Shown here: piece after piece, positions 1 through 64,000 of the stretch
Layout of the letters: each line of letters begins with the position of its first letter
Numbering within the stretch: the stretch's first letter is position 1
DNA from: a phage
DNA length: 64,000 bases
Direction: 5' to 3' (one strand)
Sequence record: PZ445134.1
Position numbers and translations under genes: made by a program
The notes under the pieces: model-generated
The model's database searches: none
What the model saw: only the letters and a program-made list of their open reading frames with translations
What the model was told of the DNA's origin: nothing

Positions 1-654
1 ATGAGTATAATCACCAACTTCTACACCACATTCGTTAGCTATATAATGAAGTAATTTTCCTTGGAGATAAAAATCCAACTGCATAACAACAGCACAGTTC
101 TGAGAACGCATATGACAGTGGGTATAAAGCTTACCATCACGAATATAATAAGTCACTGAGTCAGTACATGGATATTCAAGTGTTTCGTCTGAATCAAGCA
201 AAGCCTGATCAGAACTTTCTAGAATTTGGAACACAACTCTTCGAGAGTTAGGTTTTTCTTTAAGTTCTTTTAGAAGAGTTGGTAACTGGGCCGCAATTCG
301 TGGACCGTAGAAAGTGTTGAAGTTTGCAGGCAAAGCATCTGATTTAGGTTTAGAAATAAATTTAGCGACGTTAGGATATGCCTTAAATGCTTCTTCTGCA
401 TCAGTACCACCAGAAATCATAAATTTCCAGAAATCTTCAGCATATTCATAAGAGATGCGATTAATACGTGGGTCGGTCATTTTGAATGATGAAGGGGTAT
501 CAACAACTACTGTCATAGACCCAATTTCATTACAACGTCCAATACGAGAATCAGTAACGAATTCCGGGTTTTCTAAAATTTCACGATTGACAGCTTTAAA
601 TGCGGATTGAAAATCTGCGGCTTTAATATATTTCATTGTGTTATGTTTTCCCAT
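1..654 (-). CDS. 42: dCMP hydroxymethylase-like (thymidylate-synthase family), 3' end beyond window edge
   Basis: ATG at 654..652 with GAGGT Shine-Dalgarno 4 nt upstream; hand translation MGKHNTMKYIKAADFQ... contains TS-family motifs PNSRR and YPCTDS (catalytic Cys context); sits where gene 42 lies relative to gene 43 in T4. ORF runs off position 1. Confidence 0.6.
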   Translation of the reverse strand, partial: MGKHNTMKYIKAADFQSAFKAVNREILENPEFVTDSRIGRCNEIGSMTVVVDTPSSFKMTDPRINRISYEYAEDFWKFMISGGTDAEEAFKAYPNVAKFISKPKSDALPANFNTFYGPRIAAQLPTLLKELKEKPNSRRVVFQILESSDQALLDSDETLEYPCTDSVTYYIRDGKLYTHCHMRSQNCAVVMQLDFYLQGKLLHYIANECGVEVGDYTH

Positions 655-787
655 GTTTACCTCAATACAGTTATTATATACTCAATTCATAAAGCTTATT
701 TGAATTTCTTAGCGATGTTGATATAACGTAGAGCTTCGGCATCGATACTTCCAAGGACGCTATGAAGGAACGCGTCGACATAGTATT

Positions 788-937
788 CTAGTTGAACAGG
801 TTCTCTTTAATCACTTTAGCCGCTTTAGTTTCAAACAGGCCCATAAGGGCCTTTTTAAGAATTTGTTCGTTGTTGTTAATTTTAATAGTCAAAATCTCTT
901 CGTTAAGTTGGTGGTTAAAAGTTTTTCTAGAAATCAT
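788..937 (-). CDS. small hypothetical protein (~49 aa), coordinates approximate
   Basis: ATG overlaps stop of upstream 386-aa gene (ATGA coupling); below ORF-track size cut-off; contains GGCCC-ATAA-GGGCC hairpin internally. Confidence 0.3.
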   Translation of the reverse strand: MISRKTFNHQLNEEILTIKINNNEQILKKALMGLFETKAAKVIKENLFN

Positions 938-2094
938 TCTGGGTACCTCAAAGCGTCATCAGAGTTAGTTATATCAATAATAGATATAGAGTTTTCCGAT
1001 AACCCATTTTTAGATAACTGACGTTTATAATATCTTTCACAATATGTACACGTCGTCCCACAGATTTCATTAGCACAATCGAAATCTGGATGTTTGAACC
1101 ACCTTTTTTCTAAAAAGCCATCTAACAAAGAGGTTTCAATATTTACCGTATGTGAAAACTCAGTCTCATTTTCAAGAGTGAAAATGGTCTCTAAAGGCTT
1201 CCACAATTCCAACAAATTACCTTCAAATTTTTCAGAAGCATAAGCTTCAAGAACTTTCAAAATGTAGTCTGTGCTACCTGTACGTCCTGAAACTTTGAAT
1301 TGAGTGATACCAATATCATTATAAAGTTTCAAATCTTGAGGACGAACAAAACGAGTTCTCAACCAGTTAAATGGATCTGTATCACGAGCTTTAATACAGT
1401 GCTGCATTGGATATCCATTTAAGGATTTGGCATCATCTACTGTAACATCAGTGCTATGGAAAATATAGCAAGAGTCACGATAACTACAATGTGTTGTATA
1501 CCCTTTACCAGCATTAGAACAGAACTCATTTACAAGAACTTCAAATATTATATTGTTCTTATTACAAAACTCTGCTGCACGCTTCAGGAAAGAAACTGAA
1601 CGGTTCTTATGAATTCCACAGCAGACCTTTTTGATATTATATTGGTCATGCAAGTATTTGATTTGAGTTACAGCATCGACATGTAGAATTGTTGAAACTT
1701 CAATCTCAATGTCTTTATTGACTTCACGAACAATTTCCATAACAACAGGGTTAGCGATAGTAATACGCCAAACGCCTATTGACCAAAGATACTGAACATA
1801 ATCCTGAATAGCTTTCTTCTTCCACTCAACTAGTTCTCTTTTTGAACCAGGATTTATCGTGTTGAGTGTACAGTTAAAGCAAATACCTAATTCGTTACAA
1901 CGTTTAACGTAATCTTCTAACATCTTTTTGTCAACGTCAGGAAGCCTAAAATCAGGTCTGGCTGCTACAAAAGCCATTTCTCTTGTAGAGCCGTATACTT
2001 CGTTTATCAAGCTATTAGGATAAGTTTTATTGAGCTCTACGATTTTATCAAGAAGAGCTAAATCAAAATTCGTTCCGATTTTAAAGGTATTCAT
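934..2094 (-). CDS. Cys-rich 386-aa protein of unknown function; candidate hmC-sugar transferase or Fe-S enzyme
   Basis: ORF track; ATG at 2094; C-terminal cluster CANEICGTTCTYC (C-x4-C-x3-C-x-Y-C) plus internal Cys-rich stretch EFCSNAGKGYTTHCSYRDSC; weak resemblance to U32-family TIM-barrel proteins; last gene of the sugar cassette. Confidence 0.7.
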   Translation of the reverse strand: MNTFKIGTNFDLALLDKIVELNKTYPNSLINEVYGSTREMAFVAARPDFRLPDVDKKMLEDYVKRCNELGICFNCTLNTINPGSKRELVEWKKKAIQDYVQYLWSIGVWRITIANPVVMEIVREVNKDIEIEVSTILHVDAVTQIKYLHDQYNIKKVCCGIHKNRSVSFLKRAAEFCNKNNIIFEVLVNEFCSNAGKGYTTHCSYRDSCYIFHSTDVTVDDAKSLNGYPMQHCIKARDTDPFNWLRTRFVRPQDLKLYNDIGITQFKVSGRTGSTDYILKVLEAYASEKFEGNLLELWKPLETIFTLENETEFSHTVNIETSLLDGFLEKRWFKHPDFDCANEICGTTCTYCERYYKRQLSKNGLSENSISIIDITNSDDALRYPE

Positions 2095-2148
2095 TTTTGC
2101 ATCTCGCGTTAATTGTTGCGATGGTTTTTGCAGGTCTTACTTAAATTA

Positions 2149-2535
2149 TTATAGATTCGGTTTATATGATTTAAATGTTTCGAATTCGCCTTTATTCATA
2201 AGAGCTTTGAATTCGTCAGGACGCATAGCTTTGTCGTCGATAATCCAATCATATACTGGTTTATGTGTTAGCAAATTATGGTACTTCAATCCAATGTTTG
2301 CCAAGTTCTGAATCAGACTTGGGAGAATGTCAATTGCTATACGACCAGGACCGACTGACTTCATACCACGAGCAGTGTAAAGCGTTATGGTATGCCCTGC
2401 ATCATACAGGGCATTAATGGCAGACACCATTTCGACGTCTGGTTTGAAGTTCACGTAATCACGATTGTTATTCCACTCTGTTATACAATCATCGACATCA
2501 AAACAAAGATTAAGCATGTTTTCTACACGGTGCAT
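2149..2535 (-). CDS. HAD-superfamily phosphatase (putative sugar-phosphate phosphatase)
   Basis: HAD motif I FDVDDCIT near N-terminus, motif II TLYTAR, distal DD; start taken at ATG 2535 overlapping upstream stop (TAATG); ORF-track start 2550 is the alternative. Confidence 0.6.
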   Translation of the reverse strand: MHRVENMLNLCFDVDDCITEWNNNRDYVNFKPDVEMVSAINALYDAGHTITLYTARGMKSVGPGRIAIDILPSLIQNLANIGLKYHNLLTHKPVYDWIIDDKAMRPDEFKALMNKGEFETFKSYKPNL

Positions 2536-4220
2536 TAGATTCGTTCCCATTGATGAGTGATATCGCCACCGATTGGACGATAGGAAACACCAGTTTCTTT
2601 ATCAGTTAGTACCCATTTACCAGGATTTTTTGTAATCAGAGTAGCCGTTACAGGTTCTGCTACGTCATAACTAATAGAGCCGTCCTGAAGTACACGGCCC
2701 ATGTTACGTAATTGCTTAGTCAGAAGTTCCATACCTTTATAATATGCGGCTACCGCTTTAAGTGGATTATTCTTGAAATAACCACCTAATGCAATCCAGA
2801 TAATTGCCACTGCCAAATGATGATACTCGTTAAACGAACTCATCTTTCCATATTTGTAAACTAATGGATTGATGTTAATAGTCACATTACAAGTTGTTTC
2901 ATCAATAGTAAACTGTCCCCAGGTCGGATTAGCGTTGAATTCATCATACCCTGAAACAGCATAAAGCACTTTAGCTTCGTCATACAATTTTGGTCCGTAA
3001 ATCTTGGTTTCGCCAAAATATCCACGAGGGTCGATAAACTTGACTTCGCCGTTATCAGTAATCATAGTATTACTGAAGTTCGGGTCACCATGAATAACAG
3101 AGTACTGTCCCTGAGAACGGTTATGATAACGAATAAGGTGTTCTAAAGCTTGTTTCAACATTGGCTTCAGACGTCCGATCTTAGTGTAGTTCACATGTGT
3201 GATTTTACCAAATGAATCAATCAATGGTTGAATACTTTCACAACGATCAATAACTTTCGTATAGAATTCTTTAGTGAAATCACGACGAACAGTTTCAGGA
3301 CTTACAAAATAAGTGTCTGTGCTGAATTTCAGTGCGTCTAAAATTGCATCAACAATTTGTGGACGAGCAAGACTCGATTTGGATTTAATATATTCAAATG
3401 CCGGCTTACCTTTAATGCGTTCCATTTCAAAGTTATTTTCATTAACAGAAACTAACTGAGGAACTGAATCTGATTTCACTTTAAGATACCATGAAATCTC
3501 ATCTTTCTGAAGAGCTCGGCCCTGTTCGGTTAATGCGAATTTAGTTACAGTTTCTTCACCAATTTCAACGGCATTAAAACTACGATTAAGTTCACGAACT
3601 TCATGAGCTTTTTCAAGTTTAGGCATATCACCTAAATCAATTAGATTCATAAGCTCTGATTTATTGAATGCGCTGCCGTAAAGGAATTCTACGAAATCAC
3701 GTCCTTTGCAGTATTCATGAATTTCCTCATCAGTAGAACCCATATAGAATTCCCAGTCTTTGAACTGATAAATTCCTACAACATTACCACCTGTTGAACC
3801 TACGTTAGTGATATTTTCACCGTCGAAATTATATCGACATTCGTCGCCCTTAACATAGATTGCGTTAACATTCCAAGACCACGAACCAAAATCAGGAATA
3901 ATATCGCACCAGTTAACAATTACATTATGGCCGTCTAAATCTTTGTGTAATTTAGCAAGAGCATAAGCAGAACCGTACGCTTCATCAACTGTACGAATAG
4001 TCACATTGAACCCTTCTTGCTCACAATAAGCTCGAACAGTTTCAGCAAATTTTGAATGAACTACTACAATAATTTCATCTGCGCCAAGGTCAGAATAAAT
4101 TGTATACAAATTGCTCAGAATAGTGTCTTGTTTATAGTTAACAAGCACCTTAGGAATATGATGCGTTATTGGATACAAACGAGTTGCCAGTCCAGCACCA
4201 AGAATAACAGCTTTTTTCAT
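2535..4220 (-). CDS. bifunctional sugar-1-phosphate nucleotidyltransferase / protein-kinase-like sugar kinase
   Basis: N-terminus KAVILGAGLATRLYPIT matches RmlA/GlmU-type G-x-G-T-R-L-x-P-x-T motif; C-terminal HGDPNFSNTMI...FIDPRG matches APH/choline-kinase catalytic loop (HGDxxxxN) as in anomeric sugar kinases; ATG with GAGGA SD. Confidence 0.8.
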   Translation of the reverse strand: MKKAVILGAGLATRLYPITHHIPKVLVNYKQDTILSNLYTIYSDLGADEIIVVVHSKFAETVRAYCEQEGFNVTIRTVDEAYGSAYALAKLHKDLDGHNVIVNWCDIIPDFGSWSWNVNAIYVKGDECRYNFDGENITNVGSTGGNVVGIYQFKDWEFYMGSTDEEIHEYCKGRDFVEFLYGSAFNKSELMNLIDLGDMPKLEKAHEVRELNRSFNAVEIGEETVTKFALTEQGRALQKDEISWYLKVKSDSVPQLVSVNENNFEMERIKGKPAFEYIKSKSSLARPQIVDAILDALKFSTDTYFVSPETVRRDFTKEFYTKVIDRCESIQPLIDSFGKITHVNYTKIGRLKPMLKQALEHLIRYHNRSQGQYSVIHGDPNFSNTMITDNGEVKFIDPRGYFGETKIYGPKLYDEAKVLYAVSGYDEFNANPTWGQFTIDETTCNVTININPLVYKYGKMSSFNEYHHLAVAIIWIALGGYFKNNPLKAVAAYYKGMELLTKQLRNMGRVLQDGSISYDVAEPVTATLITKNPGKWVLTDKETGVSYRPIGGDITHQWERI

Positions 4221-4261
4221 GTTGTGGTCCTCATTGGTAAGTAGGAGTATTGTACACTATT

Positions 4262-4405
4262 CTAGTTAAAGCATTCATACTTTGCTTGTAGTCCAATCAT
4301 AATCCATCCGATTATAAGAGTCGGAATCATTACTGGAGCCGTTAAGCTCCAGTAGATAGTCATGACAAGCATCAATAGTAAAAGTCCTATTGTTATTGCT
4401 TTCAT
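4262..4405 (-). CDS. small hydrophobic membrane peptide (~47 aa), coordinates approximate
   Basis: Hand translation MKAITIGLLLLMLVMTIYWSLTAPVMIPTLIIGWIMIGLQAKYECFN; ATG overlaps stop of SIS gene (ATGA); occupies the position of imm in T4. Confidence 0.4.
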   Translation of the reverse strand: MKAITIGLLLLMLVMTIYWSLTAPVMIPTLIIGWIMIGLQAKYECFN

Positions 4406-5037
4406 TGTTCGCCTCGTAACATGGCACCTAGTGCACCGCCAGGGTGGAACTTAAGGAAGTCATTAGAGGTAAATCCACGTTCAGACGAAAGGTTGATAGC
4501 AAACGTATCGATAAGCGCTAACAACAATGTAGTGGACATAGTCGGAGCTAGAGAATTCTCATCAACCTCTACTGCGATGCCTGTACAGAACGTATAATCA
4601 AAAAGAGCTTCGTATTCTTGTGGAATGTCTGGGTTACAATGCAACAGAATCTGTTTGACGTTCGGACGAATCATTTTAAGATGCTTAGCCACGCCTATCA
4701 TTTCTTCAGTTTTACCGGAACGACTAATATGAATCAACACATCATTAGGCGCAATGAATCCTGCATCACCGTGAGAATAATGCCCAGTGTTCAAGTACAT
4801 ACTCGGGATACCGAGTGAAGCAAATGTCTCAGAAGCTTTAGTTGCAATATTAGCATTCTTACCAACACCTGTAATAATTACTCTGCTTTCATAATTACTA
4901 AGTCCCGGGCGTCGAAGAGTTTCTAGAATAGCATTATAACGAGCAGGGTTTTGACTAATTACTTTGGCCATAGCGGCCAAAGAAGAAGCTTGTTTTATGA
5001 TTGCGTCAATAGCGATAGTAATAGGAGTAGTTTTCAT
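4402..5037 (-). CDS. arabinose-5-phosphate isomerase, SIS domain only (KdsD/GutQ/KpsF family)
   Basis: VIITGVGKNANIATKASETFASLGIP and C-terminal SLAPTMSTT...FLKFHPGGALG align with my recall of E. coli KdsD SIS domain (VVVSGIGKSGHIG..., ...SHPAGALG); no CBS domains. Confidence 0.8.
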   Translation of the reverse strand: MKTTPITIAIDAIIKQASSLAAMAKVISQNPARYNAILETLRRPGLSNYESRVIITGVGKNANIATKASETFASLGIPSMYLNTGHYSHGDAGFIAPNDVLIHISRSGKTEEMIGVAKHLKMIRPNVKQILLHCNPDIPQEYEALFDYTFCTGIAVEVDENSLAPTMSTTLLLALIDTFAINLSSERGFTSNDFLKFHPGGALGAMLRGEQ

Positions 5038-5077
5038 ATTTCTCTCATTTAATTAGTTTGCCGTCCATGACATTATA

Positions 5078-7789
5078 TCAAAAATCGAACATATCGAAAA
5101 GAGATGCTTTCTTCTCGTAATCGAGTTTCGCTGCTGATGTGAATCCTTCAAGTGGTTTAATAAATGTCTTCTCAAGGAGAACAGTGTAGTCCATCCAATG
5201 AAGTACGTCGTCTTTAATTAAATCTGTGATTTCAGTACCGGAAGGCCATGCGATACATTTATCACCGAATGGGTTTCCTTCACGTAAAGGCAGAACATAT
5301 ACTTTTTCACCTTCTACAACTTGCGGTGCATCGATATTACCTTTGATAGCACGGTTATACGTCAGAATTCCACGAATATGGAATGGGCATTTGGGACCAG
5401 GGAATCCACCTACATCATATTTAGCAATGTTATTCGCAGAAGATACTGACGCGATGCTAATATAATTCAATTGACGGAATTCTTTTTCAAACTCTTTAAA
5501 ATATTCTTGTAATGATTCTTCACCTTCTTGAAGCATACGACGAATACATTCTTTAAGAGCTTTCTGTACTGCTTTAGGAGTCGAAGATTTCTGAGTCTCT
5601 AGACCCATGATTTTGAGTTTAGGCTCAGCGTAACGAGTACCTTCCATATCCCACACGTTTAATGCATAACGTTTCTTACCAGTCCAGAATCCACCAATAC
5701 CTTTAGAACCGAGTGGAGGCCCAGCGATAGCTTCTCGGTCCATGAACATTAAGTGTTGTTTATTGTTCATGTATTCACACATTTCACGGAAACCTCTATC
5801 AATAGCTGGTTCCATACGTTCACGTGCAAACTTATCTAAGAAGTCTACCCAATGGTTGGTATCACGGAATTTAGATTCACCAACCTTATCGATAATTTTA
5901 TCAGCAGATACGTAAATAGAGTCTGTATCACCATAAAGAACGAAAGCTTCACCTTCTGTGCCACAAACTTCATTCAGATATTCATTAACTTTACGTTCAA
6001 TCCACTGTAAAGCCATTTGCCCGAATGTTGTGATTGCAGTAGCATTACGCAAATCGTAATAACGGAACCAAACGTTGCCAAGTGCACCATAAAGTGAGTT
6101 GATAAGCAATTTACGGTTAATTTGGGCAGTCATACCTGCAACTTCAGTACGTTGAGCTCTAAACAACATTTCATTAAGAGATTTAGCAGACAACTTTTTA
6201 ATCTTTTCTTTAATCTCATCGCTGAAGTCGAAACGATAATCAACATCTAATGGTCCGTCAACAGAAAGATTAGGATTATGCAATGCCTCTTTAATTATTT
6301 CACCATTACGTTGAGCCGCAAGCATGTAACCTTTATGTTCTTTACGTTGATTAAAGACTTTAGTGATTTCAGTTGGAACAACACCGTCACGGTCTTTATA
6401 ATACATCATGCCGTTAGGAGAACAACTGTACACATCTGAAGGACGTTCAGCAACAGCGTTAATATAATCATGCAATGGAGCTACTTTAAACGTTCCTGCT
6501 ATTGTTTCTGGGCTAATATTCACTTGGCGAATAATACTTGGATACAGAGATGTAAGGTCGAAACTCATTACGTATTTGTATCGATTTGGAATAGGTTCCT
6601 TAACAAAAGCGCCGGGATAAGGTTGAACCGGGTGAGAACGACCTTGTGGAATCACCTTGTTCTGCTCTTTAAGGCTATTAAAAATAATAGCATCCCATGT
6701 TTTAATTGGGCTAAACACAGATTGAATCTGTATCTTAGCATAATAACCCATGTCCAAGCTCAAGTTAATGAACTGACGTTTAGCATCAATTTGCAATACA
6801 CGATACACGTCGATAATGTTATAAGAAATATATCGTTGGTGATTGCTTTCACGAAGCTTAGAAATAGGGCCGTCATATTTCAGTTTACCAACGTTCAATT
6901 CAAATTCTGAAATGTAATCCAGAGAATATGACGGTTGATTGGTAAAAGAGAATTTTTTGTAAAGGTCAATGTAATCAAGAACAGAGATACCGAACAATGT
7001 AATGATTTCACGAGAACCATACATGTTTTCGATAACTTTAACACGAGTTTTACGATGTGGTGATAAACGTTTCGCAGTAGATTCGCCAAAAATATTCTTG
7101 ATTCGGTTATACACATATGGAATATCAAATGACTCAACGTTCCATCCAGTCAAAATGACAGGAGTTTTCTGTTGCCAGAAGTTGAGATATTCCATCAACA
7201 ATTCTTTTTCGTTATCGAACGGCATATAAATGATTTTATCGATAATTTCGGATGGGACTTCATCACCGCCTTGTTCTTGAAGCTTAGCCGCAATTTCGAT
7301 AGACCATTCTTCCACATTCCCGTATGGAGAATTCAAAAGGTCAAATACGTAGAACCTGTCGTCAATTGAGTCATAATGAGTGATAGCATCAATCGGATGT
7401 TTTGCTTGTGACGGCTCAGGGAACCCGTCTGGAGATGTTACTTCGATGTCGAAGTTAGCCACACGAATTTTTGTATGGTCGTATTTGATTTCATAGTTAT
7501 AAGTGTCAGACAAATACGCCAATTTGAAATCGTCCATGCCAAGTGCTTCAAGTCCGATATCTTCCATGCGTTTAATCCATTGGGAGGCATCACGCATATT
7601 GGCGAACAACTTACGAGTACACGGCTTACCGTAGATATCGAAATATTTCGTAGCCTGACTTTCCGGACAATGAGCAAACAGTGATGGTTTATATTCTACT
7701 TCACGAGTACGTTCACGGCCGTTAGAATCGATGTAACGTTCAAAAATTGAATCACCAATCTGTTCAACCGTTAAGTAAAATTCTTTCAT
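5078..7789 (-). CDS. 43: DNA polymerase (family B), gp43
   Basis: 903 aa; MKEFYLTVEQIGDSIFERYIDSNGRERTREVEY..., exo motif FDIEV, pol motifs SLYPS, YGDTDS, KxxxNSLYG; matches my recall of RB69 gp43. Confidence 0.97.
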   Translation of the reverse strand: MKEFYLTVEQIGDSIFERYIDSNGRERTREVEYKPSLFAHCPESQATKYFDIYGKPCTRKLFANMRDASQWIKRMEDIGLEALGMDDFKLAYLSDTYNYEIKYDHTKIRVANFDIEVTSPDGFPEPSQAKHPIDAITHYDSIDDRFYVFDLLNSPYGNVEEWSIEIAAKLQEQGGDEVPSEIIDKIIYMPFDNEKELLMEYLNFWQQKTPVILTGWNVESFDIPYVYNRIKNIFGESTAKRLSPHRKTRVKVIENMYGSREIITLFGISVLDYIDLYKKFSFTNQPSYSLDYISEFELNVGKLKYDGPISKLRESNHQRYISYNIIDVYRVLQIDAKRQFINLSLDMGYYAKIQIQSVFSPIKTWDAIIFNSLKEQNKVIPQGRSHPVQPYPGAFVKEPIPNRYKYVMSFDLTSLYPSIIRQVNISPETIAGTFKVAPLHDYINAVAERPSDVYSCSPNGMMYYKDRDGVVPTEITKVFNQRKEHKGYMLAAQRNGEIIKEALHNPNLSVDGPLDVDYRFDFSDEIKEKIKKLSAKSLNEMLFRAQRTEVAGMTAQINRKLLINSLYGALGNVWFRYYDLRNATAITTFGQMALQWIERKVNEYLNEVCGTEGEAFVLYGDTDSIYVSADKIIDKVGESKFRDTNHWVDFLDKFARERMEPAIDRGFREMCEYMNNKQHLMFMDREAIAGPPLGSKGIGGFWTGKKRYALNVWDMEGTRYAEPKLKIMGLETQKSSTPKAVQKALKECIRRMLQEGEESLQEYFKEFEKEFRQLNYISIASVSSANNIAKYDVGGFPGPKCPFHIRGILTYNRAIKGNIDAPQVVEGEKVYVLPLREGNPFGDKCIAWPSGTEITDLIKDDVLHWMDYTVLLEKTFIKPLEGFTSAAKLDYEKKASLFDMFDF

Positions 7790-7848
7790 TTAATTTCCTT
7801 TAGACGAGTTATTGTCTTTTGTTTGTTGATGAACTTATTATACTCCAA

Positions 7849-7866
7849 ATGGGACCGAAGTCCCAT
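7849..7866 (-). promoter_or_regulatory. stem-loop with UUCG tetraloop in regA-43 intergenic region
   Basis: Minus-strand RNA AUGGGAC-UUCG-GUCCCAU (7-bp stem) just downstream of regA stop, ~60 nt upstream of gene 43 ATG, followed by TATAAT-like hexamer. Confidence 0.4.
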
Positions 7867-7870
7867 TGCT

Positions 7871-8239
7871 TTAATTACCAATTGTATATTTTGCTTTCAA
7901 AGTCCAGTCATCTTTCTGTTTAAAAGAGATAACACGGAAGTTATTAGTCAGGCCAAACAGATCTTCACGAGCAGAGTCTTCAATAACAATCAATCCCCAG
8001 TCTTCAAGCAACTGAGCAATCGAATCACGTCGTTGATAGTCTTCACCATCAATATCAACCTGACGTCCGTCCATACGCAGCATTTCTTTAAAGTGGACGA
8101 TGTAATATTTACCTTGCTTTTGGAGGATATGACAAGACTGGTAAAGGACTTTATCCTTGTTATTAGCGATGCCCATACGGGTCAAAGTCTCTTTGACTTT
8201 CAGAAAATCTTCAGGGTTCTTCAATTTAATTTCAATCAT
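7871..8239 (-). CDS. regA: translational repressor RegA
   Basis: MIEIKLKNPEDFLKVKETLTRMGIANNKDKVLYQSCHILQK... near-identical to my recall of T4 RegA; start at internal ATG overlapping gene 62 stop. Confidence 0.9.
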   Translation of the reverse strand: MIEIKLKNPEDFLKVKETLTRMGIANNKDKVLYQSCHILQKQGKYYIVHFKEMLRMDGRQVDIDGEDYQRRDSIAQLLEDWGLIVIEDSAREDLFGLTNNFRVISFKQKDDWTLKAKYTIGN

Positions 8240-8241
8240 TT

Positions 8242-8805
8242 TTACCATTCCAATGCTAATTTTTTAAATTGTTTTTGTTCTTTCACATTTTTTGTAACTT
8301 CTTTGAGAAACTCATCAGTGACCATGGCCTTCAGTTCTTTAAGGACTATTGGCAACTTGTTATTTTTTTCAAGGAGCCGCTTATACTCAGTAGCATCATT
8401 CATGTTGATTGTGTAATGTTTCATCAACAGTTTGATAACTAGTAACTCTGAAGTGTCTTCGACTAGTTTAGCCCATTTAGAGAATCGACGACCACGTGGA
8501 ATTGCCGCCATCATATAGTTGAAGTGCGCTTCATCACTTAATTCAGAACCGACTAAGTTCATCATGTAAACAGCTGGCATACATTCTGGGAACTGGGATA
8601 ATGAGTTCTCAACCATAAATTTTGAATAGTCGACCTGAGCAATTGACATAGATTTCTTTTCATTAATAGCATTAATGATTTTAAAGAATTCATTCTCAGG
8701 TTTTTCTTTAAACATATCAGCACATTTTTGAATCGCATCAGCGTCATTAGACTTCCATGCAATTTGGTGCTCGTTAAGCTGGACGTCATCATCGAATAAG
8801 TTCAT
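8242..8805 (-). CDS. 62: clamp loader small subunit gp62
   Basis: 187 aa, same length and position as T4 gp62 between regA and 44. Confidence 0.85.
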
Positions 8806-8806
8806 A

Positions 8807-9769
8807 TTATTTCCAAGTCAGTTCGCAGGTCAGTTGAAGAAGCATATACATAACATGTAATTCAATATTACTTGCTAATCCATGAAACTTATTGTTTTCG
8901 CCTGCAATTTCATAAAGCGAAATAATACTTTTACCAGGTGCAACTTGGTCATAACATTCTGAAACTAATTTATCGATGAACCATGAATAATCTGCGGCAT
9001 ATTTTGGAGCTAATGCACGAAGCTGTTTGATATCTTTGTTCTTCATTGCTTCGATAACATCAGAGACTGTGCCACGGTCATTAGTTACGATAGACAAAAT
9101 ACCAGCATCAAGAACACCTTTAGACGAGTACTGGTCTAATTGGCCAATTGTGCGACGAAAGTCCGGGAAGTTCTTTTTAACCAGAGCTGCAACAACTTTC
9201 ATATCAGCGATTTCGATATTTTCGTTCTTACAAATTTCAACCATACGATGAATCATTTTCTTCATCATCGATATTTTATCTTCTTCGGTTGGACGTCCGA
9301 ATTCGATAACTCGACAACGACTACGTAATGGTTCAATAATTCCATCGATGTTGTTAGCAGTAATAATAATAGAGCAGTTACTAGAGAATTCTTCCATAAA
9401 CGTACGAAGGTGACGTTGTGATTCGGCGAGGCCACTACGGTCAAATTCATCAATAACAATAACTTTCGGCTTGCCTTCCATTGAGACTGAACGAGCGAAT
9501 GCGGTTAACGGTCCCCGTACAAAATCAATCTTACAATCAGAACCGTTGACGAACATCATTTCGGCATTGATATCATTACATAATGCTTTTGCTACGGTTG
9601 TTTTACCTGTACCAGGAGAAGGAGAGTGCAAAATAATATGAGGAAGTTTTCCTTTAGATACTAAAGACTTGAATGTTTCATGGTCATACGCAGGCAGAAT
9701 ACATTCGTCAATGGAAGAAGGACGATATTTCTGTTCTAGAATGTGTTCTTTGGAATTGATAGTAATCAT
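8807..9769 (-). CDS. 44: clamp loader ATPase subunit gp44
   Basis: 320 aa; Walker [11 protein letters not shown], Walker [12 protein letters not shown] motif; T4 gp44-like. Confidence 0.95.
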
Positions 9770-9844
9770 GTAATTTTCCTCATTAACATTAAACTGGAGG
9801 ATTTCTCCTCCATAATCATATCACAATAAACGTAAAGCTTTGAC

Positions 9845-10531
9845 TTAGAAGTCGTGAGTAGAATCGGCTTCCATTGCAATAACATAACTTACTTGAGAGC
9901 TTTCAAACTTGGCTGCAACTTTATCACCAGCTCCCCACAACATTACTTTATAGTTACCCGGCTGAATTTTCATATTAGCCATATTGATTACGAAGTTAAA
10001 GTTATTAGAACCATCATAATCGGTAAGAGTCAAAGAATACTTAGGACGAGTTAGTCCGGAATCTTCAACTTTATTATAGCCATTGATAACAATTTTACCA
10101 TCTTTATTTGTAATAGCAATTGTATCAATCTGAAGACCACGTGAAACTCGAAGCAATTGTTGAAGGTCTTCAGCTTTAATTTCAGTAATCACAGAAGCCA
10201 CTGGGAATTGAATTGGCTTATTAGGAAAAACAATGGTGCTCTTGTCAGCGGCAGGCCAATAAACCGTGGAACGTGTATCTGCAATTTTAATATTGCCATC
10301 GGTGTGCATTGAAATTTCAGCATCATCAGACACTAGACTCAAAATGCTTAAGAAGCTATTCAAATCATAAAGTGCTACGTCAAAATCAATTTCATCAGAG
10401 ATATTTGCTTCCGCATAAGTGGTGCCATTAACTGCACGAGTCATAATAAATTTACCTTGACTCAGCAGAATGCCGGAGTTAATAGAGGCAAAGTTTTTCA
10501 GAATAGCGATAGTATCTTTAGTCAGTTTCAT
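9845..10531 (-). CDS. 45: sliding clamp gp45
   Basis: MKLTKDTIAILKNFASINSGILL...EADSTHDF matches T4 gp45; start at internal ATG (ORF-track start 10546 likely too long). Confidence 0.93.
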   Translation of the reverse strand: MKLTKDTIAILKNFASINSGILLSQGKFIMTRAVNGTTYAEANISDEIDFDVALYDLNSFLSILSLVSDDAEISMHTDGNIKIADTRSTVYWPAADKSTIVFPNKPIQFPVASVITEIKAEDLQQLLRVSRGLQIDTIAITNKDGKIVINGYNKVEDSGLTRPKYSLTLTDYDGSNNFNFVINMANMKIQPGNYKVMLWGAGDKVAAKFESSQVSYVIAMEADSTHDF

Positions 10532-10573
10532 TTTATTTCCTTTCAAGACAATTCAAAGTTTATAACAAATTTA

Positions 10574-10990
10574 TTATGCAGCAACCATTTGCTTTTTAAT
10601 AGCTTCAGGCAGTGATTCAATATATTCTGGAATTTTAGAAGCAACAATTTCGCCAGCTGCAATTAGTTGTTCGTCGGCATCAACACAGTAGAAATCTTCC
10701 AGACGCTCAGAACCATCTTTATCAAGAACGATTTTTCCGCCGGCTTCAATAGAATCTTTATAGTGCTTACGCATCAGATGAATCCACATATCAGATACAT
10801 CGTTATCAATAAAACCATAAATCATAAAACGAGTTTCTTGTGGCAAAGATTGGAGTTTTTTAGCACTTGCGTCATCACAATGCAGGACCCATGCTTTACG
10901 AACACGATTATGGTTATGTGGGTTAGCGTCAGTACGGATAGAAGTAACTTTCAGATCAGCAGCAGTGAAACCTTTAGCAGTAGTAAACAT
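10574..10990 (-). CDS. rpbA: RNA polymerase-binding protein RpbA-like
   Basis: 138 aa ORF at the T4 rpbA position between 45 and 46; assignment by synteny and size. Confidence 0.55.
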   Translation of the reverse strand: MFTTAKGFTAADLKVTSIRTDANPHNHNRVRKAWVLHCDDASAKKLQSLPQETRFMIYGFIDNDVSDMWIHLMRKHYKDSIEAGGKIVLDKDGSERLEDFYCVDADEQLIAAGEIVASKIPEYIESLPEAIKKQMVAA

Positions 10991-11002
10991 ATTATTTCTC
11001 TC

Positions 11003-11203
11003 TTATTCGTAGAAGTCGGTAACTGTCCATGCGGAATTGCGATTAGACATTATTTTATTATACTCATCTTTAAAAGCAGATTTGAGCATTTGTTCAGTAA
11101 CAATATGTTCTTCACCTGAAAACGTATTGGTCAAAACATATTTTTTAATTTCAGGGACAACGAGAAGATGTTGGCCAGTTGAATACTCCATGTTGTTCTC
11201 CAT
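11003..11203 (-). CDS. hypothetical protein (45.2-like)
   Basis: 66 aa ORF, synteny with T4 45.2. Confidence 0.5.
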   Translation of the reverse strand: MENNMEYSTGQHLLVVPEIKKYVLTNTFSGEEHIVTEQMLKSAFKDEYNKIMSNRNSAWTVTDFYE

Positions 11204-11245
11204 TTAATTTGATGTGGTCATTATAACCACATCGTGTTAAAGCAT

Positions 11246-12934
11246 TTATGAAACAGTCATTACCGTAAATCGTCCAACTTTGCTCATTTGAAGATGTTGT
11301 CCATACCGTTGAGGGTCATGGTCTCGATGAGAGATAATGAACACATTAGTATTTTGTAAACTTCCGAGAATGGTATCTATAGCCTTAACAGCCTCAGAAT
11401 CGACAGCACCATCAAAAACCTCATCAAGAATCAGAGTGTTGATTTTAACACCGGAGACCTTTTCAGCAATATCTCGCCATGTAAACAACAATGCGATATC
11501 GATACGTGCCTTTTCACCTTGACTAAATGAAGCATAACTAAAATCTTCACGACCACGTGATTTTATAGATTCATTGAATTCTTCGTCAATAGAAAACACG
11601 TAATCAGCTTCCATGATTTTAAGATAATGGTTAATCTGCTTATTGAACAGAGGCACATATTTTTTAATGATAGCACCTTTAATACCAGAATCTTTTAACA
11701 TATCTGTGATAATACCACGATGGTATTTTTCAAGAACGATATCTGATTTTGTTTTAACGATTTTATCAAGTTCTTTTTGAAGCAAAGCTATCTCATCGGC
11801 ATGGTCGATAAATTCTGCCGAGGCTTGTTCTATTGCAGCTTTAACTTTCTTAGCTTTATCAATAGTGGCAATCATTGCTTGTTTCTTGGTACGAATATCA
11901 GATGCAAGGTCCTGTTTAGTCTTAACATTAGCTCTATATTCGTCCACTAGGACACTCAGATTATCTCTGTGACATGTAAGTTGCTCGAATGAGTTATTAC
12001 ATTCGTGAAGCTTATCGGTAATCTTAGAGACAATAGGATCACCCTGGTGCAACTGTGATGCACAAGTAGGACACGTACCACCATCATGATACATCTTAAT
12101 AACTTTGTTATACGAGTCAATTTTAGATTTAATCAAGAATGCTTCTTGTCCTATCTTGTTAAATGCCTCAGTAGGGTCTTCATCAAGAACGATATTAAGT
12201 AGTCGCTCATTAGCTTCTTCGATTTCTGCTTTTAATGAACGAGCTTCTTTGGCTAGGTCGTCATACATATTCTGTAGACGCGCTACATTATCACCAGATA
12301 ATTTCTTTTGACGTTCGATATTCTCGTTATAAATCTTAATTTGTTGGATAACACCATCTTTCTTGGCATCGAGAACTTGTCCCTGGGAATTAAGTTCTCG
12401 AACTTGAGACTTATTGATTTTATCCATTTCAGCGAGTGTGCCGACTTCTAAAAGGTCTTCGACAAGTTTTCTGCGAGCAGGGGTGCTAAGAGCCATGAAA
12501 GGGGTATACCCTGCCGTCCCAAGCACAACGATTTGTTTAAAAGACGCGTATGACATTCCGATGCTACGTTCAAATTCTTCTTGGAAGTCACGACTGCTGG
12601 CAGATTCATCAAGACGAACACCGTCAACGGAGATTTCGAAAATATTGGGCTTTTGGCCACGTTTAATGAAGTATTTTTTATCATCGAATTCCATCCAAAG
12701 CTCAACTAAGAGCCCTTTCTTGTTCGTGCTATTAATGATTTGCCCTTTCTTAACGTCACGAAATGGTTTACCGAAAAGTCCGAAAGTAACGGCTTCTAAC
12801 ATCGTAGATTTACCACCACCATTTTTACCAGTGATTAATGTCTTTTGGACTTTATCTAATTGGATATCAATAGGATTCCCGCCTACCGACATGATGTTTT
12901 GATAACGAACACGATTTAATTTAAATGATTTCAT
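11246..12934 (-). CDS. 46: recombination endonuclease subunit gp46 (SbcC/Rad50-like ATPase)
   Basis: 562 aa; Walker A GKNGGGKST at N-terminus, coiled-coil middle, CPTC zinc hook, C-terminal Walker B LILDEVFDG. Confidence 0.92.
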   Translation of the reverse strand: MKSFKLNRVRYQNIMSVGGNPIDIQLDKVQKTLITGKNGGGKSTMLEAVTFGLFGKPFRDVKKGQIINSTNKKGLLVELWMEFDDKKYFIKRGQKPNIFEISVDGVRLDESASSRDFQEEFERSIGMSYASFKQIVVLGTAGYTPFMALSTPARRKLVEDLLEVGTLAEMDKINKSQVRELNSQGQVLDAKKDGVIQQIKIYNENIERQKKLSGDNVARLQNMYDDLAKEARSLKAEIEEANERLLNIVLDEDPTEAFNKIGQEAFLIKSKIDSYNKVIKMYHDGGTCPTCASQLHQGDPIVSKITDKLHECNNSFEQLTCHRDNLSVLVDEYRANVKTKQDLASDIRTKKQAMIATIDKAKKVKAAIEQASAEFIDHADEIALLQKELDKIVKTKSDIVLEKYHRGIITDMLKDSGIKGAIIKKYVPLFNKQINHYLKIMEADYVFSIDEEFNESIKSRGREDFSYASFSQGEKARIDIALLFTWRDIAEKVSGVKINTLILDEVFDGAVDSEAVKAIDTILGSLQNTNVFIISHRDHDPQRYGQHLQMSKVGRFTVMTVS

Positions 12935-13185
12935 ATGTATTCTCTTCGAATGAAGTCCTCTACATATTTTAACATGTCATCTCTATCAGCAAAATATTCA
13001 TCTAGTTCTGCATACATAACAACACCTGGCGCGTACTCACAGGTAACATACATTGTTCCAAAGAAACGAGGAGTTGATTCCTCGTAATTCTCAGTCCATT
13101 CAACGACGCCAATATAACCGTCACCAATACTAAATTCATGACGATGGATTTCATAATCAGTCTTCGTCATTATACGCGTCCTCAA
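12931..13185 (-). CDS. hypothetical protein (46.1-like)
   Basis: 84 aa ORF overlapping gene 46 start; synteny. Confidence 0.5.
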   Translation of the reverse strand: MRTRIMTKTDYEIHRHEFSIGDGYIGVVEWTENYEESTPRFFGTMYVTCEYAPGVVMYAELDEYFADRDDMLKYVEDFIRREYI

Positions 13186-13414
13186 TACACGCTTCAGCCA
13201 TTTTAAGAATAGAGCCAGGAGTATCGTTGTCCATTATATTAAAGCTAAATTCAACAGCCCAGTCGGTGCAGACATGAACTGCTTTAACTTCATTACCTTC
13301 AACGCGTAATGGCTCAATCCAATACTTGATAGTGTTCTCGAATCCATCATCATCTTTAACGTCCATTTCAACTTCAAGCCTGAGTCCAGCATTGTTAAAT
13401 TCATCTAAAGTCAT
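13157..13414 (-). CDS. hypothetical protein (46.2-like)
   Basis: 85 aa acidic ORF; synteny. Confidence 0.5.
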   Translation of the reverse strand: MTLDEFNNAGLRLEVEMDVKDDDGFENTIKYWIEPLRVEGNEVKAVHVCTDWAVEFSFNIMDNDTPGSILKMAEACIEDAYNDED

Positions 13415-14430
13415 TGTGTTGCCTCAATATAAAGTTCGTTGGAATATTTGACCAGCGCTTCTCTGTCTTCGTCTGAGATATCTGGAATCGCGTCAATATA
13501 TTCTTTAATGATATCTTGAAGAGATTTAATCTCGATTTCCTGGTCGTCATCAGATTCAACACTGTTATCAACTTTAGAAACCATACGAAGAGAGTGAACT
13601 ACTTTTTCAAGTTCAGATTCAAACTTAGTCAACTCTGAATCAATTTCTGATACTATAACACGTACGGCTAGATTAGTATAATCAGAATAATTGATTTTGC
13701 CTTTAAACGGATAAGTGATTCGTCGATGCCATGTTGTTTCGTTAGGAATAAATTCCATACGTTCAACATCAGTGTCAAATACCCAAAATCCGCGCGGGTC
13801 GTTCTCATCACCTGCAGTAAGGGTCCATGGTGTCCCAATATATTTGACGTTAGCAGCTTCAGAGATTGTGTGGAAGTGGCCGGACCAGACTTGTTTATAG
13901 GTCTTTAAGAAATCAGGTTCAAGCCCATGAGACTTCATTCCTTTATAGAAATAAAAACCATTCAGTTCCCAGTGCCCAACACAATACGCTGCGGAAGAAG
14001 TCTTGATGTGCTCTAAGATTTCACCTGTATTTTCTTCGCACATCCATGGAACGATATCAATCAGACATCCGTCAAAATCTACAGTAGTTGGATGCTCGTA
14101 AATAGTAAAGTTTTCAAATTGAGTTAACAATTCAGAAACAGTGTTAGGTGTTATTGTATTCTTAAACGCCATGTCATGGTTTCCTATCGTGACATGAACG
14201 TGAATGCCTGCTTTAGAAATCATATCAACGATTTCACGATTGAATTCCATTGTACGATGTGTTATTGCTTTACGGACGTCAAACCAATCACCGTACTGAA
14301 TCCAAGTTTTAATCCCATGTTTCTTAGAGTATTCAATTGCTTGACGAATACCATCACGTTGAATATCTTGAACCCATGGGTCGTCTTGTTTGACTCCGAT
14401 ATGGAAGTCGCCTAAGTGCAAAATTTTCAT
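13411..14430 (-). CDS. 47: recombination endonuclease subunit gp47 (SbcD/Mre11-like phosphoesterase)
   Basis: 339 aa; MKILHLGDFHIG, GNHD, GHWELNGF calcineurin-like motifs. Confidence 0.92.
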   Translation of the reverse strand: MKILHLGDFHIGVKQDDPWVQDIQRDGIRQAIEYSKKHGIKTWIQYGDWFDVRKAITHRTMEFNREIVDMISKAGIHVHVTIGNHDMAFKNTITPNTVSELLTQFENFTIYEHPTTVDFDGCLIDIVPWMCEENTGEILEHIKTSSAAYCVGHWELNGFYFYKGMKSHGLEPDFLKTYKQVWSGHFHTISEAANVKYIGTPWTLTAGDENDPRGFWVFDTDVERMEFIPNETTWHRRITYPFKGKINYSDYTNLAVRVIVSEIDSELTKFESELEKVVHSLRMVSKVDNSVESDDDQEIEIKSLQDIIKEYIDAIPDISDEDREALVKYSNELYIEATQ

Positions 14431-14475
14431 ATTATTTCCTCATTAGTTAATTCATTCTATCATCCGCTTATAAAG

Positions 14476-14502
14476 CAAAAAAAAGGAACTCCGAAGAGTT
14501 CC
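14476..14502 (-). terminator. rho-independent terminator (minus strand)
   Basis: GGAACUC-UUCG-GAGUUCC hairpin followed by U8 on minus strand, between a small ORF and gene 47. Confidence 0.6.
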
Positions 14503-14504
14503 TA

Positions 14505-14675
14505 TCCACATAGTACACCATACAGAGGCTCATTTGAACTTTTAAATCGAATGGGCTTGTATGTAATAGTTCCTTCGGCTTTAGCTTTATCATAAGACTC
14601 TTTAAAACGCCTCATTCTTTCTGCTTTGCCTTTACGGATTTTATCGAAATTTTCAGAGGTCAGGTCGTTCGTCAT
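14505..14675 (-). CDS. small hypothetical protein (~56 aa), coordinates approximate
   Basis: Hand translation MTNDLTSENFDKIRKGKAERMRRFKESYDKAKAEGTITYKPIRFKSSNEPLYGVLCG; basic; immediately upstream of terminator. Confidence 0.3.
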
Positions 14676-14714
14676 GCATAATCACCTCTCAGAAAATACC
14701 TAAATCGATTTCTC

Positions 14715-14936
14715 TCATCGTTTCCACCATTTCTTAACTTGAAATGAGTCAACCCACACGAGTTGTTTTGGGTCGGCCCTTATAACAGGTGGACAAATTT
14801 CTGTAATAGAACTGTCGTGATATTCCTTTTCAGAGATTTTAACACAAAGAGGACCTCCCAATTTAAGGGTGAACCCTGCGTTCAGCTTAAGACGTTTAAA
14901 CTTTGTTTGAACTAGCGCCATTAATGATGTCCTCAA
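14715..14936 (-). CDS. hypothetical protein
   Basis: 73 aa ORF from track; overlaps upstream ORF by ~40 nt so start uncertain. Confidence 0.3.
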   Translation of the reverse strand: MRTSLMALVQTKFKRLKLNAGFTLKLGGPLCVKISEKEYHDSSITEICPPVIRADPKQLVWVDSFQVKKWWKR

Positions 14937-15219
14937 TAGCCTGACGAGTAGTAACCCACTGGATTTTAATTAACTTGTCATTATATGGTTGTCGTAGAAT
15001 ATCCCGAGATTTCTTAATAGCATATTCGTAAGCTTCGAAGTTGTTTTGAATTGCTGCTTCTTGAGCATGAGCATAAAGACGGTTTAGTTCAAAACGATTC
15101 TTTTTAAGAATCTTTTCGGATTTTTTACGTGCTTCAGCTTCATTTTTCTTTTGGATTTCTTGTAGCATTTTAGCTACTGCATCTTCTGCTTCTTTATTTT
15201 CAATAATCTCGGTAGTCAT
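14896..15219 (-). CDS. hypothetical protein
   Basis: 107 aa ORF, charged/coiled; occupies T4 alpha-gt/47.1 interval. Confidence 0.5.
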   Translation of the reverse strand: MTTEIIENKEAEDAVAKMLQEIQKKNEAEARKKSEKILKKNRFELNRLYAHAQEAAIQNNFEAYEYAIKKSRDILRQPYNDKLIKIQWVTTRQAIEDIINGASSNKV

Positions 15220-15220
15220 A

Positions 15221-15436
15221 TTATCTCATTAAATTAAAATAAAAACGTCCATCCTCTTCAATACAGAACTCATACTCAACCGGAGTCCCATTTATCGAAA
15301 ATGACACGTCATGTGGGTTCAAAGGGTCGATGTCAAAATTAATTTTAAATTCACGACCCAACAGTTTTACCAAATAAGGGATTGCTTCGTCAAAAGGTTC
15401 TTCTAAGTAGTTAGAGATGTCAATTGTCATCCTCAT
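15221..15436 (-). CDS. hypothetical protein
   Basis: ORF-track 97 aa ORF trimmed to internal ATG (MRMTIDIS...) to limit overlap with gp55. Confidence 0.4.
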
Positions 15437-15977
15437 ATAAAAAATCCAAACTAGGCGAATCGCTAACAACTTCCTTCTTTTCAGCCCCAGGAGCTTTATA
15501 AGCGGATTCTTCATAATGCGTCATTTTATCGTAGATGTCTTGAATAAACGTTTCATCTACCAACGCTACCATATCATCGTCATGACTGTCGTAGACGTTA
15601 TGAACGAAGTAACTATATTTCTTTGCAACTTCCTTACGTTCTTTTTTGATACGTTGGACAAAAGCATTAAAACAAGCTCGAGTTATGTATGCATGTGGGT
15701 TATTGTACTTAGTTTCGTCGAAATTATGAAGACCCTTAATAGAGGCTTCAATCCCATCTGCAATCATCTCCTGCTTCCAAGACTGGGTATATCCTGAAAA
15801 GTTGAAACGTTTGGACAGGCCTTCGGCGATAAGCATAATTGCTAAACCGATGGTATCATTCTGACGAATAATTTTGTTTGGGTCTTTATTATTTAAGAGC
15901 TCCTTTTTCCACTCGATTATAGCGGCGAGAAGCTCTTTATTATTCACATAGTTATTTTTAGGTTTTTGTTCAGTCAT
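15420..15977 (-). CDS. 55: late-transcription sigma factor gp55
   Basis: 185 aa; [35 protein letters not shown] matches my recall of T4 gp55. Confidence 0.9.
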
Positions 15978-16132
15978 AAGTACCTCTTAGCTCAATTCAT
16001 AGGTCTATTATATCATAATATTTAGAGACCTATCTTAAAGCACGAGATACTATCAAAGATACATAACTTTCATAAAGTTGTCGACTTAAAATTCACCAAA
16101 CTTTTATTCGGTTATAGTAATTCGAGATAGTT

Positions 16133-16360
16133 TCATTCTATTTCCTTTGCTGCAAATAAGGCAGCATCCAACGAATCAAATTGGTCAACGAAATCAATAT
16201 TCAATGCATCGTCATCCGTAGCATATAACCACCATTGTTTGAATTCGTATTCTAGAATAAATCCAGGACCTTCAATCTGAGGAAGACCTAGACTATTTGT
16301 ACTAACTTCATAACCAGCTAGACGCAGGTCATTAATCAAAGTTTCTGTTAATACGTTCAT
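16133..16360 (-). CDS. hypothetical protein
   Basis: 75 aa acidic ORF. Confidence 0.45.
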   Translation of the reverse strand: MNVLTETLINDLRLAGYEVSTNSLGLPQIEGPGFILEYEFKQWWLYATDDDALNIDFVDQFDSLDAALFAAKEIE

Positions 16361-16689
16361 TTTACCGCCTTAACAATTTTCAGGTCAACGAATTTTTTCT
16401 TACGTTGATTTTTCATACGACGGATAGTCTTTTCAGAGATTTCATGTTTCTGATAAGCTTTAGATTCAACACCAAATGCAGCAACGTCAAATTCAGAAAG
16501 AATATATTGTACTAGAATTTCACGAATAGAATTACGTCCAATTTTCTGGTCGTGTTTTTGCATGATTTCATAAAGACGGAATTCCCACGCGTCAAGAACT
16601 TGAGGAGTAACAATATTGCCGGATTCAAGAAGAGCAACAACTTTATCGAAAGCGAAAGAATTAACTACGTTTTTGATTTTAGTAGACAT
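16357..16689 (-). CDS. hypothetical protein
   Basis: Start moved to MSTKIKN because ORF-track start lies inside the early promoter at 16727..16755. Confidence 0.5.
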   Translation of the reverse strand: MSTKIKNVVNSFAFDKVVALLESGNIVTPQVLDAWEFRLYEIMQKHDQKIGRNSIREILVQYILSEFDVAAFGVESKAYQKHEISEKTIRRMKNQRKKKFVDLKIVKAVK

Positions 16690-16726
16690 ATTATTTTCCT
16701 CGGTTATTTTATTATCCAATGAGAGC

Positions 16727-16755
16727 ATTATACTCTGCTCTCAAGAGTTTGTAAA
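16727..16755 (-). promoter_or_regulatory. T4-type early promoter (minus strand)
   Basis: Minus strand TTTACA-17 nt-TATAAT; near-identical copy at 48038..48066. Confidence 0.55.
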
Positions 16756-16758
16756 TCG

Positions 16759-16971
16759 TTATCCGAACTTTTTAGCGCCTTTCCAGCCTTCGTACATAAC
16801 TGCACAAGTCAGTAATACAGCGTGCTGGCATTCTTTGTATTTGTAAATCCAGAACCAGCGTAAAAAGTCTTCATCCTCAACACCGTTGAGTTTCATGTTG
16901 GCAAAGAATTCGGCACGTTCTTCACGAAGTTGCCATGACACAATATTTTCAGGATTCATTTTGTGTTCCAC
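16759..16971 (-). CDS. hypothetical protein
   Basis: 70 aa ORF. Confidence 0.4.
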   Translation of the reverse strand: MEHKMNPENIVSWQLREERAEFFANMKLNGVEDEDFLRWFWIYKYKECQHAVLLTCAVMYEGWKGAKKFG

Positions 16972-17183
16972 GCCCCGTTTTCGTCGATGAACTTAATCCA
17001 GTCATTTACAGACCATTTAGTTGTGTCACCCTTTGGATTAACATTTAAAGTATATAATCCCTGCTTAAAAAGCATTCGTTTGATATTCATAATTTCCTCA
17101 ACTGTAACGATAACATTCGTTAGCTTTACGTTTGGCTTCAGTATGAGAAGTATTATAATCATAATCTTCTTTACTGTAAACAT
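16956..17183 (-). CDS. hypothetical protein
   Basis: 75 aa ORF. Confidence 0.4.
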   Translation of the reverse strand: MFTVKKIMIIILLILKPNVKLTNVIVTVEEIMNIKRMLFKQGLYTLNVNPKGDTTKWSVNDWIKFIDENGAWNTK

Positions 17184-17391
17184 CTTTTTTCAACTTACGA
17201 ACTTCTTTGCGGAGTTGTCGATTCATTTCGTTCTTGACTTCAGAATCAACGCCTTTCATACGTTTCCATTTATCCGAGCGGAAAATGTTTTCAACCATGT
17301 CTTTGTGGCTAACACCGTCAGGAGCTTTACGTTTACCAAAATAGTCGTAATCACGAACTTTCAAATCTTTACGACGATACGTTTTACCCAT
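17098..17391 (-). CDS. hypothetical basic protein
   Basis: Start at internal MGKTYRRK; Lys/Arg-rich. Confidence 0.4.
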   Translation of the reverse strand: MGKTYRRKDLKVRDYDYFGKRKAPDGVSHKDMVENIFRSDKWKRMKGVDSEVKNEMNRQLRKEVRKLKKDVYSKEDYDYNTSHTEAKRKANECYRYS

Positions 17392-17398
17392 AAGTACC

Positions 17399-17647
17399 TC
17401 AGAGGTTGATTGATACAATGCGTTTGATAAAATTCACTTCACTTACTGAAAGGTCTTTAAGACCGATTGATTCTAAACGCTGAGTAAGCGTCAACATCGG
17501 GATATAGTCCCAATGTGTTTTAGACGTTTGATAAGTACGGACGCCATTAGCAATTTCAACGTTCAAATCAGAAATGGTAATGAATACCAGACGTTCGTTG
17601 TTTACATTAAGAGTTAGAACAACTTTCTTCGAATTCAGACTAATCAT
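17399..17647 (-). CDS. hypothetical protein
   Basis: Start at internal ATG (MISLNSKK) with GAGGAA SD and upstream GTTTACA -35. Confidence 0.4.
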   Translation of the reverse strand: MISLNSKKVVLTLNVNNERLVFITISDLNVEIANGVRTYQTSKTHWDYIPMLTLTQRLESIGLKDLSVSEVNFIKRIVSINL

Positions 17648-17813
17648 TTTGTTTTCCTCTATAGTAGATGGTTTAATCTTAACACATCTATTGAGGATGT
17701 AAACTGTTTTATGAAAATATTTTCGATTTGAGAGGGGCACAAGGAGATAGTGAAGTGAAGATTCCAATTGGATTATATTAGAAATGAGATAAAGAAGACC
17801 AGGCGGCACCTGG

Positions 17814-18137
17814 TCAATCTTCTATGATATCAGAGTCATATCCTAATGAAATCAAGGACTTTTTAAACTCTGCAATATTCTTTTGTTTCTTATCATTTAA
17901 AAATATGACAGGATAACGAATATTAAGTGAAGTGAATCCTGCACGTTTAGCAAGAGATACGATTAAAGGACGGTCATATTCAATCTTACCATTATTAGTG
18001 AGGACTTTATAAAATGTATAAGGAGCATTGAGCTCCTTTAAAAGTTTTGTAACAGTATAACATCCTGGACAACGTCCTACTTCTTCAGGGATGCCATAGA
18101 TTTCAATCTTGTTCTTTAAGTTCGAGTTTTGTTCCAC
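17814..18137 (-). CDS. nrdH: glutaredoxin-like protein (NrdH-like), start uncertain
   Basis: IEIYGIPEEVGRCPGCYTV... CxxC redoxin motif; proposed GTG start at 18137 (AAGGA SD) because ORF-track N-terminal extension overlaps the upstream gene by 160 nt. Confidence 0.45.
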   Translation of the reverse strand: MEQNSNLKNKIEIYGIPEEVGRCPGCYTVTKLLKELNAPYTFYKVLTNNGKIEYDRPLIVSLAKRAGFTSLNIRYPVIFLNDKKQKNIAEFKKSLISLGYDSDIIED

Positions 18138-18420
18138 GAGAAATAATTCCTTGGTAAGCCCAATAAGGAGGATTAACAGAATCCTCGCCAGAGTTTTCTT
18201 CAGGAAAATAAACCTGGATAACAAATCCAGATTCATCAAAGGTAAAATAAACTGTAGGTAATTCACCTAACAATTCAGCACGATTATTAATTTCTTCGAG
18301 TTCTCGTTCACATCCAGCCCAAAAACTAGGATTTAAACTACATTCGTAAAAATAATAGTCATTACCGAACATATCAAAACCATTCCAACTCTCAACCACA
18401 TACCGCTCAAAACTAATCAT
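18103..18420 (-). CDS. hypothetical protein
   Basis: 105 aa acidic ORF. Confidence 0.5.
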   Translation of the reverse strand: MISFERYVVESWNGFDMFGNDYYFYECSLNPSFWAGCERELEEINNRAELLGELPTVYFTFDESGFVIQVYFPEENSGEDSVNPPYWAYQGIISRGTKLELKEQD

Positions 18421-18422
18421 AA

Positions 18423-18662
18423 TTAAGCCTTTTTATCAAGAACAGAATTCAGTTTATTAGTAATTTTGTCCAAACGTTCATTGAATTCGCTGGAGGATAA
18501 ACCCTTTTCAGGAGAAATTAAACTAATCACGAAAAATACAACAGTAAAAGGAATAAGAAAAATAGCTCCAACTGCCATAAACAAAAAGAACGTTACAGTT
18601 GTAAGAAAATCAGCTAAACCTTTACGAAATTTATACATATTTACCCTTAATTGATTAACCAA
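18423..18662 (-). CDS. small membrane protein
   Basis: 79 aa with a hydrophobic helix. Confidence 0.45.
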   Translation of the reverse strand: MVNQLRVNMYKFRKGLADFLTTVTFFLFMAVGAIFLIPFTVVFFVISLISPEKGLSSSEFNERLDKITNKLNSVLDKKA

Positions 18663-18752
18663 ACATTGATAAACACTAAACTATATTGCGAATAAAATTC
18701 TGGACCAAAACGAAAAATCATATCATTTATAGTATCCATAGTGTAATTCAAT

Positions 18753-19223
18753 TTAATCATGTTTCCACACCCCGTCGGTATTTGTCCAAAGTCGCTGATT
18801 ATCTGATCCTCGCCACAGTTTTTTGGTCGGAAGATTTTTCTCATACTTCCCATCAATAATAACATCAACATATTTAAGCATTTCTAGTTGTTTAATATCT
18901 TCAAACTTATATCCTGTCCACAACCAAATGCTTTTATTGGGATAAAGTTTTTTTACTGTTTGAACAATGCAATGAACAACATCTTGGTTATCAGGATAGA
19001 GAGGGTCTCCTCCAGTTATAGTTAATCCTTCTATATAATCGTTATTCAAACATTCAATTAATTGTTCCAGCGTTTCACCGGTGAATGGGATACCATTTCT
19101 AGCGTTCCATGTTGATTTATTATAACACCCCTCGCATTTATGCAAACAACCTGTAACGAAAAGAACGACCCTGCAACCGGGGCCATTCACAAAATCGCAA
19201 GGATAAAATCTATCATAATTCAT
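18753..19223 (-). CDS. nrdG: anaerobic ribonucleotide reductase activating protein NrdG (radical SAM)
   Basis: 156 aa; CLHKCEGC (Cx3Cx2C) near N-terminus; start overlaps nrdD stop. Confidence 0.9.
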   Translation of the reverse strand: MNYDRFYPCDFVNGPGCRVVLFVTGCLHKCEGCYNKSTWNARNGIPFTGETLEQLIECLNNDYIEGLTITGGDPLYPDNQDVVHCIVQTVKKLYPNKSIWLWTGYKFEDIKQLEMLKYVDVIIDGKYEKNLPTKKLWRGSDNQRLWTNTDGVWKHD

Positions 19224-20518
19224 TGGTGTTTAACCCTATGCATGATTTCTTTATTTTTGCCGAGATTAAATCCGCGTTCGTTCGGATTTCCAAGATAACC
19301 GCATGTTCTTCTTATTGTGTTCATCTTTTTAGGATCAGTTTCTCCGCAAACTGAACAAACAAATCCGTTTTCAGTAGGAGTCATTTCATGAGTACTTCCA
19401 CATGTAAAACATTTATCTACTGGCATATTAACACCAAAATAATCTAAATGTTGTGCAGCATAATCCCATACAGCCTCAAGACCTTTTAGGTTATTTTTCA
19501 TATCAGGAAGTTCAACATAAGAAATGTGACCACCAGTCGCAATGAAATGATATGGCGCTTCACGAGAAATCTTTTCAAACGGAGTAATATTTTCTTCTAC
19601 TGAAACGTGGAAACTATTAGTGTACCAGCCTTTATCAGTAACATCTTTTACACTTCCATATTTTTCGGTATCAAGTTTACAGAAGCGATAGCACAGGTTT
19701 TCAGCAGGAGTAGAATACAAGCTAAAAGCAAAACCGGTTCTTTCAGTCCACTGCTTAAGACGAGCATTCATTTTAGTCAAAATTTCCTGTCCAATATCAC
19801 GTCCGACAAGAATATTCAATTCGTGAATACCAATGTATCCTAAAGACACTGAACTTCTGCCGTTTTTAAATAACTCAATTATATCATCATCAGGTTTAAG
19901 ACGAACCCCAAATGCACCTTCTTGGTAAAGAATAGGAGCAACAGTAGCTTTAACTCCTTTTAAGGAACTAATTCTACACATCAAAGCTTCAAAACACAGA
20001 TCCATTCGTTCATTAAATAGCTCAACAAATTTCTGTTCATTGAATTGTGTTCCAATATAAGAATCTAACGCAATACGAGGAAGATTCAGTGTTACAACAC
20101 CAAGATTATTACGCCCATCAAGAATTTCATTACCAGTCGAATCTTTCCATACGCTCAAAAAACTACGGCAACCCATTGGAGAAACAGGAACAGATGAACC
20201 GGTGATAGCTTTATTATTCTTAACTGAAATAATATCAGGATACATTCTTTTGCTTGCACATTCTAACGCAAGCTGCTTAATATCATAGTTCGGGTCGTCT
20301 TTATAAAGATTAACACCCTCTTCAACGAACATAACAAGTTTAGGGAAAATAGGAGTTATCCCATCGCGACCAAGACCTTTAATACGATTTTTCAGAATTG
20401 CTTTCTGAATCATTCGTTCAGTCCAGTCAGTTCCCGTGCCAAATGTAATGGTTACAAAAGGCGTTTGTCCGTTTGAACTGAAAAGTGTATTTACTTCATC
20501 ATTATATTCAGCATGAGT
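19220..20518 (-). CDS. nrdD: anaerobic ribonucleoside-triphosphate reductase NrdD, exon 2
   Basis: C-terminal glycyl-radical motif RTCGYLG and Zn-ribbon CxxC pairs; 5' boundary is the inferred 3' splice site (approximate). Confidence 0.8.
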   Translation of the reverse strand, partial: THAEYNDEVNTLFSSNGQTPFVTITFGTGTDWTERMIQKAILKNRIKGLGRDGITPIFPKLVMFVEEGVNLYKDDPNYDIKQLALECASKRMYPDIISVKNNKAITGSSVPVSPMGCRSFLSVWKDSTGNEILDGRNNLGVVTLNLPRIALDSYIGTQFNEQKFVELFNERMDLCFEALMCRISSLKGVKATVAPILYQEGAFGVRLKPDDDIIELFKNGRSSVSLGYIGIHELNILVGRDIGQEILTKMNARLKQWTERTGFAFSLYSTPAENLCYRFCKLDTEKYGSVKDVTDKGWYTNSFHVSVEENITPFEKISREAPYHFIATGGHISYVELPDMKNNLKGLEAVWDYAAQHLDYFGVNMPVDKCFTCGSTHEMTPTENGFVCSVCGETDPKKMNTIRRTCGYLGNPNERGFNLGKNKEIMHRVKHQ

Positions 20519-21539
20519 CGCAAATTCATGCCCGTTTATATGAAACAACAAAATTTGGATAGTCCATAGATATGCAACGTTCTTTTATAGTGCTAGGATG
20601 AAAATTTAGCGCTTTAGCTGCTTCTATATAAGACGTATACTTAATACCGTCAACAACCACATATTCAGGAACTTTATGAATAGTAGTCTTAATACTCAAA
20701 ACAAGAGGATGAGTTTCGACTTCACTTTCAGTGCAATTTAAATATTCCGCTGCTTTTTTAAAACTTCTAAAAGTTTTATTTTTAAGCTTTATCGATACTT
20801 GTTTTTTACTTTTTCGACTATTGATATTATTTTGCACATGTTCCTTAGATCTTCTGTTTTTAGCATAATATTCAGCCACAGAAGATTTTATATTGTTTTT
20901 ATGAGATTCGGATAACACTTTACCCTTATGAGCATCTCTTAATTTTTGAATATGTTCTTCAGTATCCGGATGCTTATAAAACTTTTTACCGCCTATGGAT
21001 TTATTTAAACATTTTTTGCTATAAAAATATTTACGTATGACCTCTTCTTCATGTTTTAATGCATCTTTATAACTATCAAATGTTTTTAAAATTATCCATT
21101 TAGTAGGTGTATCAGTTTTTAAGCGTTCATTTATATACTTAGATGACGTTGTGTAAGTTTTCCAGTTTGTGGGCTTGTTTTTAATTGTTCTAAATTTTTT
21201 ATAACCGATATAAATGTCGCCATTAGAAAACTTAACTAAGTATGTAAATGCGTCTTTATCTTTTATTTTAGTACAACGTCTTTTTATCCATTTCATTGTT
21301 TCACCTCGTATTCATAAGATAATCTTATTTATACAAGATGACTGCTGCATGTCGCCATGCAGATTAGACTATATCTTCATCTTTCGATGCCGGCCGTTTC
21401 GAATAGCATTAGCTTCTATTCTACACCGCTACATTCATCACGGTTAGTCGTTAGGCATTTAGTTCAAAAGAACATTTAGCACGGGATTGTCTACTAGAGA
21501 GGTTCCCCGTTTAGACCGGTTTTACATGAGCCTGAATTA
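20519..21539 (-). mobile_element. group I self-splicing intron (T4 sunY/nrdD-type), boundaries approximate
   Basis: Minus-strand core elements in order: P-like UAAACGGGGAACC, Q-like AAUCCCGUGC, R-like AACGACUAA, S-like AAGAUAUAGUCU, and CUGCAUG-GCGA-CAUGCAG hairpin; in-frame UAA at intron start; ORF in 3' part. Confidence 0.7.
20526..21296 (-). CDS. intron-encoded GIY-YIG homing endonuclease (I-TevII-like)
   Basis: 256 aa; N-terminal FTYLVKFSNGDIYIGYKK GIY-YIG motif; NUMOD-like repeats and basic C-terminal DNA-binding region. Confidence 0.8.
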   Translation of the reverse strand: MKWIKRRCTKIKDKDAFTYLVKFSNGDIYIGYKKFRTIKNKPTNWKTYTTSSKYINERLKTDTPTKWIILKTFDSYKDALKHEEEVIRKYFYSKKCLNKSIGGKKFYKHPDTEEHIQKLRDAHKGKVLSESHKNNIKSSVAEYYAKNRRSKEHVQNNINSRKSKKQVSIKLKNKTFRSFKKAAEYLNCTESEVETHPLVLSIKTTIHKVPEYVVVDGIKYTSYIEAAKALNFHPSTIKERCISMDYPNFVVSYKRA

Positions 21540-22082
21540 AATTAACTCATACGCCTGGAATGCATCATATACGTCTTTTTCTGTTTTAGATTGGGCATAA
21601 TTCAACGCATCAGCGATTTGCCATTTTTCTGCATCCTCAATATGTTTTGCATAGGTGCGTTTAACATAAGGAGAAAGTACTTTGTCTACATTAGCAAAAG
21701 TCGTTCCGCCGTATTGATGGGAAGCAACCTGTGCGGTAATTTGTGCCATAATTGCAGTAGCAACACCAATCGATTTAGGCGTTTCAATTTGAGCATTGCC
21801 TAATTTAAATCCATTCTCAAGCATCCCCTTTAAATCGACTAAACAGCAATTAGTAAACGGAAGAGCAGGAGAATAATCAATATCATGCATGTGAATGATT
21901 CCGCTTTCATGCGCATGCATAATAAAAGACGGGACCATATTTTTGGCAATGTGCTTAGACACAATACCAGCCATAAGGTCCCGTTGAGTTGGAAAAACAC
22001 GAGAATCTTTATTAGCATTCTCGTTCAAAAGATCTTTATTAGTTTTATGAATTAATCCTTCAATTTCTTTTTCAATTTTCAT
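21540..22082 (-). CDS. nrdD: anaerobic ribonucleoside-triphosphate reductase NrdD, exon 1
   Basis: 181 aa N-terminal segment; ORF ends at a stop inside the intron; 3' boundary is the inferred 5' splice site. Confidence 0.8.
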
Positions 22083-22552
22083 TTTAAACTCTTTCTAAGC
22101 TGCTTTTTGAATGAAGCTATTAATTGTGTTTTGGTATCAGATTCATTATATTCAAATCCTCTTTGAAGCATCTCGGCCATCATTTCCTCTTTACCTAGTC
22201 TTGAGAACTCTTTAGTTTTGTCTGGAACAAAATTAGGATGGATATTATTATCAGAATAATCTTGTTTCAAATAAGCGAGAAGAGCTTCAAGCCATTCGAG
22301 GTAGTCGACATCACGTCCTTTAAGACCGGAACGGTTGAACTTATGCTTCATTTGACCTTCTGCTGCGTTGCACAGATTACAGAGTAATCCACGAACTCTA
22401 CCGGCTTTTGGCCCGTTTAATTCATGGTCGTGGTCAAGATGGTTACCTTGAACATCAGGGTCTAATTCACGGTGGCAAATAGGACACTTACCGTTCTGTG
22501 CATCATAAAATTTTTGTTTTTCTTCTTTATATTTTGCGCCTGATAATAACAT
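22079..22552 (-). CDS. 49: endonuclease VII (Holliday junction resolvase) gp49
   Basis: 157 aa; CPICHRELD...HLDHDHE zinc/His-Cys box as I recall for T4 endo VII. Confidence 0.9.
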   Translation of the reverse strand: MLLSGAKYKEEKQKFYDAQNGKCPICHRELDPDVQGNHLDHDHELNGPKAGRVRGLLCNLCNAAEGQMKHKFNRSGLKGRDVDYLEWLEALLAYLKQDYSDNNIHPNFVPDKTKEFSRLGKEEMMAEMLQRGFEYNESDTKTQLIASFKKQLRKSLK

Positions 22553-22587
22553 GATAAACCCTTACCTTAAATAGATAAGGGTATTTA

Positions 22588-23013
22588 TTAACTTAAACGT
22601 CTTTCTAAATATTCAATGTATTCTGCGGCTGCTTGCATCAGGTTACCTTCATAGCCGTCGTTATTTTCTTGTCCAGCTAATTTAGCTAATGCATAAGAAA
22701 TTCGTTCACCTTCGAATTCACCAAGTTTACTACCTAGCACATCCGCAATATCAGCCGAATCAATTTCTTCGAGTTCATCTATTGAATGGGATTCCCAGAA
22801 GCACCAAAGAGAAGTATCACGGTCATAGATGCAAAGTTTCTCACCTGTGTTCAACATCACTTCGATAATGCCATGGCCGCCATAACCATCTTCGGTAGTA
22901 GTACCAATTACCTTGATGATTGTTCCTTTCTTTAATTCAGGAAACTTGTCTTGTAGTTCTTCATCTTCTTTAACAATCTTGAACCATTTACCGCGAGTTT
23001 CAGAAATATTCAT
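22588..23013 (-). CDS. hypothetical protein
   Basis: 141 aa acidic ORF. Confidence 0.5.
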   Translation of the reverse strand: MNISETRGKWFKIVKEDEELQDKFPELKKGTIIKVIGTTTEDGYGGHGIIEVMLNTGEKLCIYDRDTSLWCFWESHSIDELEEIDSADIADVLGSKLGEFEGERISYALAKLAGQENNDGYEGNLMQAAAEYIEYLERRLS

Positions 23014-23014
23014 A

Positions 23015-23212
23015 TCAATATCCTCTATAAAAGTTGCGATGCGTGCGTTTCGCTTTGCGAAGCTGACGTTTAGTTGGTCGAACCGTAAATGGTCGTCCGG
23101 AGAAAAAATTTGGTTCGGTTTTAATCAACACATACCAATCGTGTTCGCCACTTTTTAATAAACGGTACAATAATTTAACTTGCATAATAATCTCTTCCCA
23201 TTTCCAAATCAA
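23015..23212 (-). CDS. hypothetical basic protein
   Basis: 65 aa ORF. Confidence 0.35.
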   Translation of the reverse strand: MIWKWEEIIMQVKLLYRLLKSGEHDWYVLIKTEPNFFSGRPFTVRPTKRQLRKAKRTHRNFYRGY

Positions 23213-23313
23213 TCATATCGTTTACTGTAGGTTCATCATAACACGTTTCTTCGTCGTTGTAAACTGTTTCGACGTCTGGCTCGACAGTTTCCCATCGAGC
23301 CGAATACCATGGT

Positions 23314-23649
23314 TTAACCCCGGAGTTTATTGAGCTCTTCATAATCAATCCAGGATTCTAGCCCTGACGGCAGGTCACATTCAATGTTCCACAGAAGCTC
23401 TTCGATGGCTTGTAGGCGATTATATTCTTCAACAGTAATAGTAACCATTGTTTCAGGCTTTTTAACCATCATGTCATTCATCAGAATGTACAGGTCTTCA
23501 CAAACAGCCGGGTCGTCCCATGTCCATATTTCAGCATCTCGAACCAATGAAGTCGGAATCGAATTTAAAACTTCAAGCTTAGTAGGAGCGTCAGGGCCGA
23601 GAAGAGTTGCTACAAATTTATACGCTCTGGCGAAATCAATATCATTCAT
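23314..23649 (-). CDS. hypothetical protein
   Basis: 111 aa acidic ORF. Confidence 0.5.
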   Translation of the reverse strand: MNDIDFARAYKFVATLLGPDAPTKLEVLNSIPTSLVRDAEIWTWDDPAVCEDLYILMNDMMVKKPETMVTITVEEYNRLQAIEELLWNIECDLPSGLESWIDYEELNKLRG

Positions 23650-23909
23650 TTAAAATATTCTCGCAGTTGGTCGAATCCACCAATGTGACTTCCGTCAGGA
23701 GCAAACACTTGAGGCATAGTCAATCCGACTTGTGATTCACGTCCAAGCTTAACCAGAAGCTCAGCAATTTTCTCATCATCAAAAACACCTTTTTCTGGCA
23801 TAACATTAATGAATTCAAATGGCTGTTTCTTAACAGTCAGCAATCGTTTCGCATTATCGCAATAAATGCATTTATGAATAGTAGAGTCATACCCGTACAC
23901 TTTAAACAT
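23646..23909 (-). CDS. nrdC: thioredoxin/glutaredoxin NrdC
   Basis: MFKVYGYDSTIHKCIYCDNAKRLLTVKKQPFEFINVMPEKG... matches my recall of T4 NrdC; start at internal ATG. Confidence 0.85.
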   Translation of the reverse strand: MFKVYGYDSTIHKCIYCDNAKRLLTVKKQPFEFINVMPEKGVFDDEKIAELLVKLGRESQVGLTMPQVFAPDGSHIGGFDQLREYFK

Positions 23910-24315
23910 TATTTTTCCTTTCATCAATTAAATATGCAATGCCAAATACAATACATGTAATAAAACCTGTGATACAGATAGAAACCAACAACACTGTACC
24001 AAAGAACCAAATCAAGTTATCTTTAGTAGTTTGTTTGATATCCATCTCACGAATTTCTATAGCTATCGTATCACCTTTATTAAGAAGCGTATAAAACGAT
24101 GGTGATACATGCCTGTCAAAAACTCGACCTTGTTCATCTTTATAAACTGCAATAAATTCCAGTTTAGAATATTTTCCTGTAGATTGACCTGAAATTAATT
24201 CCACTACCTCCACAGGAATTACTTTAGTTTCCATGTAAGTATTCTGGCTGTTCCAAATGAATGGAATGATGGCAAAAACTAAAGCTGTAATAAAACAACG
24301 AAGGCTATATCTCAT
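23902..24315 (-). CDS. membrane protein
   Basis: 137 aa with N- and C-terminal hydrophobic helices. Confidence 0.5.
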   Translation of the reverse strand: MRYSLRCFITALVFAIIPFIWNSQNTYMETKVIPVEVVELISGQSTGKYSKLEFIAVYKDEQGRVFDRHVSPSFYTLLNKGDTIAIEIREMDIKQTTKDNLIWFFGTVLLVSICITGFITCIVFGIAYLIDERKNNV

Positions 24316-24620
24316 TATAATGTTCTCTCAAATTTGTGGAAGCATTTACGGCATTTCAATTTCAAGTTATCAGTGGTCCAGTTAACCAGTTGGACTTGGA
24401 TAGTTCCACATTCCGGACATGGATGTTTTGCTGCCGATTTGGCAGCATTTTCACGTCGTTCAACCATTTTCATTATTTCGTTCCATGCCGGAGGAACGAA
24501 CTCTTCTTCACCGTGGATTTTATCTCGCTGAACAAATTCAATCTTTGAACTATCGTCGATAAACTTAACCAAGCTGTGATTAGTGCTCATGTCAATATCC
24601 TCTAAAAGACGTAGTTTCAT
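24315..24620 (-). CDS. hypothetical zinc-ribbon protein
   Basis: 101 aa; CPECG...CRKC. Confidence 0.45.
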   Translation of the reverse strand: MKLRLLEDIDMSTNHSLVKFIDDSSKIEFVQRDKIHGEEEFVPPAWNEIMKMVERRENAAKSAAKHPCPECGTIQVQLVNWTTDNLKLKCRKCFHKFERTL

Positions 24621-25570
24621 TATAAAACCTCAATGGCATTTCGTAAACCATCCGCTTTCGCATTCAGAGCTTTTAACGATTTAGTTTTTTCTGCAATCTG
24701 GGCTTCGACTTCTTTCAGTCGAGATTTGAGATATTCGCGTTCTTCTCTTAAATTATCAACTTTTTCTACTTTAGGTTCTTTAATAGGCTTAGGTTTATAC
24801 GTATTAGGGTTCTTCAGTTTAATTAGAATGTGTGAACTGTACAGCATTGAACCATTATCTTCGGTTTCGTCATACATTTCCACTACGTCCATCATCTCCA
24901 CCATCGTGCAGAGTTTATAAGACAACGAACGAATAGTTTTGTTGTGCTTATTAATTTCTTTAGAGTTCATGGTGCCTAGATTACGCGAGTAGTAATAAGG
25001 AACCTGGATATCAATTGTCAATGATGCGTTACCATTACCAGTTGGTTTGAATACTGCAGTAACCCAATCTTTAACATGAACTTTATTTGTACGACCATCG
25101 CCACCTGTGAATAATTTACGAGAATGTTTAAAAAGCATATTCACTTGGTTATTGAATTCACAAGCAAATTTATCAGCAAATTTAGTTTCAGGAATGGTAG
25201 ATAACCAATCAGCCAAGTAGGTCTTTTTAACATCGTTAACAATAGTAAATTCAACCAAATCGGTTATAGATGTCGCAGTTTTAATGAAGCTCGGCTTCAT
25301 AAAGTTTTTAATGTTATCGCGAGCTATAGTAGAAGATAATAAACGAGAACGTTTGAACCATTGAAGCAGTGTCCCTAATGAATGAGAATACGCATTCTGA
25401 GTATCTTTACAGATATGATTTTCTTGGCCTGTGTATGTACCAAAATCGCGAAGAATACCGCTTACTACAACTCGGTGTGGAACATCAAATCCTAATGAAC
25501 CAGAAGCACGTTGGGCATGAACGTTAGCGATAAGACCTGCAAAATAATCAACGTAATGTGAACGTGTCAT
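24620..25570 (-). CDS. hypothetical protein with C-terminal coiled coil
   Basis: 316 aa; own early promoter at 25599..25627. Confidence 0.6.
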   Translation of the reverse strand: MTRSHYVDYFAGLIANVHAQRASGSLGFDVPHRVVVSGILRDFGTYTGQENHICKDTQNAYSHSLGTLLQWFKRSRLLSSTIARDNIKNFMKPSFIKTATSITDLVEFTIVNDVKKTYLADWLSTIPETKFADKFACEFNNQVNMLFKHSRKLFTGGDGRTNKVHVKDWVTAVFKPTGNGNASLTIDIQVPYYYSRNLGTMNSKEINKHNKTIRSLSYKLCTMVEMMDVVEMYDETEDNGSMLYSSHILIKLKNPNTYKPKPIKEPKVEKVDNLREEREYLKSRLKEVEAQIAEKTKSLKALNAKADGLRNAIEVL

Positions 25571-25598
25571 AATATTTTCCTCTCGTTAAGATAGATTC

Positions 25599-25627
25599 AT
25601 TATACTCCAACCGTCCTTGGTTGTAAA
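25599..25627 (-). promoter_or_regulatory. T4-type early promoter (minus strand)
   Basis: GTTTACA-17 nt-TATAAT on minus strand. Confidence 0.5.
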
Positions 25628-25632
25628 CTGAT

Positions 25633-26565
25633 TTATGATTTTAATGCATTCATTGCGTTAAAAAGTTTAGAGTACTGCAACTGGAGCTTGGTAACTACTT
25701 GTTGAGCATCACGAAGCTTAGCTTGTGCTTTGTCAAGTTCAACAGACAGTTGGTCCACAGTGGCTTTGATTTGATTATAATAGTAATCTTCGGCAGGAAG
25801 AAGACCGTTAGAGATTTCCAGTTTAGTCGACGGTGTGCCGTTAAACATAACAGGTTGTGCTGAAGCTGCATTAATCTTACCGATAGTCGGGGCGACAATA
25901 ATTGACGCTTCGAACGTTGCATTTTCCTTTTTAAGATTTTTATAATATTCAGAGTCTTTGTGCCACCATGGCGCAGGAACCTTTTTACCAATAGATACAC
26001 GAGCCTGGATAGCGATATGGCCCTTATTCTTGATAACGTCGATAATATTAAGCTCACGAGAATAAATTGCTTTAATCTGGTGAATATTATCACCTAACAC
26101 TTCCAACGCTTGGTGGAATACACGAGCAACGTTATCATTCTTAGGTTTATACGTAAGAGTGAACTCATTCTCACTGATAACCATGATTTCTAACTTATCG
26201 TAAGTATATTTCAAATGTTTCATGTTAATTGCTTGAGGACGAATACGAGAAGCAATGGCCATCAAATTGTTAAGGTTATTCCGGAACTGCTTAGCGAAAT
26301 ATTGTCCTTCACCGCCAATACAAAAATTACGAAGTTTCTGTTTGGCTAATAAACGGCTGAACTCACCATTTTTAATGAACTCTTTAACAGGTGTGTTAGT
26401 AACGCATTCAAATTGAGTAAACTTACGAGAAGTAATCCCATAATATGAACAGATTTCCTCAATCTCTTCAGGGGTCTTTACAGGCATACGGATAGGATTA
26501 GGTCCTGGAGTATATGCGTTCGAGGTAAATTCTTTGATAAGTTCTCTACGTGTAATAAAAGCCAT
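25633..26565 (-). CDS. hypothetical protein with C-terminal coiled coil
   Basis: 310 aa; own promoter at ~26592..26620. Confidence 0.6.
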   Translation of the reverse strand: MAFITRRELIKEFTSNAYTPGPNPIRMPVKTPEEIEEICSYYGITSRKFTQFECVTNTPVKEFIKNGEFSRLLAKQKLRNFCIGGEGQYFAKQFRNNLNNLMAIASRIRPQAINMKHLKYTYDKLEIMVISENEFTLTYKPKNDNVARVFHQALEVLGDNIHQIKAIYSRELNIIDVIKNKGHIAIQARVSIGKKVPAPWWHKDSEYYKNLKKENATFEASIIVAPTIGKINAASAQPVMFNGTPSTKLEISNGLLPAEDYYYNQIKATVDQLSVELDKAQAKLRDAQQVVTKLQLQYSKLFNAMNALKS

Positions 26566-26620
26566 TTTATATTCCTCGTGTTGAAAAATTTATTATACTC
26601 CAACCATCCTTGGTTGTACA

Positions 26621-27616
26621 TCATTCCTTAAGAAGTTTTACTACTTGAATAAGATTAGCTCGTTCTGTTTTATTTTTACCATTTAAGCCTGCTAATCGTG
26701 AGATTTCATCGTCAGTCTGTTGAATAGTTACATTAAGTTCGTTAATCAAAGCTTCAAAGTATTTGATTTGCTCAGCATGTTTTGATTCAAATTTCTGAAC
26801 CGGAATAACGTCTTGGTTCAGTTCATCAATAAGGACTTTAAGAGCATCTTCTTGGTTGATATCGTATTCAATTTCTTTTATTTCTTCAACGAGCTCGTCT
26901 TTATATCTAACGTCTTTTAGTCCTGGTGCTGGTCCTGAAATCTCTTCTTTAAGAGTGCAAACATATCCAATACGGTATCCAATGCCGTCTCGCTTGATAT
27001 CAACTTCGTCAATAAATCCACAATGTTTAAGACCAGAGCCGATTATGTCAAAATATCCTTGACGTCGTCCTTCAAACGTTACACGAACTACTAAGACAGT
27101 TTTACCACCGACCTTTTGAAGCTCACATTTATAAAAGTTTGTTGAACCTGAATAACGTGGATGAGTTTTAAAGTTCATCTGACGATCTAGGCCCATTTGT
27201 AAGCGTGCTGATACGGCCATAAAACGTGTTTGGTTCTCGTTAAGATGAGCAACAATCCATTTCAAAGGCATTTTACACTGTTCACGACCGAACAAATCAG
27301 TACGTCCTAGATTACGCAGGATGTTGTTAGAGTTAATCATCGACAGAACGTTAAGTTTATTCAGCGCGCTGAAGATTCCATCGGCCATTGATTTTCCGTA
27401 ACCTTTACACGCTTTAATAAGCGCTCGCGGTAGATTAGTATAGATTTCAGACGGCATATGAAAATCAAATTTACTAGTCAGTAATTGATGAACTTGGATA
27501 GCAATTTGCTCATAATTAAGTGCTCTGCGATCATTATGATCTTTAAACCACACTTTAATCTGTGAAGCACATAAACCGTTAATTTCATGTTTTACCGCAT
27601 CAGATGTAATGCTCAT
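26621..27616 (-). CDS. hypothetical protein with C-terminal coiled coil
   Basis: 331 aa; promoter-like TTTACC/TATAAT upstream. Confidence 0.6.
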   Translation of the reverse strand: MSITSDAVKHEINGLCASQIKVWFKDHNDRRALNYEQIAIQVHQLLTSKFDFHMPSEIYTNLPRALIKACKGYGKSMADGIFSALNKLNVLSMINSNNILRNLGRTDLFGREQCKMPLKWIVAHLNENQTRFMAVSARLQMGLDRQMNFKTHPRYSGSTNFYKCELQKVGGKTVLVVRVTFEGRRQGYFDIIGSGLKHCGFIDEVDIKRDGIGYRIGYVCTLKEEISGPAPGLKDVRYKDELVEEIKEIEYDINQEDALKVLIDELNQDVIPVQKFESKHAEQIKYFEALINELNVTIQQTDDEISRLAGLNGKNKTERANLIQVVKLLKE

Positions 27617-27678
27617 ATCTATTTCCTCAGATTGAATTGGAACTCAAAACCATTATAACCCGTCCTTGGGTAAAGCGT

Positions 27679-28206
27679 TTATGCGTGAACCGTCTTTAAA
27701 CGTTCTTCAAATTTCCGAAGAGTACTAATACGTTCTGCTTTCTGTTTTGTATAGTTTGCAATACGTTCTGAAGTGAGAGCGTATCGTTCATTTACTGTTT
27801 CTTTCATGAAGTCAGGGATTTCACGAGAAGCTTTAATTTCATCAAACTTATCGAGTACTGCCTGGTCTTCAGCGATTAAATTTTCGTACATCTCGATATC
27901 TTTCTTGATAAACTCGATATCTTCCTGGGTTACTTTGGATAAACGAGATGCTTTATCCTTTTTGTACTGCTCGTTAGTTTCACGAGACCAGAATAATGTA
28001 CGTTTTTTGTTAGTGTTTTTGTAGACTTCCACAATTCCAACTGAATCGATGATAGCAATCCAATTCCAGCGAGATTTGAAAATCTGACCTCCATCCACGG
28101 TAATCTCGTTACCATAAGCAACGTCATTAAAGAACTTGCTTTGTGCTTCAGATTTAAATTTACCGTCGTTATAATTTACCAGGTTGAAAATATCTTTAGC
28201 GTTCAT
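27679..28206 (-). CDS. hypothetical protein
   Basis: 175 aa ORF. Confidence 0.55.
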   Translation of the reverse strand: MNAKDIFNLVNYNDGKFKSEAQSKFFNDVAYGNEITVDGGQIFKSRWNWIAIIDSVGIVEVYKNTNKKRTLFWSRETNEQYKKDKASRLSKVTQEDIEFIKKDIEMYENLIAEDQAVLDKFDEIKASREIPDFMKETVNERYALTSERIANYTKQKAERISTLRKFEERLKTVHA

Positions 28207-28264
28207 GTTTTACCTCCAGTAGTTGATAGGTCTATAATAACATAACCATAGACCTTGTAAACAA

Positions 28265-28552
28265 CTAAAAGAAACTTTTTTCGGTATTTTTTCCACTGAA
28301 CCAAACCGATTTCGGAATTTTCTGTAATTTTTCAGATTTAAGTTTCTCTTCCTGTTCTTTCTTATATGCATCCTTGTCGTACTGGAACAACTCTAAGGCA
28401 TTCTTTTGTAGACGGTCTAAGGTAATTAAGGCTTTAGTTTTTCCTTTCAAGGAAGAGTCCTGGCGAACCTCCTCGCTATATTGCATCGTAGAACTAACCA
28501 TACGATGAGCATACAGTTCGACTGCGGCTTTAATTTTTTGCATAAAATCCAT
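28265..28552 (-). CDS. hypothetical protein
   Basis: 95 aa Lys/Glu-rich ORF. Confidence 0.4.
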   Translation of the reverse strand: MDFMQKIKAAVELYAHRMVSSTMQYSEEVRQDSSLKGKTKALITLDRLQKNALELFQYDKDAYKKEQEEKLKSEKLQKIPKSVWFSGKNTEKSFF

Positions 28553-28690
28553 AACATAGCCTCTTTGATTTGTACAACATTATTTTTAAATATTTCTATG
28601 CCCTCAGTAGGTTCCTGGTGTCCTTCTTTGAGGTAAGCCATATGATTATTCATCTTTATGGCTTTTGTTACCTCAGAACTTCCTATAAGC

Positions 28691-29692
28691 TTATTTCAGT
28701 AAAGTAACTTCCGAGATTTCCTCCCAACCATCTTTATCAGTTGAAATAAAATCTGCTACGTAAAGAGCCGTACGTAATGATACATTGCGAAGACGAGATA
28801 CGTTAGCCTTCATCCAGGACAATGCTTTATACGTTTCTGCATCTGTCAGACCACGTTTCTGCATCATGTCAGTAGATAATATTACATCTTCAACTCGAAC
28901 CATAATCTCTTCATTAGAGTGTACTCCAAGGTCGAGATACACTGAACGAGATACTAAAGCTTGAAGGTGCGGGGCAAGCTTCGAACCGCGTTCTAACTCT
29001 TTATCGATATCAACGTTTGTAATGAAAACGATAGTACCTTCAAACTCAAATTCTTTATCAATACCCTTATCATCGAGATAAGATGACGCAGTGCTCCAGC
29101 AAACTTTGCGTTTATCTCCGGTATCTAATGCTGCTTTAAGAAGGTTCAAGATGTCCATATCTGAGAATACGTCAACGTCGTCGATTAAGAGAACGCTGTC
29201 TGCATCACGGTTGAGCCAAAGTTGTTCGTAAAGGCCAATACCGGAGATTTTACCATTAATGCTTTTGTATTTGATGAAACCATTATCATTAGCATTATTA
29301 AGTGCTTTATCCAGAGAATACGTCTTACCAATACCAGCTGCACCTGAAATAATGAGTGAACGAATTTTGCCATCGATAATGCCATTCGTCATCATGTTCA
29401 TTACTTTAAAGCGTTTGTTGATACGAGTTTTCATATCTTCAGTGCTTTCAACAACTGAAACTGGTGACGTCTCAGCTCCTTCCATTACGATGTCTGATTT
29501 GAAGACCCATACTCCACGTTCAGAACCATCAATCATAACGAAAATTTTACCATCACCTAAGTGGGAACATTCAGGATTAAGCTTTGCCGGAAACCATGTC
29601 TTTGTGGCAACATAAGAACCAGAGATTTCGTTATTACGATAGATACCTTTTTTGATTTGAACGTTGAACATTTTATTCTCCAATTTACTCAT
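28691..29692 (-). CDS. P-loop ATPase (AAA-like)
   Basis: 333 aa; Walker A GAAGIGKT, Walker B LLIDDVD. Confidence 0.65.
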   Translation of the reverse strand: MSKLENKMFNVQIKKGIYRNNEISGSYVATKTWFPAKLNPECSHLGDGKIFVMIDGSERGVWVFKSDIVMEGAETSPVSVVESTEDMKTRINKRFKVMNMMTNGIIDGKIRSLIISGAAGIGKTYSLDKALNNANDNGFIKYKSINGKISGIGLYEQLWLNRDADSVLLIDDVDVFSDMDILNLLKAALDTGDKRKVCWSTASSYLDDKGIDKEFEFEGTIVFITNVDIDKELERGSKLAPHLQALVSRSVYLDLGVHSNEEIMVRVEDVILSTDMMQKRGLTDAETYKALSWMKANVSRLRNVSLRTALYVADFISTDKDGWEEISEVTLLK

Positions 29693-29740
29693 TTCGTTTC
29701 GATAGGTTTATAATAACATGTTTAAAGCAAAAGTAAACAA

Positions 29741-29959
29741 TTATTTGCGACGAGATTTTTTGGTAAGAGGTTGAAAGAACACTGCTTTACCTGCAGGAGT
29801 CAAAGTAACTCGTAATGCATTACCGATTCCCAAGGATGCTTTAACAAGACCTTTAGATTTCAGTTCACCGAATGCTTGACGTTGGTCTGCATCACGAGTG
29901 TTAACCATAAGACCTTTATCACCAGCTTCACGAATCATTTCTAACATTTTGGTTTTCAT
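29741..29959 (-). CDS. hypothetical protein
   Basis: Start at internal ATG (MKTKMLEM) with GAGGAG SD. Confidence 0.45.
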   Translation of the reverse strand: MKTKMLEMIREAGDKGLMVNTRDADQRQAFGELKSKGLVKASLGIGNALRVTLTPAGKAVFFQPLTKKSRRK

Positions 29960-30063
29960 TTTGTTCTCCTCTTGTTTTGATAGGTCTATAATAACATATC
30001 CTAAAAGTATGTACACTACTTTTTAAAAATATTTTGACCCCCTAAAGGGCCCTAAGGCCCTTA

Positions 30064-31053
30064 TCATTTATAGTATGAATTGTGGTTTTCTAAGTAGACT
30101 TGCTCAAGGAAGTCATCCCAGAAACTCATATCTACTTTTTGCTGCATACCATTCTTGGAAGCTTGTTCTGACGCATGTTCAACTTGGTCAACGATATCTT
30201 CTAGGAATTCTTGTACAGTTTTAAACGTATGTTTACCAAGCTTAACATCGAGAATAAATGGAGCATCCTGAAGTGGGTAAACCAGGTCGCCGGTTTTGTA
30301 AATTTCCAATAGTTGAAGTCCACCGCGACATGCATGACTCAGTGCTTTCCAGTCAATACCTTCGTTAGCTTCTGCCTTACGAGCACGTTCACCATAGTTC
30401 TCTTCCAGTTTAACCAGGATGGCATTGAACTCTTTATTGGTTAATGTGTCTTGGAATTTACGGTCCAACAGATTATAGAATGTTTGCTTACCTGTTTTCT
30501 CGTTTTCGGTTTCAACCCATGAAGCAAATTCACCTACAGGCAGAACATTCTTCATATGTGATAAACGAATTACTGCACCATTATCAAAGTATTGTCCCCA
30601 TTCATTAGAACGTTTAAGGGCTTGTCGAAGAACAGCCAGTCGAGAACCCTTGACACCATATTTAGAAGCTTGCTTACGGACATACCCTAAATAAGATTTC
30701 ATGTTAGTAGTATAGAAACGAGACCTGTTATCTTGAATATACTTCCACACGTCAGGCAAATCAGATTTAACTACTAAACTTGGTGGAGTGTGAAGCATAT
30801 CTAATGCGACAGTTTCACCATCCGCAGCTAGTTTAAAGAAATATTTGAGACTATACAACTCATGGTCCACGTCGTCTTTTGTGTTCTTAGAAGATGTGTT
30901 ATTCGTGTTCTTGCTCATATGTTCTTTAACGTTACCGGTCAAGATGTCACGAGCATGAGGGACATAAATTTCTTTAAAATCGACGTCAGATTCAGGAGTA
31001 GACGTTCCATAAAGGTGGCTACCAAAGTAGCCTTTCATAATTGTTTTCATCAT
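30064..31053 (-). CDS. nucleotidyltransferase-fold protein (Pol-beta superfamily)
   Basis: 329 aa; N-terminal GSHLYGTSTPESDVDF (GS-x9-[DE]-x-D-x-D NTase signature). Confidence 0.55.
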   Translation of the reverse strand: MMKTIMKGYFGSHLYGTSTPESDVDFKEIYVPHARDILTGNVKEHMSKNTNNTSSKNTKDDVDHELYSLKYFFKLAADGETVALDMLHTPPSLVVKSDLPDVWKYIQDNRSRFYTTNMKSYLGYVRKQASKYGVKGSRLAVLRQALKRSNEWGQYFDNGAVIRLSHMKNVLPVGEFASWVETENEKTGKQTFYNLLDRKFQDTLTNKEFNAILVKLEENYGERARKAEANEGIDWKALSHACRGGLQLLEIYKTGDLVYPLQDAPFILDVKLGKHTFKTVQEFLEDIVDQVEHASEQASKNGMQQKVDMSFWDDFLEQVYLENHNSYYK

Positions 31054-31523
31054 TTAGCCTTATATTCAAGAGTAGGACAGACTTTTTCTTTACGAGCTTT
31101 AAGGTATTCACCTATTAATGATTTCTTACGTTCAATAGGTTCAAGTCCATTTTTAATTCGTTCTTGGTTTTGTGCAATGAACTCAATTTCTTTATAATAT
31201 TTTCTGTCGTTATATTTGTCTAACAACCAAGACGGACCAATTACCAACACGGTAGCAATAAAAGCCATGACTGCTACAATTAAAATGCCTACACCAATTG
31301 AGGCTGGAACTAATGTCCATAGACTGCTAAAAACAAAGAATTTAGTTAAAATTTCCTGGCCAATGATTGTTACTGCTGCTAAAATCGCAAATCCAATAAT
31401 TGAAACAGCCAATACTGGGATTAACGTTTTCCAAAAATAAGCACACAACGTTTTCGGGCGATTCCATGTACTATTGAACGCGGCATAAATTTTAAAGTGC
31501 CAAGAGTTTTCATTGATAATCAT
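31050..31523 (-). CDS. membrane protein
   Basis: 157 aa with multiple hydrophobic helices. Confidence 0.55.
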   Translation of the reverse strand: MIINENSWHFKIYAAFNSTWNRPKTLCAYFWKTLIPVLAVSIIGFAILAAVTIIGQEILTKFFVFSSLWTLVPASIGVGILIVAVMAFIATVLVIGPSWLLDKYNDRKYYKEIEFIAQNQERIKNGLEPIERKKSLIGEYLKARKEKVCPTLEYKAK

Positions 31524-31532
31524 AATAATTCC

Positions 31533-32063
31533 TTATTTCAAAGTCGGGATAATAGAATCAAGATAAGCTTTAAGAGCAACTGCTTCATCTTTGTCTAATG
31601 TAACGATATGTTGACGAAGGTCATCAATTTGACGAATAACTACGACATCACCATCTTCATAAGAAGGATTAACGCCTAAGACCGTTGTAGAGTCAGGGTT
31701 GGCTGGATTTGTAATAAAAGCATTACGGCATTTAGCCCATTGAAGTTTGGCCTTTTTGGCTGTTTCAGATTCCACGAATTCTTTCACCTTAGTGACGAAT
31801 GTTTTCCAATTATTAATAGAAAAACATTCGTCTTCAGTTTCGATATTAACACCACTATAAAGTCCATGATAAAAACGAACTTGAAGGTCTTCGTCAATGT
31901 TAATTACAGATGCATGGCCTGGTGGATTGAGTTTCAAAATCTTGTCAAGTTCCATAGGAAGAATAGTAGCAGCATCATCTTCTTGTGTCAGAACATACAC
32001 ATAACCACGTTTTTCGATACATAAATCACCAAACAACTCGGTTGTTTCAATTACAGTTTTCAT
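31533..32063 (-). CDS. hypothetical protein
   Basis: Start at ATG 32063 (MKTVIETT); ORF-track start 32075 is TTG. Confidence 0.55.
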   Translation of the reverse strand: MKTVIETTELFGDLCIEKRGYVYVLTQEDDAATILPMELDKILKLNPPGHASVINIDEDLQVRFYHGLYSGVNIETEDECFSINNWKTFVTKVKEFVESETAKKAKLQWAKCRNAFITNPANPDSTTVLGVNPSYEDGDVVVIRQIDDLRQHIVTLDKDEAVALKAYLDSIIPTLK

Positions 32064-32064
32064 A

Positions 32065-32244
32065 TTATTCACCAATTAAAGTTTCAACAAAATTCACCAA
32101 AGCATTCTGACAAGCATCAACCTGATTTTCATAAAAGTCTACATTATCATTTACCGCATGATAAGCTACATCATTCAAATCTGAATCAGCTTCGCGCAAG
32201 TCACGAATAAGGTCCATCAATTTATTAGCTTGTTCACGGGTCAT
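32065..32244 (-). CDS. small hypothetical protein (~59 aa), coordinates approximate
   Basis: Hand translation MTREQANKLMDLIRDLREADSDLNDVAYHAVNDNVDFYENQ...; stop abuts downstream start (TAATATG). Confidence 0.3.
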   Translation of the reverse strand: MTREQANKLMDLIRDLREADSDLNDVAYHAVNDNVDFYENQVDACQNALVNFVETLIGE

Positions 32245-32408
32245 TTTACCATACTCGTTTCAATAAGATTCACTATGCCGTTTACCATGTTATAAGTAAA
32301 CATCGGATAATTATATTGTACTACAACATAAGCGATAAGCAAAAGTTTCATTTTGTTCTCCATTTGTTTTGGTAGGACTATGTTATAGTAGTCCTACCAA
32401 GACGTAAA

Positions 32409-32666
32409 CTACCGATTATGTTTTAAATGTTGATAAAGTTCTTCAACTTGTTTAGGGTCCAAAACAATTAAGTCATTTTCTTGGCGAAGGTAAATCCATC
32501 CCTTATCCCCAGGACCATTTTTACAAAACATCACCACCGTATCATCATCTTCAGCGCTTTCAGGTAAAAGTTCAAGTACACCGTCTTCAGATTTTCCAGT
32601 ATAATCGTAAAGCATAATGTCCTCACATAATCTCGTTAACATACATTTGCAATTCGGTGTGGGCAT
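32409..32666 (-). CDS. hypothetical protein
   Basis: 85 aa ORF. Confidence 0.45.
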   Translation of the reverse strand: MPTPNCKCMLTRLCEDIMLYDYTGKSEDGVLELLPESAEDDDTVVMFCKNGPGDKGWIYLRQENDLIVLDPKQVEELYQHLKHNR

Positions 32667-32841
32667 CTGCCATCTTTTTCATAGCTCTGTTAATGTCGAT
32701 GTCTCCATCTTCGCAACCATGAGCATTTTCCCAATCGGATACAGCGTTAGCGTACTCTTCAATCAAAAACATTAACTTAGAAATTTTTTCTTTACGTGAC
32801 ATAACGTTCTCCTCTAGTAAGTAAGGTCTACTATAACACAA
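32623..32841 (-). CDS. hypothetical protein
   Basis: 72 aa ORF. Confidence 0.4.
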   Translation of the reverse strand: MCYSRPYLLEENVMSRKEKISKLMFLIEEYANAVSDWENAHGCEDGDIDINRAMKKMADAHTELQMYVNEIM

Positions 32842-32868
32842 CCTGAGGAGAAGTAAACTGCTAAATGC

Positions 32869-32896
32869 AAAAAAGCCCCAACCTTTCGGAAGGGGC
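32869..32896 (-). terminator. rho-independent terminator, copy 1 of 3
   Basis: Minus strand GCCCCUUCC-GAAA-GGUUGGGGC hairpin followed by U5-6. Confidence 0.6.
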
Positions 32897-32901
32897 TTTG
32901 A

Positions 32902-33459
32902 TTAGTTTTTGTAATATCGTAAAGGGTTGATATGGAATGAAAGCATTGCGCGTGGAATAGGACGACTCAAAAGACTCTTAAGTTTCCAACCACAGTAAAC
33001 ACGCAGATAAAATGTAATACCACCAACCTTAAGATAAGGTATAGCAGCGAATAATCCCCATGCCGACTCGTTCCAAACTAAAAGATATCCATGATGTGCC
33101 GGATCAGGAGATCCAGATTTAGTTTCGGCGTTGCCTTTATAGTGCCATTCTGATGAAGCTTCGCGACCTAAAACATGATACGAAAAATTATATGCTTTGT
33201 TGCGCCATAGCCAAGCTACGCGTTGAGCATATTTACCTATAACAGGAATTTTACGTATTTTAGACCAACGTTCAACATGGCCGCGGTCACCATCGATAGG
33301 ATTATCGTAAGTCATCATCCAGTCAAAGCCATAAGGTAGTTTACCGGTTTTTTCACTATGGAATGGAACTACAAATGGTGCTAGAATAATTGCTAAAATC
33401 GCTGCGATCCAATCTATAGGAACAAGAACAACCCAACTTATGTATTTTAAAAATTTCAT
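32902..33459 (-). CDS. membrane protein
   Basis: 185 aa; N-terminal TM segments. Confidence 0.5.
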   Translation of the reverse strand: MKFLKYISWVVLVPIDWIAAILAIILAPFVVPFHSEKTGKLPYGFDWMMTYDNPIDGDRGHVERWSKIRKIPVIGKYAQRVAWLWRNKAYNFSYHVLGREASSEWHYKGNAETKSGSPDPAHHGYLLVWNESAWGLFAAIPYLKVGGITFYLRVYCGWKLKSLLSRPIPRAMLSFHINPLRYYKN

Positions 33460-33492
33460 ATATCCTCTCTTAGTTTACAAGGATATTTATAC

Positions 33493-33519
33493 AAAAAGCC
33501 CCAACCTTTCGGAAGGGGC
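33493..33519 (-). terminator. rho-independent terminator, copy 2 of 3
   Basis: Same 22-nt hairpin as 32875..32896 followed by U-run. Confidence 0.6.
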
Positions 33520-33526
33520 AGGTAAA

Positions 33527-33829
33527 TTAGATAGATTTAGGCTCTAATTTTATTTTCATGAACTCTGCAAATTGTCTGGCAGTTTTTATGCCTTGTTCAT
33601 GACATTCAAATGCATCATCACAGGGGCTATTTTTGTAATGCTTTGCCATATACTTATAAAATTTTTCAGAATTCTCAACATTTTGAATTTCGAACAAAGT
33701 ATATACGTTTTTAATCCCTGATTCCATAAAGTTGTCAAAGTACGGGTCGACATATGCAGTGCCAACTATAGGAGTTGTTGCTGCAAAAAACCCCAGCATC
33801 GCCACGATGGCTATCGCTCTTAAGGCCAT
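33527..33829 (-). CDS. secreted/periplasmic protein
   Basis: 100 aa; signal-peptide-like N-terminus MALRAIAIVAMLGFFAATTPIVGTA. Confidence 0.5.
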   Translation of the reverse strand: MALRAIAIVAMLGFFAATTPIVGTAYVDPYFDNFMESGIKNVYTLFEIQNVENSEKFYKYMAKHYKNSPCDDAFECHEQGIKTARQFAEFMKIKLEPKSI

Positions 33830-33841
33830 ATAGGCCTCCTG

Positions 33842-34054
33842 TTAATTTTGGCCAGTATTTATTTTTCGCCTTTGGACGGCCTTAACATCTGCGAGGTATT
33901 TTTCCAGCTTGCGCTTGCGTGTATAATCTGCTTTAGAACCAGTTTGACGGATATCCTCGTTTAAATGAGAAATAGAATGTCCTAATTCTCTTCGGATTTC
34001 ATCCAATTGGGTTACAGTAAGATTACGAAGTTGTCTTTCGTTTAATTGCTGCAT
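33842..34054 (-). CDS. hypothetical protein
   Basis: 70 aa basic ORF. Confidence 0.4.
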
Positions 34055-34081
34055 ATATACCTCTTGGTTAGATATTAGTAT

Positions 34082-34663
34082 TTATAACAACCCTGTCAAA
34101 TCATTCCAATGCTTCCGGCATAATGACACATATCTATCAGTATCACCAATTTCAATTTGACTGCCATCTGTAATTGGAAGTCCGTCTTCCGTGACTCTAG
34201 CTACCATTGTGGCCTTTTTACCACAATGACAGACACCTTTAAGTTCAACAAGCTTATCGGCAATAGCCATTAATGCTTGAGAACCTTCAAATAGATTACC
34301 TTTAAAATCTGTTCGTAGTCCATATGCCATTACCGGCACATTGTATACGTCAACAATACGACTAAGTTGATACACCTTTTCAGTAGTTAAGAACTGAGCT
34401 TCGTCAACAAATACACAATGAATATCCTTTTGTGCTGCGGCCCATTTATAGAATTCAAAGATATCCATGTCTTTTGTAATTATATTGGCGTCCTGACGAA
34501 TACCAATGCGAGAAACGACTTCACAGACAGAATCGCGAGTATCAATAGCAGGCTTAAGAACTAATACACCCATTCCGCGTTCTTTATAATTATGCGCAGC
34601 AGTCAAAAGAGAAGCAGATTTTCCAGCATTCATTGCTGCATAAGTAAAAATTAAACTCGCCAT
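34082..34663 (-). CDS. tk: thymidine kinase
   Basis: 193 aa; P-loop MNAGKSASLL, VDEAQF, zinc ligands CHCG...C; same length as T4 Tk. Confidence 0.9.
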   Translation of the reverse strand: MASLIFTYAAMNAGKSASLLTAAHNYKERGMGVLVLKPAIDTRDSVCEVVSRIGIRQDANIITKDMDIFEFYKWAAAQKDIHCVFVDEAQFLTTEKVYQLSRIVDVYNVPVMAYGLRTDFKGNLFEGSQALMAIADKLVELKGVCHCGKKATMVARVTEDGLPITDGSQIEIGDTDRYVSLCRKHWNDLTGLL

Positions 34664-34672
34664 ATCACCTTC

Positions 34673-34858
34673 TTAAAGCGTATTCACATAAGCTATTAAT
34701 TCGTTTTCTTTCTTATCAAACCGGTCAGCAAATTCTTCTTGTTGTTCGGGAGATAGCGGGCCGTATTCATCATAAAAGGTGTTTGCTTCTGCATGCTCAT
34801 CTAGAAGTTCATGGATAAGCTCAAACAATTTATCTTTTTGTTCTTTACTCAGACTCAT
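34673..34858 (-). CDS. hypothetical protein
   Basis: 61 aa acidic ORF. Confidence 0.4.
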   Translation of the reverse strand: MSLSKEQKDKLFELIHELLDEHAEANTFYDEYGPLSPEQQEEFADRFDKKENELIAYVNTL

Positions 34859-35024
34859 ATATTAATTTCCAGGAGTTTTAAAATAATTCGCTTTTGCTTA
34901 AATATTTCCGTAGTTAAATGGTCAGTATCTTTTTGACCGATTCCAATGGCAAAACCTTTATTAACAGCGAGTTCAATTAAATTATCAAGCTCACGTAACA
35001 CTTCATATTGTAACTCAAAACTAT

Positions 35025-35252
35025 TCATTTTGGTTTACCTTCTTTAACGAAATCGGGATAAGGATAAAATCCTGAATAAAATCCTTCACCTTTATGATTG
35101 ATGCATCCTTTATTAGAACAATAGCACCAATAGTCGAAATCACAAGCCATTTCATCATTACATAAAGCAAAAACTACAGGCCATTCGCATTTTTCGCATT
35201 TAGCACCTGTAAGAATTTTTGTTTGACTCATAGCCATGTCACCTTTAAGCAA
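35025..35252 (-). CDS. hypothetical Cys-rich protein
   Basis: 75 aa; CEKCEW...CNDEMAC...CYC. Confidence 0.4.
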   Translation of the reverse strand: MLKGDMAMSQTKILTGAKCEKCEWPVVFALCNDEMACDFDYWCYCSNKGCINHKGEGFYSGFYPYPDFVKEGKPK

Positions 35253-35455
35253 TATTCTTCTACATGTTGTTTACGGCCTTTCTTATCAATAAAGGTATAT
35301 TCAACGAATGTTCCGATGTAGTCTTTATCTACATCATGTGGACTATTAATTGGACATTTGGTACGACAAATGCGTTCCCATTGACGAATAATTACTGCCT
35401 TATTCTTTGGGTCATATGGATGTGGATAATGTATATTCATAATAATGGTTCCCAA
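35228..35455 (-). CDS. hypothetical protein
   Basis: 75 aa ORF. Confidence 0.4.
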   Translation of the reverse strand: MGTIIMNIHYPHPYDPKNKAVIIRQWERICRTKCPINSPHDVDKDYIGTFVEYTFIDKKGRKQHVEEYCLKVTWL

Positions 35456-35934
35456 TCAACAATCACAATTTCTAGTTTAGTGGAATATGTATCTAAAATC
35501 TCTTCGATTATATCCCAGTTTCCACCACCAATACCTGCACCAATTCTTGGCATATAAATTACAGGCTTTGTTATCTTATTCTTTCCGAATTCATTTAATT
35601 CTATTATACAATTCATTAAAGCAGAGTACTCAAAATTAGGTCCCGGCTCAAACTGTGTATAAAGATTAAAGCAATAAGCTTTATGGGTCTTAAAATATTT
35701 TTCATAAACCGAATAAGTCCCGAGTTTAGACTCGTCTCCGAATTCGGTTTGAAGTTTATCGGCTTCTAAAATTTTTGGATAAGCCTTTGCTAATTGTCCT
35801 GCCACACCGGCGCCCATTGTATGAAAACAATTACACCCATGAGCGATATTATTACCTTTAGAAAACAGGGCGACGATATCGCCCTTGATATAGTTTTTAA
35901 TCACTTGCTGCAAGTCCTCTAGTATAAGAGTCAA
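35437..35934 (-). CDS. macro-domain protein (ADP-ribose binding/hydrolase-like)
   Basis: 165 aa; GDIVALFSKGNNIAHGCNCFHTMGAGVAGQLAKAYP aligns with macro motif (N-x-A-N...G-G-G-V-x-G-A-I); distal PRIGAGIGGG. Confidence 0.65.
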   Translation of the reverse strand: MTLILEDLQQVIKNYIKGDIVALFSKGNNIAHGCNCFHTMGAGVAGQLAKAYPKILEADKLQTEFGDESKLGTYSVYEKYFKTHKAYCFNLYTQFEPGPNFEYSALMNCIIELNEFGKNKITKPVIYMPRIGAGIGGGNWDIIEEILDTYSTKLEIVIVDWEPLL

Positions 35935-36244
35935 CTAGGCGGTCTACCATAGAATTGCATGCTGCCTTATCTTTAGGTTCCGCCACCGAGCATTCTAATA
36001 TTTGCCATTTTTTATGATATCGTTTAATTAAGGTAGACGCCTTGAACCTACTAGACGCCCCATCTTTTTCTCCGTCTTTATACGCATATAACAATTTTTG
36101 TGAAAAATCTACTTTACACTCTTGACTTTTACCGCAATAATCAGACGCTGTTCTGTTTGTATACTCCGTTACATCAGTATATGTAGTATTAGCAAGAGCG
36201 TTAAATGAAACCAAGCCAACTATTAAAGCCAACATTTTGGTCAT
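35897..36244 (-). CDS. secreted protein
   Basis: 115 aa; signal peptide MTKMLALIVGLVSFNALA; ATGA coupling with upstream gene. Confidence 0.5.
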   Translation of the reverse strand: MTKMLALIVGLVSFNALANTTYTDVTEYTNRTASDYCGKSQECKVDFSQKLLYAYKDGEKDGASSRFKASTLIKRYHKKWQILECSVAEPKDKAACNSMVDRLVDSYTRGLAASD

Positions 36245-36783
36245 TCTTTTATTTCCAGTAGTTTATTTGATTTAAGGTAATTAGCCTTTTCTAGGACTTC
36301 AGAAGCATATTTACTTCCAGCACTTGTCTTCCATCCCGCATTATATGAGGATATAGCCTTTCTTATATCCCCATTATGTATATTTAACCAATAAGAAAAT
36401 TCGATATAAGCCCATCTGGCTGAATTAGACCGCTTAGATAGCATTTTCTTAATTTGGGCATCAGTCATATTATAACCAAGCTGGTTAATTCTTGCCCTCA
36501 TTGTTGGTAGATAATTTTGGAACATTCCATACGCATGGTGACCTTTCTTATCTTTAAGATTAATACCGGCAGATGATTCCTGCCATAGTATTGCGGCCAT
36601 TATGTATCCAAGTCCTTTCTTATGCATATTTTCATGCGTTTTAAATTTTCCATCCTTAGAAAACTGTTCCCCAAACTGATAAGCATAATTCAAGTTATCG
36701 AGTTGGACATTACTAAAAGTATGCTCGGAGCTATGTGCTGATAATGAAAGAGCAAATAGACCAGCGAGTAGTGCTTTTCTCAT
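36241..36783 (-). CDS. periplasmic lytic transglycosylase-like (SLT-domain) protein
   Basis: 180 aa; signal peptide; AILWQESSAG...GHHAYGMFQ...YNAGW resembles SLT catalytic Glu-Ser and YNxG motifs. Confidence 0.55.
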   Translation of the reverse strand: MRKALLAGLFALSLSAHSSEHTFSNVQLDNLNYAYQFGEQFSKDGKFKTHENMHKKGLGYIMAAILWQESSAGINLKDKKGHHAYGMFQNYLPTMRARINQLGYNMTDAQIKKMLSKRSNSARWAYIEFSYWLNIHNGDIRKAISSYNAGWKTSAGSKYASEVLEKANYLKSNKLLEIKE

Positions 36784-36791
36784 GTTTACCT

Positions 36792-37250
36792 CTAGATTTT
36801 AATCACTGCTTTAGAAGCTTTTCCTGGTAGTCGTTTACTGTTAATAATAGCCATTCTGCATTGAAGAGTCTTCATTTTGAACGCTGGATTTTCGCGACAA
36901 ACTGTAAGTCCTAACCAAAGATTTCCATCAGTTATTTCTAAACGGCCTGGGCGATATTCAACACCTTCGACAAAATCTTCATCAACATCTGGACGTGCCG
37001 GCATTGATAAAAATTCTGCAACTTCTTTAACATGATTTTTTACTTTACGAAATAATTCAAAAACGTAGTTCTCATCTATTTCTCTCTGGATGGCACGATC
37101 TAAGAGATGTTGAGAATACTTGATATGAAAGCCTGGTAGTCCAAGAGACTTTGCAGCATCTTTTATACCGGCATTTATTTTGCGGAACTCCGTTTCAAAG
37201 ATTCGACGGAGTTTATTACGGCGGATAAAAACGTCAGAATTGATAGTCAT
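36792..37250 (-). CDS. regB: endoribonuclease RegB
   Basis: 152 aa; MTINSDVFIRRNKLRR...LQCRMAIINSKRLPGKASKAVIK near-identical to my recall of T4 RegB. Confidence 0.9.
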   Translation of the reverse strand: MTINSDVFIRRNKLRRIFETEFRKINAGIKDAAKSLGLPGFHIKYSQHLLDRAIQREIDENYVFELFRKVKNHVKEVAEFLSMPARPDVDEDFVEGVEYRPGRLEITDGNLWLGLTVCRENPAFKMKTLQCRMAIINSKRLPGKASKAVIKI

Positions 37251-37278
37251 TTTGATTTCTCCTCTAGTTGACAGGTCT

Positions 37279-37307
37279 ATAGTAACACAACTAGAGGAGA
37301 AGTAAAC
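37279..37307 (-). promoter_or_regulatory. T4-type early promoter inside a 13-bp inverted repeat whose 3' arm contains the regB SD
   Basis: Minus strand GTTTAC-17 nt-TACTAT; flanked by UCUCCUCUAGUUG/CAACUAGAGGAGA inverted repeat. Confidence 0.5.
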
Positions 37308-37311
37308 TACT

Positions 37312-37527
37312 TTATTGATAAAATGGAGTTAAAGCCCAAGATTCTTTAGATACCATATCGGCGAAATGCCTCATCTCTTCGATTTGGCGACGACGCTGGT
37401 CAGCGTAGTCTTCTTCGCCTTCTTCCTTACAATCTTCAAGGTCTTCTTCAAGATACTTTAAGTATTCACTACAAATTTTGTTGACCTTTTCTTGAAAGTC
37501 TAATAACCCTGTAATAGTAGAAGCCAT
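37312..37527 (-). CDS. hypothetical protein
   Basis: 71 aa acidic ORF. Confidence 0.45.
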   Translation of the reverse strand: MASTITGLLDFQEKVNKICSEYLKYLEEDLEDCKEEGEEDYADQRRRQIEEMRHFADMVSKESWALTPFYQ

Positions 37528-37793
37528 TAGTATTTTTCCTCAGGTCGAAATACTGCACGACACGCCCACATGCTGGCTTCTTTTAGATGTTGCTTAGCAT
37601 ACTTAAGAGCCTGCACTGCATCCATATCTTCTTTGGTTTGTTGCTCTGATTCATTTTCTTTCAAGATATATGCTTCTTCAATCAGAGCATCAAACATCAA
37701 TCCAAGACGGACTTCTGCATCTTTAATAGCGTTCACTTTACTGATTTTATCGTCGGTATGCGGCTTGTAGCCTTTGATGTCTTCAATCGGCAT
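37527..37793 (-). CDS. hypothetical protein
   Basis: ORF-track 144 aa ORF trimmed to internal ATG to avoid 179-nt overlap with the next ORF. Confidence 0.4.
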   Translation of the reverse strand: MPIEDIKGYKPHTDDKISKVNAIKDAEVRLGLMFDALIEEAYILKENESEQQTKEDMDAVQALKYAKQHLKEASMWACRAVFRPEEKY

Positions 37794-38007
37794 AAGGAAT
37801 TTCCTCATCGGTGGCAAGGTCATATTCGACCAATTGGATAGGCTCATTAATACCATATCCGCGTACAGTGATATCGGTTGACGGATATTTTCCAGTAATA
37901 TCACCCGTTCTAAAGGCTTCAATGAATGATTGCTCGCCTGAGCAACTAAACCAGGCGGCAAAACATTTTAAAACATCTTCAGACCCTTCTATAATCAATT
38001 TAGCCAT
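37783..38007 (-). CDS. hypothetical protein
   Basis: 74 aa ORF; start adjacent to grcA stop. Confidence 0.4.
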   Translation of the reverse strand: MAKLIIEGSEDVLKCFAAWFSCSGEQSFIEAFRTGDITGKYPSTDITVRGYGINEPIQLVEYDLATDEEIPYAD

Positions 38008-38369
38008 TATAGACTCTCAGTAAAGGTACGAGCGATAACGTCGCTCTGTTGTTCTGGAGTCAGAGAGTTAAAGCGAACTGCATAACCGGATACACGAATG
38101 GTCAGCTGAGGATATTTTTCCGGATGCTTAACTGCATCTTCCAGAGTTTCACGACGCAGAACGTTAACGTTCAGGTGTTGACCACCTTCAATTTTAACTT
38201 TAGGTTGATGTTCAATTTCAATTTCACGGGCATTCAAACCGTAGAAAATTTCCGGGTCTACAATAGCGTCTTCTTTAAAAGTCTTAGAGACAATAATCCG
38301 GGCCTGGGTACCGTCTTCAAAATAAATAGTGCCTTTATGCGCACCTTCAAGAATTTGATATGCTTTCAT
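38007..38369 (-). CDS. grcA: autonomous glycyl radical cofactor GrcA/YfiD homolog
   Basis: 120 aa; C-terminal ...[48 protein letters not shown]...ARTFTESL matches my recall of E. coli GrcA glycyl-radical domain (RVSGYAV). Confidence 0.85.
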
Positions 38370-38375
38370 ATAACC

Positions 38376-38684
38376 TCAATTAGAAAATAAATTTATCCAA
38401 GTTTTTTCTTTAATCAAAAATGGGTCGGAATTAAACGCCATTAAACTTTGAGTGATTAATCCTTTAAATGACCCATCAATAAATTCCATTTTGAAATGCG
38501 GAATACTAGTCATCAACCGTGCATTAGGAGCAGTACAAAGAACCTGCCGACCTGCGAATGGACCTTTAGTCAAACGATATCGTTTAGGTTTAAAATGGTA
38601 GATCTCGTAATTTTCTACAAGAGCCCTTTTATTGCATACTGGGCTGTTATAACAATACTCAAAAACTTCAATAGTGGTCATCAT
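38376..38684 (-). CDS. hypothetical protein
   Basis: Start at ATGATGA overlap with upstream stop. Confidence 0.45.
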   Translation of the reverse strand: MMTTIEVFEYCYNSPVCNKRALVENYEIYHFKPKRYRLTKGPFAGRQVLCTAPNARLMTSIPHFKMEFIDGSFKGLITQSLMAFNSDPFLIKEKTWINLFSN

Positions 38685-39220
38685 TGCATTCCAATCACAA
38701 AAAATTGAGGACGAGCAATACCGCCGATGCAATATTTGCTTTTGCAACAGTGTTGGACTGTTTTAATATGTATGTTGTAAATCTTATCCATATCAGGAGC
38801 TTTAATAGGCTCGTCAATTATATACAGAATACGAGAAAGCGTTAATCCACGGAATTTAGAACCTTCATTGCCAATAAAACTACGGACAGAATCAGTAAAT
38901 AAACGGAATCGAATATCGTCGCTAGAATAACGAGAAAATTCTTTTTTAATGTTGCCAACAGAAATTTTAGCATAGGCTGAAGTATTAGAAAGAACAATAA
39001 CTGTTCCACCGTCATACAGCCAATTAACAGCAAAATTAGTTACTGCAGTCGATTTACCCGATTGTCTGCCGCCGTCTAAACGAAGTGTACAGTACTGCTT
39101 GAGTACGTCTTCAAATGGTGGGGCATAACCGTTCTTACAAATTTCTTCTACTCTAGCATCAGAATGGTGTGTAAAAGCATTCATCAGGGATAGATAAGGT
39201 CCAGTTAAAAATGTTCTCAT
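38681..39220 (-). CDS. P-loop NTPase-like hypothetical protein
   Basis: Start at ATG 39220 (MRTFLTGPYL) with SD; GGRQSGKST Walker-A-like; ORF-track start 39337 runs through the upstream promoter. Confidence 0.5.
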   Translation of the reverse strand: MRTFLTGPYLSLMNAFTHHSDARVEEICKNGYAPPFEDVLKQYCTLRLDGGRQSGKSTAVTNFAVNWLYDGGTVIVLSNTSAYAKISVGNIKKEFSRYSSDDIRFRLFTDSVRSFIGNEGSKFRGLTLSRILYIIDEPIKAPDMDKIYNIHIKTVQHCCKSKYCIGGIARPQFFVIGMQ

Positions 39221-39392
39221 TTTATTCTCTCTAGGTTTGGGCCGTTCCGTGGCACATGTTAGGTCCTTCGCCTCGCTATGTAAACCCATTACCGCACTTG
39301 GGCTCGACCTTATTACAGGTTGGAAAAGGTACATCACTCAGAGGACTCGACGTTCGTAAGGAGAGGTTGCGTTTCCCTTTATTAGGCAAGAA

Positions 39393-39722
39393 TTATACTC
39401 TAGGCTTTTGAGCTTGTTTGGTATTGGATTCCCATGCGGCTTTGGTAATTTTGTTAGCGGCATAACCAAAGGCACTAGATAGAACACCTTTAGAGTTGAA
39501 TACATCCAATCCAATAAGTACGCCGGCTGTGCTAAATTTAGGAGCAAAGTACGCATTAGTTTTAGAAAGAGCTTTTTTCAATTCAGGGTCTTGAACCAAG
39601 CCATCAAAAACGCCTTTACTATTTACTTTATATGTTACTTTGGGATTTTTAGCTTCTTCGATAGCAGCTTTCTGTTCTGCAGATAATGTAACTTCAGTGA
39701 TAAACTCTTGATATGTTTTCAT
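39393..39722 (-). CDS. internal-protein-like protein with capsid-targeting sequence
   Basis: Starts MKTYQEFITE (T4 IP N-terminal targeting/cleavage signal); ORF-track N-terminal extension discarded. Confidence 0.65.
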   Translation of the reverse strand: MKTYQEFITEVTLSAEQKAAIEEAKNPKVTYKVNSKGVFDGLVQDPELKKALSKTNAYFAPKFSTAGVLIGLDVFNSKGVLSSAFGYAANKITKAAWESNTKQAQKPRV

Positions 39723-39834
39723 TTTGTTCTCTCTAAATTTGGGCCATGGAATGGCCCATGAATTGTCCATTTCTGTATTTACCACTCCAAGTAATTATGA
39801 ATATACTATCACAATTTTAGGAGAAAGTAAACTG

Positions 39835-40137
39835 TTATTTACCTTTAATTACTTTAGCTGCTTCGATAGCCGCTTGCTGAAGGTCATCCATAGACATACC
39901 GAATTTAGAAGCAAAGTTATCAATTTTCTTTTCGACAGCATTCAAAGGCTTGGCCTGTTTACCTTCATTAGCGCCAGGAAGAGCGAGAATACGCTCTTTG
40001 TCAATATAAAGGCTTACAAGTTTCTTACGGTCTTTATCGGACAAATCATGAAATGAATGGGCCTTTTTATTTATAGCGGATTCTAATTTACCTGCACTCA
40101 CTCGCGCTTCTGCAATAAATTCTTTATACGTTTTCAT
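39835..40137 (-). CDS. internal-protein-like protein with capsid-targeting sequence
   Basis: Starts MKTYKEFIAEA; 100 aa. Confidence 0.65.
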   Translation of the reverse strand: MKTYKEFIAEARVSAGKLESAINKKAHSFHDLSDKDRKKLVSLYIDKERILALPGANEGKQAKPLNAVEKKIDNFASKFGMSMDDLQQAAIEAAKVIKGK

Positions 40138-40200
40138 TTTTGTTTCCTTGTTTGTTTTGATAGAGTAATTATACCATATTAATACTTAAGCGTAAACTGT

Positions 40201-40461
40201 TTAAGCTTTACCGCCAGAAATAATTCCGAAGTTGTTAAAATCGTATCCAATATCGTCAACATCTACTTTAGGGCTTGCTACAACATAAGCAATTTCACTA
40301 CGTTTTGCATAGGTGTTGATTTCTTTACCATCGCCACCTAAGAAAGAATACCCATTACGTTTTAATGAGCCAAAGTCTTCCGCATCACCAATGAAAGCTT
40401 TAACTTTAAATTTATGACCTTTGGCATCTGCTTCAGCGATAAATTCTTGATACATTTTCAT
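40201..40461 (-). CDS. internal-protein-like protein with capsid-targeting sequence
   Basis: Starts MKMYQEFIAEA; 86 aa. Confidence 0.65.
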   Translation of the reverse strand: MKMYQEFIAEADAKGHKFKVKAFIGDAEDFGSLKRNGYSFLGGDGKEINTYAKRSEIAYVVASPKVDVDDIGYDFNNFGIISGGKA

Positions 40462-40467
40462 TTTTCC

Positions 40468-40881
40468 TTAGTAAATTGATTTACCATAGTATTTGTACCA
40501 AGTAGGACGTTGGGCAATTTTTTCGTCTAAGCGTGCTTGACTTATCGCAATGGACGCTTCGGACGGGACATAATTATTACGAAATTCGGCAGGGATGTCG
40601 GAAATATCCTGGACAGTCGTGTCCTTGATTTTGAAACCACGTTTCAAGCATTCAGCGATTAGCTCGATTTGTCGTAAACGTAAAAATTCGAGTTTGTCGT
40701 AAAAGAATGTTACGTGACCTGTGCCTAAGATAAATGTTGGAGAGATTTTAAAATCCTTTACACGTTTACCGTTTTGAACATGTTTACGGACTGCACCAAA
40801 TACGCGTGGTAATTCACGATACTCAGCCATAAGATGTTGGTCGGTCAGTTCAGAAACAAGTGTTAAATTGATACGAGTCAT
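40468..40881 (-). CDS. denV: endonuclease V (pyrimidine-dimer DNA glycosylase) DenV
   Basis: [34 protein letters not shown]... near-identical to my recall of T4 DenV; start at internal ATG. Confidence 0.9.
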
Positions 40882-40908
40882 AATTTCCTCCAAGTAGTTG
40901 ATGAATGT

Positions 40909-40938
40909 ATAGTATCAAAGTCCTTGGAGGAAGTAAAC
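40909..40938 (-). promoter_or_regulatory. T4-type early promoter inside inverted repeat (denV)
   Basis: Minus strand GTTTAC-18 nt-TACTAT flanked by UUCCUCCAAG/CUUGGAGGAA inverted repeat; 3' arm is the SD. Confidence 0.5.
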
Positions 40939-40939
40939 A

Positions 40940-41221
40940 CTATTTTTCTGAAGCGCCTGAAATATATTTTTCAAGACGTTGTTTCATTAGCGAGCCGTTC
41001 TTAGCGATTTCTTCCGGTTTATCGCACATACGCAACAAGGCTTCAAGCTTAACGATATCACTGGTGCGCTCAAATTTGCGAGTATCTATCTTACTAGCAA
41101 GTTCAGAAATACGTGCTAATAGACTTTCGGCTTCAACCAAAGCTGCACCTAGCTTAGTTGCAAATGTGTCAGTAGCTTCGTTAAGAATAGATTCTGATAA
41201 AAATTCACTATATGTTTTCAT
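40940..41221 (-). CDS. internal-protein-like protein with capsid-targeting sequence
   Basis: Starts [10 protein letters not shown]; start overlaps lysozyme stop (ATGA). Confidence 0.6.
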
Positions 41222-41706
41222 ATATACGCTTTCCAAGTTCCTGTTTTAAATGTTGAGATTACGCGTTTCGCGCGATTAGGTGTCTGACGATACCATTTAG
41301 ACTTGGCTAGATTTACTGCCGCTTCATCCCAACGTTTCTGTTGAAGCATACGAAGAGAATTAGTAAAACCAGCAACGCCTGCTACACCCATTTGGAAGAC
41401 CATATTGACCAATGCACATCGACGAACTGCATCTAAAGAATCATATACCGGTTTAAGTTTAGCATTACCCAAGATTCCGCGAACGGCTTTATCAACGTCT
41501 TCATTAAATAGCTTTTCAGCCTCATCAAGGGTAATTGTACCGTTGCATTTACGTCCGATCATTCTGTCAAGTTCAGCTTTAGCTACGGCTAAAGACGGGT
41601 TCTTTGTTACTAAATGACCTATGCCAATAGTCCAAAAGCCTTCAGTGTCTTTGTATAAAGCCAGTCTAAGACCTTCGTCATTACGAAGCATTTCAAATAT
41701 ATTCAT
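41218..41706 (-). CDS. e: lysozyme (endolysin) e
   Basis: [32 protein letters not shown]... matches T4 lysozyme; start at internal ATG of track ORF. Confidence 0.95.
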
Positions 41707-41740
41707 AATACCTCCCACGTTTATAGGAGGTATTTATTAC

Positions 41741-42199
41741 TTATAGGATGGTAGTGAGCACCTTATATAATGATTTGCCCATTACGTATTCCCATTGAGA
41801 AGGTTTAATTAAAGCGAATGCATCAAATTCAGGAATCTGTCGTCCGTCTGGGAATGTATGATAGGAATTACAAACACTGTTTCTGAATTGCTCGTGCTCT
41901 ACAGGGATGGTATATAGGAACAGATGAATATTCTTATTGTCTGAGTAACGATGTTCACCTAGGTCTTTCAGGAAGGCAGGGTCATATTGTGTAAACCCAG
42001 TTTCTTCTTCGCATTCACGAATAGCGGCTTTGATAGGAGATTCACCGGGCTCGACACGACCTTTAGGAATATCCCACCGATGAGCTAAAGAACCTTTAGG
42101 ACGAGAACCAGTTACACGCCCCATGAATAATTCTTTATCTTCGGTAAGGAAAATAATACCGGCTGATAGTTCTTTCACTTTATTTTTCTTACTCATCAT
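41741..42199 (-). CDS. nudE: Nudix hydrolase NudE
   Basis: Nudix box GRVEPGESPIKAAIRECEEETG; start at MMSKKNK. Confidence 0.8.
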   Translation of the reverse strand: MMSKKNKVKELSAGIIFLTEDKELFMGRVTGSRPKGSLAHRWDIPKGRVEPGESPIKAAIRECEEETGFTQYDPAFLKDLGEHRYSDNKNIHLFLYTIPVEHEQFRNSVCNSYHTFPDGRQIPEFDAFALIKPSQWEYVMGKSLYKVLTTIL

Positions 42200-42440
42200 C
42201 TCGGTCCCATGATTGTTTAAAGATATCTCGTATAATAATTTCAACACATGTTTCTGTTGACGGACTTTCACTATCAGATATTTGGACCATATAATCAGAA
42301 ATAGGTCGGAACATATCCAAGTCGCTTTCTAAATCTTCTTTGATTTTCTCTTCTGACGTTCCGGTATCATAGGAATACAGATAAGAATCACATGATTCTG
42401 ATTTAATGTAAATTGCTATACTCATCTCAAATTCCTGCAT
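42189..42440 (-). CDS. hypothetical acidic protein
   Basis: 83 aa ORF. Confidence 0.45.
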   Translation of the reverse strand: MQEFEMSIAIYIKSESCDSYLYSYDTGTSEEKIKEDLESDLDMFRPISDYMVQISDSESPSTETCVEIIIRDIFKQSWDRDDE

Positions 42441-42913
42441 TCGGTAATAAAACGTTCAACTTCATTATTCTTGGCTTTTATCTTGTCTTTATGTTCTTGT
42501 AAACTACTTTTAATAAGATTAATAATGATGGCGGCGGTACCGCCGCCAATGATGCCACCAACAACACTTATGATACTAGATGCTAATAAGATAGCAATAA
42601 TATCAACAAAACCAAAAGAACTCACCTTAGTACTGAAAAACCATATAGACGGTACAAATATAATCCATCCTGTTATCCATTGGCACTTATTGAAAAACTT
42701 TTCAAGCTCAGCTTGAGTTGTTCGTATTACTTCATCGATAGGTTGATATCCATTAATGTATCTGTTCACGATAATACCTGCTGGCTGGTCGATTTTAAAT
42801 TCTTGACAAATATGTTTCACTAAGTAGGATGGACATCCTGTCCAATCTACTGAATAGTATGAAATACCTTCATTGCCATCGACTATATTAGACCAATATG
42901 TTTTGTTAATCAT
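42422..42913 (-). CDS. membrane protein
   Basis: 163 aa; two hydrophobic helices, Gly-rich segment. Confidence 0.5.
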   Translation of the reverse strand: MINKTYWSNIVDGNEGISYYSVDWTGCPSYLVKHICQEFKIDQPAGIIVNRYINGYQPIDEVIRTTQAELEKFFNKCQWITGWIIFVPSIWFFSTKVSSFGFVDIIAILLASSIISVVGGIIGGGTAAIIINLIKSSLQEHKDKIKAKNNEVERFITECRNLR

Positions 42914-43599
42914 TACCAGCCTTCCATAGGGAATTCCAGATAAACTTGAGCATTGACACGAATTTCATTGGTAATCTTTTTAACTCGGTCTGTATTACGA
43001 GATACACGTCCGAACCAACGCCATCCATTACTAATTGCACGAGAACCAGTGTGCCATGTTTGCCAATCAAACTGAAGAAGAGTACGATCTGGAGCTTCCC
43101 ATTTCTCTAGTTCACCTTTTTCGATTTTTTCGAGGACTTCTTTGTGCCACTGGCGATAGATAAGTTCGCCATCAGGAATCTGACTGAACTCTGCAGTTCC
43201 TGTTGCAAAATGAGTAGGACACACATCAGCGTTAACAAGACCAAGAATATGTTCAGAATGGTAACGAGGGTTGTCATAATCAGGTTGTCCTGCAGTAATA
43301 AAGTGTTGACCGGCCGGAATATCAGGGCGTGGAACATCATCATGGTGATACCCAGGAATAGCAGGATACCAACCGGGCATCAGCATGTGAACTCGTGAAT
43401 CAAATACTACATCCGAGTCTTTCCAATCGTCAGGAAGATTTTGGATAAAGCTACGAGTAATTGGGCCACCATTATCAAAAGCAAAATTCAAATCGCAGTT
43501 AAAGAACATAGGCTCGTTTTTAATCTGGTCATTTTTAATCGCATGAGCAAAACCACCTACTGCACGAGCTTGACTATTAAACACTTTAGAACTATTCAT
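42913..43599 (-). CDS. hypothetical protein
   Basis: 228 aa; His/Trp-rich. Confidence 0.55.
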   Translation of the reverse strand: MNSSKVFNSQARAVGGFAHAIKNDQIKNEPMFFNCDLNFAFDNGGPITRSFIQNLPDDWKDSDVVFDSRVHMLMPGWYPAIPGYHHDDVPRPDIPAGQHFITAGQPDYDNPRYHSEHILGLVNADVCPTHFATGTAEFSQIPDGELIYRQWHKEVLEKIEKGELEKWEAPDRTLLQFDWQTWHTGSRAISNGWRWFGRVSRNTDRVKKITNEIRVNAQVYLEFPMEGW

Positions 43600-43600
43600 A

Positions 43601-43906
43601 TTATTTTCCTCGACATTCTTTAATGAAATTTTCTAGATTGGTAGATTCAATAGCTTTTTTACGAGCTTCTGCGTGTTCTTCTTCAGACAATTTACGTTTA
43701 TAATTGACCCAGACATTATGGTCGAAACTAGTCGTGGCATATAATAACAATGCTCCGACGAATAATAAAAACGGTGATAAGAATACAAAACCAGGAACAC
43801 CATCCATATCGTAAGCCTTTTGTAATACTGCAACAGAAAGGGCTGCGTAAAAAAGCGATGCAAATATTGTTAAAAGACCAATTCGGTTGGTTTCGCCTAA
43901 TTTCAT
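43601..43906 (-). CDS. membrane protein
   Basis: 101 aa; two TM helices. Confidence 0.5.
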   Translation of the reverse strand: MKLGETNRIGLLTIFASLFYAALSVAVLQKAYDMDGVPGFVFLSPFLLFVGALLLYATTSFDHNVWVNYKRKLSEEEHAEARKKAIESTNLENFIKECRGK

Positions 43907-43934
43907 AATATTCTCCTCATGTTTTAATAGGACT

Positions 43935-43964
43935 ACTATAACATAGTCCTATCATGTTGTAAAC
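43935..43964 (-). promoter_or_regulatory. T4-type early promoter inside inverted repeat
   Basis: Minus strand GTTTACA-18 nt-TATAGT; -10 sits in hairpin AUAGGACUA...UAGUCCUAU. Confidence 0.45.
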
Positions 43965-43976
43965 AGTTTTGTGAAG

Positions 43977-44933
43977 TTATTTGAAAGGTTTTACCATATG
44001 GAAATTTTGTTTGAAACGTTTGACGTAATCATCATGTCCTAAGCTTTGGTACATACTTACTACTTTGCTGTAGTTTTCCCAGGCATACTCACGGAACCAA
44101 CCAGAAGTGATGCTTGTGCAGACTTTTTCTAATGCCATCATGAAACTGGCTTCAGGGTTAATTTTAAAGTCATTAGGAATCTGAGAACGTTCTAATGCTA
44201 GTACACATGATTCTTCATATACACCGGCCAATTTGACCATTTCTGGTAATGATTCGAACTTCTCACGTGAGGTCATGACTTCAGAACCGTCTTTCATATA
44301 AAATGTATACGCTGGACGGTCTGTTAGTGCAATGGCTTCATGAATAGTATCATGGTCATACGTATAGATGTCATCTTTAAAGAACGCACTTTTAGAAGTG
44401 TCAAGAACTGGGTGAGCATAGTTCAAGGTTTCTTTCTGGCGTTTCAGCATAATTTCAGTAAGTTCATCGTTCAGTGTAACACCTTTACCACGAAGATACT
44501 GAATATGGTTCATAGTCTTTAAAAAGAATGGATTATTTTTCTTGAAACGATGAGACATCTTAATTGCAAGACATATCTCAGGAGTTGCCCAGTAAAACCC
44601 GTTCAAACGGTCTTTAGACAAATTTTTCTTGGCGTATTTTAAAAGGTCATAAGAAGACGTGAAATCTTCAGGAGTGAGTTCACCGACTAATTCACGGACA
44701 TTAGTGATTGCCGGAACAATATATGCTTCAAAATGAGTTTCGCGTCCATTATGGAAGCATTTGAAAACTTGGACACCAGGGTTATCTTGATGAACATATA
44801 CGCCCATCATTTGATTTTTGAATGTATTCCAAGAACCTTGGTCTGCAATAAAGTCCCAGTCACTATTTTTGATAGCGTTAGAATCAATAAGACCATGATA
44901 GTGAAGTGCACGAGAACCAATAACTAACATCAT
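43977..44933 (-). CDS. hypothetical protein, possible nucleotidyltransferase fold
   Basis: 318 aa; N-terminal VIGSRALHYHGLIDSNAIKNSDWDF resembles GS-x9-14-D-x-D NTase signature. Confidence 0.45.
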   Translation of the reverse strand: MMLVIGSRALHYHGLIDSNAIKNSDWDFIADQGSWNTFKNQMMGVYVHQDNPGVQVFKCFHNGRETHFEAYIVPAITNVRELVGELTPEDFTSSYDLLKYAKKNLSKDRLNGFYWATPEICLAIKMSHRFKKNNPFFLKTMNHIQYLRGKGVTLNDELTEIMLKRQKETLNYAHPVLDTSKSAFFKDDIYTYDHDTIHEAIALTDRPAYTFYMKDGSEVMTSREKFESLPEMVKLAGVYEESCVLALERSQIPNDFKINPEASFMMALEKVCTSITSGWFREYAWENYSKVVSMYQSLGHDDYVKRFKQNFHMVKPFK

Positions 44934-44961
44934 AATATTTTCCTCGGATTAATTCATTAAC

Positions 44962-45213
44962 TTAAATTTCACGACATGCGATATCATATTCATCCCAGAG
45001 GTCATCGTGTGAAGCCTCTACCAATGGAACGATTGTACCATTTATGTCTTCATTATAAGGGCAAATTGTACAGTGTGCATCTTCGAATCGAATGCCTTTA
45101 TGTTCAGATTTTTTATAACGCATATCGAATATCTTTGCAAACTTTTCACGAGTAATGGTTTTAGCAACCACTTCGGTTCCAATACTTTCGTAATAAATCA
45201 TTGTGGGCTCCAT
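44962..45213 (-). CDS. hypothetical protein
   Basis: 83 aa ORF. Confidence 0.45.
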   Translation of the reverse strand: MEPTMIYYESIGTEVVAKTITREKFAKIFDMRYKKSEHKGIRFEDAHCTICPYNEDINGTIVPLVEASHDDLWDEYDIACREI

Positions 45214-45263
45214 TTAATTTGATAGGACTACTATAACATAGCCCTATCTTGTTGTAAACTGTT

Positions 45264-45461
45264 TTAGCAAGAATAACTAGATGATACCCAGCCTTGAACA
45301 GTAATACTATTATTTGATACCGAGATTGCATTCTGGAGATTCAGACCTGCGTTATCTTCAATCCATAATGTAACTTCTTCGCGTTCTTCTGTTGCAATTT
45401 GGAACAGGTTTTCTAGGGCAGCTACTGCCGTACGTACAGCACAATCTAATTCACGAGACAT
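45264..45461 (-). CDS. hypothetical protein
   Basis: 65 aa ORF. Confidence 0.4.
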   Translation of the reverse strand: MSRELDCAVRTAVAALENLFQIATEEREEVTLWIEDNAGLNLQNAISVSNNSITVQGWVSSSYSC

Positions 45462-45470
45462 ATGATTTCC

Positions 45471-45743
45471 TTAGCAAGTGTGAGAAGATGCAATCCAACC
45501 ACCGGTTTCGAGGCTCAGGTTGTAGTCGTATTGGTAAACGTCAGCCCATTCAGCATAGCCGTTTTTTGTACAACGTTCAAGATCGGCTTTAAGCTGTCCT
45601 GGTGAATGATAAGTTCCACCCATACCATAAGCTGGATACAAGTCGAATGATGTGTTTTGTTTATCAGCAATTTCTTTGGCAGCCTCAATAGCTGCATAGA
45701 TTTTTGCTACGGCTTCAGCCAGTTCGGTTTGTTCTTTAGACAT
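45471..45743 (-). CDS. hypothetical protein (tandem paralog A)
   Basis: 90 aa; shares MSK start, AEW...GGWIASSHTC-type C-terminus with neighbour. Confidence 0.5.
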   Translation of the reverse strand: MSKEQTELAEAVAKIYAAIEAAKEIADKQNTSFDLYPAYGMGGTYHSPGQLKADLERCTKNGYAEWADVYQYDYNLSLETGGWIASSHTC

Positions 45744-45752
45744 AATGATTCC

Positions 45753-46058
45753 TTAGCACAACGCAGAAGACGAAACCCAAGCACCTTCAGTAATAACGTA
45801 ACCATTACCTTCACGCTTAACATCGCCACCATTATTTTCAATTTCATCTTTCATCCACTGGGATACGATTTCACCCTTAGGATAATAAGTACGACCGCTA
45901 CCATAATCACCTACAGAAAATGATACGGCGTATTGGTCTGCGATCTTTGTTGCTTCTTCTTCGATACGTTCAGCTTGATTCAGAAGTTTATAAATTGCAT
46001 CTGAAGCGGATTTGGCATCATTAAACTCTGGTACTTTAATTTCAATAATCTTACTCAT
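45753..46058 (-). CDS. hypothetical protein (tandem paralog B)
   Basis: 101 aa; C-terminus EGAWVSSSALC parallels neighbour. Confidence 0.5.
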   Translation of the reverse strand: MSKIIEIKVPEFNDAKSASDAIYKLLNQAERIEEEATKIADQYAVSFSVGDYGSGRTYYPKGEIVSQWMKDEIENNGGDVKREGNGYVITEGAWVSSSALC

Positions 46059-46414
46059 TTTCTACATTCCTTAATAAAGTTTTCTATTGTTTCATTTTCA
46101 CGTCTAGCTAGGAGTTCATTATAACTAATCATTTGAGAAGCGTAAACCTTTTTATTTTTCTTGTTATGGCTTATAAAATCGTAGTAAAAATAGACTACAG
46201 TACAAAATGACGCGATGGATGCAAAGGCTTGGGTATACCGTAAGTCCTGCCATTGGTCTGTGAATCCACCAGTGTTCCCTATAAATCCTAATACAACGCC
46301 GTCAATAAGAAATCCAACTAATCCAAAGGCAAATCCCATGCTAATACTCATAATAAAAATTAGAATGTTCTCGCCAAGAGAAGGCCATACGGTTAAGAGT
46401 TGAGGCTTTTGCAT
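46055..46414 (-). CDS. membrane protein
   Basis: 119 aa hydrophobic. Confidence 0.45.
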   Translation of the reverse strand: MQKPQLLTVWPSLGENILIFIMSISMGFAFGLVGFLIDGVVLGFIGNTGGFTDQWQDLRYTQAFASIASFCTVVYFYYDFISHNKKNKKVYASQMISYNELLARRENETIENFIKECRK

Positions 46415-46788
46415 CTTATTTCCTTAACGAATTCCATAGCTTCTTCATATTCATACTTTTTAACAGCTTCATCATACTGAGCTTGGGCTTTTGCGCACTG
46501 ATCTTTCCATTCTCTTAATCGGGCTCTGTGATGACGGCCTTGGTACCAATATCCTACCCAATTAATAGGCATTAATAAAAACGGTACAATAAGTGGTGCG
46601 ACGAACATTAATGAAAATGCTGCATCAGACGATATAACTTCACTAGAATCTAAAACAGCTCCTATAATCATAAAGATTAAAAATGCTAAAGCTAAAATAG
46701 GGCCAAATAGTACTTCATTTGGGATTAATTTACGCTTGTATTCATACGCCCAGGGCTTAATTGGCATGTATAGGGTTGGCTTTGACAT
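46393..46788 (-). CDS. membrane protein
   Basis: Start trimmed to internal ATG; TM helices. Confidence 0.45.
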   Translation of the reverse strand: MSKPTLYMPIKPWAYEYKRKLIPNEVLFGPILALAFLIFMIIGAVLDSSEVISSDAAFSLMFVAPLIVPFLLMPINWVGYWYQGRHHRARLREWKDQCAKAQAQYDEAVKKYEYEEAMEFVKEIRCKSLNS

Positions 46789-47374
46789 ATTCTCTACATT
46801 CCATAATAAATTGCTCAAGGATTAAATTGTTAGTGAAATTAGGACTAACAACCATGGTTTCATAAAGCGCATCAATAGCACTTAAAGCATCAACTCTTTT
46901 AAGCAAAGGCTTACCTTCATACATAGTTTCAGAATCGACGATTAACGTAAAGTAATATTTTTTATTATTGACCAGAACTTCTGTATCAATATAAAACATG
47001 TTAGATCTTAAAAGCTTGTCTCTAAAACCATAATAATCTTCAGAGCGTTCGCTGATATATTCCCATTCAGTGTTTAAACAACAAACAGACCATGTAGGAG
47101 CAACGAAATCAGTGAATCTAATATCATGGTCTGCAACTAGTTTAGCAATAGCTCCGATATCATGAATCATAATACCTGGGGCCAATAAAGATTTTCGGTT
47201 ATTTGCATATTCAGTTGTCTCATAAGAAGACGACCAGTACCATTTACGTCCAGTTGCAACATATCGTAATGAATCAACTAAAGACGTAGGTGGATTTACC
47301 TTATTTCGGAACTCTTCGAACATTGAGTCAATATCATTATTTTGGTTTCGCATGTTAACTCCTTTATTATCCAA
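46757..47374 (-). CDS. hypothetical protein
   Basis: 205 aa ORF. Confidence 0.5.
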   Translation of the reverse strand: MDNKGVNMRNQNNDIDSMFEEFRNKVNPPTSLVDSLRYVATGRKWYWSSSYETTEYANNRKSLLAPGIMIHDIGAIAKLVADHDIRFTDFVAPTWSVCCLNTEWEYISERSEDYYGFRDKLLRSNMFYIDTEVLVNNKKYYFTLIVDSETMYEGKPLLKRVDALSAIDALYETMVVSPNFTNNLILEQFIMECREYVKANPIHAN

Positions 47375-47402
47375 AAGGAGGACCGGAGTCCTCCGTATTA
47401 TT

Positions 47403-47996
47403 TTATTTCAAAGAGTTAATATATTCTTGTACATCAGCAGAAGTGGTTTCGACACCAGCTGGAGTGCCATTGAACGTTTCAACACGAGTCAGAGTGTCTT
47501 CGATATCAACCTTAGTCAGTGCAGCGATTTCAATTACATCATCAGCCGTAGAGATACCAAGGGCATTGGCTGCTCGAGTTTCACGAATGTATTCGAGTTT
47601 GATTGCCAGATTCTGACGAGCATCGTCAAGTTCAACCACCTTACGAGCAATTTCAATTCGCATAGCGGCATACCCGTCGGCTTTTGTATTAAGTTGTTCG
47701 GCAGTTCGACGATACAGAAGACCAAGCTTAGCATGCATGGTAACATCTTGTCCTTCAGCCAGGAGCTTACGAATTTCACGTTCCTTAGAAGCGGCTTGCT
47801 TGTTCTTTTCATTAACAAGTTCGCGAATACGTTTTTCTTCATTAATAGATTTAACCGAAGCCGTTTTTAGTTCTTTGATTTGGGTAATCAACTTATCTGC
47901 AGCTGCGTTATACTGTTCTTCGACAGTCAGATTTTTAGCCATAGCAGTACCCAGTTTAGTGCGGATGAATTCAACAAGTTTCTTCAGTGTGTTCAT
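47403..47996 (-). CDS. coiled-coil protein
   Basis: Start at ATG 47996 (MNTLKKLV) with AAAGG SD; ORF-track start is TTG; long heptad-like helical sequence. Confidence 0.55.
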
Positions 47997-48037
47997 ATTA
48001 TTACCTTTCAATTGGTGGTTTATTATCCAACGAGAGC

Positions 48038-48066
48038 ATTATACTCTGCTCTCAAGAGTTTGTAAA
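48038..48066 (-). promoter_or_regulatory. T4-type early promoter
   Basis: Near-identical to 16727..16755 (TTTACA-17-TATAAT on minus strand). Confidence 0.55.
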
Positions 48067-48294
48067 TTATTTTTTAATCAAATTGACATAAAACTCGGCA
48101 TCTTCCGGGTGCATGCCTTCACAGTATTCTTCAACCATGAACTTCTTAACGGCTTCATAAGGACCACTCAGATTAAGCTCAGTTGTCCAGAACTTGGAAT
48201 CTTGGACTGAATCGATACGAACTTCAGGGTGACGGTTGCGAATAACTTCTTCGGTGTATTCATAATCAACGACATCAATACTAACTGTAGCCAT
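48067..48294 (-). CDS. hypothetical protein
   Basis: 75 aa acidic ORF. Confidence 0.45.
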   Translation of the reverse strand: MATVSIDVVDYEYTEEVIRNRHPEVRIDSVQDSKFWTTELNLSGPYEAVKKFMVEEYCEGMHPEDAEFYVNLIKK

Positions 48295-48340
48295 TTTGTT
48301 TTCCTCTTGATTTGATGTGATTACTATAACATAAACTTAC

Positions 48341-48505
48341 TTAGATGTAAATTATTTCAACGTCACCTTTAGCTGCTTTATAACCTTCAGCCCAAGATAC
48401 AACAGAGTTTTTATCTGAGGATTCAAATTCAGGCATTGGACTTTCACCAATATTCACACAGTATGTTTCTTCATTTTCATCGAACCAAATAATTAAAGTA
48501 GTCAT
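48341..48505 (-). CDS. small hypothetical protein (~54 aa), coordinates approximate
   Basis: Hand translation MTTLIIWFDENEETYCVNIGESPMPEFESSDKNSVVSWAEGYKAAKGDVEIIYI; promoter-like element upstream. Confidence 0.35.
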   Translation of the reverse strand: MTTLIIWFDENEETYCVNIGESPMPEFESSDKNSVVSWAEGYKAAKGDVEIIYI

Positions 48506-48574
48506 TTTGTTTACTCCTCTGTAGTTGATAAGTCTATAGTATCACCGTCCTTGGTGCTTGTACATCATTATTTT

Positions 48575-48907
48575 TTAATTTTTCCAACTTAACAACTTGT
48601 AGTGTCCTTCATTAATACGTGGTTTATCCCAAGAAATACTAATATATGATTCACTGTCAATAGAAGTCGCCGGGTTTTTCTCTACCGTAAGACCTTCACT
48701 TTCCAGCCATTCAATAGTATTTGCGCATAAATCAGAAGAACACCTCATCGGAAACCGGCAAGATTTTTCACCTTTAGCTGCAGTGTTATACATCTTTTCT
48801 AAAATACGCTTTTGCACGTTTTTAAAAATAGTTTCAGCAGATTCTTCAGATTTTTTATTCAGTTCAGTATAAAGACTCATAACATTCTTCTCATTAATAG
48901 GGCTCAT
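48575..48907 (-). CDS. hypothetical protein
   Basis: 110 aa ORF. Confidence 0.45.
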   Translation of the reverse strand: MSPINEKNVMSLYTELNKKSEESAETIFKNVQKRILEKMYNTAAKGEKSCRFPMRCSSDLCANTIEWLESEGLTVEKNPATSIDSESYISISWDKPRINEGHYKLLSWKN

Positions 48908-48937
48908 AATATCTCAATCATAAGCACATGTAAACAA

Positions 48938-49213
48938 TTATTTCATATTATTGAAATAATCTTCAGCGATTTCGTCATTATCATGGTAAACTTTGGTAGA
49001 CGATTTGGCGTAACCTTCAGCTGAGAACATATTAATCACAACCTTTATAGTATACCACTGTCCGTCTTCGTTACCCATTACTGCGTAAGTTTCAAACATC
49101 GGATGGTCAGGTCCAATAACTTTAATATCATTCACCGTACGTCCGAAATCTTCTGGAACGCATTTCATAAAGAAGTTGAACATTTCGCCGTAATTATCCA
49201 TTTCATTCTCCAA
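48938..49213 (-). CDS. hypothetical protein
   Basis: 91 aa acidic ORF. Confidence 0.45.
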   Translation of the reverse strand: MENEMDNYGEMFNFFMKCVPEDFGRTVNDIKVIGPDHPMFETYAVMGNEDGQWYTIKVVINMFSAEGYAKSSTKVYHDNDEIAEDYFNNMK

Positions 49214-49407
49214 GTTTTTTCTGTATCGGTAGTTGATAGTTGTATAGTACCACGGAAGAACAGGGATGTAAACAGTTTTGTGAAAAAATTTTTAAAAGTT
49301 TTTTTGGGAATTCTAGGGCAAGGAGAGGCAATTAAAGGATAGGATATTGTATTATAAAGGGAAGAAACTAAATGATGCCTAGAGAGGTCCAGAAAGGCCT
49401 AGATACT

Positions 49408-49434
49408 AAAAAGCCCCAACCTTTCGGAAGGGGC
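49408..49434 (-). terminator. rho-independent terminator, copy 3 of 3
   Basis: Same GCCCCUUCC-GAAA-GGUUGGGGC hairpin plus U-run, downstream of tRNA/small-RNA region. Confidence 0.6.
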
Positions 49435-49440
49435 TAAGCC

Positions 49441-49810
49441 TTGCGGCAACCTTGTCGGGGTTCCACCTACTAGGTAAGTGTTTGTACGAAACGCCGGGAT
49501 TCGAACCCGGTTATTAAGCAGTTGACGCTACTCAATATTTTTAAAAGGCCGTATCTCGGCCATATCCGAACGTTCCGTCAAAAACGCTACTCGGCTTACG
49601 GCAAAGATATTTCCTCGAATCGATAATTCTGTGCGCCGTTTCTGCTGTGATGTAAGGGGATATTAACAAATCGTAAAGATTTATTAAGACCAGTCCTTAC
49701 GCAGGGAACATCAGTCCGACGACTTACCGGTAGCGACCCGGTTTCTTGTTTGGTGCGCCGGTGAATGCTGGTAATCAGTCTTCATACGACGGCTTGACTA
49801 TATAATAGTC
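49441..49810 (-). ncRNA. tRNA-like / small stable RNA region (possible T4 rnaC/rnaD analogue)
   Basis: No ORF; contains perfect T-arm-like CCGGGUUCGAAUCCCGG and an 8-bp acceptor-like pairing ~90 nt apart but no canonical cloverleaf; also a GGCGCACCA 3'-end-like motif. Confidence 0.3.
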
Positions 49811-49816
49811 TTCATT

Positions 49817-49891
49817 TGGTATCCCGCCCTGGGATCGAACCAGGACCGCAAACTTAGAAGGATCGTATGCTATCCATTACACCAGCGGGAT
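49817..49891 (-). tRNA. tRNA-Arg (anticodon UCU)
   Basis: Hand-folded: acceptor AUCCCGC/GCGGGAU, T-arm CCUGG-UUCGAUC-CCAGG, anticodon loop CUUCUAA, D-loop with GG, encoded CCA. Confidence 0.75.
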
Positions 49892-49896
49892 GTAGT

Positions 49897-49973
49897 TGGT
49901 GACCCCGACCAGATTTGAACTGGTAACCTTTCCCTTATGAGGGGACTGCTGCTAACCATTGAGCTACAGGGCC
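49897..49973 (-). tRNA. tRNA with CAU anticodon (Met or Ile2)
   Basis: Hand-folded: acceptor GGCCCUG/CGGGGUC (two G-U), T-arm ACCAG-UUCAAAU-CUGGU, anticodon loop CUCAUAA, encoded CCA. Confidence 0.65.
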
Positions 49974-50069
49974 TAAATAACTTTCTATTATGAAAGGCAC
50001 TTTAGAGCACCTTTGGTAATAGAGGGTATGAATTAATAATAACACATAATTCTTAAAGCAAATTACGTT

Positions 50070-50360
50070 TTACCGTACCATATTAATGTAATTATATTCA
50101 ATGCAACGTAATTTCAAAGGATTCTTGAAAATATCATATTCAAGAGGGCCTTTTTCTGTTTCAATAAAGAAATCAAAGTTAACTGTGTTAAATTTATCAT
50201 CTTCATAGAGTAATTTAACCTGTGAAGACGAACGGTCGATGTAAACCTTTTCAACTTCAAAATTAGTCAAAATACCATAGTCATCGACTAGTGCTTTAGC
50301 TGCACGTTGATCACTTTCGTATCCATTCTCGACAGATTTTACTTTAGCATAAAGAATCAT
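50070..50360 (-). CDS. hypothetical protein
   Basis: 96 aa ORF. Confidence 0.45.
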   Translation of the reverse strand: MILYAKVKSVENGYESDQRAAKALVDDYGILTNFEVEKVYIDRSSSQVKLLYEDDKFNTVNFDFFIETEKGPLEYDIFKNPLKLRCIEYNYINMVR

Positions 50361-50716
50361 GAGTGTTCCACCACTTCAAAAGTATGTGCACTGACAATCT
50401 GGTACCAGTCAAAATTTTCTTCAGCATTTTTGTAGATTTCACGAAGAGCTTCAACAGTTTTTCCTGTAGCAACAAGATCGTCAATACCGCCAAGAGGATA
50501 ACAGTCACCAGCAAACAGAAGGAAATTAATAGTTTCTGTAGGTTCTGGATGCAGAACACCGTTATCGTCTACCACTTCAAAGAAAGTGTAAGAAGGAGTA
50601 CAAGTTTTAATCCAAGCCCACGCTTGAGCCGCTGAATCAAATGGTCTGCGTATCAAACGACAATCAGGGTCTTTAGAAGGATTTGCTTCAAAATCCGCAT
50701 ATACATGATATTTCAT
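50357..50716 (-). CDS. hypothetical protein
   Basis: 119 aa ORF. Confidence 0.5.
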   Translation of the reverse strand: MKYHVYADFEANPSKDPDCRLIRRPFDSAAQAWAWIKTCTPSYTFFEVVDDNGVLHPEPTETINFLLFAGDCYPLGGIDDLVATGKTVEALREIYKNAEENFDWYQIVSAHTFEVVEHS

Positions 50717-50902
50717 TTACTCACCTTTTGCAATTTTATCCATAACGATAGCGATTAAGCCTATTAGAAATGCTACTACCAACGAGATAGAATTTTCTGT
50801 TGTTGTCAGTAGTCCACAAATGAATCCTACAAACATCGAAAAACTAAAAGCCATTGAAGCAATTACTACAGCAACATTACGAATCAGTTCAGCGCGTTTC
50901 AT
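50717..50902 (-). CDS. small membrane protein
   Basis: 61 aa, two hydrophobic helices. Confidence 0.4.
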   Translation of the reverse strand: MKRAELIRNVAVVIASMAFSFSMFVGFICGLLTTTENSISLVVAFLIGLIAIVMDKIAKGE

Positions 50903-50971
50903 TTTATTCTCCTCAGTAGTTGATAGGGTAATAGTATCACTACCCTATATAAAAGTAAACGGTTTTATAAA

Positions 50972-51280
50972 CTATTTTATTCCGCGTGATGCAATCGTAT
51001 TCTGCCGTTTAACGCCAGTTTGTTTAAAGTTATGATTGTCGAGTTGATCGGTGCGAGCAACTCCGAATGATGATTTAATCTTAGCTTTAGATCCTTTAGT
51101 TATAGAAATAAACATCTCGGGAGCCCCTTTCTTAAAGTCCGAAGCAATTACTTCAACACCGTTCTTAGCAAGTGACTTCATAATTGCTTCCGCATACTCA
51201 TCATCAAGACCCGCTTGAGTATGAATAACGAATGTCTTTGGTGCAGCCGCTTCATTGATAAATTCTTTAAATGTTTTCAT
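50972..51280 (-). CDS. internal-protein-like protein with capsid-targeting sequence
   Basis: Starts MKTFKEFINEA; 102 aa. Confidence 0.6.
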   Translation of the reverse strand: MKTFKEFINEAAAPKTFVIHTQAGLDDEYAEAIMKSLAKNGVEVIASDFKKGAPEMFISITKGSKAKIKSSFGVARTDQLDNHNFKQTGVKRQNTIASRGIK

Positions 51281-51340
51281 TTTATTTTCCTAATTAATTT
51301 TGATGAGATAATAGTACCACTACCCTATCTAAAAGTAAAC

Positions 51341-51613
51341 TCATTTTAAATAAATTGCGTATTTTTTATAGCCACCAGGCTCGTGTCGAAGACCCCTATC
51401 ATTAGCAAAACGCTCAATGTTGTTAATTTGATTCTGGTCAAGTTCAGAGATGTCAAACACGAAATAGTTACGTTTGTTACCAACTGTTACATAGTCAGTT
51501 AAATCAATACCATATAGGTAATTGATGTCAGCAATCATAGTCTTGACAGCTTTGCTAATTTTTACTTTTTCGTTAAAAGTAGCTTCATTGATAAATTCTT
51601 TAAATGTTTTCAT
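51341..51613 (-). CDS. internal-protein-like protein with capsid-targeting sequence
   Basis: Starts MKTFKEFINEA; 90 aa. Confidence 0.6.
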   Translation of the reverse strand: MKTFKEFINEATFNEKVKISKAVKTMIADINYLYGIDLTDYVTVGNKRNYFVFDISELDQNQINNIERFANDRGLRHEPGGYKKYAIYLK

Positions 51614-51644
51614 TTTATTTTCTTAATTAATTTTGATAGGACCT

Positions 51645-51674
51645 ACTATAACATAGTCCTATCAACATGTAAAC
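51645..51674 (-). promoter_or_regulatory. T4-type early promoter inside inverted repeat
   Basis: Minus strand GTTTAC-18 nt-TATAGT; flanking inverted repeat AUAGGAC/GUCCUAU. Confidence 0.45.
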
Positions 51675-51676
51675 TA

Positions 51677-51940
51677 TTAAATACCTGCTTCGCGCTTAAC
51701 ATAAGCAACATAAGCTTCGATAGCTTTCTTGCTGGTAATTTTTACCTGACCGCGTCCGTTGCCTTCTTTAGAGTTTTTCTTAACAACTACATTACCATCT
51801 TTAACACCCCATACATGGACATAAGTACCGATGTTTCGGTCGTAGAACATTGCATGGTCGTTGTTGTAAGAGAATGATTCGTAGTTCTCTGTCAGAGTAG
51901 AAGATTGAGATTCAGCGATAAATTCTTTATACGTTTTCAT
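51677..51940 (-). CDS. internal-protein-like protein with capsid-targeting sequence
   Basis: Starts MKTYKEFIAES; 87 aa. Confidence 0.6.
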   Translation of the reverse strand: MKTYKEFIAESQSSTLTENYESFSYNNDHAMFYDRNIGTYVHVWGVKDGNVVVKKNSKEGNGRGQVKITSKKAIEAYVAYVKREAGI

Positions 51941-52017
51941 TTTATTTCCTTGAGGTCGTTTATTTGATAGGATGATAGTAACACACCATCATCCTTATGT
52001 AAACTGTTTTGTGAAAA

Positions 52018-52703
<686 letters not shown>

Positions 52704-52707
52704 TTTA

Positions 52708-53442
52708 TTACCTTAAGATTTTTTCAATTTTAGAATAAAGCTCTTCTAAAGAGCCGTCGTTTGTAATAACTAAGTCGCCTTCTTCAATAGGCAACCCAGC
52801 TTCTGTAATATGTTTATCAGTGGATTCCGTACCAGAGCGAACCACATGAATAACTGTAGCACCCATCGCTCTAGCGGTTTCCATTTCATGGACTTGACGT
52901 GTATCGGTCACAACGTAGTAATCGAAATCACTTCCAATATAATCCATATAGTTTAATGCAAAAAGCTTAACCCAATACATACGGTCAAATAAATTAACGA
53001 CAACATCCGTACCGAGGGCTTGCATAAGACGGCGGATCGACCACGTGTCGTTGATATTATTTATAGCTTCACGCAGGGCTTCATACGGTTTAATATCTAG
53101 ATATGAGTATCCACCTTCTAGTGATGATAATACGTTAACACCATTAATTGGCAGGTATTGTCGTTGTAAATAAATTAGCGTTTCTTCCATTAATTCAATA
53201 ACATCCAACTTATTGATATTTAATGGTGTTTCACGGTCGTATCCAATGCCTTCAAAGTATTCATATTTCAACTCAGTGAATACATCTGGGTTTTCGGCGT
53301 GTTTACGCTCCCAAGCTATTGCTAGAGCGTCTTTAATTGGATATGCTAATTGATATTTTACGGATTTAAAGTTTGAATTGATGTAATCAGCAGTAGTGTC
53401 TTTACCACTACGTTTGATGCCGCTTAAAAAGATTAGCTCCAT
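52708..53442 (-). CDS. 1: deoxynucleoside monophosphate kinase gp1
   Basis: 244 aa; MELIFLSGIKRSGKDTTADY... P-loop; matches my recall of T4 gp1. Confidence 0.9.
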   Translation of the reverse strand: MELIFLSGIKRSGKDTTADYINSNFKSVKYQLAYPIKDALAIAWERKHAENPDVFTELKYEYFEGIGYDRETPLNINKLDVIELMEETLIYLQRQYLPINGVNVLSSLEGGYSYLDIKPYEALREAINNINDTWSIRRLMQALGTDVVVNLFDRMYWVKLFALNYMDYIGSDFDYYVVTDTRQVHEMETARAMGATVIHVVRSGTESTDKHITEAGLPIEEGDLVITNDGSLEELYSKIEKILR

Positions 53443-53496
53443 AGGTTTTTCCTCATATAATTTATGAACGATTATAACATATGGAGCTAGAAGCGA

Positions 53497-54081
53497 TTAG
53501 CGCAAGGAAGGGTGTCTAGAAATGGATTTAGATTCAGCAGCCTGACGTGGTTGTTGAGATACAATGACTTCACCGTCTTTTTCTATCGTCATATACGCGT
53601 AATGAATAGTTGCTACGCAAGTAACGGCAGGGTCAGAGTCTTCAGTGTAACTAAATTCAATTTCGCTCAAATCGGAAATCCATGGTTTATAGAAATTTGC
53701 CGTCAAAACTACTTCGGTCTTATTGTTGTTTAAAATGTGCAAAGTAACAAACTCAGGACCATCGGTATGGGCTGTATTATGACCAGTTATATAGTTATTA
53801 GTGCTGAGCATCCATTTATACATGTTCATCCAGGACGTCATGTCTTCATCAACTATAAATCGTACAACAAAAGGGTCATATTCAAATGTGGTGCCTGCAC
53901 GCATTGCACGTCCTAACCCCATTGTGCCTGTCACAGTTTCAACAACAGGAATTCTCACACCTGGTAATGGAGCCGTTTGGGCATTGAGCACAAAACCTGA
54001 AGTTCGTGTACTATCTGGGATATCCACAACAAAGTTTGTTATATTTGTTTGGTTAAAAATCTGTCTCGCTGGACGAGTCAT
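53497..54081 (-). CDS. 3: tail completion/sheath stabiliser gp3
   Basis: Synteny and size; start taken at ATG 54081 (ORF-track start 54087 is GTG). Confidence 0.75.
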   Translation of the reverse strand: MTRPARQIFNQTNITNFVVDIPDSTRTSGFVLNAQTAPLPGVRIPVVETVTGTMGLGRAMRAGTTFEYDPFVVRFIVDEDMTSWMNMYKWMLSTNNYITGHNTAHTDGPEFVTLHILNNNKTEVVLTANFYKPWISDLSEIEFSYTEDSDPAVTCVATIHYAYMTIEKDGEVIVSQQPRQAAESKSISRHPSLR

Positions 54082-54183
54082 AAGCACCTCAAAAACGCTT
54101 TAATAAAAATGCAGTATAATGGTTTTAGGTCTCTTCCATTAATCCGGTTCAACAGAATATCAGAAGAACGGAAGAGAATAGAA

Positions 54184-55005
54184 TTAAGATTTCCAAACAG
54201 TATTCGCAGAGAAACGTTTTCCTTTTGACATAAACTGCTGAGTAGGTAACATGATTATGTTAGCCCAGTCTTTAGGAGCGATTTCTGTTATTGTTCCTCT
54301 AATGTGGCCTGGCAGGTATGCTTTAACCATTTTGTCAGCACCTTGAAATCCTTTCACCTTGCTCCAGTCTATCTTCAACTTTGTGTTATTAGTAATAGTA
54401 GTTGTGCTAGCATATTGCTTCAGCAATTCTTCAAGAAACTGTTGACGTGCTTTAGGCGGGATATAGTGCAAGTTTAGCCCATACATCAAATTATGTTTAC
54501 CTAATCCTAAATAAATAATCAAAGGATATCGGTCCCAATATGGCAGAGTATCTTTATGTTTAGCATCATACACGTAAGTATAAATTTTGCCTGGCGTAGG
54601 CTTGACTACTTTATGACCTTTTACACTTTTCTTAATTGTTTCAACGAACCACTTGGATGATTTGTTGTTTACTGCTGCACCTTCATTTCTAATCTTTTCT
54701 CGTATTGAACTGCGAAACGAGTTTATCATCAGAAGTTGACGTTCTTGCTTATTGAGTTTATTTTTAGGTTTAGATTCAAGCGTTTCAATTTTCTGTGCAG
54801 TCTTAATAGATGATGCGTATCTAGACATTGCAGATGTAAACGACGAGTATTTTATTCCTTTTGATTCTGCAAATGCTTTTGCAGTGATTCCTTTCTCTTT
54901 AGCTTTCTTGTATTCTAATCCTATCTCAATCCATTTTCTTTCATTTATAGACTGAGCAATCTTAGGGGCTTGTACGCCTTCAGATATAATTTGGAATATG
55001 CTCAT
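54184..55005 (-). CDS. 2: DNA end protector gp2
   Basis: 273 aa basic protein; synteny between 3 and 4. Confidence 0.8.
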
Positions 55006-55007
55006 AA

Positions 55008-55457
55008 TTACCCCTTGTATCCGAGTTTTCTAAGACCGTCTTCGGTTAGAACTCGAAATTTTATATTTCTCTTTTCTGCGACAGCAGAAGCAGCTTTCCA
55101 TTTGTCACAGTTCACAGACCAGGTATATATTTCATTCATATAACGTTTCTTTGCTGCAGTCGTAAGATTTACAGGCTTAATAGGTGGTTGAGTTTCTTTC
55201 TTTGGTTTTATTTCTACAAAGAACTCTTGACCTGATGCATCTTTCATCCATATGTCCATATAGTATCGACGTTTCTTACCTTCGGCATTACAAAAATATG
55301 GAATTACTGCTGTTTCACTACCCCATGCAATAATTTCTGGATTTTTATCCAACCATTCGAAAAAGAATTTTTCCCAGTTTGAACGATACGTTATTTTGGT
55401 ATGGTCTCCACGGTATTTTTTTAAATTTTTCGGGACCCATTTACCAGAGTAGGCCAT
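55008..55457 (-). CDS. 4: head completion protein gp4
   Basis: Start at internal ATG (MAYSGKW...) with AGGAGG SD, giving 150 aa; ORF-track extension runs through the late promoter. Confidence 0.8.
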
Positions 55458-55468
55458 GTTGTCCTCCT

Positions 55469-55476
55469 TATAAATA
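55469..55476 (+). promoter_or_regulatory. late promoter (TATAAATA) for gene 53
   Basis: Exact TATAAATA on plus strand ~43 nt upstream of gene 53 start. Confidence 0.6.
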
Positions 55477-55483
55477 GTATTAT

Positions 55484-55491
55484 TATTTATA
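55484..55491 (-). promoter_or_regulatory. late promoter (TATAAATA) for gene 4
   Basis: Plus-strand TATTTATA = minus-strand TATAAATA ~27 nt upstream of gene 4 ATG. Confidence 0.6.
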
Positions 55492-55518
55492 CCAATTTCA
55501 TATTGGAAGGAGACTATC

Positions 55519-56094
55519 TTGTTATTTACATTCTTCGACCCAATAGGATATAGTGCTAAAACAGTTAATAAGAACGCACCTACTATTCCTATGACAGACA
55601 TATTTCGTAACTATAAAGAGTACTTTAAGCGTGTTGCTGCCAATTATAGATTACGTTCTTATTATATTAAAGGCTCTCCACGTCCTGAAGAACTAGCAAA
55701 CATAATTTATGGCAACCCTCAATTATACTGGGTCCTTTTGATGTGTAATGATAACTATGATCCGTATTATGGTTGGATTACATCTCAGGAAGCAGCGTAT
55801 CAAGCTTCTATTCAGAAATATGCTAATGCTGGCGGCGACCAAGTTCTTTATCATATTAATGAAAATCGTGAGAAATTTTACAATTTGGTTTCATATCCGG
55901 ATGAGCCTTTAGTGTGGTATGATAAAGGCGATAAAGCTCGTAAGTATCCACAATATAAAGGACCTTTAGCTGCAGTAGATACTTATGAAGCGGCTGTACT
56001 AGATAACGAAAAACTTCGTAAAATAAAAATTGTTGCAAAAGAAGATATAAACTCGTTTATCACAGATTTGATTCGTGAGATGGAGATTGCATAA
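55519..56094 (+). CDS. 53: baseplate wedge protein gp53
   Basis: MLFTFFDPIGYSAKTVNKNAP... matches my recall of T4 gp53; apparent TTG start 6 nt after AGGAG. Confidence 0.85.
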   Translation: MLFTFFDPIGYSAKTVNKNAPTIPMTDIFRNYKEYFKRVAANYRLRSYYIKGSPRPEELANIIYGNPQLYWVLLMCNDNYDPYYGWITSQEAAYQASIQKYANAGGDQVLYHINENREKFYNLVSYPDEPLVWYDKGDKARKYPQYKGPLAAVDTYEAAVLDNEKLRKIKIVAKEDINSFITDLIREMEIA

Positions 56095-57827
56095 TGGAAA
56101 TGATTAGCAGTAGCCTTAATTGGTTCGTGGGTGTTGTCGAGGACAGAATGGACCCATTAAAACAAGGGCGAGTTCGAGTTCGAGTCGTTGGTCTTCATCC
56201 GGCGCAGAGAACACAAGGTGATGTACAAGGTATTCCTACAGAAAAACTTCCATGGATGACTGTTATTCAACCTATTACGTCTGCATCAATGTCAGGTATT
56301 GGTGGTTCTGTTACAGGTCCTGTTGAAGGAACTCGAGTATATGGTCATTTCTTAGACAAATGGAAAACAAACGGTATTGTACTCGGTACGTATGGCGGAA
56401 TTGTACGTGAAAAGCCTAATAGACTTGAAGGTTTTTCAGACCCGACAGGCCAGTATCCGCGACGTTTAGGTAATGATACGAACGTATTAAACCAGGGTGG
56501 TGAAGCTGGTTATTATTCGAACTCTAACGTAATTCAAGATAACAACTTAGATTATGGTATAAACCCAGACGATACAGATTTAGCAAATATTCCAGAAGAT
56601 GATGACCCTAATTTTACAATAACAGAAATGTTACGTCGTGATGAAGGTCTTCGTGATAAAGTGTATTGGGACCATCTAGGGTATCCTACAGTAGGTATTG
56701 GACACCTTATCGTAATGGAAAAGACCCGAGACATGACTCGAATTAATAAATTGTTATCTGATCAAGTAGGGCGTGAAGTAACAGGAAATCCCGGGACTAT
56801 TACATTAGAAGAAGCAACAGCTCTATTTGAGAAGGACCTTGCTAAGATGCAGAAAGACATTCGTTCTAATTCTAAAGTAGGTCCTGTTTATGCTAAAATG
56901 AACAGATCTCGCCAAATGGCATTAGAAAACATGTGCTTCCAGATGGGCGTTGGTGGTGTAGCAAAATTCAATACTATGCTTAAAGCAATGGCCGCAGGTG
57001 ATTGGAAAACCGCATACAAATCTGGACGCGATTCGTTATGGTTCCAACAGACTAAAGGGCGTGCTTCACGTGTAACAACAATTATTTTAACTGGTAACAT
57101 GGAATCATATGGCGTTCCTGTTAAAACACCACCTTCACCAGGAGTTGGTGCTGATTTAGTTACTAGAAATACCGATCCAGAAGACCCGGCTGGTCCTCCT
57201 GTTCCGTTAGATTCACGTATCCTTTTTAAAGAACCAGAATCAAGTTATCGTGGTGAGTATCCATACGTTCATGCTATGGAAACAGAAAGCGGTCATATCC
57301 AAGAATTTGATGATACTCCAGGTAACGAACGTTATCGCTTAGTTCATCCAACAGGGTCATATGAGGAAGTTTCTCCGTCTGGTCGTCGCACTCGTAAAAC
57401 TGTAGAAGACCTTTTTGACATCACTAATGGCGATGGGAACTTCTTGATTTCCGGTGATAAACTTGTTAACGTTGGTGCTAACGAAATATATTATAACATG
57501 GCAGACCGCCTCCATCAAATAGACGGCAATGACACAATCTTTATTCGTGGTAACCAATCTAAAACTGTTGAAGGCGATGGAACTCTTTACGTTAAGGGTA
57601 ATATCAAAATAGTTGTTGACGGAAATGCAGATATTCTTGTTAAAGGCGATGCTAAAACTCAAGTTGAAGGGAATCATGATTACACCGTCAACGGAAACGT
57701 TAAATGGACTGTTAATGGTAATGTTGATATGACTGTTGCCGGGGATTGGACAGAGACAATGTCTACAATGAGCTCAATAGCTTCAGGACAATATACTGTT
57801 GACGGATCTCGTATTGATATTGGGTAA
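56094..57827 (+). CDS. 5: baseplate hub / tail lysozyme gp5
   Basis: 577 aa; central lysozyme domain (EGLRDKVYWDHLGYPTVGIGHL) and C-terminal beta-helix repeats. Confidence 0.95.
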   Translation: MEMISSSLNWFVGVVEDRMDPLKQGRVRVRVVGLHPAQRTQGDVQGIPTEKLPWMTVIQPITSASMSGIGGSVTGPVEGTRVYGHFLDKWKTNGIVLGTYGGIVREKPNRLEGFSDPTGQYPRRLGNDTNVLNQGGEAGYYSNSNVIQDNNLDYGINPDDTDLANIPEDDDPNFTITEMLRRDEGLRDKVYWDHLGYPTVGIGHLIVMEKTRDMTRINKLLSDQVGREVTGNPGTITLEEATALFEKDLAKMQKDIRSNSKVGPVYAKMNRSRQMALENMCFQMGVGGVAKFNTMLKAMAAGDWKTAYKSGRDSLWFQQTKGRASRVTTIILTGNMESYGVPVKTPPSPGVGADLVTRNTDPEDPAGPPVPLDSRILFKEPESSYRGEYPYVHAMETESGHIQEFDDTPGNERYRLVHPTGSYEEVSPSGRRTRKTVEDLFDITNGDGNFLISGDKLVNVGANEIYYNMADRLHQIDGNDTIFIRGNQSKTVEGDGTLYVKGNIKIVVDGNADILVKGDAKTQVEGNHDYTVNGNVKWTVNGNVDMTVAGDWTETMSTMSSIASGQYTVDGSRIDIG

Positions 57828-57830
57828 CAT

Positions 57831-58346
57831 ATGGCACAAATACTTCCTTTAAATACCGACTTAGGAGAAGACATGGAAGGGGCGTCTATTGACGTCCTTT
57901 TTACTCCACAGTTAGAAACAACCGAAACTTTAGTGTCAATAAATATAACAGATTATGAACCGACACAAGGCATTACGGTAGATGGTAATCGTTTATACGG
58001 AACATATGAAAGTGTGTTTAGCTTTTCTTCGGATGCATTGAAATACCGATTAAATGACGATTTTGAAACCGCATCTTCATGGGACGATTTACCAAAAGAT
58101 GAATCCACACAGTTATATTTGTGGAGAGCTCCTCAGAATCTTCGTAAAGTGTTTAGTTATACGGTTGAAATGATTTATAACCACCAAGAAGAAAGTTCAT
58201 CAGGCGGCTCAAGAAGTGACTCTAGTACAGAACCTCCGCCAGCTCCAGTACAAAAAACTCTTACTAAGGTTTATACAAAAACTATAGTAGGAAATTGGAG
58301 CAAATGGGCTCAACAATTACGAAACTATGTTTATGCGAGGCCATAA
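57831..58346 (+). CDS. 5.1: gp5.1-like protein
   Basis: 171 aa; synteny after gene 5. Confidence 0.6.
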
Positions 58347-58348
58347 AA

Positions 58349-58642
58349 ATGTCTGGATTAAGTTACGACCAGTGCGTTACAACAGGTCATGAAGCATGGC
58401 CTCCTACAGTAATTAATGCTTCTCAATCTAAAGTATTCACCGGCGGTATTCCTGTTCTTGTAGCAGGAGACCAAATAACACCTCATACAGAAATTAAAAA
58501 ACCGTACGAGACTCATGGTGGTGTTACTGAACCTCGTACATCTAAAGTATATGTCACCGGTAAAAAGGCCGTTCAAATGGCTGACCCAATTTCATGCGGG
58601 GATACTGTTTCTCAGGCCTCGTCAAAAGTCTTTATAAAATAG
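58349..58642 (+). CDS. 5.4: PAAR-repeat spike tip protein gp5.4
   Basis: [46 protein letters not shown]... matches my recall of T4 gp5.4; start at internal ATG. Confidence 0.85.
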
Positions 58643-58650
58643 GAATTAAA

Positions 58651-60621
58651 ATGGCAAACACTCCTGTAAATTATCAGTTAGTCAGAACGGCGAATGCTAT
58701 TCCCGAAATTTTTATCGGGGGCACATTTGCCGAAATCAAACAGAACATTATCGAATGGCTCAATGGGCAGAATGAATTTCTTGATTATGATTTTGAAGGT
58801 TCGCGTTTAAACGTATTGTGTGACCTTTTAGCATATAACACTCTTTACATCCAACAGTTCAGTAATAGTGCAGTGTATGAAAGTTTTATGCGTACTGCAA
58901 ACTTGCGTAGTTCTGTTGTACAAGCGGCTCAGGATAATGGATATTTGCCTGCATCTAAATCAGCAGCACAAACAGAAATTATGCTTACATGTACGGATGC
59001 ATTAAATAGAAACTATATCACTATTCCACGTGGCACTCGTTTCCTGGCGTATGCTAAAGGTACTTCTGTAAATCCATATAACTTTGTCTCTACCGAAGAC
59101 GTCATTGTAGTTAAAGATAAAAATAATCAATATTTCCCACGTCTTCGATTAGCTCAAGGACGTATTGTTCGCACTGAATTAACATTTGATAAATTAAAAC
59201 CTATCATTATTCGCGATAAGAACATCGATCGTAATTTGGTTAAATTGTATGTTGACGGAGCAGAATGGATTAACTGGACTCGCAAATCGATGGTTCATGC
59301 TGGTTCTACTTCAACCATTTATTATATGAGAGAAACTGTTGACGGGAACACTGAATTTTATTTTGGTGAAGGTGAAATCTCTATTAACACATCAGAAGGT
59401 GCTTTAACATCCAACTACATTGGTGGCCTTAAACCTGTCCAGGGTTCTAAAATCGTAATTGAATATATTTCTACTAATGGTGCTGAAGCAAATGGTGCAG
59501 TAGGATTCTCTTATGCTGATACATTAGCTAATATCACAGTTATTGGAATTAATGAAAACCCAAGTAATAACCCTGACTTCGTTGGTGCGGATGGCGGTGG
59601 CGACCCTGAAGATATTGAACGTATCCGTGAATTAGGTACAATTAAACGCGAAACTCAACAACGATGTGTGACTGCGACTGATTACGACACATTCGTCTCT
59701 GAACGATTTGGTTCTATTATTCAAGCGGTTCAGACATTTACGGATTCATCTAAGCCTGGGTACGCATTTATTGCTGCTAAACCTAAGTCTGGGTTATATT
59801 TGACTTCAGTCCAACGAGACGATATTAAAAATTATCTTAATGAGTATAACTTAGGGACGATAACTCCTGTTGTTATTTCTCCTGATTATTTGTTTATTAA
59901 AATGAATATTCGCGTTACGTATGCATTGAACAAATTACAGGAATCTGAACAATGGTTAGAAGGCCAAATTATTAATAAAATCGACCGTTATTATATTGAA
60001 GACGTGGAAATTTTTAACTCGTCATTCGCAAAATCTAAAATGTTAACGTATGTCGATGACGCAGATATTTCTATCATTGGTTCGTCTGCGACTATTCAAA
60101 TGGTTCGCGAGGTACAGAACTTCTACAAAACACCTGAAACAGGTATTAAATACAATAATCAGATTAAAGATAGAACATTAGAATCTAACGTGTTTTCATT
60201 TGATAGTTTACGCGTTGACCCTGAAACGGAAGCTACTATTAAATATGACGTTCGCATTGTAGGTTCAGATAGAAATGACCGTGGCATTGGACAAGTTATT
60301 ATTGGCCCGTTTGCAGATGGCGACGTTATAGAAAATGCTTATATTCAACCATATACTGGTGACGATTTTAATAAACTTCATGTTACGGACGGAAGAAACA
60401 AATATTACTCTATAGGTGAAGTAAATTATCCGGCTGATTCAATTTATTGGAATATAGCTAAAATTGATTTAACTTCTGATAGGTTTGAAGTTCAAACTAT
60501 TGAACTCTATTCAGACCCAGCCGATGATGTTATCTTTACTAAAGACGGGTCATTAATTGTATTTGAAAATGACTTACGTCCACAATATTTAACCATAGAT
60601 TTGGAGCCTATTTCACAATGA
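58651..60621 (+). CDS. 6: baseplate wedge protein gp6
   Basis: Start at MANTPVNYQLVRTANAIPEIF... (ATG 58651 with AGGAA SD); ORF-track start is upstream non-ATG. Confidence 0.9.
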   Translation: MANTPVNYQLVRTANAIPEIFIGGTFAEIKQNIIEWLNGQNEFLDYDFEGSRLNVLCDLLAYNTLYIQQFSNSAVYESFMRTANLRSSVVQAAQDNGYLPASKSAAQTEIMLTCTDALNRNYITIPRGTRFLAYAKGTSVNPYNFVSTEDVIVVKDKNNQYFPRLRLAQGRIVRTELTFDKLKPIIIRDKNIDRNLVKLYVDGAEWINWTRKSMVHAGSTSTIYYMRETVDGNTEFYFGEGEISINTSEGALTSNYIGGLKPVQGSKIVIEYISTNGAEANGAVGFSYADTLANITVIGINENPSNNPDFVGADGGGDPEDIERIRELGTIKRETQQRCVTATDYDTFVSERFGSIIQAVQTFTDSSKPGYAFIAAKPKSGLYLTSVQRDDIKNYLNEYNLGTITPVVISPDYLFIKMNIRVTYALNKLQESEQWLEGQIINKIDRYYIEDVEIFNSSFAKSKMLTYVDDADISIIGSSATIQMVREVQNFYKTPETGIKYNNQIKDRTLESNVFSFDSLRVDPETEATIKYDVRIVGSDRNDRGIGQVIIGPFADGDVIENAYIQPYTGDDFNKLHVTDGRNKYYSIGEVNYPADSIYWNIAKIDLTSDRFEVQTIELYSDPADDVIFTKDGSLIVFENDLRPQYLTIDLEPISQ

Positions 60622-63600
60622 CAGTAAAAGCGCCAGCAGTCACGAGTCTCAGATTATCTAAATTGTCCGCAAACCAAGTTCAAATTCGCTGGGATGAGGT
60701 TGGCGCTAATTTCTACTATTTTGTGGAAATAGCTGAGACCAAAACAGCTAACGGGGAAGCAATTCCCCGTAATAGTTATAGATGGACTAATTTAGGATAT
60801 ACCGCTGATAACAATTTCTTTGAGTCTGGTTTAAATTCATTGACAACATATATGATGCGTGTGGCTACAGCAGCGGAGGGATTTGAGCAGTCTGATTGGA
60901 GATACACCGAAGAGTTTGAAACATTTGAAATAAACGCTTATACATTCCAACATATGATTGAAATGCAATTAGCTAACGAGTTTATTTCTGAAAAATTTAC
61001 AAAAAATAATACCAACTACGTTGATTTTAATAATGACACGATCATGGCAGCACTGATGAGCGAGTCGTTCCAATTTAGTCCTGCATACACCGATGTGTCA
61101 TCGATTAGAAATTTTATAATTGGCGAAAATCAGTATCATGAAATCCAGGGGCATATCCAAGATGTATGTAAAGATATAAATCGAGTATATCTAATGGAAT
61201 CTGAAGGAATTCTTTACCTTTTTGAAAGATTCCAACCTATTGTAAAAGTGTCTAATGATAAAGGCCAAACATGGAAAGCGGTTAAATTGCTTAATGACCG
61301 TGTAGGATATCCACTTTCACGAACCGTATATTACCAATCAGAATATACGACGTATTTGCTCGGCTATGATAAGATTTTTTACGGGCGTAAATCATCCGAT
61401 ATTCGTTGGTCTGCTGATGATGTTCGTTTCAGTTCACAAGATGTAACATTTGCTAAAATAGGGGACCGATTAAATTTAGGTTTTGATGTAGAGATTTTCG
61501 GTACATACGCGTCATTACCAGGAAACGTATCACGTATTGCAGAAGCTATTACTTGTAATGATGACTATGTTTATATTGCGGCCAGAGATAAAGTTCGCTT
61601 CGTTAAAACCAGTAACGCTCCTATTGATTCAGATCCATTATCTCCGACCTATTCCGAACGATTGTTTGAACCTGAGACGTTTACAATAACAGGCAACCCT
61701 AAAGCAGTTTGTTATAAAATGGATTCTGTTGGTGGAAGAATATTCGCTCTTATTATTGGTGAAGTCGAAAACGTTAATGATGACCCAAGAACAAAGCCTA
61801 TTTTGGATTCCGTTGATAAAGGTGTATACGTTTTAGACCATGACGCTGGAACATTTAAAAGGATATTTGGTAATACCGAAGAAGAACGCCGTCGTATAGA
61901 ACCGGCTTTCACCAATATGTCTACTGATGGTGTTGAGCTTTATATCTCTTCTAGTAATTTTAAATTTTTAGAATCTGATATTGTTGACGACCCAGAAACG
62001 CAATCTAAGTATGGACTTTTAGGAGCAGTTAAGTACGAATATCCTAGAGAATGGCTCGCAGATAAACATTACCATATGATGATTTTCGCATCAAACGAAG
62101 AAAGTAATTGGGAAACTTTTTCACCAACTCCTATGCAGTATTATGCAGAACCTTTCTTTAGTTATTCTAGAAAATCAGGCACACGTTCTTGGATTAATAA
62201 CTCTGATAGAGCGGTAGTGATTTATTCTGATTTGCTTTACACAAAGGTAGTGGAAAGCCACCCCAGCACTTCACCTGATCGTAAAGTTCATGAATACTGG
62301 AATGATGGTGATTGTAAGATTGTTATGCCGAATATAGAATTCACTGGATTTAAAAAATACGCATCTGGTATGTTGTTTTATAAATCATCAGGTGAAATAA
62401 TTTCATATTACGATTTTAGTTATCGTGTTAGAGATAATGTTTCTATAATTTGGAAGCCCACTAACGTATTTTTGACCTCCTCATTACAAAACCAAGAAAA
62501 AGAAACTTCTTGGGTTCCTGTTGAAGAGACAGGTCTAGCTGACCCGGATTTACGCCCATTACTCACTACAATGATGCCAGAGTCTTATCTGTTGGATAAT
62601 ACAAACTTTGAAGCATTTTGTGAAGCGTATATTCAATATCTTTCTGATGGATACGGGACTCATTATAATAACTTATTGAATTTGATTAAAAATAAATACC
62701 CACGAGAAGAACACGCATGGGAATATCTTTGGTCTGAAATTTATAAACGGAACATTTATTTGAATGCTGAGAAACGTGATTTAGTTTCTAGGTTCTTTGA
62801 GTCCAGAAGTTACGATTTTTATTCTACTAAAGGAACTGAAGCGTCGTATAAGTTTTTGTTTAAAGTTCTTTATAACGAAGACGTTGAAGTGGAAATTGAG
62901 TCATCTGCTGGAACAGAGTACGATATCATAATTCAATCTGATTCTATAAGTGAAGATTTGGTTGGACAAACTATATACACCGCTACAGGTAGATGTAATG
63001 TTACATATTTAGAAAGAAGCTATTCTAAAGGTAAATTACAATGGACTGTGACTATTCATAACCTTTTAGGTAGGCTTTTAGTCGGTCAAGAAGTAAAAGC
63101 CGAAAGACTAGCAGATTTTGAAGGTGAAATAGTTCGCGGTATTAAAGGTAAAGAACTTGCCCAAAACACTATTGATTATTTTAATCGTGGTAGAGCTTAT
63201 TACGTCATGAAAATAAAGTCAAATCTTCCATCCTCTCGTTGGAAATCTGACGTACTACGTTTTGTACATCCGGTAGGATTTGGATTTATTGCAATAACCT
63301 TATTAACAATGTTTATTAATACAGGATTAACGCTTAAACATGTTGAAACTATTATTAATAAATATAAAAATTATAAGTGGGATTCCGGACTGCCTACGGA
63401 ATATGCAGACCGCGTCGCTCGTTTAGACCCTCAAGGTAATGTAGAATTCAATCCTGTTACAGGTGAAGTAATTTATGATGCCGGTCCTTATGCCGGTATC
63501 GAATACCCTTTACCTGCAAATTATAACGAAGAAAATGATAACTCTATTTTCCAAGGACAATTACCGTCCGAACGACGCAAGCCAATGAGCCCATTATTTG

Positions 63601-63716
63601 ATGCATCAGGTACAACGTTCTCTAGATTTAGAGAGCTTGTTAATGAAAGATTGTTAGATAACGTGGGAAATCCTAGAGACCCGATTAATCCACCACAGGT
63701 TAAATTAGATGAATGA
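60618..63716 (+). CDS. 7: baseplate wedge initiator gp7
   Basis: 1032 aa; MTVKAPAVTSLRLSKLSANQVQIRWDEVGANFYYFVEIAET matches my recall of T4 gp7. Confidence 0.9.
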   Translation: MTVKAPAVTSLRLSKLSANQVQIRWDEVGANFYYFVEIAETKTANGEAIPRNSYRWTNLGYTADNNFFESGLNSLTTYMMRVATAAEGFEQSDWRYTEEFETFEINAYTFQHMIEMQLANEFISEKFTKNNTNYVDFNNDTIMAALMSESFQFSPAYTDVSSIRNFIIGENQYHEIQGHIQDVCKDINRVYLMESEGILYLFERFQPIVKVSNDKGQTWKAVKLLNDRVGYPLSRTVYYQSEYTTYLLGYDKIFYGRKSSDIRWSADDVRFSSQDVTFAKIGDRLNLGFDVEIFGTYASLPGNVSRIAEAITCNDDYVYIAARDKVRFVKTSNAPIDSDPLSPTYSERLFEPETFTITGNPKAVCYKMDSVGGRIFALIIGEVENVNDDPRTKPILDSVDKGVYVLDHDAGTFKRIFGNTEEERRRIEPAFTNMSTDGVELYISSSNFKFLESDIVDDPETQSKYGLLGAVKYEYPREWLADKHYHMMIFASNEESNWETFSPTPMQYYAEPFFSYSRKSGTRSWINNSDRAVVIYSDLLYTKVVESHPSTSPDRKVHEYWNDGDCKIVMPNIEFTGFKKYASGMLFYKSSGEIISYYDFSYRVRDNVSIIWKPTNVFLTSSLQNQEKETSWVPVEETGLADPDLRPLLTTMMPESYLLDNTNFEAFCEAYIQYLSDGYGTHYNNLLNLIKNKYPREEHAWEYLWSEIYKRNIYLNAEKRDLVSRFFESRSYDFYSTKGTEASYKFLFKVLYNEDVEVEIESSAGTEYDIIIQSDSISEDLVGQTIYTATGRCNVTYLERSYSKGKLQWTVTIHNLLGRLLVGQEVKAERLADFEGEIVRGIKGKELAQNTIDYFNRGRAYYVMKIKSNLPSSRWKSDVLRFVHPVGFGFIAITLLTMFINTGLTLKHVETIINKYKNYKWDSGLPTEYADRVARLDPQGNVEFNPVTGEVIYDAGPYAGIEYPLPANYNEENDNSIFQGQLPSERRKPMSPLFDASGTTFSRFRELVNERLLDNVGNPRDPINPPQVKLDE

Positions 63717-64000
63717 TTCAAGTGTTGTCTATCGTGCGATAGTTACTTCAAAATTTAGAACTGAAAAAATGTTGAATTTCTACAATTCAATAGGTGATGG
63801 TGATAATAAAAACACCATCTTTATAACGTTTGGTCGGTCTGAACCATGGGCTGCTAATGAAAATGAGGTGGGCTTCGCCCCACCGTATCCAACAGACTCG
63901 GTTTTAGGTGTAACAGATATGTGGACTAACATGATGGGTTTAGTTAAAGTTATCCCATCTATGTTAGACTCGGTTATTCCTAGACGTGACTGGGGAGATA
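63709..64000 (+). CDS. 8: baseplate wedge protein gp8, 3' end beyond window edge
   Basis: MNDSSVVYRAIVTSKFRTEKMLNFYNSIGDGDNKNTIFITFGRSEPW... matches T4 gp8 N-terminus; ATG overlaps gp7 stop. Confidence 0.85.
   Translation, partial: MNDSSVVYRAIVTSKFRTEKMLNFYNSIGDGDNKNTIFITFGRSEPWAANENEVGFAPPYPTDSVLGVTDMWTNMMGLVKVIPSMLDSVIPRRDWGD

Follow-up and report, generated by a model that had tools for sequence, protein, structure and literature searches.

The minus strand of the window, by which we mean the whole 64,000-nt stretch of phage DNA analyzed here, carries an intact, ATG-started open reading frame of 120 codons followed by a TAA stop, evident both in the ORF list and on direct reading of the sequence (Table 1). 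The surrounding 3.5 kb share 97.3% identity with Shigella phage phi25-307, over their full length, and with RB69, over 92% of the query, and the gene order tk, tk.4, vs, vs.1, regB, vs.4, vs.5, vs.6, vs.7, vs.8, denV, e is that of RB69 and T4. The window is that of an RB69-like Mosigvirus, a coliphage of the T4/RB69 type, and the reading frame is its vs.6. The gene stands alone, with its own Shine-Dalgarno sequence and start codon and with separate genes, vs.7 and vs.5, on either side, and forms part of a tightly packed same-strand string, vs.8-vs.7-vs.6-vs.5-vs.4. As read from the sequence, its Shine-Dalgarno element overlaps the TGA stop of vs.7 and its own stop overlaps the start codon of vs.5 as TAATG, while its last three codons, identical to those of RB69, hold a GAGAG ribosome-binding stretch for vs.5. 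A promoter and terminator scan of positions 36500..41000 found promoter-like sites no more common than in shuffled sequence (13 vs. 13.4), and we therefore claim no transcription unit around vs.6.

Two neighboring genes carry recognizable domains of their own. Two genes downstream, vs.4 matches the Acb2/Tad1 hairpin domain (Pfam PF24729, E = 3.2e-17), a family whose name points to phage anti-defense sponge proteins (anti-CBASS/anti-Thoeris); its product is 144 aa long when read from an upstream TTG, as in the mechanical ORF list, and 88 aa from the RB69-equivalent start. The product of tk.4 contains a Macro domain (PF01661, E = 1.7e-6) and is annotated as an A1pp phosphatase in RB69 and T4.

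Table 1. Features of the vs.6 locus and of the other genes discussed, in window coordinates
Feature	Position	Strand	Basis or remark
vs.6 (phage grcA) coding sequence	38007..38369	-	ORF, Pfam, NCBIfam, synteny with RB69 and T4
GAGG Shine-Dalgarno sequence of vs.6	38374..38377	-	Sequence reading; 4 nt upstream of ATG
vs.6 codons 1-60, phage-type N-terminal half	38190..38369	-	Alignment, blastn, GC3
vs.6 codons 61-117, host-type block encoding the structured glycyl-radical domain	38019..38189	-	166/171 nt identical to E. coli grcA
RVSGYAV glycyl-radical motif, residues 92-98	38076..38096	-	Translation and alignment
Radical glycine G95, codon GGT	38085..38087	-	Corresponds to GrcA G102 and PFL G734
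vs.6 codons 118-120 (GAG AGT CTA) and TAA, phage-type tail	38007..38018	-	3/9 nt differ from E. coli
vs.4	37527..37793	-	Acb2/Tad1 hairpin domain
tk.4	35437..35934	-	Macro domain
nrdD, both pieces	19220..22082	-
nrdD, first piece	21537..22082	-	NrdD family positions 104-282
Homing-endonuclease ORF	20526..21296		GIY-YIG/NUMOD1
nrdD, second piece	19220..20551	-	Pfam NRDD positions 145-562 and Gly_radical domain

Domain assignment and distribution of vs.6

At the protein level vs.6 is an autonomous glycyl-radical protein of the GrcA/YfiD type, as originally predicted, an assignment in which domain, family and structure matches agree with the RB69/T4 synteny. The Gly_radical domain (Pfam PF01228) is matched at E = 2.8e-18 (66.8 bits vs. 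a cutoff of 22.2), the closest solved structure is that of E. coli GrcA (PDB 6OWR, E = 1.5e-41), the protein also aligns to residues 696-759 of E. coli pyruvate formate-lyase (PFL; E = 4.6e-26), and phrog_1209 is matched over the full length (residues 1-120, E = 3e-62). By far the best NCBIfam match is the GrcA equivalog TIGR04365 (156.6 bits, E = 3.4e-46, residues 18-120), with a score that falls 13 bits under the 170-bit cutoff because the N-terminal half has diverged.

The RVSGYAV motif and its radical glycine, both named in the original prediction, are in place (Table 1). The near-identity to E. coli GrcA that it ascribed to the C-terminal ~70 residues is true of the last 60, where residues 61-120, starting at the equivalent of YfiD residue 68, match GrcA 68-127 at all but one position (59/60, the sole change being R109S), but drops to 62 of 71 when residues 50-120 are aligned codon by codon. 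Agreement of this extent goes well beyond chance and extends to the DNA. Over residues 1-44 only 15 of 43 positions are identical (~35%), and the N-terminal half has in common with GrcA the short motifs ARxIVxK and FxED and an HMM alignment reaching back to residue 18. The exact 120-aa sequence with S109 is absent from a collection of ~15 billion proteins, and its best match in the phage database is 99.2% identical.

The gene itself is not new: vs.6 is a known, annotated and widespread phage gene. RefSeq and Swiss-Prot name the RB69 and T4 orthologs GrcA, the window protein is 93% identical to T4 vs.6 (UniProt P13316, GRCA_BPT4), and a translated search found homologs in 1,589 phage records, with identities of 57-99% in T4-like phages of the T-even, Klebsiella, Enterobacter and Aeromonas groups and ~53% in T5-like phages. 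In the comparative study of Nolan et al. (2006, PMC1524935) the gene also belongs to a small set of ORFs shared by T4 and five divergent T4-like genomes. Biochemical work on phage GrcA, as vs.6 or Y06I, dates back to 2001 and reference genomes already annotate the gene, so the gene call adds nothing to existing knowledge; the original prediction had overlooked both this annotation and the work on the T4 ortholog.

Database labels for the family are uneven. PHROGs v4 lists phrog_1209 as 'unknown function' although its T4 member was characterized biochemically in 2001, homologs in phage records are variously labeled hypothetical protein, pyruvate formate-lyase, 2-ketobutyrate formate-lyase or acetyltransferase-related, and the protein cluster of T4 vs.6 includes records labeled E. 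coli, Salmonella and Enterococcus on phage-size or very small contigs. Conversely, one IMG/VR 'viral' contig has a bacterial-type grcA closest to that of Yersinia and others (L158-L168) carry pflB, either full-length (L160, L163 and L165; 760 aa) or as 3'-end pieces at contig ends, hinting that 'viral' bins include host DNA; assemblies of Vagococcus sp. WN89Y and Martelella alba with an enterobacterial-type grcA likewise suggest contamination or mislabeling. Gene neighborhoods vary as well: in Aeromonas phage 31 and T5-like Bf23 the grcA homolog is found within the phage tRNA gene cluster or at its edge, a setting that differs from the regB-denV interval of T-even phages.

Function and a possible link to NrdD

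E. coli YfiD and a ~14 kDa T4 protein, Y06I, are activated by PFL activase and restore oxygen-cleaved PFL in vitro (Wagner et al. 2001, via Andorfer et al. 2021, PMC8683613), and the two are, in the latter account, the only validated spare-part proteins. The agreement in size, name and Swiss-Prot entry suggests that Y06I is T4 vs.6. The predicted rescue of cleaved PFL is thus borne out in vitro for the T4 ortholog, and the window allele, at 93% identity to T4 vs.6 and with a radical module 98% identical to that of GrcA, probably shares this spare-part function. Oxygen would cleave host PFL at its radical glycine G734; the N-terminal half of the vs.6 protein would then help it dock on the cleaved enzyme, with its C-terminal domain (residues ~54-120) supplying a new radical loop and helix in place of the lost PFL glycyl-radical domain, and host PflA would install a new radical on G95, returning PFL to activity. 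For the phage, the benefit may lie in sustained output of acetyl-CoA, ATP and formate under the microaerobic conditions of the gut, where formate from rescued PFL could feed NrdD, the class III ribonucleotide reductase that the phage itself encodes. For vs.6 mutants, the searchable literature yielded no in vivo phenotype.

The same NrdD has also been considered as the direct client, both in the original prediction and here: vs.6 could serve as a spare glycyl-radical domain for the phage reductase, possibly activated by phage NrdG. The window does encode NrdD, with a Gly_radical domain of its own, together with NrdG; grcA lies beside or between the two genes in Aeromonas phage 65 (nrdD-nrdG-grcA, 1..1722 of locus L008) and in three RaK2-like jumbo contigs of ~350 kb (nrdD-grcA-nrdG), and the study that noted the Gly_radical domain in vs.6 suggested a role in nucleotide metabolism (Nolan et al. 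2006, PMC1524935). However, a BLASTP comparison of vs.6 with the NrdD of the window gives E = 1.7 and an alignment outside the radical site, with no similarity to the NrdD radical region. The radical module is instead of the PFL/GrcA type, virtually that of GrcA and nearest to PFL 696-759, whereas in NrdD the radical domain bears another motif together with a zinc site. The only activity demonstrated for the T4 ortholog, moreover, is that with PFL and PFL activase (PMC8683613). We therefore regard a direct role at NrdD as improbable, and this part of the original prediction finds no support in the sequence.

A connection through formate, with vs.6 acting as a spare part for PFL, is plausible. 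Formate is the reductant of characterized class III NrdDs, that of T4 included (PMC4493059), nrdD is present in every sampled GrcA-bearing phage lineage, and the location of grcA inside the nrdD-nrdG cluster of two other lineages fits a supply of formate to NrdD by PFL, which would offer a rationale for enteric phages to keep grcA. In T-even phages grcA lies ~17 kb from nrdD. The nrdD of the window is itself in two pieces with a homing-endonuclease ORF between them (Table 1); an Rfam search found no group I intron in the split gene, so that a free-standing endonuclease appears to divide it, and related phages carry the annotations 'NrdD' and 'homing endonuclease' side by side.

It is also conceivable that vs.6 acts as a decoy or modulator that soaks up PflA or occupies PFL and so redirects host fermentation. 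The N-terminal half, which in YfiD governs the binding to cleaved PFL, is strongly diverged yet under purifying selection (6 nonsynonymous vs. 11 synonymous codon differences between T4 and RB69), and this divergence leaves room for altered binding behavior; but all phage copies retain the catalytic module in full, radical glycine included, which a pure decoy would not need, and the T4 ortholog reconstituted PFL activity in vitro (PMC8683613), making such a role very unlikely.

A host-type block in a phage gene

Phage and host copies hardly vary over the last 60 residues, so that protein identity alone says nothing about the age of the gene; the DNA is more telling. In blastn searches the C-terminal 180 nt of vs.6 (codons 61-120) hit grcA in each of 5,426 E. 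coli genomes, whereas the 180 nt of codons 1-60 find no match in any of them. Identity to E. coli grcA over codons 61-117 is 166/171 nt in the window (97.1%), 169/171 in RB69, 170/171 in T4 and 171/171 in two T-even contigs from IMG/VR (L090 and L092), where Citrobacter amalonaticus, the nearest other genus among the matches listed, is 92.8% identical to E. coli over the last 180 nt of grcA, with 13 silent differences. Codon usage divides the gene at the same place. Within codons 61-120, 52 of the 59 codons that specify the same residue as in E. coli are also the same codon, against 24.6 expected and a maximum of 42 in 200,000 simulations drawn from the phage's own codon usage, and CTG, which makes up 10% of phage leucine codons, is used for all five leucines of the block but for neither of the two in the N-terminal half, whose GC3 is 0.28.

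The alignment and codon comparison proposed as a check in the original prediction therefore gives a split answer, host-like in the block and only 15/43 identical over residues 1-44. The 5' limit of the block lies close to the domain boundary of YfiD, a protein whose disordered residues 1-60 assist in binding and activation and whose structured radical domain spans residues 61-127 (PMC8683613). In the best reading of these patterns, codons 61-117 would be E. coli grcA sequence acquired by host-to-phage homologous recombination, the radical module of an old phage gene having been replaced by host DNA. T4 readily recombines with homologous DNA in the infected cell, as in marker rescue, and it is on this capacity that the proposed mechanism is based. 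Taken together, the window ORF is very probably the RB69-type allele of T4 vs.6, an autonomous glycyl-radical cofactor encoded by an old gene of the T4 family that is mosaic with a block of E. coli grcA.

Two other sources were considered and rejected: pflB as donor, ruled out in favor of grcA by the residues that separate PflB from GrcA (TKEQQQDVITRTFTQSM in the comparison), and an assembly chimera or host contamination, since the same mosaic is found in T4, RB69 and many independent genomes.

The identity could also have arisen without any transfer, through convergent codon optimization or selection on silent sites: E. coli grcA is highly expressed and codon-biased, and selection for high expression in E. 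coli could move a phage gene toward the same preferred codons. Yet the phage block repeats even the irregular choices of E. coli (CAC then CAT, AAG then AAA, CAA then CAG), which rules out convergent optimization, and the match extends to non-preferred or mixed codons (CAA, AAG, CAT, TAT and TTT, with CGT alternating with CGC and ACT with ACC). Silent sites in the block are, moreover, free to vary. Citrobacter and Trabulsiella encode the same protein block with 13-14 synonymous codons unlike those of E. coli, and the same holds for other phage lineages, with 21 silent codon differences in KP182 and 28 in RB43 over codons 61-117 and 21 in T5-like Bf23 over codons 61-120, RB43 and Bf23 being E. 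coli phages themselves. In the RB69 clade silent changes private to one copy build up in the block no more slowly than in the N-terminal half (7 nt vs. 4 nt between the window and RB69), so neither silent-site constraint nor slow evolution explains its likeness to E. coli, and the four silent changes of the window (CCG to CCT, ATC to ATT, CCG to CCA and CAG to CAA) all lead away from host codons to A/T-ending codons preferred by the phage. We accordingly give convergence very little credit.

Between phage lineages the block shows 19-30 synonymous against 1-3 nonsynonymous codon differences and is, on these counts, under purifying selection. RB43 and the T5-like phages keep it in phage-type codons, so conversion to the host type is not universal. 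Recent capture of the whole gene from an enterobacterial host, as the original prediction had it, accounts for the 97-100% DNA identity and host codons of the C-terminal 57 codons but is next to impossible to reconcile with an N-terminal half that is phage-type in composition and common to Klebsiella-phage and RB43-type copies, with the phage-type last three codons, and with the conservation of vs.6 in six divergent T4-like genomes and in phage records that include T5-like ones; what survives of that claim is the block.

Age, possible recurrence and known parallels

The two parts of the gene also differ in their history. T4-type and RB69-type N-terminal halves form two clades 18-22 nt apart, whereas the blocks radiate star-like from the E. 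coli allele: each has 0-5 changes of its own, the T4/RB69 division is absent, and an RB69-type and a T4-type contig (L090 and L092, respectively) have the same block sequence. T4 and RB69 differ silently at 11 of the 60 N-terminal codons and at none of the 57 in the block (Fisher p = 6e-4). A neighbor-joining tree of the block, whose bacterial sample included no Klebsiella among the matches listed, places the T-even phages and E. coli in one clade (94.5% bootstrap) inside the Enterobacteriaceae. Judged by these sequences, the block postdates the T4/RB69 split at the vs.6 locus, through either repeated conversion from E. coli or a single conversion whose product then passed among T-even phages. 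In the window, whose block is one of the more drifted copies, codons 61-117 would thus have been replaced after the T4-type and RB69-type lineages diverged, the four silent changes and R109S being later gains.

A second case may be found in Klebsiella phage KP182. Its N-terminal half is phage-type (73% nucleotide identity to the window) with a GC3 of 0.23, against 0.61 in its block, where five of six leucines are encoded by CTG; the block limits, codons 61 and 117, are those of the T-even phages. Residues L77 and E81 (LLDAVEH) are the states found in GrcAs of Enterobacter, Phytobacter and related bacteria and not in that of E. coli, and in the tree the block nests among these genera. Composition, diagnostic residues and tree position, in a comparison that included no Klebsiella grcA, are suggestive of an independently acquired block of Klebsiella/Enterobacter type.

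With at least two apparently independent host-type blocks sharing the same limits (T-even and KP182), and with grcA embedded in the nrdD-nrdG clusters of two other phage lineages, we tentatively raise a broader possibility, to which we assign a minority of the probability: that the radical module is repeatedly overwritten from the grcA of the resident host during infection, through homologous recombination amounting to marker rescue off the chromosome, so that the spare part would always match the PFL and PflA of the current host while the N-terminal half stays phage-specific, with PFL-derived formate for the phage NrdD as the payoff. The mosaic and the association with nrdD are the only parts of the present analysis for which we could not find a description; in the searchable literature, as far as it extended short of the main T4 reviews, neither an account of the vs.6/yfiD mosaic nor a paper proposing a link between phage GrcA, formate and NrdD was found. 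So clean a domain-level mosaic, with 171 nt of host sequence corresponding to one domain in a strictly lytic phage whose DNA is modified, may merit a short note, and offers a tractable natural system in which to measure host-to-phage gene conversion.

The closest known counterpart, T4 vs.6, is like the window gene in position, in its length of 120 aa and in its mosaic with an E. coli-type block. The N-terminal halves of the two differ at 22 nt and 7 nonsynonymous codons, and within the block the window has R109S and its silent changes where T4 has R73H. E. coli GrcA/YfiD (6OWR) is likewise a small stand-alone protein with a C-terminal glycyl-radical domain and the same proposed mechanism; vs.6 is 7 residues shorter, and its N-terminal half appears homologous to that of GrcA in outline (HMM residues 18-120), at ~35% amino acid identity and with no similarity in DNA. 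The genomic settings differ too, E. coli grcA lying between ung and eamB and vs.6 in the early-region gene string of a lytic phage. The C-terminal domain of PflB (PDB 1H16, residues 696-759) has the same fold element and glycyl-radical motif as the vs.6 block but is part of a 759-residue enzyme, and would be what the stand-alone vs.6 protein replaces.

For the mosaic itself, the nearest parallel is the psbA gene of cyanophages, which has reportedly undergone intragenic recombination between host and phage and become mosaic with host-like patches. Both are phage-carried metabolic genes that exchange segments with the host copy, but gene, hosts and phages are different, and in vs.6, unlike psbA, the patch corresponds to a single structural domain, and in some T-even phages all of its 171 nt are those of the host.

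Follow-up and report, generated by a model that had tools for sequence, protein, structure and literature searches.

The window, a stretch of 64,000 nucleotides, comes from a Mosigvirus (an RB69-like phage of the T-even type) whose DNA is 97.8% identical to that of phage PNJ-6. Between the lysozyme gene e and vs.8 it carries four short genes grouped around denV, in a position that matches T4 ipII and ipIII. This array is the e-denV-vs.8 hyperplastic internal-protein locus, represented here by four cassettes. The original prediction had placed four small genes on either side of denV, and the open reading frames agree exactly with its coordinates, all on the minus strand and with stop codons included. 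IPa lies upstream of denV, which separates it from IPb, ipII and IPc downstream:

40940 to 41221, minus strand: IPa, 93 aa, internal-protein candidate; RB69 ORF127c; phrog_3499, "internal head protein"
40468 to 40881, minus strand: denV, endonuclease V (pyrimidine-dimer glycosylase); Pfam Pyr_excise, phrog_1183
40201 to 40461, minus strand: IPb, 86 aa, internal-protein candidate; RB69 ORF125c, RefSeq "internal head protein"
39835 to 40137, minus strand: ipII, 100 aa, T4 IPII orthologue; phrog_7857
39393 to 39722, minus strand: IPc, 109 aa, internal-protein candidate; RB69 ORF123c; phrog_3966, "unknown function"

The genes are tightly packed. The start codon of IPa overlaps the stop codon of e (ATGA at 41218-41221), and IPa is translationally coupled to e, while IPb begins 6 nt past the denV stop. 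Each of the four genes has a ribosome-binding site and encodes a common N-terminal leader; denV lacks the leader and is a fixed landmark inside the array. "Internal head protein" is already the RefSeq name of both IPa and IPb. IPc, by comparison, is a "hypothetical protein" or carries no annotation in nearly all of the best 25 of 91 matching records.

Expression signals

Three sites resembling early promoters lie within the array:

40909 to 40938, minus strand: GTTTAC-N18-TACTAT, upstream of denV, beginning 2 nt after the IPa stop
40168 to 40197, minus strand: GTTTAC-N18-TATAAT, upstream of ipII, beginning 4 nt after the IPb stop
39803 to 39832, minus strand: GTTTAC-N18-TAGTAT, upstream of IPc, resembling the region upstream of T4 ipIII

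An inverted repeat with arms at 40876-40899 and 40918-40941 contains the site before denV and also takes in the denV Shine-Dalgarno sequence, the site before ipII matches the consensus at 10 of 12 positions and has a TG, and the hairpin TGGGCCAT-gga-ATGGCCCA (39740-39758) comes after the site before IPc. These expression signals share the design of those of T4 ipI, ipII and ipIII. A search of the region against Rfam returned no match at E<=1. No perfect copy of the T4 late promoter TATAAATA was found upstream of any of the four genes, the sole minus-strand copy in the region being inside ipII. Hence, we infer late synthesis, which packaging requires, from the T4 precedent and from the coupling to e. 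A time-resolved omics paper on T4 makes no mention of the internal-protein genes.

A shared leader on unrelated bodies

All four genes had been predicted to begin MKT[YF]xEF[IL]xE. IPa, ipII (MKTYKEFIAE) and IPc (MKTYQEFITE) do so exactly, but IPb (MKMYQEFIAE) has M rather than T at residue 3. With that residue relaxed, the motif MK[TM][YF]xEF[IL]xE is found 7 times when the window is translated in all six frames. Residue frequencies predict 1.3e-5 occurrences and 200 shuffles gave 0, which excludes a chance origin. Three of the seven lie outside the four genes and make up another array, at 50972-51940, which is the ipI locus. Work with amber suppressors on T4 IPIII showed that residues 4 and 7 of the leader control targeting and residues 8 and 10 control processing (PMC9026906). 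Tyr4, Phe7, Ile or Leu8 and Glu10 are present in each of the four genes, including the aromatic residue 4 and Phe7 that mark capsid targeting. The leader is kept at the protein level despite codon differences (ACA/ACG/ATG, ATC/ATT/TTA and GAA/GAG). In some relatives it is weakened by natural variants; in RB69, ORF123c has Ala at residue 10 and the N-terminus of ORF127c is scrambled to MKTYMNFYQN.

The cleavage motif of the prohead protease gp21, (L/I)-x-E, is expected to end at about residue 10, or up to residue 19 in IPI. It ends at residue 10 in all four proteins, as LSE in IPa, IAE in IPb, IAE in ipII and ITE in IPc. In IPa, this LSE-S at residues 8-10 (the last dash marks the possible cut) is followed by LNE-A at residues 13-16. 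The latter is invariant across the IPa family, and the mature protein therefore probably starts at Ala16, after Glu15, with a predicted 78 aa and 8.6 kDa. Cleavage of the IPb leader (MKMYQEFIAE-A) would yield 76 aa, 8.2 kDa and a pI of 6.8, and mature ipII is predicted to have 90 aa, 9.8 kDa and a pI of 9.7. IPc (MKTYQEFITE-V) has a second possible site, IEE-A, at residue 23, and its mature form is likewise basic (pI 9.7). Masses predicted for the mature proteins are 8,630 or 9,187 Da for IPa, 8,152 Da for IPb, 9,836 Da for ipII and 10,621 Da for IPc; ATDTFATK is a candidate N-terminal peptide of mature IPa, and VTLSAEQK that of mature IPc. The core gene set described for T4-related phages includes gp20-gp23 of the T4 head (PMC9026906).

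Beyond the leader, the bodies are unrelated, as had been claimed: once the leader is taken off, BLASTP aligns no two of them at better than E=0.9. Profile comparison agrees, with a maximum probability of 13.8% among 17 leader-bearing families aligned by hhalign without the leader. All four proteins have PHROG matches (E<1e-30 for IPa, ipII and IPc; E=5e-24 for IPb), some of which are shared, namely phrog_2667 by IPb and IPx and phrog_3966 by IPc and IPz. Because these matches suggested a hidden common fold among the families, that possibility was examined, and it was rejected on the same hhalign maximum. The shared matches are best explained as composite clusters joined through the leader.

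Searches of Pfam and NCBIfam assigned no family to any of the four, ipII giving only a sub-threshold match to DUF7412, and a sequence search of the PDB with all four, ipII included, returned nothing below E=0.17. None of the seven leader-bearing proteins of the window matches T4 or RB69 IPI beyond the leader, no window protein has a significant match to T4 IPIII, and just 10-11 leader residues of the window proteins align with Bas37_0260. Searches of libraries of 5.8 billion and 1.84 billion proteins found IPa, IPb and IPc almost exclusively in T-even-type phages, and the three are families either restricted to such phages or enriched in Mosigvirus. A distant IPa relative, bas37_0261 (47.6%), is also leader-bearing. 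The IPc family comprises two 90%-identity clusters, and its sole distant relative, P0022 (35% identity), begins MKTYQQFITE. AlphaFold2 built IPa as three helices with moderate confidence (pLDDT 71, pTM 0.35; shallow alignment), a model that has no Foldseek match in the PDB and provides no functional clue; the IPb model (mean pLDDT 44; shallow alignment) is unusable.

Cassette exchange at the locus

The predicted hypervariability of the locus was borne out by comparison across phages. Leader-bearing open reading frames lie beside denV in 30 of 36 T4-like IMG/VR loci, with one to four in each and with both sides of denV occupied in 17 of the 30. At least 15 unrelated leader-bearing families occur beside denV in the 36 loci, and they show presence/absence polymorphism. 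A set of 80 leader-bearing proteins, 71 of them from these IMG/VR loci and the window and the rest references from T4, RB69 and the window's ipI locus, resolved into 16 unrelated families. One of them, F1, lies beside denV in other phages and at the ipI locus in this one.

The boundaries of the exchanged segments could be placed at the nucleotide level:

40108 to 40149, minus strand: recombination joint, a 42-nt block of 30 nt of ipII leader-coding DNA and 12 nt of ribosome-binding region
41192 to 41221, minus strand: equivalent leader block of IPa
40432 to 40461, minus strand: equivalent leader block of IPb
39693 to 39722, minus strand: equivalent leader block of IPc

Homology to RB69 stops at 39729 and restarts at 40108, and the slot held here by ipII is occupied in RB69 by the unrelated ORF124c. 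In phage phi25-307, 922 extra nt (an insert of ipIII and an ORF124c-like gene) are bounded by the 42-nt repeat corresponding to 40108-40149. Cassette swaps among the source phage, RB69 and phi25-307 break exactly within the 30-42 nt of leader-coding DNA. We propose that a cassette starts at a leader, continues through the body to its stop codon, takes in an early-type promoter with a ribosome-binding site and extends as far as the next leader. Such cassettes would be gained, lost and swapped through homologous recombination in the 30-42 nt leader/ribosome-binding repeats, and their exchange would allow a phage population to shuffle its repertoire of inhibitors.

Proposed packaging, injection and restriction inhibition

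The four products are most likely injected anti-restriction proteins. In the proposed mechanism, each would be made with the 10-residue capsid targeting sequence MK(T/M)YxEF(I/L)xE, which would bind the prohead scaffolding core, so that the protein would already be part of the head when DNA enters. The protease gp21 would then cut after the Glu of (L/I)-x-E (Glu10 in IPb, ipII and IPc, most likely Glu15 in IPa), leaving a mature protein of 8-10 kDa in the head. Ejected into the next host with the DNA, ahead of any phage gene expression, each mature protein would bind and block a single specific nuclease of that host, one directed against sugar-modified cytosines in phage DNA. The four genes very probably encode packaged internal proteins, and we consider the explanation as a whole, that of packaged, injected, nuclease-blocking cassettes in a shuffled locus, to be probable. 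No virion proteomics of Mosigvirus or RB69-like phages was found in the literature searched.

The earlier proposal that these genes are candidates for injected anti-restriction effectors is supported by leader residues that match T4 and by ipII, which shares 92% identity with T4 IPII over 88 body residues (E=2e-57), covers positions 1-100 of 100 of phrog_7857 (E=7e-54) and is 95.5% identical to T4 in its DNA. T4 IPII (Ip2) is packaged, injected and inhibits the GmrSD of ECOR21 (BrxU), a type IV enzyme (PMC12373910). By analogy, there is good reason to expect ipII to inhibit GmrSD/BrxU-type type IV restriction enzymes as Ip2 does, and this naturally transferred gene predicts resistance to enzymes of the BrxU type. 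For IPa, IPb and IPc, we infer packaging, cleavage, injection and anti-restriction activity, each protein being proposed to block a different modification-dependent nuclease. The chances that all three are type IV restriction inhibitors seem about even. The more specific proposal, that each neutralizes a distinct and new E. coli or Shigella modification-dependent defence recognizing DNA with arabinosylated 5-hydroxycytosine, is offered tentatively and is somewhat harder to credit.

Packaged proteins could instead act mainly in structure or charge neutralization, serving core assembly or DNA condensation and ejection rather than defence inhibition. The basic character of mature ipII and IPc would suit such a role, in T4 IPIII mutants head assembly runs at about half speed and the burst is about 40% of normal (PMC9026906), and lysines of internal proteins touch DNA phosphates in T4 heads (PMC3012670). 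However, a structural role predicts conservation, and what is seen is a locus of interchangeable families that come and go. Furthermore, cleavage at Glu10 would leave IPa and IPb close to neutral (pI 6.3-6.8), T4 lacking all three internal proteins is viable (PMC9026906), and specific nuclease targets are now known for all three, IPIII included (PMC12373910). A mainly structural role is therefore unlikely, though structural and inhibitory roles are not mutually exclusive.

A reading in which the leader is kept just as a recombination handle, with the proteins made after injection as early cytoplasmic effectors and packaged in no useful amount, draws on the fall of the recombination joints in leader-coding DNA, on the early-type promoters that precede or co-transcribe three of the four genes while none has a consensus late promoter, and on the finding that leaderless T4 IPIII retains its function when produced in the host cytoplasm (PMC9391042). 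Yet the protein sequence of the leader is preserved although its codons have changed, synonymously or conservatively, with residues 4, 7, 8 and 10 present in all families, and translation of IPa is linked to that of the late lysis gene e. The early-promoter design is shared by T4 ipI, ipII and ipIII, whose products are nonetheless packaged at about 300 copies each (PMC9026906 for packaging). In addition, a restriction inhibitor is needed before DNA is cut, which favours co-injection; we regard this reading as quite improbable. As to whether some of the four are chance reading frames or decayed remnants rather than genes, their short length (86-109 aa) and the lack of a Pfam or NCBIfam family would fit, but each has a ribosome-binding site and leader, PHROG matches extend to all four, and the leader motif is far beyond chance. 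Each is also conserved, with 90-100% identity across 77-239 phage records, and more remote relatives exist for each. Conservation effectively refutes this last reading, which is hardly credible.

If the products are injected inhibitors, they would form the first counter-defence of a T-even phage, since internal proteins act before any phage gene is expressed. Between 2022 and 2025, all the T4 internal proteins, together with one of Bas37, were each paired with a specific type IV restriction enzyme, so each orphan family becomes a probe for a further host nuclease. This locus supplies three orphans (IPa, IPb and IPc) from a genus whose DNA bears arabinose rather than glucose. Should each of them prove to have a distinct defence target, they would reveal inhibitor-nuclease pairs beyond the GmrSD variants already tested. 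Cassette content may plausibly also decide which wild strains of E. coli a Mosigvirus can infect, with relevance for phage therapy and host-range prediction.

The type of locus, the leader and the idea of shuffling are textbook T4 biology, the variable locus has been known since 1994, and near-identical sequence is in GenBank. The view of internal proteins as diverse injected defence inhibitors that share only the leader has been stated before (PMC3012670). Two hyperplastic internal-protein loci of T-even phages go back to Repoila et al. 1994, as cited in PMC12373910 and PMC4122927. In the accounts available of these loci and of PeSL shuffling (Arbiol 2010; Comeau 2014), open reading frames vary in number, order and identity, as here, and conserved leader and promoter sequences flank each of them and are proposed to mediate shuffling. 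The GTTTAC-N18-TAnnAT sites upstream of denV, ipII and IPc and the inverted repeats at denV and IPc may correspond to PeSL elements; the joints mapped here, however, lie in the leader/ribosome-binding block and not in a promoter or stem-loop.

Among close relatives with this locus, PNJ-9 being another, PNJ-6 has the identical four-gene arrangement, and RB69, of the same genus, has the same gene order, with IPc, IPb and IPa 95-100% identical to ORF123c, ORF125c and ORF127c. In contrast, phi25-307 carries six cassettes, with both ipII and ORF124c plus ipIII, and Av-05 has ipIII in the slot held here by ipII. Besides the source phage and PNJ-6, the Mosigviruses ST0 and HX01 carry ipII. T4 does have two internal-protein genes at this position (order e-ipIII-ipII-denV-vs.8), as had been noted, both upstream of denV, whereas here one lies upstream and three downstream. 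The contrast drawn between four genes here and ipII and ipIII in T4 holds for the count of four, but one of the four is ipII itself, and since RB69 also has four, this is the normal count for the genus.

The array resembles the T4 Ip1-3 genes in its leader, (L/I)xE motif, early-promoter and hairpin design upstream, protein size (8-20 kDa) and use of the same two loci (e-denV-vs.8 and 57B-tRNA). It differs in that IPa, IPb and IPc are unrelated in sequence to Ip1-3 and the window lacks an IPI or IPIII homologue. The DNA to be protected also differs, T4 having glucosyl and the source phage arabinosyl cytosine modifications; Mosigvirus DNA, with its arabinosylated cytosines, is cut by BrxU (PMC13390438). 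Inhibition of type IV restriction by internal proteins has already been shown for T4 Ip1-3 (Silas 2025) and for Bas37_0260. Ip1 and Ip3 each inhibit a different GmrSD, those of CT596 and ECOR17, respectively (PMC12373910). Tests of ip4-ip10 from T4-like phages against a panel of GmrSD variants gave no reproducible new pairs (Silas et al. 2025), and it is thus not established that every internal protein inhibits a GmrSD. Bas37_0260 of the Tequatrovirus Bas37, which inhibits McrBC (preprint 10.1101/2025.11.20.689424), shares the leader and locus class of the genes described here and differs in having no homologue in the window beyond the leader; its neighbour, bas37_0261, is a relative of IPa.

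Leader-bearing genes around denV

The array region, in which every gene is carried on the minus strand, has the following layout.

Genes of the array region, in transcription order
41218-41706, minus strand: e (lysozyme)
40940-41221, minus strand: IPa, 93-aa ORF, counterpart of RB69 ORF127c
40468-40881, minus strand: denV
40201-40461, minus strand: IPb, 86-aa ORF, counterpart of RB69 ORF125c
39835-40137, minus strand: ipII, 100-aa ORF
39393-39722, minus strand: IPc, 109-aa ORF starting MKTYQEFITE, counterpart of RB69 ORF123c
172 nt, minus strand: gap between IPc and vs.8
38681-39220, minus strand: vs.8

The coordinates originally predicted for the four small ORFs match exactly. The start MKT[YF]x[E]F[IL]xE ascribed to all of them holds for three, while residue 3 of IPb is Met, not Thr. 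Relaxed to MK[TM][YF]xEF[IL]xE, the leader motif has seven matches in a six-frame translation of the 64-kb window (1.3e-5 expected by residue frequencies) and none in 200 shuffles of the window. Three of the seven lie together at 50972-51940 as a further array in the ipI locus, which 57B and the tRNA genes flank.

Leader genes of the ipI locus
51677-51940, minus strand: start MKTYKEFIAE
51341-51613, minus strand: start MKTFKEFINE
50972-51280, minus strand: IPx, start MKTFKEFINE, 65% identical to RB69 ORF156, family beside denV in 13 other phages

The bodies of the four array proteins are unrelated, as had been claimed: without the first 11-12 residues, BLASTP among them gives a best E=0.9, and profile-profile comparison among 17 families gives a probability of at most 13.8%.

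In T4, residues 1-10 of IPIII are enough for packaging (Black-laboratory work, reviewed in PMC9026906); residues 4 and 7 serve targeting and residues 8 and 10 prohead protease processing, and Asp at residue 10 keeps packaging but blocks cleavage (PMC9026906). Y4, F7, I/L8, and E10 are present in all four array proteins, and thus each carries an (L/I)-x-E site whose Glu is residue 10. Because E10 varies in the IPa family (V10 in two database variants; RB69 ORF127c starts MKTYMNFYQN) whereas LNE/A at residues 13-16 is invariant and aligns to ITE/S of bas37_0261 (a 47.6% identical relative in Tequatrovirus Bas37), IPa is probably cut after E15, a predicted late cut that resembles the longer propeptide of IPI. 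At the DNA level the seven leaders have in common the near-invariant block ATGAAAAC-T-T---GA-TTT-T----GAA, and their differences fall at synonymous and conservative positions, which argues for selection on the leader peptide, beyond DNA alone.

In RB69 ORF123c (1694-2023 of the RB69 reference L002), residue 10 is Ala, not Glu (FIAA), a change expected to prevent cleavage there. RB69 ORF127c (L002 3167-3448) reads MKTYMNFYQNLSLNE, unlike IPa of the window, and retains the LNE site; its N-terminus has the look of two mutually compensating frameshifts or of sequencing errors.

T4 early-type promoters begin 2–4 nt past the preceding gene's stop codon.

Early-type promoters (GTTTAC-N18-TAnnAT)
40938-40909, minus strand: upstream of denV
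40197-40168, minus strand: upstream of ipII
39832-39803, minus strand: upstream of IPc

The same sequence lies upstream of the three ipI-locus genes, each with its own GTTTAC-type promoter, and the arrangement is that of T4 ipI, ipII, ipIII, and denV. A 24-nt imperfect inverted repeat, which takes in the Shine-Dalgarno sequence, surrounds the denV promoter, and a perfect 8-bp hairpin lies 5' of the IPc ribosome-binding site. Only 6 nt separate the denV stop from the IPb start, and the IPa start overlaps the e stop (ATGA), which implies that IPa is co-expressed with the lysis gene. No consensus late promoter TATAAATA occurs upstream of any of the four array genes, so that we infer late synthesis of their products only from T4 precedent. 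Upstream of e itself (41707-41760, minus strand), the ribosome-binding site GGAGG follows a complementary CCTCC (cctcctataaacgtgggagg), which gives a hairpin of the T4 type that keeps e silent on early transcripts. T4 e has two perfect late promoters, TATAAATA, whereas the window has the imperfect versions TATAAGTA and TATAAACG.

Relatives and protein families

Over its full length, the 2.6-kb array region shares 97.8% identity with Escherichia phage PNJ-6 (Mosigvirus); with RB69 the identity is 97.5% across 85% of the region. PNJ-6 carries all four genes and annotates one as "ipII protein", the other three as "hypothetical". The RB69 counterparts of the four slots are ORF127c, ORF125c, ORF124c, and ORF123c, the first two named "internal head protein" in RefSeq. 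IPa, IPb, and IPc are 95–100% identical to ORF127c, ORF125c, and ORF123c, but the third slot, which holds the unrelated ORF124c in RB69, here contains a gene 92% identical to T4 IPII. The T4 order at this locus is e-ipIII-ipII-denV-vs.8; the contrast originally drawn between two genes in T4 and four here is correct in its counts, but four is the usual number in the genus Mosigvirus.

PHROG places IPa in phrog_3499 ("internal head protein"), ipII in phrog_7857 ("internal virion protein", E=7e-54), IPb in phrog_2667 ("internal head protein"), and IPc in phrog_3966 ("unknown function"); searches of Pfam, NCBIfam, and PDB with all four proteins gave no match for any. Strong matches to phrog_2667 come from IPx (E=3e-40) and also from IPb (E=8e-21), which is unrelated to IPx, and phrog_3966 is matched by IPc and weakly by IPz. 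Kinship of IPb with IPx, or of IPc with IPz, was rejected since hhalign without the leader gives a probability of at most 14%; phrog_2667 and phrog_3966 therefore appear to be composite clusters chained via the common leader.

IPc has a canonical leader, yet among the matches listed no record names it an internal protein. At 90% identity its family forms two clusters within 5.8 billion proteins, and when 1.84 billion representatives were scanned exhaustively with HMMER, one close cluster and one distant relative (P0022) turned up; P0022 has a leader of its own, MKTYQQFITE. Five further weak matches in that scan were to long or multi-stretch proteins, the sole one inspected (P0021) being a tandem repeat. 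Judged from these matches, the families of the array proteins are apparently confined to T-even-type phages.

Cassette exchange and the region before vs.8

With denV as anchor, we retrieved 80 loci from IMG/VR, of which 36 were T4-like (denV identity at least 60%). The predicted hypervariability was borne out by this comparison: 30 of the 36 carry 1–4 leader ORFs in the ~2 kb around denV, and in 17 such ORFs lie on both sides of it. Eighty leader-bearing proteins (71 from the IMG/VR loci and the window, plus references from T4, RB69, and the window's ipI locus) form 16 families whose mutual relation is undetectable. The ipI locus of RB69 holds ipI and ORF156, whereas that of the window holds three leader genes, none an IPI homologue. 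Family F1 borders denV in 13 loci, yet in the window it occupies the ipI locus; cassettes therefore move between the two loci.

In pairwise DNA comparison, window/RB69 homology ends at 39729, 7 nt upstream of the IPc start, and restarts at 40108, ipII codon 10; the exchanged segment is exactly the stretch between these breakpoints. Phage phi25-307 has 922 additional nt with ipIII and an ORF124c-like gene, flanked by a 42-nt direct repeat that corresponds to window 40108-40149 (leader and ribosome-binding region), and the variable slot of Av-05 is ipIII. The recombination joints are readable to the nucleotide, a point of modest remaining interest. The ipII body shows 94–99% DNA identity across 189 phage records, including RB69-like coliphages, T4, and Klebsiella, Raoultella, and Salmonella phages, whereas denV protein identity is only 62–92% in the same comparisons, which indicates recent horizontal spread of ipII. 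In the phage collection, IPa-type bodies (>90% identity) occur in 239 records, IPb (80% or more) in 176, and IPc (90% or more) in 77; therefore, the slots closest to vs.8 are the most variable.

A 48-nt stretch 5' of the vs.8 start (39211-39258, minus strand; hairpin plus tagagagaataaaATGAGAACAT) resembles the IPc 5' region (39692-39758, minus strand), where hairpin TGGGCCATggaATGGCCCA is joined by tagagagaacaaaATGAAAACAT. The resemblance suggests that the vs.8 translation-initiation region either mediated insertion of the IPc cassette or was copied by it. Farther along, vs.6 (38007-38369, minus strand) is an autonomous glycyl-radical cofactor, GrcA/YfiD-like with an RVSGYAV motif; it is annotated likewise in T4 and RB69 and is a known feature.

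The IPc–vs.8 gap has content of its own: from the IPc stop to the vs.8 ATG (~39221-39345, minus strand) lies a nucleotide element with near-invariant blocks, the core being ACCTGTAATAAGGTCGAGC...GCGGTAA followed by a GCCA-nGGAA-TGGC hairpin ~20 nt before the vs.8 Shine-Dalgarno sequence. More than 1,000 T4-like phage records contain the element, as do 34 of the 40 T4-like loci that were searched, in each case directly ahead of vs.8. T4 annotation treats it as an N-terminal extension of vs.8, but indels shift the frame between phages, which rules out coding as the cause of its conservation. The short helix closing two invariant hairpins covaries (one pair UA/AU/CG/UG, another CG/GC), with 96% of cells paired versus 87.5% in shuffles; the observed value was reached in 0 of 500 shuffles. 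RNAalifold did not find the closing helix unaided, the whole vs.8 leader showed no unusual stability, and Rfam gave no match to the element. The element may be a structured leader or a cis-regulatory element.

Relation to known internal proteins

T4 IPI* enters the host by injection and blocks the GmrSD of strain CT596 (PMC3012670), and T4 without ipIII cannot infect ECOR17, leaderless IPIII complementing from the cytoplasm (PMC9391042). Each of Ip1, Ip2, and Ip3 blocks a single, different type IV restriction enzyme of the GmrSD type, and none protects against the enzyme of another; with ip4-ip10, taken from related phages, no new pairing could be reproduced (PMC12373910). The same study proposes GmrSD variants as the targets of every protein from "the two Ip loci". 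The leader-bearing Bas37_0260 inhibits McrBC (preprint 10.1101/2025.11.20.689424). Mosigvirus DNA, with mono- and di-arabinosylated 5-hydroxycytosine, is cut by the GmrSD-family enzyme BrxU (PMC13390438), the enzyme type blocked by T4 Ip2 (PMC12373910), which makes the ipII cassette of this phage a credible BrxU/GmrSD inhibitor. Sequence comparison of IPa, IPb, and IPc with IPI, IPIII, and Bas37_0260 showed no relation. Predicted mature ipII and IPc are basic (pI 9.7), and IPa and IPb near neutral. Structure prediction was no help with function for IPb (pLDDT 44) or for IPa (three helices, pLDDT 71, no PDB match).

The array is thus confirmed, and its interpretation as internal-protein and anti-restriction candidates is supported by leader residues, ipII orthology, and locus variability. 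The finding is already known, and the remaining points are of modest interest: three orphan internal proteins (IPa, IPb, and IPc) in an arabinose-modified genus, and IPc (RB69 ORF123c family), with its canonical leader and no internal-protein annotation among the matches listed. The locus is one of two "hyperplastic" internal-protein loci of Repoila et al. 1994, as that work is cited in PMC12373910 and PMC4122927, and reviews explicitly set out the idea of anti-restriction proteins that are leader-tagged, shuffled, and injected (PMC9026906, PMC3012670). One of the four genes belongs to the IPII family and none to the IPI, IPIII, or Bas37_0260 families. By every sequence feature testable here, the array falls within the T4 internal-protein class and, by analogy, would work like it.

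Follow-up and report, generated by a model that had tools for sequence, protein, structure and literature searches.

Organization of the reduced tRNA operon

Analysis of the 64,000-nt stretch of phage DNA studied here (the window) revealed that positions 49441-49810 on the minus strand very probably represent the distal half of a T4-type tRNA operon in reduced form, with orthologues of rnaD and rnaC, as indicated by homology, synteny and conserved secondary structure. Along the minus strand, the operon consists of a promoter, tRNA(CAU), tRNA-Arg, a 66-nt insert, rnaD, rnaC, the trailer hairpins and a terminator, with the following features:

50036..50063, minus strand: candidate T4 middle-type promoter, with the MotA-box-like ATTTGCTTTA at 50063-50054, 12 nt, and the -10 element TATTAT at 50041-50036
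49897..49973, minus strand: tRNA(CAU), found by ARAGORN and by Rfam RF00005 (55.4 bits)
49817..49891, minus strand: tRNA-Arg(UCU) of the T4 type, found by ARAGORN and Rfam (49.7 bits), near-identical to T4 tRNA-Arg
49747..49812, minus strand: 66-nt insert between tRNA-Arg and rnaD, an alignment gap against T4, where it is absent
about 49630..49749, minus strand: orthologue of rnaD (species 2 RNA), ~120 nt, 88% identical to T4 rnaD over 117 nt (49746-49631)
49485..49623, minus strand: orthologue of rnaC (species 1 RNA), 139 nt, identical to T4 rnaC at 135/139 positions
49438..49484, minus strand: operon 3' trailer, with three small hairpins (49480-49464, 49462-49448 and 49447-49438) in the predicted fold
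49408..49435, minus strand: intrinsic terminator AGCCCCUUCCGAAAGGUUGGGGCUUUUU, assigned from sequence and fold

The source phage is RB69/T4-like. Its closest genomes over 12 kb are RB69-like Mosigvirus phages with ~96-97% identity. The region matches hundreds of T4-like phages, with 767 records, and the stretch with rnaD and rnaC is present in 809 phage records. In the T4 record AF158101.6, one and the same strand carries tRNA-Arg, a misc_RNA rnaD (species 2), a misc_RNA rnaC (species 1) and gene e.8 in this order. The window is colinear with this record from tRNA-Arg to e.8, and the two RNAs occupy the same place, past tRNA-Arg and ahead of the terminator that precedes e.8. The initial annotation had suggested RNAs analogous to the T4 species 1 and 2 RNAs; the likeness goes beyond analogy, as the locus is orthologous and aligns base for base with AF158101.6. 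The ends of rnaC and rnaD in the window were set from the T4 annotation by homology alone. Both RNAs are already annotated in T4 records, and the locus is thus a rediscovery. The species 1 and 2 RNAs of T4 have been known since the 1970s, and the feature, consisting of their orthologues, is therefore of low interest as a novelty.

The G+C content reaches 0.42-0.51 over 49300-49999, compared to 0.27-0.39 in the flanks. As first stated, the 370-bp stretch has no substantial reading frame: no ORF of at least 60 aa overlaps 49441-49810, which holds only a 34-aa ORF on the plus strand and a 42-aa ORF on the minus strand (49669-49541), both with a TTG start. The two clean tRNAs noticed at the outset (Arg-UCU and a CAU tRNA) are the same two that ARAGORN and Rfam find in the 64-kb window. 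ARAGORN detected no third tRNA and no tmRNA in the window, and Rfam at its gathering thresholds reported the two tRNAs and nothing else. No family in Rfam 15 matches rnaC or rnaD, and the weak matches to isrK, tRNA-Sec and RT-6 at E <= 10 were rejected as noise. The early prediction that stable RNA is encoded here is supported, but not as a single element: the stretch comprises two RNAs, an insert and a trailer.

The tRNA(CAU) gene shares 98.7% identity with the gene annotated as tRNA-Ile in T4. Upstream of it, the match to the MotA and -10 consensus was judged by eye, and the segment 50025-50064 shares 92.5% identity with the T4 sequence directly upstream of the tRNA cluster, where a T4 middle promoter is located (PMC2330249). 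By this resemblance, the element probably serves as the promoter of the tRNA operon. In T4, a primary transcript of ~1.75 kb from the middle promoter gives rise to eight tRNAs and to species I and species II, and the transcript of the tRNA cluster ends after the species I gene (PMC2330249, the SegB paper). At the other end of the operon, the trailer is kept in T4 and ABTNLsp5, and its first hairpin shows a compensatory change from G-C in T4 to A-U in the window. The terminator was missed by a consensus scanner because its stem is interrupted by U·U/U·U; the sole flag of the scanner was the plus-strand complement of the rnaD 5' hairpin, which is not a true terminator. In phage GiZh, a feature annotated as "terminator" lies under the match to the 49408-49435 stretch.

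Structure of rnaC

The rnaC copy of the window resembles that of T4 in strand, predicted fold and slot (after rnaD and before the trailer, the terminator and e.8), whereas the operon around it is cut down to two tRNAs. The four substitutions that separate the two copies are all pair-preserving: GGUUG/UAUGG of T4 becomes GGCCG/UACGG in the window, and a U-A pair in the 10-bp arm becomes U-G. The window sequence has a minimum free energy of -48.5 kcal/mol (z = -3.6), and its MFE fold is the consensus fold.

A MAFFT alignment of 15 distinct rnaC sequences gave an RNAalifold consensus, from which the covariance model R1 was built; the window copy scores 162 bits with this model. The consensus is a four-way junction of 41 pairs, 20 of which show compensatory changes. 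In this alignment 97.9% of the cells are paired, compared to 38-45% when the partners are slid, and the covariation was reached by 0/500 shuffles. With the set extended to 23 distinct sequences of about ten genera, the fold comprises 46 pairs with 95.6% of the cells paired and 27 pairs with compensatory changes, again reached by 0/500 shuffles. We accordingly model rnaC as a tRNA-shaped, non-canonical four-way junction with a cloverleaf-like layout; this covariation-backed model adds new structural detail to a known RNA. Its T-arm and two apical loops are located as follows:

49494..49510, minus strand: T-arm CCGGGTTCGAATCCCGG (CCGGG-UUCGAAU-CCCGG), a 5-bp stem with a 7-nt loop that abuts the 3' strand of the acceptor-like stem
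49576..49581, minus strand: hexaloop A, UUGACG, apical loop of the long arm and reverse complement of hexaloop B at all six positions
49522..49527, minus strand: hexaloop B, CGUCAA, apical loop of the 10-bp arm and reverse complement of hexaloop A at all six positions

The acceptor-like stem pairs C2-G8 with C131-G137 over 7 bp, two of which are invariant U·U mismatches in tandem, and one of its pairs is A-U in the T4-type copies and G-C in all others. The position of the D-arm is taken by a long arm of ~65 nt with a hexaloop at its tip; its sequence is wholly replaced in the KMB17-, PEi20- and Klebsiella-type copies, yet the long hairpin is kept. A 10-bp arm with a 6-nt loop sits at the position of the anticodon arm. 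The middle pair of the T-stem varies among G-C, U-A and A-U in the homologues, and in Q7622 and Kc304 the T-loop sequence is replaced while the T-stem is kept. Overall, the loop sequences of rnaC are invariant or covarying over about ten genera, and the stems covary.

The fold accounts for several motifs picked out in the initial annotation. Its perfect T-arm, CCGGGTTCGAATCCCGG, is unique in the window and has 0 matches in 100 shuffles at up to two mismatches; the motif thus stands, but it is not an orphan, as it belongs to rnaC. The acceptor-like pairing that was read between ACGGAACG (49578-49571) and CGTTTCGT (49493-49486) on the minus strand is present in the window but is not conserved: as ACGGAACG/CGUUUCGU it carries an A·C mismatch in Moon-type copies, and the segment is absent from the KMB17-, PEi20- and Klebsiella-type copies, so that this pairing was rejected. 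Instead, ACGGAACG pairs locally within the long arm of rnaC, whereas the partner of the 3' strand is the rnaC 5' end, ~130 nt away, and this pairing between the two ends covaries from A-U to G-C, unlike ACGGAACG/CGUUUCGU. The stretch had been described as failing to fold into a cloverleaf; its T-arm RNA does fold, into a four-way junction of non-canonical form, which is rejected by tRNA detectors. RF00005 (gathering threshold 29 bits) gave no match in 49441-49816 at E <= 10, nor did ARAGORN, and the best score of a tRNA-type Rfam model in the interval was that of tRNA-Sec (15.4 bits, E = 5.9, non-significant). The label "tRNA-like" therefore refers to the fold derived here, since rnaC has no Rfam family and the tRNA model gives it no score.

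A predicted kissing contact between the two hexaloops

Both hexaloops are found at the same positions in 24/24 distinct rnaC copies of the initial set, and they are complementary to each other in 23/23 aligned sequences, with a chance expectation of about 0.002. Four Klebsiella Marfavirus phages have UUGGCG and CGCCAA in their place, a double change that turns an A-U pair into G-C. Because the Marfavirus loops changed as a matched pair, all cells of the six-pair pseudoknot helix are paired (138/138). A kissing contact between hexaloops A and B is thus well supported by the comparison of sequences, but it falls short of proof because the covariation comes from one clade and probably from one evolutionary event. 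We found no description of such a contact in rnaC. The HIV TAR/TAR* complex provides a precedent for kissing between fully paired hexaloops.

Distribution and genomic context of rnaC

Homologues of rnaC are present in Tequatrovirus, Mosigvirus, Dhakavirus, Moonvirus (Moon, KM16 and NM4.3), Karamvirus (KMB17, myPSH1140 and fGh-Ecl04), Kanagawavirus (Q7622 and Kosakonia 305), Winklervirus (Kc304), Gelderlandvirus (Melville) and Klebsiella Marfavirus (EI, VAC36, F48 and Clarke), in addition to Edwardsiella phage PEi20 and Citrobacter phage Ursula. All of the further homologues score 95-165 bits with R1. This range of genera, wider than the T4 group, is a by-product of the analysis.

Outside the T4 group, rnaC sits within tRNA arrays, 5-6 nt past the CCA of tRNA-Met or tRNA-Trp and 3-8 nt upstream of tRNA-Gly. 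The 3' end of the Klebsiella Marfavirus copies encodes a discriminator U followed by CCA; the T4-type copies, including that of the window, have the 3' tail UACAA. The gene is retained in phages that are down to two tRNAs, including the window and RB69. In SHP1, rnaC is precisely absent while rnaD, the trailer and the terminator are present, and a 173-kb phage carries rnaC but no rnaD, indicating that the two genes can be lost separately.

In IMG/VR, a strict rnaC pattern had no matches and a looser one had six. A loop-independent anchor pattern hit 87 loci, which were rejected because, apart from known T4-like genomes, they proved with R1 to be chance matches to tRNA T-loops. A pattern for the 3' end found nine metagenome loci, all of the T4 type, and therefore revealed no new rnaC diversity. 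The same 3'-end pattern had no matches in 185,579 bacterial and archaeal genomes, which argues against a host or prophage source.

Structure and variation of rnaD

The T4 rnaD is annotated as a 119-nt "small, stable RNA; species 2 RNA". Compared to it, the rnaD of the window has an identical 5' hairpin, basal stem and slot between tRNA-Arg and rnaC, whereas its distal arm has diverged. The spacing from tRNA-Arg to rnaD also differs, from 1 nt in T4 to an extra 66 nt in the window, where the 5' boundary of rnaD was placed by homology only. The 5' hairpin ACCGG/CCGGU with its 7-nt loop GUCGCUA is almost invariant, and a long hairpin is closed by GUCGUCG with the 3'-terminal CGGCG(C)AC. The consensus fold has 32 pairs, nine of them with compensatory changes; the 5' hairpin and the basal stem, being almost invariant, are backed by conservation and not by covariation. 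The window copy has an MFE of -34.6 kcal/mol (z = -2.8).

The distal arm of rnaD occurs in three unrelated sequence versions (T4-, T2- and SHP1-type), all of which form hairpins. The 3' end reads CACAG in the window, CACCA in T4 and CCG or CAG in most relatives; a CCA end is thus not family-defining, since CACCA is confined to T4 among the 11 sequences compared. Matches of an nhmmer rnaD profile were limited to Tequatro-, Mosig- and Dhakavirus loci.

The 66-nt insert between tRNA-Arg and rnaD

The insert contains two hairpins. The first, GACUAUUAUAUAGUC, has 6 bp and spans 49810-49796 on the minus strand, whereas the second, GCCGUCG...CGGCGC, is followed by an ACCA tail. The latter includes GGCGCACCA (49759-49751, minus strand), which had been taken for a 3'-end-like motif; the motif is where it was seen, but it belongs to the insert and does not terminate the T-arm RNA. 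Its occurrence as a 9-mer is within chance (4 matches at up to one mismatch, compared to 3.5 expected). The ACCA tail is AACA in ABTNLsp5 and is therefore unlikely to be a functional CCA end. The insert folds with -16.4 kcal/mol (z = -3.0). It was found in only 27 phage records, mostly Dhakavirus-like, and the copies, at 97.8-100% identity, are too alike to yield covariation.

Comparison with the basal stem of rnaD showed that AAGCCGUCG..GACUGAU and CAGCA..CGGCGCACC of the insert match both strands of the stem, in order, with p of about 0.02 for each block in shuffling, which is marginal. The insert thus resembles a miniature rnaD and may, on this marginal likeness, be a mini-copy derived from it. 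There is a serious competing possibility, to which we give somewhat less than an even chance, that recombination left the insert behind as a scar: it would be what remains of the 3' end of an RB69 ORF150c-type gene formerly located between tRNA-Arg and rnaD, rather than a mini-RNA derived from rnaD or a third stable RNA. In RB69, T2 and several other relatives, precisely this junction is occupied by an ORF that ends at the rnaD 5' hairpin, and the insert is weakly similar to the last ~45 nt of such an ORF (29/43 matches); for three of the five comparators, 14, 7 and 4 of 500 shuffles score as high. The non-conserved tail, AACA in ABTNLsp5, also fits a scar. However, the similarity to the ORF150c end is marginal, and the likeness to rnaD, equally marginal, is structurally coherent in that it involves both strands of the basal stem; moreover, the insert folds better than its shuffles, as given by the z value above. 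The 27 near-identical copies provide no covariation either way, and the similarities that speak for the two origins, the ORF150c end and rnaD, both have p of about 0.01-0.05.

Proposed expression, maturation and role

In T4, RNAC and RNAD are late RNAs "of yet unknown functions" that were validated by Northern blot (2022 omics study, PMC9697503). The sense oligo of the RNAC probe template of that study is identical to the first 58 nt of the window rnaC. In T4, the blot shows rnaC as a discrete, stable species of ~140 nt. The papers from 2010 to 2025 consulted here give no function for the species 1 and 2 RNAs.

In the window, a transcript starting at the middle-type promoter would carry the tRNAs together with rnaD and rnaC. 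The stack of acceptor stem and T-arm is the recognition unit of RNase P, so RNase P probably cuts at the 5' end of rnaC. The 3' end of rnaC would then be produced by endo- and exonucleolytic trimming, as for a tRNA, and rnaD may be the remainder between tRNA-Arg and rnaC, shielded by its own hairpins.

With no 7-nt anticodon loop, and with UACAA instead of NCCA as its tail in the window, rnaC does not act as a decoder. We tentatively propose, as one possible role, that it mimics the "top half" of a tRNA and binds or titrates a factor that recognizes the acceptor/T-arm during infection. If true, such a decoy role would explain why phages with almost no tRNAs left still keep rnaC. A host or phage factor, for instance a tRNA-directed defence nuclease or a tRNA-end-modifying toxin, would be a long-shot candidate for the target of a decoy. 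The joint proposal that rnaC is a top-half mimic locked by the kissing contact and serves as a decoy or sponge in trans, with the 66-nt insert giving rise to a third, rnaD-derived processed RNA, appears quite unlikely as a whole. Deletions of the T4 tRNA region are viable on laboratory hosts, so that any role of rnaC or rnaD would be conditional. A convergent SNP in rnaD arose in the T4-like phage BW1 evolved on a semi-permissive host (2025, PMC12685909), which suggests an effect of the locus on fitness that depends on the host.

Among the functional rivals, a cis-acting 3' stabilizer is the most serious: the two RNAs would form a processing and stability module of the tRNA transcript that blocks 3' exonucleases and guides tRNA-Arg maturation, leaving the "stable RNAs" as by-products without a function in trans. 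The position of the RNAs at the 3' end of the operon, directly before the terminator, in T4-type phages is consistent with this, as are the lack of any tRNA-like feature in rnaD, which resembles a protected spacer, and the absence of a reported function for either RNA. However, in Moon, KMB17, Melville and fGh-Ecl04 rnaC lies inside the tRNA array with tRNA-Gly next, and therefore it does not cap a 3' end there. The tRNA operon can also dispense with rnaC, since SHP1 lacks it and keeps the trailer and the terminator. Moreover, invariant loops on covarying stems over about ten genera point to specific contacts and not to bulk structure. Taken together, we consider the cis-acting module unlikely, and the titration of an acceptor/T-arm-recognizing factor is retained as the tentative role of rnaC.

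The locus had also been read as possibly made of decayed tRNA genes, that is, pseudogenes drifting without function with the T-arm as a relic. The canonical T-arm and acceptor-like stem without a detectable anticodon arm, the weak and non-significant tRNA-Sec match and the situation in a tRNA cluster would all suit decay, yet compensatory changes across genera hold the structures in place: they affect 27/46 pairs of rnaC, with 95.6% of the cells paired over about ten genera. Likewise, the hexaloops and the tandem U·U either stay constant or covary, and rnaC is kept where only two tRNAs remain (the window and RB69). Decay is thus very improbable, whereas a tRNA ancestry of rnaC is possible. Finally, the chance that the interval encodes small proteins, as the "hypothetical protein" ORFs of many GenBank records imply, is close to nil: the 42-aa minus-strand and 34-aa plus-strand ORFs exist, and CDS are drawn over the region in T2, G4498, ime09, Klebsiella EI, F48 and many others, but the window ORFs have TTG starts and one crosses the rnaD/rnaC boundary, in Moon, KMB17 and Melville a tRNA gene would take up the upstream part of the frame, frame conservation is lacking among homologues in which indels of 1 and 2 nt and a wholly replaced long arm leave the base pairing intact, and the RNAs have been directly shown in T4 (PMC9697503).

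Implications for annotation

In many T4-like genomes the locus is unannotated or lies under spurious "hypothetical protein" ORFs. The rnaC and rnaD alignments and the covariance model could support two new Rfam families. The comparative structure also provides targets for mutagenesis, including the tandem U·U of the acceptor stem, the canonical T-arm and the covarying hexaloops of the predicted kissing contact. A reading of the sequence alone sufficed to spot this locus of non-tRNA stable RNAs.

Comparison with tRNAs and tRNA mimics

Compared to the tRNA family RF00005, rnaC shares a 7-bp terminal stem on a 5-bp T-stem, the UUCGAAU loop and the four-way junction. It also fills a tRNA-sized slot in tRNA arrays, and the Klebsiella copies have an encoded UCCA. 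It differs from tRNA in that it has no D-arm and has a 65-nt extra arm instead, in addition to the two U·U in the acceptor stem. Moreover, a 10-bp stem with a 6-nt loop is present in place of the 5-bp anticodon stem with its 7-nt loop.

In the tRNA-like domain of tmRNA, in YrlA and Y-RNA-like RNAs and in viral tRNA-like structures, an acceptor/T-arm "top half" is mounted on a non-tRNA body. Compared to tmRNA, rnaC has no tag reading frame and no tmRNA call by ARAGORN. Among the tRNA-mimic RNAs it also stands apart, in that the interval gives no near-significant match to any Rfam family except tRNA and no bacterial homologue was found. Nevertheless, by functional analogy, rnaC appears to follow the same design as these mimics, with a top half set on a non-tRNA body and likely processed by tRNA enzymes.

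Modular organization of the rnaD and rnaC locus

The orthologues of T4 species 1 RNA (rnaC) and species 2 RNA (rnaD) are separable modules. In Salmonella phage SHP1 (locus L008, 704-907; coordinates of relatives are locus-internal), rnaC is precisely lost and rnaD is retained together with the trailer. In a 173-kb phage from IMG/VR (L074, 8489-8630), rnaC is present without rnaD inside the fetched locus.

Comparison of RB69 (AY303349; L003, 1429-2862) with window 49405-49816 revealed that the two phages, ~96% identical elsewhere, are nevertheless divergent at the rnaD/rnaC locus. The sequence of tRNA-Arg(UCU) differs between them, and in RB69 this tRNA is followed by ORF150c (114 aa), which occupies the exact site of the 66-nt insert that separates tRNA-Arg from rnaD in the window. 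In addition, RB69 ORF148c/149c are inserted 3' of rnaC, flanked by two copies of the terminator segment. The junction immediately 5' of the rnaD hairpin looks like a recombination hotspot.

Annotation of the locus and its surroundings

Many deposited T4-like genomes carry "hypothetical protein" coding sequences directly over rnaD and rnaC, some of them with ribosome-binding sites, and in other such genomes the locus is blank. These coding sequences are probably spurious gene calls on structured RNA genes.

Coding sequences annotated over rnaD/rnaC
374-645, T2 PV648363 (L019)
375-679, G4498 (L020)
about 316-455, Klebsiella phages (L115-L118)

ARAGORN assigned the window tRNA at 49897-49973 (-) as Met (CAU), and the gene shares 98.7% identity with a gene annotated in T4 as tRNA-Ile. 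Judging from the T4 annotation, it is probably not a Met tRNA but a lysidine-modified one that decodes AUA.

The sole terminator-like site returned by the scanner lies on the + strand (49726-49742), where a T-rich run follows the complementary strand of the rnaD 5' hairpin; this site may be an antisense terminator, or incidental. A promoter-like match sits 3' of the tRNA-operon terminator and 5' of the e.8 homologue.

Features downstream of the tRNA operon
49244-49272, (-), sigma-70-like promoter by sequence match (TTTACA, 17 nt, TACTAT with TG upstream of it)
48938-49213, (-), e.8 homologue

Repeats, T-loops and 3' ends of rnaC

The 9-mer GAGUAGCGU occurs twice in rnaC (49584-49592 and 49525-49533, both (-)), each copy running into one of the two complementary hexaloops. 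This repetition ahead of both loops hints either at an origin of the two arms by duplication within rnaC or at an alternative pairing.

Among the homologues, those of Q7622 (L005) and Kc304 (L017) keep the T-stem, with the canonical T-loop UUCGAAU replaced by UGCAUGC or UGCAUUC; therefore, the canonical sequence is not strictly required in the rnaC family. The 3' ends also vary: T4-type copies terminate in U-ACA-A, whereas rnaC of the Klebsiella Marfavirus phages EI, VAC36, F48 and Clarke (L115-L118) ends in ...CGUUCCG-U-CCA-A, at about 440-444. The Marfavirus homologues encode a discriminator plus CCA, as a tRNA gene does, which raises the question of whether some family members might be CCA-end substrates, or even chargeable.
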